Made by a program: the position numbers and the translations under genes. DNA of 15,264 nt. It comes from Selaginella moellendorffii (lineage: Eukaryota; Plantae; Lycopodiophyta). Location of the stretch: assembly GCF_000143415.4 (NCBI RefSeq), contig NW_003314528.1:1-15264 (forward strand), given 5' to 3'. Shown here one piece after another: positions 1 through 15,264 of this stretch; positions within the stretch are counted from its first letter, which is position 1; each line of letters opens with the position of its first letter. The notes under the pieces are model-generated. The model did not search any database, had not been told where the DNA came from, and saw only the letters and a program-made list of their open reading frames with translations.

Positions 1-220
1 AAGGAGTTTTAAAGAGGGGCGGGAAGACGGCAGGTCCAGCCAGTCAGGCTCTATAGACTTGAAACCTCAGAACTGTGTTGACATTTTCAGTGAAGGTGCA
101 TTGGATTTGATGGATTTGATAGATATTCATAAACCAACTATTCCAGCTTGCAGGGATTAGGAACTCTCTAACTGCTTCTAGCTTGTTCAGCTCTCCTGAG
201 ATTCGGCAGATATTAGTCAC

Positions 221-412
221 CTACAAGGCAGCATTCCTCTCAGCTTTCCGAGCATACTTCTGTTAAACTCCAACAAACTGGGAGGCCATCTTCTCGGGTG
301 AGCCTTCCAAAAATTTCAGCTCCAATGCGACCAACAACAGGTTTGAAGGCAGTGTTCCATCAAGGAACTTTAGCAGCAACCAAACAAGTTGTCTGGGAAG
401 CTACCAACTCAA
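221..412 (+). pseudogene. Degenerate plant LRR (receptor-like) gene fragments
   Basis: Manual translation in shifting frames gives LQGSIPLSF, LLNSNKLGG, NNRFEGSVP and LSGKLP, which fit the plant extracellular LRR consensus LxxNxLxGxIP. They are broken by stops and frameshifts; boundaries are approximate. Confidence 0.5.
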
Positions 413-769
413 TGTGAACCACTGTACCAACACCAATATGAGAATTGAAGAAACTCTTTGCGTCGAGTCCTTGTTATTGATCATGATTGGGTTCAATGGT
501 TGACTCTTCCCCATGGCCTGGTTCAATTAAAGTTTGCATTGTTAGTGCAAAATGGTCCTGGGATCCAAACTTTCAGCCAGCTGGAGGGATGGATGCTGTT
601 GGAAAATGGTTGGACAGGCAGGACCTTCTACACCGGTGCCAGGTGCTCTACCAGTGAGCTACCTGCCTTGGTTGTGTGCATGTTCAGCTTAGTTCTAACA
701 GATGCTGCCATTTACTCTATTTTATGAGCTCTCAACACAGGAGTAATCCAGCTTTCCCTACCTAAGAGC

Positions 770-955
770 AAAAAATCGATCGGGGTAGCACCCCTGGTAC
801 AAGGGTTGCTAGTGGCATATATGTTTTCAATACAGACAATATCAGAAAATGAATATAAAAAATCAAAATGGTCGAGACGAGCATTTTTCCAAAATAAATT
901 GCCACCGTATGCAACTTGTTACCCTGCACCCTTGCAACCGTGCCTGATCGTTTTT
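770..955. repeat. Degenerate inverted repeat, possible old MITE
   Basis: The left arm (aaaaaatcgatcggg...ggtacaagggttgctagtggcatatatgtttt) loosely matches the reverse complement of the right arm (aaaaacgatcagg...gggtaacaagttgcatacggtggcaatttatttt), around an AT-rich core. No TSD identified. Confidence 0.3.
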
Positions 956-1103
956 CAGGCCTAGGCTCTCCAGCTTCGGTCCGCTCATTCTATCAAGGGC
1001 TGCAATCTCTACGTTTGCAACACTGGAGCTGATATTTGTTTTTGTGCTGAGACTGGGCATTGTTCCCGCATTTTACCGGTGAATCTTCGCAAAGCAAGCC
1101 ACT

Positions 1104-1153
1104 ATCTAATGCCAATTTGGCATTAGATGTCCTTTGGCATTGCCAAAGGACAT
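1104..1153. repeat. Two abutting perfect palindromes upstream of the Pin-II gene
   Basis: atctaatgccaa-t-ttggcattagat (1104-1128, 12-bp arms) and atgtcctttggca-t-tgccaaaggacat (1127-1153, 13-bp arms). Confidence 0.9.
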
Positions 1154-1294
1154 TCAGCTCGCCCGTCACATCCGTGGTGAGAGGGCTTATCTTACTGCAT
1201 TAAGATATCCATTGTGTCAAGGACACACGTTTTGAACATTTCTAAAGCACCAATGCTGGACTTCAAAAGCCCATCAGATCTGCAATAGAGAAGT

Positions 1295-2133
1295 ATGGCT
1301 GGAAGCGGCAATCTCCCCGTGCTCGTTCTTCTTCTGTTGGCCTCGTTATCCTGTGAGAGAGATCTCCACTTGTATGTTCGATTCTAACTCGGACTCCTGT
1401 TCTTGCAGCTGCTCAAGGTGGTGTCGTCGAGGTTTGCAATGGTGACCTCACCTATACCGATTGCAGCAACTGCTGTAGTCTGAAGAAAGGTTGTGTCTAT
1501 CTGCAACCTGGTTCAGGACAAGTCACTTGCATTGGCGGTGATTCAAGGGCTTGTACCCGGGAGTGCCAAGGTCCGAAGTTGGCCGTATGCCCATTGCCTT
1601 CATCAGGATTCCCAACATCAGGCATCAAGGTGCTCAAGGGAAAACTCCCACCCCGACAACCTGGATGCGGTTACTACAACATCGTTAACGGTGACCCCAT
1701 CCCGCGGCTGGAGCAGCAGGGCACAGATCAAGGTAACCGCCTTGTTCATTATGTTCAGGAAGCTCAGCCCTCTCCGATAGAGCTCATGGCAGGAAGGAAG
1801 TGTAAGCTTGATTCGATTGTGGAGGTCTGCAATGCCGAGGTCTCCAAAGATAACTGTGGTTGCTGCTTCGGGAAATCCGGTTGCATCTACTTGGAGAATC
1901 CATCCGCAAACAGCACCTGCCTGCCTACTGAAGACCCCATGGGGGTTTGCGCCCTCGTTTGCCTGCCCAGAGTGTCCATTTGTACCAAGTCTGTAACTTT
2001 TCAGGGCACCACCCTGCAGTCTTGCAGGAATGCACGCCGCAGCTGCGAGGACATGAAAGAGGGCTGCAGTCTCTACGATCGCAACACCGGAGCTGATCTC
2101 TGCGCTGCAGGGGGTATCGCTCTGCCTGTCTAG
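1295..2133 (+). CDS. Secreted multi-repeat potato type II (Pin-II / I20-like) serine proteinase inhibitor; exons 1295-1352 and 1409-2133 (~260 aa)
   Basis: ATG at 1295 starts a signal peptide (MAGSGNLPVLVLLLLASLS). A phase-1 intron 1353-1408 (GTGAGA...TTCTAAC...TTGCAG, 56 nt) joins in frame to the 1579-2133 ORF. The product has CSNCCSLKKGCVY...TC...RACTREC...AVCP and a second repeat NCGCCFGKSGCIY...TC...VCALVC...SIC, matching the Pin-II pattern CTNCCxxxxGCxY...KACTREC. An intron right after the signal peptide is typical of Pin-II genes. Confidence 0.8.
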
Positions 2134-2149
2134 TCTAGTTGCTGAAACT

Positions 2150-3275
2150 AGTTATGGGCATTACTATTATGAATGAATAAGGAATGTCCCTCCTTGGAGG
2201 GGCCGGTGTCAATGTCCGAAGTTACTCGCCATGCAATTTGTGATGGAGTGTAGGAGAAATATTGTATCTTCCTCTGGATCGATAGGAAAGTAGGGCAGGT
2301 CCTTGAAGAAACCGATTCTTTGAGGTTGGGCTGGAAAAGTATCTTGGTCGCCAGCATCGACGTCAAATAGAGGCGCAAGAACGAGCAGGTCTTTTGTGAA
2401 TTTAGAAGTACAATGGGAACACAACATGAATCAGAATAAAGTAAGAAAGCAAGAAAGAAATTCTGGCTTAGATCACATTTTCTCCAATTATAATTTAACA
2501 AAGATTAAGCAAAGAGAAGGCTGCACTATGTCTGACACTGGCTGTGGACAATACAAGGAGATTGAAGCGATTGGATTCTGAAATTGTCCCCCGTGTCGAC
2601 GTTAAGTTAACAGTCGTACTATGGAGGAGAAATGTTGAAGAGGTGTGGTGAGAAACCATGCGGACAGTAATATTCAGGATTAGAGCATTCTCCCAGACCC
2701 TTTTGTATGTGCACTTAGACATGTTGATAATTGTAATAATCTGCTTGCTAGTGATTTTTGCCGGGTTTGTGGACGATTTCGAAGTTGTATTCTTGTAGTA
2801 AAAGGAACCATCTTGATATTCGACCAGATAATCGGCTTGTTGATGGCTGGAGCTAGAATCCATTGTCCTTGAGCCAAGTGGCTATGTCGTTGCTGGGAAG
2901 CCTAGGAATATGGTGTGTGACGTATCTGAGGTGCCAGGGTGGATGAGCTGGCATCTTTCTCTTCAGATCAAAGTGCTTGCCCTGTTAGGGTTCTTGAGAC
3001 CCGTAACTGTTGGTAGGCTGATCATGTGGCGCTCGATTGCTGGTGATAAATGGTAGAGATTTGTTGACCGAATTGATTTGGTTTGACTTGGCTTGATTGA
3101 AGATCAATGGTGGATATTGCTGATGAAGTTAACTCAAGTTCAACTGTTGATATCTGCTGAGGTGGTGTTGATCCAACGGTAGCTTGGAACTTATAGATTT
3201 TTGCTACTGTTTGTTGCTGAAGTTGGTGGATGAGTTCGTGTTGAGTCGAGTTGAGTTGCGTCTAACTGGGTTGAG
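2150..3275 (-). pseudogene. Decayed sequence 3' of the minus-strand Gypsy integrase, possibly an accessory ORF remnant
   Basis: Several broken minus-strand ORFs (2209-2427, 2495-2863) lie co-oriented downstream of the integrase remnant. No domain recognised. Confidence 0.25.
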
Positions 3276-4341
3276 TTAAAGTTTGGCTACCGGTGATTGT
3301 CGATTGTTGGTTTCAAGGTGTTTGTCGGTTCTGGTTGGAAATTTGCTGAGGTGCTGATGCTGAACAACGTGATATGGTCGAAGCTTGTTGAGGTTGACGA
3401 TCTCAGTGAAGTCTTCAGCGAGTGTGCTGACTTTGACAGTGCCATTGGGGTAGAGTGCAATGATTTTGAAAGGTCCTTTCCAGTTGGTGTGGAGTTTCCG
3501 GCCGAGTTTGCCGATGGGTCCCTGGTACCAGAGAATATGATCGTTGACGTTGTATTTCAGGGGGTTCCAAATGTATAGTAGGGATAGTGGGTAGTTCGGG
3601 CATGGTTGACCAACCTGAGGCATAGTCTCACTCTTGCTTGTGTGCCTATTTTTGTTCTGCGTCCAACTTATGTCTAAGCCCAAGTTCCATTCCATGTTAG
3701 TTGGTGGAATACCCATATCCTTGCGTTATGCCACCGGTATGCTGAAATAGTGCCAGACTCCATTTGGCTCCATTTTGTGTGTTCGTCTTAGCATAGGGAT
3801 GCTGGATACTCTAGAACTGTTCCAAGTCATTCCGTGCTTTTATCCCTTCACTCCTTGGGCTGTATGCTCGGGAGTCGTTCTGTACTCCAGTGCCATTGCT
3901 CCTTGGTTCCATGTTTGGGAGTTTGGCTGATGGGTCCTTGGTACTAGAGAACATGATCGTTGATGCTGTATTTCGGAATGTTGTGCCGGGATGCTTGTCG
4001 ATCATGCTGAGCTTTTTGCTGTTTTTGGATGGTGTGAAGTGTCTAGAGGGCGTTGGGTTGAAGCTCGTCAAGACATTCGAGTTGTTGAAGCCTTTCTCAA
4101 ATTGCATGTTGAGATTATACTTGACGGTGACTCGCATGCTCGGGACGATGAATTCAATTGGCGTGATGGCTTCTGTTCCAAAGGCGAGTTTTAATGGCAT
4201 CATGTCGGTGGTGACTTTATACGCAGTTCGATAGGCCCAAAGTACGTCAAGAAGTTTTTCATCCTAGTCTTTGCCGGAATCATTGATGACTTTCTTGAGG
4301 ATGGTCTTCAATGTTTTGTTTGTTGCTTTTGCTTGACCATT
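3276..4341 (-). pseudogene. Non-chromovirus (Athila/Tat-like) Ty3/Gypsy integrase remnant
   Basis: Minus strand reads NGQAKATNKTLKTILKK...D*DEKLLDVLWAYRTAYKVTT...LAFGTEAITPIEF (end of the integrase core) and KLHTNWKGPFKI...VNLNKLRPYH (GPF module). It has stops, frameshifts and an internal insert at ~3558-3927. Confidence 0.85.
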
Positions 4342-4806
4342 TGTAGCGCATGTGATTTTTACCCTTTATCCTATGGTGCTTTACCATAGGATAACCACAG
4401 AAGCAGAATTTAAACCCTCTAAACCCTCCATGTGTGACATGTCATGTGCCACGTGTCACATGCCATGTGTCTAAAGGATAGTTGTGTGGAACCCAAATTT
4501 CAAGGCCTTAGGCCATTAAATGAAGGAATGGTGCCAAACTTCCAAACATGGAACCAAGGAGCAATGGCACTGGAGTACGGAACGACTCCTAAGCATACAA
4601 CCCAAGGAGTGAAGGGATAAGAGCACAAAATGATTTGGAACAGTTCTAGAGTATCCAACATCCCTATGCTAGGACCAGCATACAAAACGGAGCCAAATGG
4701 AGTTTGGTGCTATTTCAGCATACCGGTGGCATAACGCAAGGATATGGGTATTCCACCAATTAGCATGGAATGGAACTTGGGCTTAGACCCAAGCCAGACG
4801 CAGAAC
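3654..4806. repeat. ~274-bp inverted repeat pair (3654-3927 / 4533-4806), ~605-bp spacer
   Basis: 4533-4806 (gccaaacttccaaacatggaaccaaggagc...gacgcagaac) is the reverse complement of 3654-3927, with scattered substitutions. Confidence 0.92.
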
Positions 4807-5682
4807 CTCCCTTAGTACCAAGAGTTAGTCTCTGGGACAAGTCAATAAGCTATCATCCAGTGATATTGAGGGATTAGTCTCAATATACGTGTAAGCGACT
4901 AATTTTTCCATTTTACTTTAGTCACTTAACCACACCTCCGACCACTTGGAGGAGTCTCATTCACAACCTCCATAAATCCCAGTTAGGACTTGGGGCTTGC
5001 TAGCCCCGAGAATGGCATCCATGCCACTCAACCTTTGCACTTGGTCTAAGTGCTCCACGTGTCCGATCCCATGACCGACACCCCAAGGTACCACCGACAT
5101 ATCGGCCCGTTACGCTAAGGCCATGCCCATTCACCTTGGTCACCCCGGTGGTTCAACACCACCTGTATTACAATCCCGTCTCTCAAAGACTAGGCCATCC
5201 ATCCATGAGTGGCTATCCCAGATCCACTCTATAGCATCCTTAGGATGTCTGCAGACATGGGGAATAGCCTTTCCCAATATCTCCTTTTCGGTCCCCACCA
5301 AGTCCCTTCCTGTCCATGGCCGTGTTCACCAACACTGCCACTGGATCAAGGCCCACAGGCCCAATGACTAAGTCCAACAGTCCTCTGGGACTTCCTCACG
5401 GTGTGACTGTGTCCCTTGTCACCATACTAGAGGGCTACTCCTCTTCCTTTCCATAGTCTGGGACTTTGGGGCAACATTTTGGAACACCGTGGCCCTACGC
5501 GAGCCTCGTGGGTACTCTCCTCGCCTTCTGCCTTTGGGTGCTCTAGCCATGGGTTTAGAGTGAGGTTCCGTTGAGCCACACCAGGTATCCAAGTAGGTAG
5601 TGCCACCCACACCTGGACTGGGAGCATCAGCCAGTCGATCTCCCGAGGGAACTAGAGCCGGCTCTTGAACACTTCACCAAGC
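4342..5682. mobile_element. Non-coding LTR-like block of another element, truncating the old integrase
   Basis: Integrase homology stops abruptly at NGQA and TGTAGCGC begins at 4342 (LTR-like TG start). The block has no convincing ORF. It contains a 12-bp IR (4366-4394), CACGTG/ACATGT palindrome clusters (4431-4470) and (TAAACCCTC)2. Its other end is not seen because the chromovirus LTR begins at 5683. Confidence 0.45.
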
Positions 5683-6698
5683 TGTAAGGAACCAACTCGC
5701 CGAGGTGTCGTAGGCTAAAGGAACCCCAAAAGCATGACCAAAATGACAAAGAGTTTATCGGATGGGACCAAGTCGAAGATTGAGTCCAAGACCGACTCGG
5801 AGACCGAGTTCGAGATAGAGTCCGAGATCGAGTCTGAGACCGAATCCGAAGTCGGATCCGAAATCGGGTCCGAGATCGAGCTAGAGACTAAGTCCAAATA
5901 CTAATACGGGTCAAAGGGTGAAAGCCCAAAGCGTGCGTCTCCCAAGGGGGGGGGCGGGGGGGGGTGGGGGGGGGCTGCAGGGGGTTCCAAAAGTATAGTA
6001 GGGATAGTGAGGTCCAGGAACCAGTTTTGAAGGGACTCTCCAGTTGGGCTTCCAAACCGACTTGAGGTTGAGACTGGGACCGAGGGGCCTTGGGTGGGAG
6101 TGAGCATGGACTTGGCTGGTGCCGGAGGGGCCATCCAAGGAAGTGCTCAAGAGCAGCTCCCACTCCCGAAAGGGAAACCAATTGCGGTGCTCCCGGCTCA
6201 CGTGGAGTGGTGCCCCACTTGAGTACCATGCGGCTCATTGGTCCTTGCCCTTCCTAGGGGCTTGGACCTTCCTTCGGGATGGAAGTGGGGGGGTAGAGGT
6301 ACCCATACCGGGCTGCTAGGCCATGGTGTTCCGCCCTGGCGTCCCGAAGCAAGTGTTGCACTCAAGACTTGGGATTTAGAGGGTCCCATGATCAAGTCTT
6401 GTGGTACCAAGGGATGTTAGGAACCTGGAAGCTTGGTGTGCTTGGCTGCTTGTGCTTGCGGGGAGTGTAGCCGAACCTTAAGTCCAGTCTAACCCGGGGA
6501 GGGGGATTGGGAGTGATTTGGGAATCCGTGGATGGATGGCTAACACTCCGTTGCTCGTGCAGTGAGTAGCTAAAACTAAGTAGGAGCTGGTACCATAGGC
6601 GAGAACCTTGGCAAGGGAACTTAGCAAAAGCCAAGGCAGTGTTGGACGGATAGTCAAGGTAAGCTGGCAAATTGGAAAGGAAAAATTTGTGGCTTACA
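5683..6698 (+). repeat. 5' LTR of the older (outer) chromovirus copy, 1016 bp
   Basis: TGTAAG...CTTACA termini; homologous to 7417-8501 and 14336-end; followed by a mutated PBS TAGTATCGGAGCC (6702-6714). Confidence 0.95.
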
Positions 6699-6757
6699 AT
6701 CTAGTATCGGAGCCCTTTCCTCAGTTCTAGCGAAGGATAGAGGCGGATTGCTGGGAG

Positions 6758-7416
6758 ATGGCAAGGGCAGGGCGTAAGCGAACCCAGGCGGAGATGGAAC
6801 CTCCACCAGAGCTGGAGCCTCCGGTCGAACAAAAGGCTATGGATGAGGAATCCTTGCATGAGGAGGACTCTAGTGAGGAAACTTCCAAGTAGGAGTCCGG
6901 TGGCGAAGTTCGGTCGTCCAAAGCTCGATTGGACGTTCTAGAAGGTCAATTGGCGCAGACCAATGCCCTGCTGGAGACTCTCGTACGCAAGCTAAAGCGT
7001 GACGAGAAGCGGAAGAAAAGGCGAAAGACTGCGGATGCTGGCAGCGCAGAAGGTGCGGACCCTTTGGCAGGGACTGAGGCAGAACCAAACAAGGTCGAAC
7101 AAACCGAAGTAGAATCAGTCCCTCAGGAAGTTCCCAAGTACAAACCAAAGCCCCCACCGGTCTTCAAGGGAGTGAATGACTATAAGGTGGTGGAGGATTG
7201 GTTTTACGATATGGAGGACTACTTCCGAGCGTTGCGATTACAAAGCTCGGAGAAGGTCCCATGTGCAAAACCATACTTGGCAGATAATGCCAAGTCTTGG
7301 TGGAGAACGACGAAGGCCAACGAAGGACCAGTGGCCACTTGGGACATGATGAAGGCGAGGATCCGCGCAACATACGTTCCTCCGAATGCCACTCTACATC
7401 TGAGAGATGAGCTGAG
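6758..7416 (+). pseudogene. gag: 5' part of gag of the outer copy, interrupted by the inner element
   Basis: Near-identical to 8561-9219. In-frame TAG at 6890 (CAG in the inner copy). Ends at ...LRDELS where the LTR starts at 7417. Confidence 0.93.
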
Positions 7417-8501
7417 TGTAAGGAACCAACTCGCCGAGGTGTCATAGGCTAAAGGAACCCCGAAAACATGACCAAAATGACAAAGAGTTCATCGGATGGG
7501 ACCAAGTCGAAGATCGAGTCCAAGACCGACTCTAGGACCGAGTTCGAGATAGAGTCCGGAATCGAGTCCGAGACCGACTCGGGGGCCAAGTTCGAGTCCG
7601 AGTTCGAGACCGAGTTCGAGTCCGAGATCGGGTCCGAGATCGAGTCCGGAATCGAGTCCGAACTCGAATCCGAAGTCAGATCCGAAATCGGGTCCGAGAT
7701 CGAGCCAGAGACTAAGTCCAAATACTAATACGGGTCAAGGGGTGACCCAAAGCGTGCGTCTCCCAGGGGGGGGGGGGCTGCAGGGGGTTCCAAAAGTATA
7801 GTAGGGATAGTGAGGTCCAGGAACCAGTTTTGAAGGGACTCTCCAGTTGGGCTTCCAAACTGACTTGAGGTTGGGACTGGGACCGAGGGGCCTTGGGTGG
7901 GAGTGAGCATGGACTTGGCTGGTGCCGGAGGGGCCATCCAAGGAAGTGCTCAAGAGCAGCTCCCACTCCCGAAAGGGAAACCGATTGCGGTGCTCCCGGC
8001 TCATGTGGAGTGGTGCCCCACTTGAGTACCATGCGGCTCATTGGTCCTCGCCCTTCCTAGGGGCTTGGGCCTTCCTTCGGGATGGAAGTGAGGGGCGAGA
8101 GGTACCCATACCGGGCCGCTAGGCCACAGTGTTTCGCCCCGGCGTCCCGAAGCAAGTGTTGCACTCAAGACTTGGGATTTAGAGGGTCCCATGATCAAGT
8201 CTTGTGGTACCAAGGGATGTTAGGAACCTGGAAGCTTGGTGTGCTTGGCTGCTTGTGCTTGCGGGGAGTGAAGCCGAACCTTAAGTCCAGTCTAACCCGG
8301 GGAGGGGGATTGGGAGTGATTTGGGAATCCATAGATGGATGGCTAACACTCCGTTGCTCGTGCAGTAAGTAGCTGAGACCAAGTAGGAGCTGGTACCATA
8401 GGTGAGAACCTTGGCAAGGGAACTTAGCAAAGGCCAAGGCGGTGTTGGACGGATAGACGAGGTAAGCTGGCAAATTGGAAAGGAAAAATTTGTGGCTTAC
8501 A
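7417..8501 (+). repeat. 5' LTR of the inner element, 1085 bp
   Basis: TGTAAG...CTTACA termini. Roughly 9 substitutions and a few indels relative to the 3' LTR over the ~920 bp comparable (counted by eye). Confidence 0.97.
7505..7720 (+). repeat. CpG-rich 6/12-bp tandem array (GAGTCC/GAGATC-like) inside the LTR
   Basis: Repeated cgagtccgagat units; also at ~14424-14640. The copy in the outer LTR (~5770-5895) is 90 bp shorter. Confidence 0.9.
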
Positions 8502-8504
8502 ATT

Positions 8505-8517
8505 TGGTATCGGAGCC
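8505..8517 (+). promoter_or_regulatory. Primer binding site, initiator tRNA-Met type
   Basis: TGGTATCGGAGCC, 3 nt after the LTR; one A>G difference from the canonical plant TGGTATCAGAGC. Confidence 0.92.
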
Positions 8518-11362
8518 TTTTCCTCAGTTCTAGCGAAGGATAGAGGCGGATTGCTGGGAGATGGCAAGGGCAGGGCGTAAGCGAACCCAGGCGGAGACGG
8601 AACCTCCGCCAGAGCTGGAGCCTCCGGTCGAACAAGAGGCTATGGATGAGGAATCCTTGCATGAGGAGGACTCCAGTGAGGAAACTTCCAAACAGGAGTT
8701 CGGTGGCGAGGTTCGGTCGTCCAAAGCTCGATTGGACGTTCTAGAAGGTCAATCGGCACAGACCAATGCCCTGCTGGAGACTCTCGTACGCAAGCTAAAG
8801 CGTGACGAGAAGCGGAAGAAAAGGCGAAAGACTGCGGATGCTGGCAGCGCAGAAGGTGCGGACCCTTCGGCAGGGACTGAGGCAAAACCAGACAAGGTCG
8901 AACAGACTGAAGTGGAATCAGTCCCTCAGGCAGTTCCCAAGTACAAACCAAAGCCCCCACCGGTCTTCAAGGGAGTGAATGACTATAAGGTGGTGGAGGA
9001 TTGGTTTTACGATATGGAGGACTACTTCCGAGCGTTGCGGTTACCGAGCTCGGAGAAGGTCCCATGTGCAAAACCATACTTGGCAGATAATGCCAAGTCT
9101 TGGTGGAGAACAACGGAGGCCAACGAAGGACCGGTGGTCACTTGGGACATGATGAAGGCGAGGATCCGCGCAACATATGTTCCTCCGAATGCCACTCTGC
9201 ATCTGAGGGATGAACTGAGTAGGCTGAAGCAGACTGGAACCATCCAGGAATATGTGAATGGGTTCATGGCAAAGAGGATACTTGTCACGGACATGGGGGA
9301 TATGGATGCGTTCCATGCCTTCATATCAGGTTTGCAAACCTGGGCTCGCGGTGAGGTGATGCGCTGGAACCCGACCAACTACAAGGAAGCGTTGGATGCG
9401 GCCATCAAGGTGCATTTCAACGATAACCTGCGAAAGGGGAACATGACGGGGTCGGGATCCACGTTTAGCAAAGGGGCCAAACCAAGAGGAACGTATAGCA
9501 GAGGGAAATTCAAGAAGAGTTTCTCTAAGAATGAGTCCTCGGGGTTCCGGAAAGGCAAATCCGGTGGCCAATGAGTGAGTACGTGGGGGAGTCAAGCGAA
9601 AAGAGACAAACCCACGGATAAGAAGGTTAAATCATATAGCAACGTGGGAAACAACGTATGCTACAACTGCGGTGAAGCGGGACACTTCTCGAGGGAATGT
9701 CCCTACCCGAAGAAGGCCAGAGCCAATATGGCCATCAAGTCGGGTGAAGTCCAAACTGAGGTATGTGATCCAGTCCTTAACTCAAAGTTACTCATTACAC
9801 GAGCAACTTTGGTAGAGAGTCGTTCGCGACATCTACTAGCCCTCCGAGGGAAGCTCGAAGGTAGCTTTGTTAAGATCCTTATTGACACGGGTGCTTCGGA
9901 TAATTTTGTGGCTGCAGACATAGTCCGGCAAGCCGGACTAACGGTGCAGCGGCTAGGCGAACCAAGGACTATAGAGTTTGTTCAAGGTAGCCAAAGCACC
10001 GATGAGGTACTTCGACAAGCGAGAGTCGAAGTAGGGACATGGAAAGTAGACATGGATTTCACCGTGTTGGACATGGCGGGATTTGACGTGATCTTCGGAA
10101 TGGATTGGTTCAATCGGTTCGTGGTAGCCCTACATGGACAAGGTAGGAACCTTGTGGTATTGGCGAATGCCCAAGGAAGAAGATCCAGGGTGGAGGCCTA
10201 GGATCTAAAGGTAGGGCAATGCAAGGCTAAAGATTCATGCCTGAACCTGGTGTCCACAAGAGGACAACTCACTAAAGGTACCAAGGCTACATTTTTGTGC
10301 TTACTCTCGGTGAGAAGTGACAAAAAGACAGGAACAGAAGAAGTACCTTTAGTGATCCAGCGGGTGTTGGACCAATTCCAGGATACCATGCCGGAGGAGC
10401 TACCGGCATGGTTGCCCCCCGCACGACCGATAGAACATAAGATTGAGCTGGTCGAGGGTGCTGAGGCGGTGGTTCGTCCACCCTATCGATTGAACGAAAA
10501 AGAACTTGCAGAGCTCAAGCGCCAACTAGAGGAGTTGGTGGACAAAGGGTATGTTAGGTTGAGCAAGTCGCCATATGGGGCGCCGGTGCTATTTGTGAAA
10601 AAGAAAGATGAATCTATGCGCATGTGCATAGACTACCGGTTGCTCAACAAGTATACCAAGAAGAACAAGTACCCTTTGCCAAGGATTGAGGACCTCTTCG
10701 ATAGGTTGGGAAAGGCAAAATACTTCTCGAGGATTGACCTAAGGTCAGGATACTACCAGATCAGGGTAGCCAAGGAAGATGTCGAGAAGACAACCTGTCG
10801 AACGAGGTATGGGAGCTTTGAGTTTTTGGTGATGCCCTTTGGGCTGTGCAATGCGCCGGCAACGTTTTCGGCGTTGATGAACCACATCTTTGTACCCTAT
10901 CTGGATCACTTCGTGGTCGTCTATATTGACGACATCCTGATCTATAGCGAGACGCTAGAGGAGCATGCCGAACACTTGGCGAAGGTGTTTGAGAAACTAA
11001 GGGAATATAAACTGTATGCTAAAGAGAGCAAATGTGACTTTGCTCAACAAGAGGTAAAGTTTCTCGGGCATGTGGTGGGCCAGGACGGGCTCAAGGTGGA
11101 CCCGGAGAAGGTCTAAGCGATCCAGGAATGGGAGCGACCATCGAATGTACATGAGTTGAGGGCGTTCTTGGGGCTATGCAACTACTATCGAAAGTTTATC
11201 AGACACTATTCGAGAGTAGCCCTGCCCTTAACGGATCAAACGGGAAAAGGGAAGATGGTATGGACAGCGGAATGCGAGGCGGCATTCGTCCACCTCAAAG
11301 GGAAGTTGAGGAAGGCTCCGGTGTTGGCATTACCAGACTTTGGTAAGGACTTTGAGGTAGAC

Positions 11363-11957
11363 TGTAAGCAACCAAAGGGAACGACTCGAGAGACGATCCA
11401 TAGGGGTTCAAATATAGAGGGAAAGGGCCCATGAACAAGAGTGCACCCCCTTTTCCAATCGGTTAAGGGTCTTGGGATACTTGGGGTTAAGCGTCCTTGG
11501 GTTTGAATAGTACTGGGCTGGTTGACCTCCCGGGAAGTCCAAATTCAGGAGCTTACATTTGGTATCGGAGCGGTCTCGGGTCCGACTCTGTTGGTTGGCT
11601 AGGGGAATCACACCACATGTTGATTGACATCTGGTTGGTCCAGTTTACTCCCGCTGGGCTCGACCCGAGGGGTAGGGTGTCAAGAGAGCGAGGCTCTCGG
11701 GAGAGCTGCGGCTCTCAGCTTCCGTTCACGAGGGCGTGAACTTGCAGGGAAGCGTGGTGGATTGTAAGCAACCAAAGGGAACGACTCGAGAGACGATCCA
11801 TAGGGGTTCAAATATAGAGGGAAAGGGCCCATGAACAAGAGTGCACCCCCTTTTCCAATCGGTTAAGGGTCTTGGGATACTTGGGGTTAAGCGTCCTTGG
11901 GTTTGAATAGTACTGGGCTGGTTGACCTCCCGGGAAGTCCAAATTCAGGAGCTTACA
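11363..11957 (+). mobile_element. Cassandra-type TRIM (non-autonomous LTR retrotransposon with 5S rRNA-derived LTRs), 595 bp
   Basis: Two identical 195-bp LTRs (11363-11557, 11763-11957; TGTAAG...CTTACA), PBS TGGTATCGGAGC (11560-11571), 205-bp non-coding interior, PPT-like tract, and a perfect 5-bp TSD TAGAC (11358-11362, 11958-11962). Confidence 0.96.
11486..11540 (+). promoter_or_regulatory. 5S rRNA-derived internal Pol III promoter segment (A box to C box) in the TRIM 5' LTR; second copy at 11886-11940
   Basis: GTTAAGCGTCCTTGGGTTTGAATAGTACTGGGCTGGTTGACCTCCCGGGAAGTCC aligns without gaps at 46/55 positions to the plant 5S rRNA segment as I recall it (GTTAAGCGTGCTTGGGCGAGAGTAGTACTAGGATGGGTGACCTCCTGGGAAGTCC). 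Confidence 0.92.
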
Positions 11958-13034
11958 TAGACACGGATGCTTCGGACTTTGCGTTGGGCGTAGTTTTGAA
12001 GCAAGACAACCATCCAGTAGCGTTCTTCTCGAAGAAGCTGGACAAGGCTCAACGGAAGTGGCCTGCCCACGAGAAGGAATTGTTTGCGGTGGTCAAGGCG
12101 CTCAAGGAGTGGCGACACTACCTTGGGAGACACTTCAAGGTTTACACGGACAATGTGGCAACGAAACACTTCTTGTCACAACCCGACCTGAGAGGGAAAC
12201 AAGGTCGGTGGGCCAATGCCTTGGCCGAGTTTGATTGCGAGATTCTGTACAAGCCTGGGAAGAGCAACATCGTGGCAGATGCGCTAAGTCAAAAAGCAAG
12301 CTTGAGGTTGGCGATCTCCAGTGCAACAGCAACCTTCTGGGACGATGTGCGGACAGCATATGAGAACGATGGTCTAGCACAAGAAGTGTTGTTGAGGAAT
12401 CTGGAGGCGCGGGAAGCTCACCAGAGAGGTGAGCTGCCAACGGAAGAGAAAACGGGCTATGCGGAACGCAACGGACTCATTTATTACAAGCAAACGAGGG
12501 TGTATGTTCCAGAAGGGGGACTAAGGAAGGTAGCCTTAGAAGAGTGTCATGACGGACCTCTTGCGGGACACGGTGGAGTGCCCAAGACGATGGGCTTACT
12601 CAAGAGGAAGTACCATTGGCCAGATATGGCTAAGGACGTCCAAGACTATGTAAAGACATGTCCAACATGTCAGCAGGTCAAAGCCGTGACTAAGGCTAGT
12701 GGGGGCTTGTTGCAAAGCATCCCAATTCCAGATCGTCCGTGGAAATGTCTCACGATGGACTTCATCACGGGACTACCCCCAAGTGAGGGGTTCGATGCGA
12801 TATTCGTGGTGGTGGACCGATTTTCAAAGATGGCACATTTCATACCCACCACAACGGACGTGGATGCGGAAGGTGTGGCGAAGCTGTTCTTCGAACAAGT
12901 GGTTCGAGTGCGGGGAAGGCCAGAAGAGATTATCTCAGATCGAGATAAGATCTTCACTAGTAGGTTCTGGAGGACACTCCTGGAACAGTATCGCACCAAG
13001 TTGAAATTCAGCACCACCTATCACCCACAGACAG

Positions 13035-13081
13035 GTAATGGGTATTAAGTCAAGATTGATGGCACTAACACTTCTTGACAG
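13035..13081 (+). other. Predicted spliceosomal intron 1 in the integrase core (47 nt, phase 1)
   Basis: CAG|GTAATG...CACTAAC...TTGACAG|AT. Removal gives CAC CCA CAG ACA GAT GGA CAA ACG GAA AGG = HPQTDGQTER. Confidence 0.88.
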
Positions 13082-13499
13082 ATGGACAAACGGAAAGGGT
13101 GAATAGGCAGCTGGAGGATTATTTGCGATACTATGTCTCGGGAGACCAGACCGACTGGGTAAGTCATTTGGGACTTGCGGAAATGTGTTATAACAACTCA
13201 CCACATTCGAGCATCGGGGTGAGTCCATGGGAAGTCATCAATGGGCGAGCTATTGAAGGTCTTGTGGAACTCGGCGTGGCCGAGTATCATGGAGAGCTAC
13301 CCGCCGTGGAGACATTCACGGCGGAAAGACTCAACATTTGGAATTTAGTGAGGGATTCCTTGGAACGGGCTCAACAAAGGCAAACTAAGTACGCGAACCA
13401 AAAGCGTCGGGATGTGGAGTTCCAAGCTGGGGAGAAGGTGTGGCTGAACACCAAGAACCTCAGGCTACCAAGTGGGATCAGCCGAAAGTTGACCCAAAG

Positions 13500-13550
13500 G
13501 TAAAATGCATGTATTCCTGTAAATGAATTGATCTTGAGTTCCTTAAGCAG
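13500..13550 (+). other. Predicted spliceosomal intron 2 before the GPY motif (51 nt, phase 2)
   Basis: AAG|GTAAAA...TTAAGCAG|GT, AT-rich, with an in-frame TAA. Removal gives KLTQRFAGPY. Confidence 0.88.
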
Positions 13551-14027
13551 GTTCGCGGGGCCTTACGAGATTGAGGCACGAATCGGTAAAGTGGCTTACC
13601 GACTCCGACTTCCTCGAGAGATGGGGAAGATGCACCCAGTGTTCCACGTGAACTTACTCAAGCCGTACTTTGAGGATCTGCTTCGCAAGGACCAAGTAAG
13701 ACCTTTACCCGAGGTTATCCAAGGGGAAGAGGAATACGAAGTCGAGGCCATCCTCAATGTGCGCAAGAGCAAGCGACAAGGACGCGAGGTGAGAGAGTTC
13801 CATGTGAAGTGGAAAGGATTTCCACACTGCGAAGCAACATGGGAACCGGAGGAGAACCTAGCGAACGCGTGAGATCTAGTGGAGGAATTTCTGCAAGGCA
13901 GAACTCTATGTACTTATGCAAAGTTCAATTAAAAATATCAATTTGCAAAGTTGAGCAAGTGGCATGTGTTGGGACCCGAAGGCGCGCCGAAGGTAAGCTA
14001 ATTAGCATGGGTTAGCTAGGTCGACCA

Positions 14028-14192
14028 GGCGTAGGGAGCTACGCCCGACTCCCTGCGGGGATGTCGAATCCGTAGACGTATTCTACGGAGGTTGGGTTCG
14101 AGTCCCAACCCCCTAGTAAAACAAGGCTGGGTTCAAGTCCCGACCCTATACTAGGGCGTGGTGAGGTGAGGAGTATAGGGACACCTATATTC
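14028..14192 (+). other. Hairpin-dense 3' UTR domain with two tRNA T-arm / B-box-like motifs
   Basis: Consecutive stems at 14028-14045, 14046-14066, 14069-14089, 14090-14110 (loop TTCGAGT), 14111-14156 (inner loop TTCAAGT) and 14171-14192. Confidence 0.7.
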
Positions 14193-14294
14193 CGTTGTCA
14201 TGAGCTCTTGGCTGGGGAGGCTAACTTAGGCACACCGCTAAGTGGGGGGATGCCCCCGGAGACATGGTCAACAAGTCGTAGGATAAAACGAGAC

Positions 14295-14335
14295 GTTCGA
14301 TGTGGGCATCGAACTTCTTCTATGGGTGGTGGAGT
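14295..14335 (+). promoter_or_regulatory. Pre-PPT hairpin and polypurine tract
   Basis: gttcgatg-tggg-catcgaac hairpin, then GGGTGGTGGAG (14324-14334) directly before the 3' LTR. Confidence 0.85.
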
Positions 14336-15264
14336 TGTAAGGAACCAACTCGCCGAGGTGTCGTAGGCTAAAGGAACCCCGAAAACATGACCAAAATGAC
14401 AAAGAGTTCATCGGATGGGACCAAGTCGAAGATCGAGTCCAAGACCGACTCTAGGACCGAGTTCGAGATAGAGTCCGGAATCGAGTCCGAGACCGACTCG
14501 GGGGCCAAGTTCGAGTCCGAGTTCGAGACCGAGTTCGAGTCCGAGATCGGGTCCGAGATCGAGTCCGGAATCGAGTCCGAACCCGAATCCGAAGTCGGAT
14601 CTGAAATCGGGTCCGAGATCGAGCCAGAGACTAAGTCCAAATACTAATACGGGTCAAGGGGTGAAAGCCCAAAGCGTGCGTCTCCCAGGGGGGGGGGGCT
14701 GCAGGGGGTTCCAAAAGTATAGTAGGGATAGTGAGGTCCAGGAACCAGTTTTGAAGGGACTCTCCAGTTGGGCTTCCAAACCGACTTGAGGTTGGGACTG
14801 GGACCCTAAACCCTAAAACCGCCTTGGGTGGGAGTGAGCATGGACTTGGCTGGTGCCGGAGGGGCCATCCAAGGAAGTGCTCAAGAGCAGCTCCCACTCC
14901 CGAAAGGGAAACCGATTGCGGTGCTCCCGGCTCATGTGGAGTGGTGCCCCACTTGAGTACCATGCGGCTCATTGGTCCTCGCCCTTCCTAGGGGCTTGGG
15001 CCTTCCTTCGGGATGGAAGTGAGGGGCGAGAGGTACCCATACCGGGCCGCTAGGCCACGGTGTTTCGCCCCGGCGTCCCGAAGCAAGTGTTGCACTCAAG
15101 ACTTGGGATTTAGAGGGTCCCATGATCAAGTCTTGTGGTACCAAGGGAAGTTAGGAACCTGGAAGCTTGGTGTGCTTGGCTGCTTGTGCTTGCGGGGAGT
15201 GAAGCCGAACCTTAAGTCCAGTCTAACCTGGGGAGGGGGATTGGGAGTGATTTGGGAATCCGTA
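14336..15264 (+). repeat. 3' LTR of the inner element (cut by the window; about 168 bp missing)
   Basis: Starts TGTAAGGAACC after the PPT; colinear with 7417-8333. Confidence 0.97.
14804..14820 (+). repeat. Interstitial plant telomere repeat (CCCTAAA)2 in the 3' LTR only
   Basis: ggacc-CTAAACCCTAAAACC-gccttggg replaces ggacc-GAGGG-gccttggg, the form present in the other two LTR copies. Confidence 0.9.

Follow-up and report, generated by a model that had tools for sequence, protein, structure and literature searches.

A Cassandra-type TRIM of Selaginella moellendorffii shares replication signals with its SM1-Galahad host and probably relies on Galadriel-clade chromoviruses

Cassandra elements have been published from ferns and flowering plants, and whether they had a single or multiple origins is a question in the literature. 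Kojima (2024; PMC10886601) states that nothing yet points to the autonomous family behind Cassandra's mobility, and a 2026 table from beet leaves its partner blank, in agreement with the earlier note on this DNA, which considered the mobiliser unsettled. The TRIMs Helenus and Ajax resemble the element described here in having a small-RNA promoter in the LTR, and their partner superfamily was deduced, as for this TRIM, from primer binding site (PBS) together with duplication length; however, the Helenus promoter is tRNA-derived and that of Ajax is an animal 5S (Kojima, 2024; PMC10886601), and Helenus-1_SMo (120/85 nt) is a different element from our 595-nt TRIM. SmoRetroS4/SmoLTRA4 (Gao, 2016; PMC4717578) is likewise a TRIM of S. 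moellendorffii, with a Ty3/gypsy partner, but SmoRetroS4 measures 393 nt, has no 5S and carries a 104-nt LTR 98% identical to its partner; it is a separate family.

The window, that is the whole stretch of S. moellendorffii DNA analysed (15,264 nt), contains a TRIM inserted in a longer LTR retrotransposon, called here the host. The parts of the TRIM are:

11363–11957, + strand: Cassandra-type TRIM, 595 nt, in the RNase H region of the host
11363–11557, + strand: TRIM 5' LTR, 195 nt, with a TATA-like motif at 11413 and its sole T4 run at 11451–11454
11560–11571, + strand: TRIM PBS, Met type
11724–11762, + strand: TRIM hairpin and purine tract (PPT), with a 7-bp stem, an AGGG loop and 28 nt from loop end to 3' LTR
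11763–11957, + strand: TRIM 3' LTR, 195/195 identical to the 5' LTR

The TRIM is non-coding and shorter than 1 kb, has TG..CA ends, a PBS and a PPT, and is flanked by a 5-nt target duplication (TAGAC at 11358–11362 and 11958–11962); other host copies show an empty site at this position. The 5S-derived part of the 5' LTR covers 11467–11554, with box A at 11485 and box C at 11515. Both boxes are present in both LTRs, and the Met PBS lies within 5–200 nt behind box C. By these features, which are those published for Cassandra, the 595-nt element is assigned to that group, as the earlier note had it. The 5S match in the LTR has an E value of 4e-4 and 35.1 bits, which is below the Rfam gathering cut-off of 38; compared with the published query, box A has one mismatch and box C two, one of them private to this copy. 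As in fern-type Cassandras (Kalendar, 2020; PMC7215508; Maiwald, 2024; PMC10853983), boxes A and C are 18 nt apart, a T4 run lies upstream of box A and a hairpin precedes the PPT. Sizes are 595/195/205 compared with 565–606/187–208/190–193 in ferns, and the Met PBS, which lies 8 nt behind the 5S part in fern Cassandras, here follows the Rfam match at a distance of 5 nt. The ends of the TRIM are TGTAAGC...GCTTACA, whereas pear Cassandra ends in TGTAACATCCC...GGGATGTGACA, and the plant is a lycophyte, in contrast to the ferns and flowering plants of the Cassandra literature.

About 100 contigs break at each TRIM end (109 and 105) into mixed flanks (agreement 0.36–0.38), which indicates that these ends are family-wide. 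Contigs and reads reveal many insertion sites and a high copy number. The read sets X15–X20 are presumed to be RNA. Sense RNA spans both LTR-internal joints of the TRIM; only five molecule ends at 11448 were seen, and the terminal repeat predicted from the single T4 run is 19 nt, compared with 18 published for Cassandra. In the PBS of the TRIM family the usual A was read in 10/12 and 25/28 RNA reads, and it accounts for 80% and 73% of contig depth when this is summed; the G found at 11567 represents the less common form among the family's copies (about 20%). A second 5S-bearing LTR-like end (GGGGTTTACA) was also present in RNA reads.

The host and its nested neighbours are organized as follows:

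4890–5682, − strand: LTR X, related to the host LTR but diverged from it, used as internal specificity control
5683–7416, + strand: older host-family copy, 4% diverged, with LTR A, a PBS with the same G and a gag stub
7417–8501, + strand: host 5' LTR (LTR B), 1085 nt, with a poly-G tract and a TATA-like motif at 7797
8561–13048, + strand: host frame encoding gag-PR-RT-RH-INT, 3885 nt once the TRIM is subtracted, with private stops in this copy
13555–13869, + strand: SH3-like part of the integrase and chromodomain
14295–14335, + strand: host hairpin and PPT, with an 8-bp stem, a TGGG loop and 29 nt from loop end to 3' LTR
14336–15264, + strand: host 3' LTR (LTR C), truncated where the window ends

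Element B–C, whose PBS starts at 8505, is nested in the older copy that carries LTR A. The order of its domains (Gag-PR-RT-RH-INT, with a C-terminal chromodomain) is that of a chromovirus, and its frame of 3885 nt (1295 codons) is the same as in SM1-Galahad, whose published dimensions and layout it reproduces: an LTR of more than 1 kb with poly-G, a 13-nt Met PBS, a length of about 7.4–7.5 kb and a chromodomain in a separate downstream frame (Novikov, 2012; PMC3350952), the comparison being with the published description and not with a consensus sequence. The host thus matches SM1-Galahad, a Galadriel-clade chromovirus of S. moellendorffii, which upholds its earlier description as Galadriel-like. 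In RT trees obtained by quick and FastTree methods, midpoint-rooted and composed without named references, the host groups, with 99% support, with locus L037, whose integrase and PPT motifs match the Galadriel element Beon1. SM1-Galahad was described as having 'no intact copy' and split ORFs (Novikov, 2012; PMC3350952), and the present host copy is broken. Raw-read depth over the host gag-pol was zero in X24, and depth over the integrase region was mostly below 1.5 in X22 and X23, much of it apparently antisense, with TRIM RNA present. Both families are high-copy and young, as dated from one copy each: 0/195 differences between the TRIM LTRs (upper bound 1.5%) and 9/911 between LTR B and LTR C, telomere-repeat patch left out. 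The product of a neighbouring gene shares 96% identity with a protein of S. moellendorffii.

The signals that the earlier note gave as common to TRIM and host were recovered. The 5' ends agree at 12/13 positions and both 3' ends read GCTTACA; as the TRIM begins with 7 nt that are reverse-complementary to the 7 nt at its end, these two matches are not independent. Both PBSs read TGGTATCGGAGC, both pre-PPT stems are fully Watson–Crick paired, both hairpins stop 21 nt short of the 3' LTR, and the PPT motif GTGGTGGA lies 1 nt before the LTR in the TRIM and 2 nt before it in the host. Folding of the two hairpin regions as 63-nt pieces gave no better energies than shuffles (z −1.36 and −1.31). The LTR interiors, which had been called otherwise unrelated, turned out to have a weak likeness in local alignment, which comes from a TATA-like block (4/1000 shuffles). 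With two lenient gap schemes the alignment was better than 500/500 shuffles and 427/427 real control chunks; with two strict schemes it was marginal, 15 and 35 of 500 dinucleotide shuffles, and 3 and 14 of 427 real chunks, being as good. We rejected a 5S remnant hidden in the host LTR: the 5S part of the TRIM aligned there no better than shuffles (352/1000), and the Rfam search found no 5S in it. Searches also gave no confirmation of the idea that the TRIM PPT copies part of the initiator Met tRNA.

Several of these signals were compared with those of control loci. At the 5' end the best of 17 controls matched the TRIM at 11/13 positions, a score reached by an unrelated, Tekay-like locus (L097). 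The G-variant PBS was present in both host copies and in 0/28 control loci having a PBS; how frequent G is in host copies generally fell outside the matches listed. A loop-to-LTR distance of 28–29 nt was otherwise observed only in L038, L051 and L103, all members of the RT clade of the host. The pre-PPT hairpin was present in 24/37 other chromovirus loci, compared with 1/37 reverse-strand controls; loop motifs closed a stem of at least 6 bp in 20/28 cases before a purine tract and in 11/712 elsewhere, and stem positions 2–7 show compensating pair types. We take the hairpin-PPT module to be a genuine structure. It was recognized by eye in published Cassandras of 8/9 genera, spans three chromovirus branches and is carried by another family in S. 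moellendorffii. The fetched loci included no Ty1/copia element for use as hairpin control. Among viral contigs, no RT relative was found; there were 24 PBS-junction matches and four motif matches, none with a tRNA.

The earlier note had held that finding the same signals in many unrelated families would count against the pairing. This was partly the case, as the module occurs in three branches; in addition, both LTR X and a further unrelated, Tekay-like locus (L081) end in GCTTACA, and the G form of the PBS is no marker of the TRIM family. The hairpin, the 21-nt spacing and the LTR end are not private to this pair. Because the module is found in three branches, LTR X has the same end and G is a minority form, the signals mark a lineage and not a single family.

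On the basis of sequence likeness, we propose that the TRIM probably borrows Gag, RT and integrase from chromoviruses of the Galadriel clade (Galahad); SM1-Galahad is the best candidate without its being singled out. Mobilization by this family or a close relative, as first suggested, is still the most likely reading. First, the Met PBS and the 5-nt duplication fit Galadriel and exclude the typical patterns of Tcn1, Selgy, Tat and Athila, and Tekay, Reina and CRM occur in seed plants only. Second, SM1-Galahad was the best candidate among the controls compared, a set without intact SM2-Galahad, by LTR start, hairpin spacing and TATA block. Third, the PPT of beet Cassandra is nearest to that of Beon1 (10/12, compared with 5–7/12 in the six other rows seen). 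The chromovirus branch as a whole, and not just one family, is likely to supply enzymes to such elements. Transcription by Pol III would begin at the 5S promoter, near 11436, and terminate in the 3' LTR at its T4 run, giving an RNA with a repeat of about 19 nt, which would be packed in chromovirus particles and primed by the initiator Met tRNA. The hairpin would aid packaging or plus-strand priming, and the TGTAAG...CTTACA ends would be recognized by the integrase, which would produce the 5-nt duplication. The signals would be kept because the enzymes need them.

It is unlikely, although this deserves the most weight among the alternatives, that the TRIM is moved by a chromovirus outside Galahad (SM-Fogey, SM-Diluvium or SM-Cranky), or by any active one, its likeness to SM1-Galahad reflecting descent from a Galahad LTR and not present dependence. 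A Met PBS is found in these families, and recent activity is described for two of them (Novikov, 2012; PMC3350952), the 2026 beet study argues for generalist mobilization, and the breadth of the module and the second 5S-bearing end speak for this reading too; the weak likeness of the LTR interiors fits descent by deletion. However, the 12/13 terminal match and the 28–29 nt spacing are best provided by the host's own clade, and old non-coding motifs no longer in use would be expected to drift. Mobilization by a Ty1/copia family (Lyco, Ale and similar) appears highly improbable: a Met PBS with a 5-nt duplication is the copia norm too, and the TRIM partners found in flowering plants are all copia, but the Cassandra hairpin closely matches the chromovirus module and the sole TRIM partner reported in S. 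moellendorffii is Ty3/gypsy (Gao, 2016; PMC4717578). That the likeness is local or accidental, by chance plus exchange between the nested copy and its host, is hardly credible and is largely refuted for the ends and the hairpin by the mixed flanks and the wide conservation of the module, in spite of motifs that are short and chosen after the fact and a G-variant PBS that most TRIM copies do not have.

The host contains four intron-like stretches:

8462–8527, + strand: GT-AG stretch 1, 66 nt, spanning the PBS and the final 40 nt of the LTR
9761–9917, + strand: GT-AG stretch 2, 157 nt, spanning the protease active-site motif
13035–13081, + strand: putative GT-AG stretch 3, 47 nt, breaking the conserved integrase HPQTDGQTER motif
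13500–13550, + strand: putative GT-AG stretch 4, 51 nt, directly before the integrase GPY motif

Contigs from X16, probably an RNA run, skip stretches 1 and 2 exactly, and skipping of stretch 2 makes the frame end after Gag (401 codons); one X15 contig reads through stretch 3 unspliced. Stretches 3 and 4 would explain the published split integrase of SM1-Galahad, in the description of which the word 'intron' is absent (Novikov, 2012; PMC3350952). A likeness is proposed with the Ogre intron, where splicing sets the Gag to Pol ratio. Copia-type elements also produce Gag-only spliced RNAs, by which splicing sets this ratio. Unlike in these systems, the host splice takes out the protease site, and in a chromovirus; another stretch takes out the PBS and two more lie in the integrase.

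A wider scenario is offered tentatively. Cassandra may have arisen once, before the lycophyte–fern split, from a Galadriel-type LTR and a 5S promoter, and have ridden on chromovirus enzymes from then on, so that in every plant lineage the ends, PPT and hairpin spacing would follow those of the local chromoviruses. SM1-Galahad, an intron-bearing helper, might keep its introns because the first holds the primer site: spliced RNA would make protein and could not be copied, so that surplus particles would be available to a Pol III passenger.

The host introns, if real, would offer a simple reason for a retroelement to keep introns, and the split ORFs of SM1-Galahad would be reread as those of a spliced, potentially working family. 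The hairpin-PPT module common to Cassandras and chromoviruses provides a concrete and cheap test across plant genomes. A lycophyte Cassandra would widen the range of these elements past ferns and flowering plants, and bears on the question of their origin.

The window contains nested elements: a copy of the host chromovirus carrying LTR A is broken by another, younger member of its family, and the small Cassandra-type element (TRIM) lies within the latter, at a site that is empty in other host copies.

LTRs, coding region, TRIM and intron-like stretches of the window
4890-5682, minus strand: LTR X, Galahad-like and diverged, cut by element A
5683-6698: LTR A, with a gag stub, older host-family copy
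7417-8501: LTR B, 5' LTR of the younger host copy
8462-8527: stretch 1, 66 nt, GT-AG, containing LTR end and primer site (PBS)
between LTR B and LTR C: coding order gag-PR-RT-RH-INT-chromodomain
9761-9917: stretch 2, 157 nt, GT-AG, containing the protease site
11363-11957: TRIM, inside the host RNase H region
13035-13081: stretch 3, GT-AG, AT-rich, with stops, breaking an integrase motif
13500-13550: stretch 4, GT-AG, AT-rich, with stops, breaking an integrase motif
from 14336: LTR C, 3' LTR of the younger host copy

The TRIM (595 nt) consists of two identical 195-nt LTRs and 205 nt of internal sequence, flanked by the target duplication TAGAC, and its sizes are in line with three fern Cassandras in the available supplement of Maiwald 2024 (PMC10853983). 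The Rfam 5S model matched both LTRs (E 4e-4) with 35.1 bits, less than its cut-off of 38. Boxes A and C are spaced by 18 nt and differ from a published Cassandra query at one and two positions, respectively; one box C mismatch is private to the window copy (98% of contig depth differs there). The sole T4 run of the LTR, 30 nt upstream of box A, predicts a terminal repeat of 19 nt, compared with 18 nt in the available text of Kojima 2024 (PMC10886601). About 100 contigs stop at each end and continue into mixed flanks, and the TRIM family is therefore large. The purine tract (PPT) at 11744-11761 may resemble initiator Met tRNA (5' half, same orientation), a candidate likeness. The available legume Cassandra purine tracts look similar to it.

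Once the TRIM is taken out, the host frame measures 3885 nt (1295 codons), exactly the frame length of SM1-Galahad in the available text of Novikov 2012 (PMC3350952). The host and SM1-Galahad also agree in the size of the LTR, its poly-G, the length of the PBS and a chromodomain encoded in a frame of its own. The host RT was at most 68% identical to proteins among the matches listed (best 120), and grouped at 99% with control locus L037 and an unnamed metagenome clade. L037 matches the beet Galadriel element Beon1 in integrase and PPT motifs (Weber 2013, supplement rows); clade names of control loci are our labels from these motifs, the RT trees having contained no named references. Three stops in the window host copy are private (another base in 96-99% of contig depth).

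LTR ends are read by integrase, and the PBS is copied from the tRNA primer. The motifs that the earlier note had named for TRIM and host were all present at the locus; the LTR interiors, held to be otherwise unrelated, have a weak TATA-like block in common. A 32-nt copy of the host block lies at 3558-3589. At the 5' end the host matched the TRIM best (12 of 13 positions, compared with 5-11 for 17 control starts). The GCTTACA end occurred in 1/28 control LTRs, and also in LTR X, whose alignment to the host LTR scored 81 (shuffle maximum 43); LTR X is a solo or 3' LTR, as no PBS follows it. The PBS G was found in both host copies and in none of 28 controls, but in just ~20-27% of TRIM depth.

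Controls for the hairpin were 77 related RT loci from the best 80 of 578 matches. Among the 37 with at least 300 nt beyond the integrase end, 24 had the hairpin, compared with 1/37 reverse-strand controls; it was found in all three RT branches. Loop motifs before the purine tract closed a stem of at least 6 bp in 20/28 cases versus 11/712 at other places, and the pair types varied. Selection in this test was by sequence only, and its p value overstates the significance because the loci are related, hence not independent. In the available published Cassandra sequences and primers the hairpin was seen by eye in 8 of 9 genera, the Arabidopsis one being degenerate, and Fragaria has the AGGG loop of the TRIM. 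The observation in the earlier note is confirmed in part: the shared motifs stood as described, but not as a private set: the hairpin and GCTTACA also occur outside the pair, and G is a minority in TRIM depth.

The loop ends 28 nt from the LTR in the TRIM and 29 nt in the host, a spacing (28-29 nt) seen elsewhere only in three loci, all of the host's clade. Tekay-like loci have 24-27 nt, save one hairpin-less match at 22, and the distance read by eye in five available Cassandras of angiosperms is 24-25 nt. Two Galadriel-like clade loci (L073, L088) have the hairpin core of Malus-type Cassandra. Locus L084 ends as the available pear Cassandra does (GGGATGTGACA). On such likenesses (L084; L073, L088), the Cassandras of seed plants may follow two or more clades of chromoviruses. 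A contig of sequencing run X15 (same organism) equals the host over 14294-14338 and then runs into a different LTR. In L038 (10669, 11424) and L103 (2768, 3524), of an unnamed clade adjoining the host, the hairpin-PPT module occurs twice, first right behind the chromodomain and a second time ahead of the LTR.

In raw RNA reads of the TRIM the first mate was nearly always on the minus strand, the arrangement that most stranded libraries give for sense RNA; both LTR-internal joints were crossed (6, 22 and 9 reads). Depth over the 5S stretch comes partly from other 5S-like transcripts. Reads over 11486-11543 / 11886-11943 include a second 5S-bearing sequence with an LTR-like end (GGGGTTTACA), which may represent another Cassandra family. 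Also among them is a distinct 5S-like transcript that finishes in a T run. Host RNA was missing or very low where TRIM RNA was present (three raw-read runs of one study, each covered to ~12%), which counts against mobilisation by the Galahad group.

Exact skips of 66 and 157 nt (stretches 1 and 2) were found in one contig each of X16, a probable RNA run whose RNA nature is guessed. Stretch 2 is uninterrupted in DNA contigs, and its removal makes the frame stop after Gag. Stretches 3 and 4 are putative introns: the integrase motifs that they split are unbroken wherever they were detected in control loci. Both have normal depth from other copies, stretch 4 additionally from ~86% identical relatives; a one-base insertion inside stretch 4 occupies 39% of depth, and stretch 3 is retained in one X15 contig. 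Their removal would give a polyprotein of ~1557 codons, compared with 1577 for SM2-Galahad (Novikov 2012, available text). RNA from which stretch 1 had been spliced could not be primed, so that only unspliced host RNA would be copied and the introns would persist. AT-rich 13898-13950, behind the chromodomain, is possibly one more intron-like piece.

Elsewhere in the window, LTR C carries at 14804-14819 a plant telomere repeat patch (two CCCTAAA units) that is missing in LTR B and resembles the outcome of break repair. A decayed integrase-like fragment of another Ty3 element (3276-4263, minus strand) and a 274-nt inverted duplication (3654-3927 / 4533-4806) are also present. The gene at 1357-2133, a single-exon, cysteine-rich frame, shares 96% identity with a protein of Selaginella moellendorffii (3/3 protein matches from this species); a Pfam search of the frame gave no match, and it may be reminiscent of potato type II protease inhibitors.

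In their available texts, Kojima 2024 gives no indication of Cassandra's mobiliser and puts its origin in the ancestor that ferns share with angiosperms, Maiwald 2024 has no lycophyte among Cassandra hosts, Gao 2016 (PMC4717578) names no Cassandra for S. moellendorffii, and Maiwald 2026 has Cassandra without a listed partner. In their available parts, neither these papers nor Novikov 2012, Novikova 2010, Neumann 2019, Kalendar 2020 (PMC7215508), Yin 2014 and 2015, Garcia 2024, Weber 2013 and the others that literature searches listed name a Cassandra partner, a lycophyte Cassandra, this hairpin or these putative introns. Judged by these texts, all four would provisionally be new.

TRIMs require Gag, RT and integrase in trans (Maiwald 2024; Kojima 2024, available texts). 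Observed here are the structure, nesting, copy abundance and RNA of the TRIM and its motifs common with the host. By the patterns in the available text of Neumann 2019, the type of PBS together with the length of the duplication leaves Galadriel, unclassified chromoviruses and copia as helpers. As sequence likenesses, the hairpin points to chromoviruses, and the LTR ends and loop spacing to the Galahad group. The proposal that the host family or a close relative mobilises the TRIM is supported in part, at clade level, by hairpin, ends and spacing, the host family not being singled out: SM1-Galahad itself is perhaps the mobiliser, a tentative choice, with SM2-Galahad and the family of LTR X as remaining candidates. 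Overall, it is rather probable that chromoviruses of the Galahad group mobilise the TRIM.

Follow-up and report, generated by a model that had tools for sequence, protein, structure and literature searches.

The window analysed here is a stretch of 15,264 nucleotides of the lycophyte Selaginella moellendorffii (NCBI RefSeq assembly GCF_000143415.4, contig NW_003314528.1, positions 1 to 15,264 of the forward strand). Its first part (72-2182) belongs to a tandem cluster of near-identical Pin-II-like paralogues, also found in L012 and L013, two loci retrieved from the same species, in which each gene has the same short first intron (56–61 nt) and a repeated gene of 198 residues is interleaved with them. 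The cysteine-rich gene of the window, which gives only a weak Pfam Pin-II match (E=0.03), is 99.9% identical in DNA to a locus on scaffold GL377638.1 encoding SELMODRAFT_446573. The window also contains the degraded integrase tail of a different gypsy-type family (3279-4263, minus strand; ...KLHTNWKGPFKI...), which is uninterrupted at the site equivalent to intron 2 described below, together with a 274-nt inverted repeat (3654-3927 and 4533-4806, 91% identity). From position 5683 onward, the window contains two copies of a single Ty3/gypsy chromovirus family, the inner one nested in an older one. The features relevant to this analysis are the following:

1295-2133, plus strand: Pin-II-like host gene, with a 56-nt intron at 1353-1408 (GTGAGA...TTCTAAC...TGCAG).
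5683-7416, plus strand: outer copy of the chromovirus family (5' LTR starting with TGTAAGG at 5683, PBS and start of gag), cut off by the insertion of the inner copy and 94.3% identical to 7617-9220 of the latter.
7417-8501, plus strand: 5' LTR of the inner copy (TGTAAG...CTTACA), its end inferred from the CA terminus located 3 nt before the PBS because the 3' LTR is cut by the window end.
8505-8517, plus strand: putative primer binding site TGGTATCGGAGCC, of the initiator-Met-tRNA type with one mismatch to the usual plant form.
8561-9574, plus strand: gag ORF (Pfam Retrotrans_gag, 2e-13), ending at an in-frame TGA (9572-9574) that precedes the CCHC zinc knuckle; the same frame continues after the stop.
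9575-11357, plus strand: zinc knuckle, aspartic protease, reverse transcriptase (RT) and start of RNase H (Pfam zf-CCHC, RVP_2 and RVT_1, 9e-40), with stops TAG at 10199-10201 and TAA at 11114-11116.
11363-11957, plus strand: nested TRIM-like miniature LTR element.
11958-13034, plus strand: RNase H, integrase zinc finger and catalytic core up to ...YHPQT, the end of exon 1 (Pfam RT_RNaseH 3e-29, Integrase_H2C2 2e-21, rve 1e-11).
13035-13081, plus strand: intron 1 (47 nt, phase 1), four codons before the catalytic Glu of the D,D,E triad.
13082-13499, plus strand: exon 2, with the rest of the catalytic core (DGQTERVN...) and the first part of the C-terminal SH3-like domain.
13500-13550, plus strand: intron 2 (51 nt, phase 2), inside the SH3-like domain.
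13551-13872, plus strand: exon 3, with the rest of the SH3-like/GPY domain (Pfam SH3_Tf2-1, 2e-16, profile positions 23-63 only), the chromodomain (PF00385 Chromo, 3e-14) and the TGA stop.
14324-14334, plus strand: polypurine tract GGGTGGTGGAG, its role inferred from its position directly upstream of the 3' LTR.
14336-15264, plus strand: 3' LTR, cut by the end of the window.

The inner copy thus shows the organization of a Ty3/gypsy chromovirus (Metaviridae), with LTRs of roughly 1085 nt with TG..CA termini, a PBS, a PPT, Pfam domains in the order gag(CCHC)-protease-RT-RNase H-integrase along one frame, and a chromodomain at the integrase C-terminus, although the end of its 3' LTR and its target-site duplication lie outside the window. 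The insertion interrupts the gag of the outer copy exactly at an LTR terminus. The two LTRs of the inner copy differ by 13 substitutions in 916 aligned nt (K2P 0.0144) plus a few indels. The 5' part of the LTR (7539-7704 and 14455-14583) is built of degenerate short tandem units (GAGTCCGAGATC-like), and the LTR of the outer copy lacks 90 nt of this array. The 3' LTR carries at 14804-14820 the sequence CCCTAAACCCTAAAACC, about two and a half units of the plant telomere repeat, whereas the 5' LTR and the LTR of the outer copy have GAGGGG at the same place. Rfam and tRNA scans of the window found nothing.

The first-pass annotation had pointed to two AT-rich GT...CAG inserts in the integrase gene, and we confirmed this observation with exact coordinates. 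Intron 1 reads GTAATG...TTGACAG, contains CACTAAC at 13063-13069 with the branch A 13 nt from the 3' splice site, and splits a GAT (Asp) codon. Intron 2 reads GTAAAA...TAAGCAG and splits an AGG (Arg) codon; only weak candidates (TTGAT) for a branch site (consensus CTRAY, 10–40 nt upstream of the 3' splice site) could be seen in it. Their GC contents are 38% and 33%, respectively, against 51% in the exon between them, and both sit at MAG|R proto-splice sites (ACAG|A and AAAG|G). Read unspliced, the frame ends with ...YHPQTGNGY followed by TAA at 13046-13048 and is full of stops downstream; with intron 2 alone retained, it ends with ...KLTQR and TAA at 13501-13503. Removal of both inserts restores YHPQT|DGQTERVN and KLTQR|FAGPY. 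Exon 2 aligns from its first residues with HPQTDGQSER of the solved Ty3 integrase (7Q5B, residues 1264-1389). By homology with E152 of HIV-1, found in PQSQGVVESMN, the Glu of this motif is the third catalytic residue and, therefore, intron 1 separates D,D from E. The comparison with the Pin-II host intron made in the first-pass annotation also held: removal of the 56-nt GT...CTAAC...AG intron at 1353-1408 reproduces the product of the gene annotated at the 99.9%-identical locus, and a paralogue has an intron of 61 nt. The 46–52 nt of the chromovirus introns are close to these two values, the only host introns compared, and the intron-length distribution of S. moellendorffii is reported to cluster with those of fungi rather than with other land plants (PMC6157073). 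The LTR divergence given as ~1% was about right. Chance is not a serious alternative for two inserts both bounded by GT/AG, both at MAG|R sites, both restoring the frame and invariant motifs, and both conserved in other copies.

Other interruptions of the coding region were also considered as possible introns and rejected. The 570-nt break between RT and RNase H might have been a third, large intron, but it has no usable GT/AG in frame and corresponds to the 595-nt TRIM-like element (11363-11957), with identical 195-nt LTRs (TG..CA), a PBS (TGGTATCGGAGC) and a TAGAC target-site duplication (11358-11362 and 11958-11962). Its removal together with one copy of this duplication restores DFEVDTDAS. 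Its termini (TGTAAG..CTTACA), PBS and PPT-like tract closely resemble those of the chromovirus in which it sits, suggesting that it is a non-autonomous partner mobilised by this family. The in-frame stops at 10199 and 11114 are single C>T-type changes of Gln codons that are intact (CAA) in another copy (copy Y, see below); they are private transition-type mutations despite LTRs only 1.4% apart. Finally, the GTGAGT found right after the gag TGA at 9572, a site covered by no other copy, could be a splice donor, but the stop would stay in the exon, so that it explains nothing. With three in-frame stops and the TRIM-like insertion in RT/RNase H, this particular copy is dead.

To find out whether the introns are a family trait, we looked for other copies. 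A word-index search with exon 2 gave only two weak hits, and a search with the RNase H-integrase piece gave nothing above 51% identity in either of two protein libraries, so that the family is not represented there in the lengths searched. A metagenome scan gave only GC-rich, degraded algal fragments, a scan of viral contigs gave nothing, and exact look-ups found no record of the gag ORF or of the entry labelled P0271, while the locus of the entry P0270 (L014) contains no copy of the family. By contrast, the genomic surroundings of the host gene's paralogues contained two more copies on GL377638.1, in locus L013 (270046-290884, reversed; positions 1-6473). Copy X is 5'-truncated and covers window positions 12564-14630, whereas copy Y covers 8234-13093, lacks the TRIM-like element and runs off the locus end, its remainder lying in a 1.7-kb gap between L013 and L012. 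X and Y are arranged internal-LTR-internal and share one LTR, the central ~560 nt of which does not match the LTRs of the window. Copy Y has a 466-nt deletion (window 9430-9895) and a mutated RNase H DTDAS motif. The copies differ from the window copy by 6.8% (X) and 5.3% (Y), and from each other by 2.1%.

Both copies carry intron 1 and the only one that reaches the second site, X, also carries intron 2. The inserts are a family trait rather than damage to one copy. Whether the inserts occur only in the window copy and whether their splice sites are conserved while their interiors diverge had been set beforehand as tests, and both came out in favour of introns: GT and CAG are unchanged in both introns and CACTAAC in intron 1, whereas intron 1 is 46 nt long in X and Y and intron 2 is 52 nt long in X. 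Within the aligned coding stretch 12564-13848, these two 1-nt indels, both inside the introns, are the only length differences; X also has a 22-nt deletion at the very end of exon 3. The split Asp codon differs synonymously (GAT against GAC) between copies. We found no support for extra constraint on the introns themselves, as their divergence between copies (4 of 97 sites) is not lower than that of the 3' non-coding region (3.5%).

Since the introns are shared, they were present in the common ancestor of the copies. Copy-to-copy divergence (5–7%) is several times the LTR-LTR divergence of the inner copy (1.4%), so that this copy was made by reverse transcription well after that ancestor, from an intron-bearing template. 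All differences between the copies also arose while the introns were present, and those in exon 2 are strongly biased: compared with copy X, exon 2 shows 14 synonymous against 5 non-synonymous differences (dN/dS 0.09, binomial P=2.7e-6), a ratio similar to that of exon 1 upstream (0.11), and 12 of the 19 differences fall at third codon positions of the spliced frame. In unspliced RNA, exon 2 lies beyond a stop and in a shifted frame. Selection of this kind implies that the 47 nt of intron 1 were removed before translation, although splicing is inferred here from selection and not from transcripts. Exon 3, which is too short and too damaged in X to be informative, shows no significant constraint (4 synonymous and 5 non-synonymous differences, dN/dS 0.34, P=0.11). 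These comparisons rest on only three or four copies, all of them defective; X and Y are neighbours sharing an LTR and may not be fully independent, intron 2 is confirmed in only one other copy, and template switching or gene conversion between copies could spread an insert without each lineage having replicated with it.

The closest outside relatives are about 43% identical in protein and include Haematococcus lacustris and Closterium gene models, seed-plant and metagenomic chromovirus ORFs, and Ty3. All of them read through both sites without interruption and with no residues missing, the algal ones in a single frame. The inserts are therefore gains in the Selaginella lineage and not intronised coding sequence. 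An introner-like origin, which predicts near-identical copies in many unrelated genes, found no support, since neither intron recurs elsewhere in the roughly 78 kb of Selaginella sequence examined (the window plus 62 kb of S. moellendorffii loci).

We consider it likely that the two inserts are genuine U2-type spliceosomal introns that became fixed in one chromovirus family of S. moellendorffii after it separated from its known relatives. In this view, the full-length transcript that is reverse-transcribed keeps both introns, which is why daughter copies inherit them, and, translated as it stands, would give Gag, protease, RT, RNase H and a catalytically incomplete integrase that stops just before the catalytic Glu. 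Only transcripts from which the host spliceosome has removed both introns could encode a complete integrase with its catalytic triad, SH3-like domain and chromodomain. The family would therefore rely on two RNA forms, unspliced RNA as template and spliced RNA as messenger for integrase. Our analysis demonstrates the anatomy of the introns, their presence in diverged copies (intron 1 in three, intron 2 in the two that reach its site), selection on the downstream exon in the spliced frame and the absence of the introns from outside relatives; by contrast, splicing itself, its partial character, the packaging of the unspliced form and a resulting limit on the amount or timing of integrase are inferences. 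The interpretation in the first-pass annotation is thus partly supported. Its claims that these are intron-type inserts in an LTR retrotransposon integrase and that they survived retrotransposition hold, and splicing receives indirect support, but the preferential packaging of unspliced RNA and a splicing-gated integrase remain hypothetical. It also regarded the sequence after intron 2 as an added GPY module and chromodomain, but this intron does not sit between modules: it cuts the SH3-like domain near position 22 of the 64-position Pfam model, so that its retention would truncate a fold rather than omit an add-on.

Alternatively, the introns might be spliced but be neutral passengers without any regulatory role, which entered a master copy by chance and persist because a large share of transcripts escapes splicing of such tiny introns, with a reduced supply of integrase merely tolerated and no packaging discrimination. 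We hold this model to be less likely, but it remains reasonable. Nothing in the sequence marks the introns as packaging or export signals, they are unique sequences with no Rfam match, their divergence is not lower than that of the non-coding 3' region, and intron retention is the common splicing outcome in plants. However, if spliced RNA were packaged as readily, intron-less daughters that need no splicing should arise and outcompete, yet all copies reachable here keep the introns after 5–7% divergence under selection, in a sample too small to weigh this argument. A more speculative and rather unlikely possibility is that the introns were captured by reverse splicing of host intron lariats into the element's own genomic RNA at MAG|R sites and then fixed by its own reverse transcription, which would be a natural, self-contained instance of the classical reverse-splicing model of intron gain. 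They would then be maintained because they benefit the element: splicing could mark the messenger as 'host-like', giving exon-junction-dependent export and translation and escape from the RNA silencing that targets intron-less transcripts, and intron retention could distinguish the RNA that is packaged.

Two other explanations are very unlikely. The inserts might be disabling insertions, never spliced, in a non-autonomous lineage that uses integrase supplied in trans by intact relatives, as all copies seen are defective somewhere and non-autonomous partners such as the TRIM-like element exist in this genome, but exon 2 would then be untranslated and drift instead of showing a dN/dS of 0.09 with third-position bias since the intron-bearing ancestor, and random insertions would not both carry GT...AG, a branch site and proto-splice-site flanks, nor keep them across copies. 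Likewise, the copies might have multiplied by segmental duplication or unequal recombination of a single element modified after insertion, without the introns ever passing through RNA, as the tandem cluster of the host region and the LTR shared by X and Y could suggest, but the window copy is inserted LTR terminus to LTR terminus into the gag of another copy, lies on the other side of the host gene and in the opposite orientation compared with X and Y, has LTRs five-fold more alike than the copies are to each other, and is the only copy with the TRIM-like element.

LTR retrotransposons copy themselves through RNA, so that introns should be lost; the loss of an artificial intron was the original proof of retrotransposition, and a 2025 review names only Ogre and EVADE as plant exceptions (PMC12786077). 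Literature searches gave Ogre, EVADE/copia, BARE and Cer1 as precedents but, Repbase entries aside, no report of introns in a Selaginella or other chromovirus integrase. The family described here offers a compact natural system to ask how an element separates template RNA from messenger RNA, whether splicing rations integrase independently of RT, and how introns can be gained, given that this RNA is reverse-transcribed as a matter of course. It is also a practical warning, since ORF-based TE annotation will score such families as broken.

Plant chromoviruses (Tekay, CRM, Reina, Galadriel, Tcn1 and the unclassified Selaginella chromoviruses of Neumann et al. 2019) share with this element the domain order gag-PR-RT-RH-INT-chromodomain and the LTR/PBS/PPT layout (PMC6317226), but the best protein matches are only 43–51% identical and no introns are reported for these clades in the papers examined. 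Penelope-like elements and bdelloid Athena/Terminons (see PMC8557442) are retroelements whose genomic copies keep spliceosomal introns, but they belong to a different class, without an LTR-integrase mechanism, and use target-primed reverse transcription. In Cer1 of C. elegans, env-bearing gypsy/errantiviruses and retroviruses, the unspliced genomic RNA also carries functional splice sites and must escape splicing to be packaged (PMC10309623), although splicing produces there an accessory or env messenger and no pol domain is interrupted. Ty1/copia elements with subgenomic splicing (Drosophila copia, Arabidopsis EVADE, barley BARE) use the host spliceosome to make two RNA forms with different coding capacity from one LTR element, with the unspliced form as template (PMC5580714, PMC3735527), and the two RNA forms proposed here are similar to the two RNA pools of BARE. 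However, splicing removes most of pol in those elements to give a gag-only messenger and the unspliced RNA encodes the complete polyprotein, whereas in our model the unspliced RNA is the incomplete one and splicing completes integrase. The closest parallel is Ogre (Ty3/gypsy, Tat/Ogre lineage) of pea and Medicago, in which a spliceosomal intron kept in genomic copies interrupts the polyprotein frame, must be spliced to translate the downstream pol domains, and is spliced in only part of the transcripts (Neumann 2003 and Steinbauerova 2008, as cited in PMC6317226 and PMC12786077). The Selaginella element likewise keeps in its genomic copies introns that interrupt the polyprotein frame and would work like Ogre, but it is not a member of that clade: Ogre has one intron, between gag-protease and RT-RNase H-integrase, belongs to a non-chromovirus clade of legumes and has experimentally shown splicing, whereas here two introns of about 50 nt, whose splicing is inferred, lie inside the integrase of a lycophyte chromovirus, one in the catalytic core and one in the SH3-like domain, and RT and RNase H do not depend on splicing.
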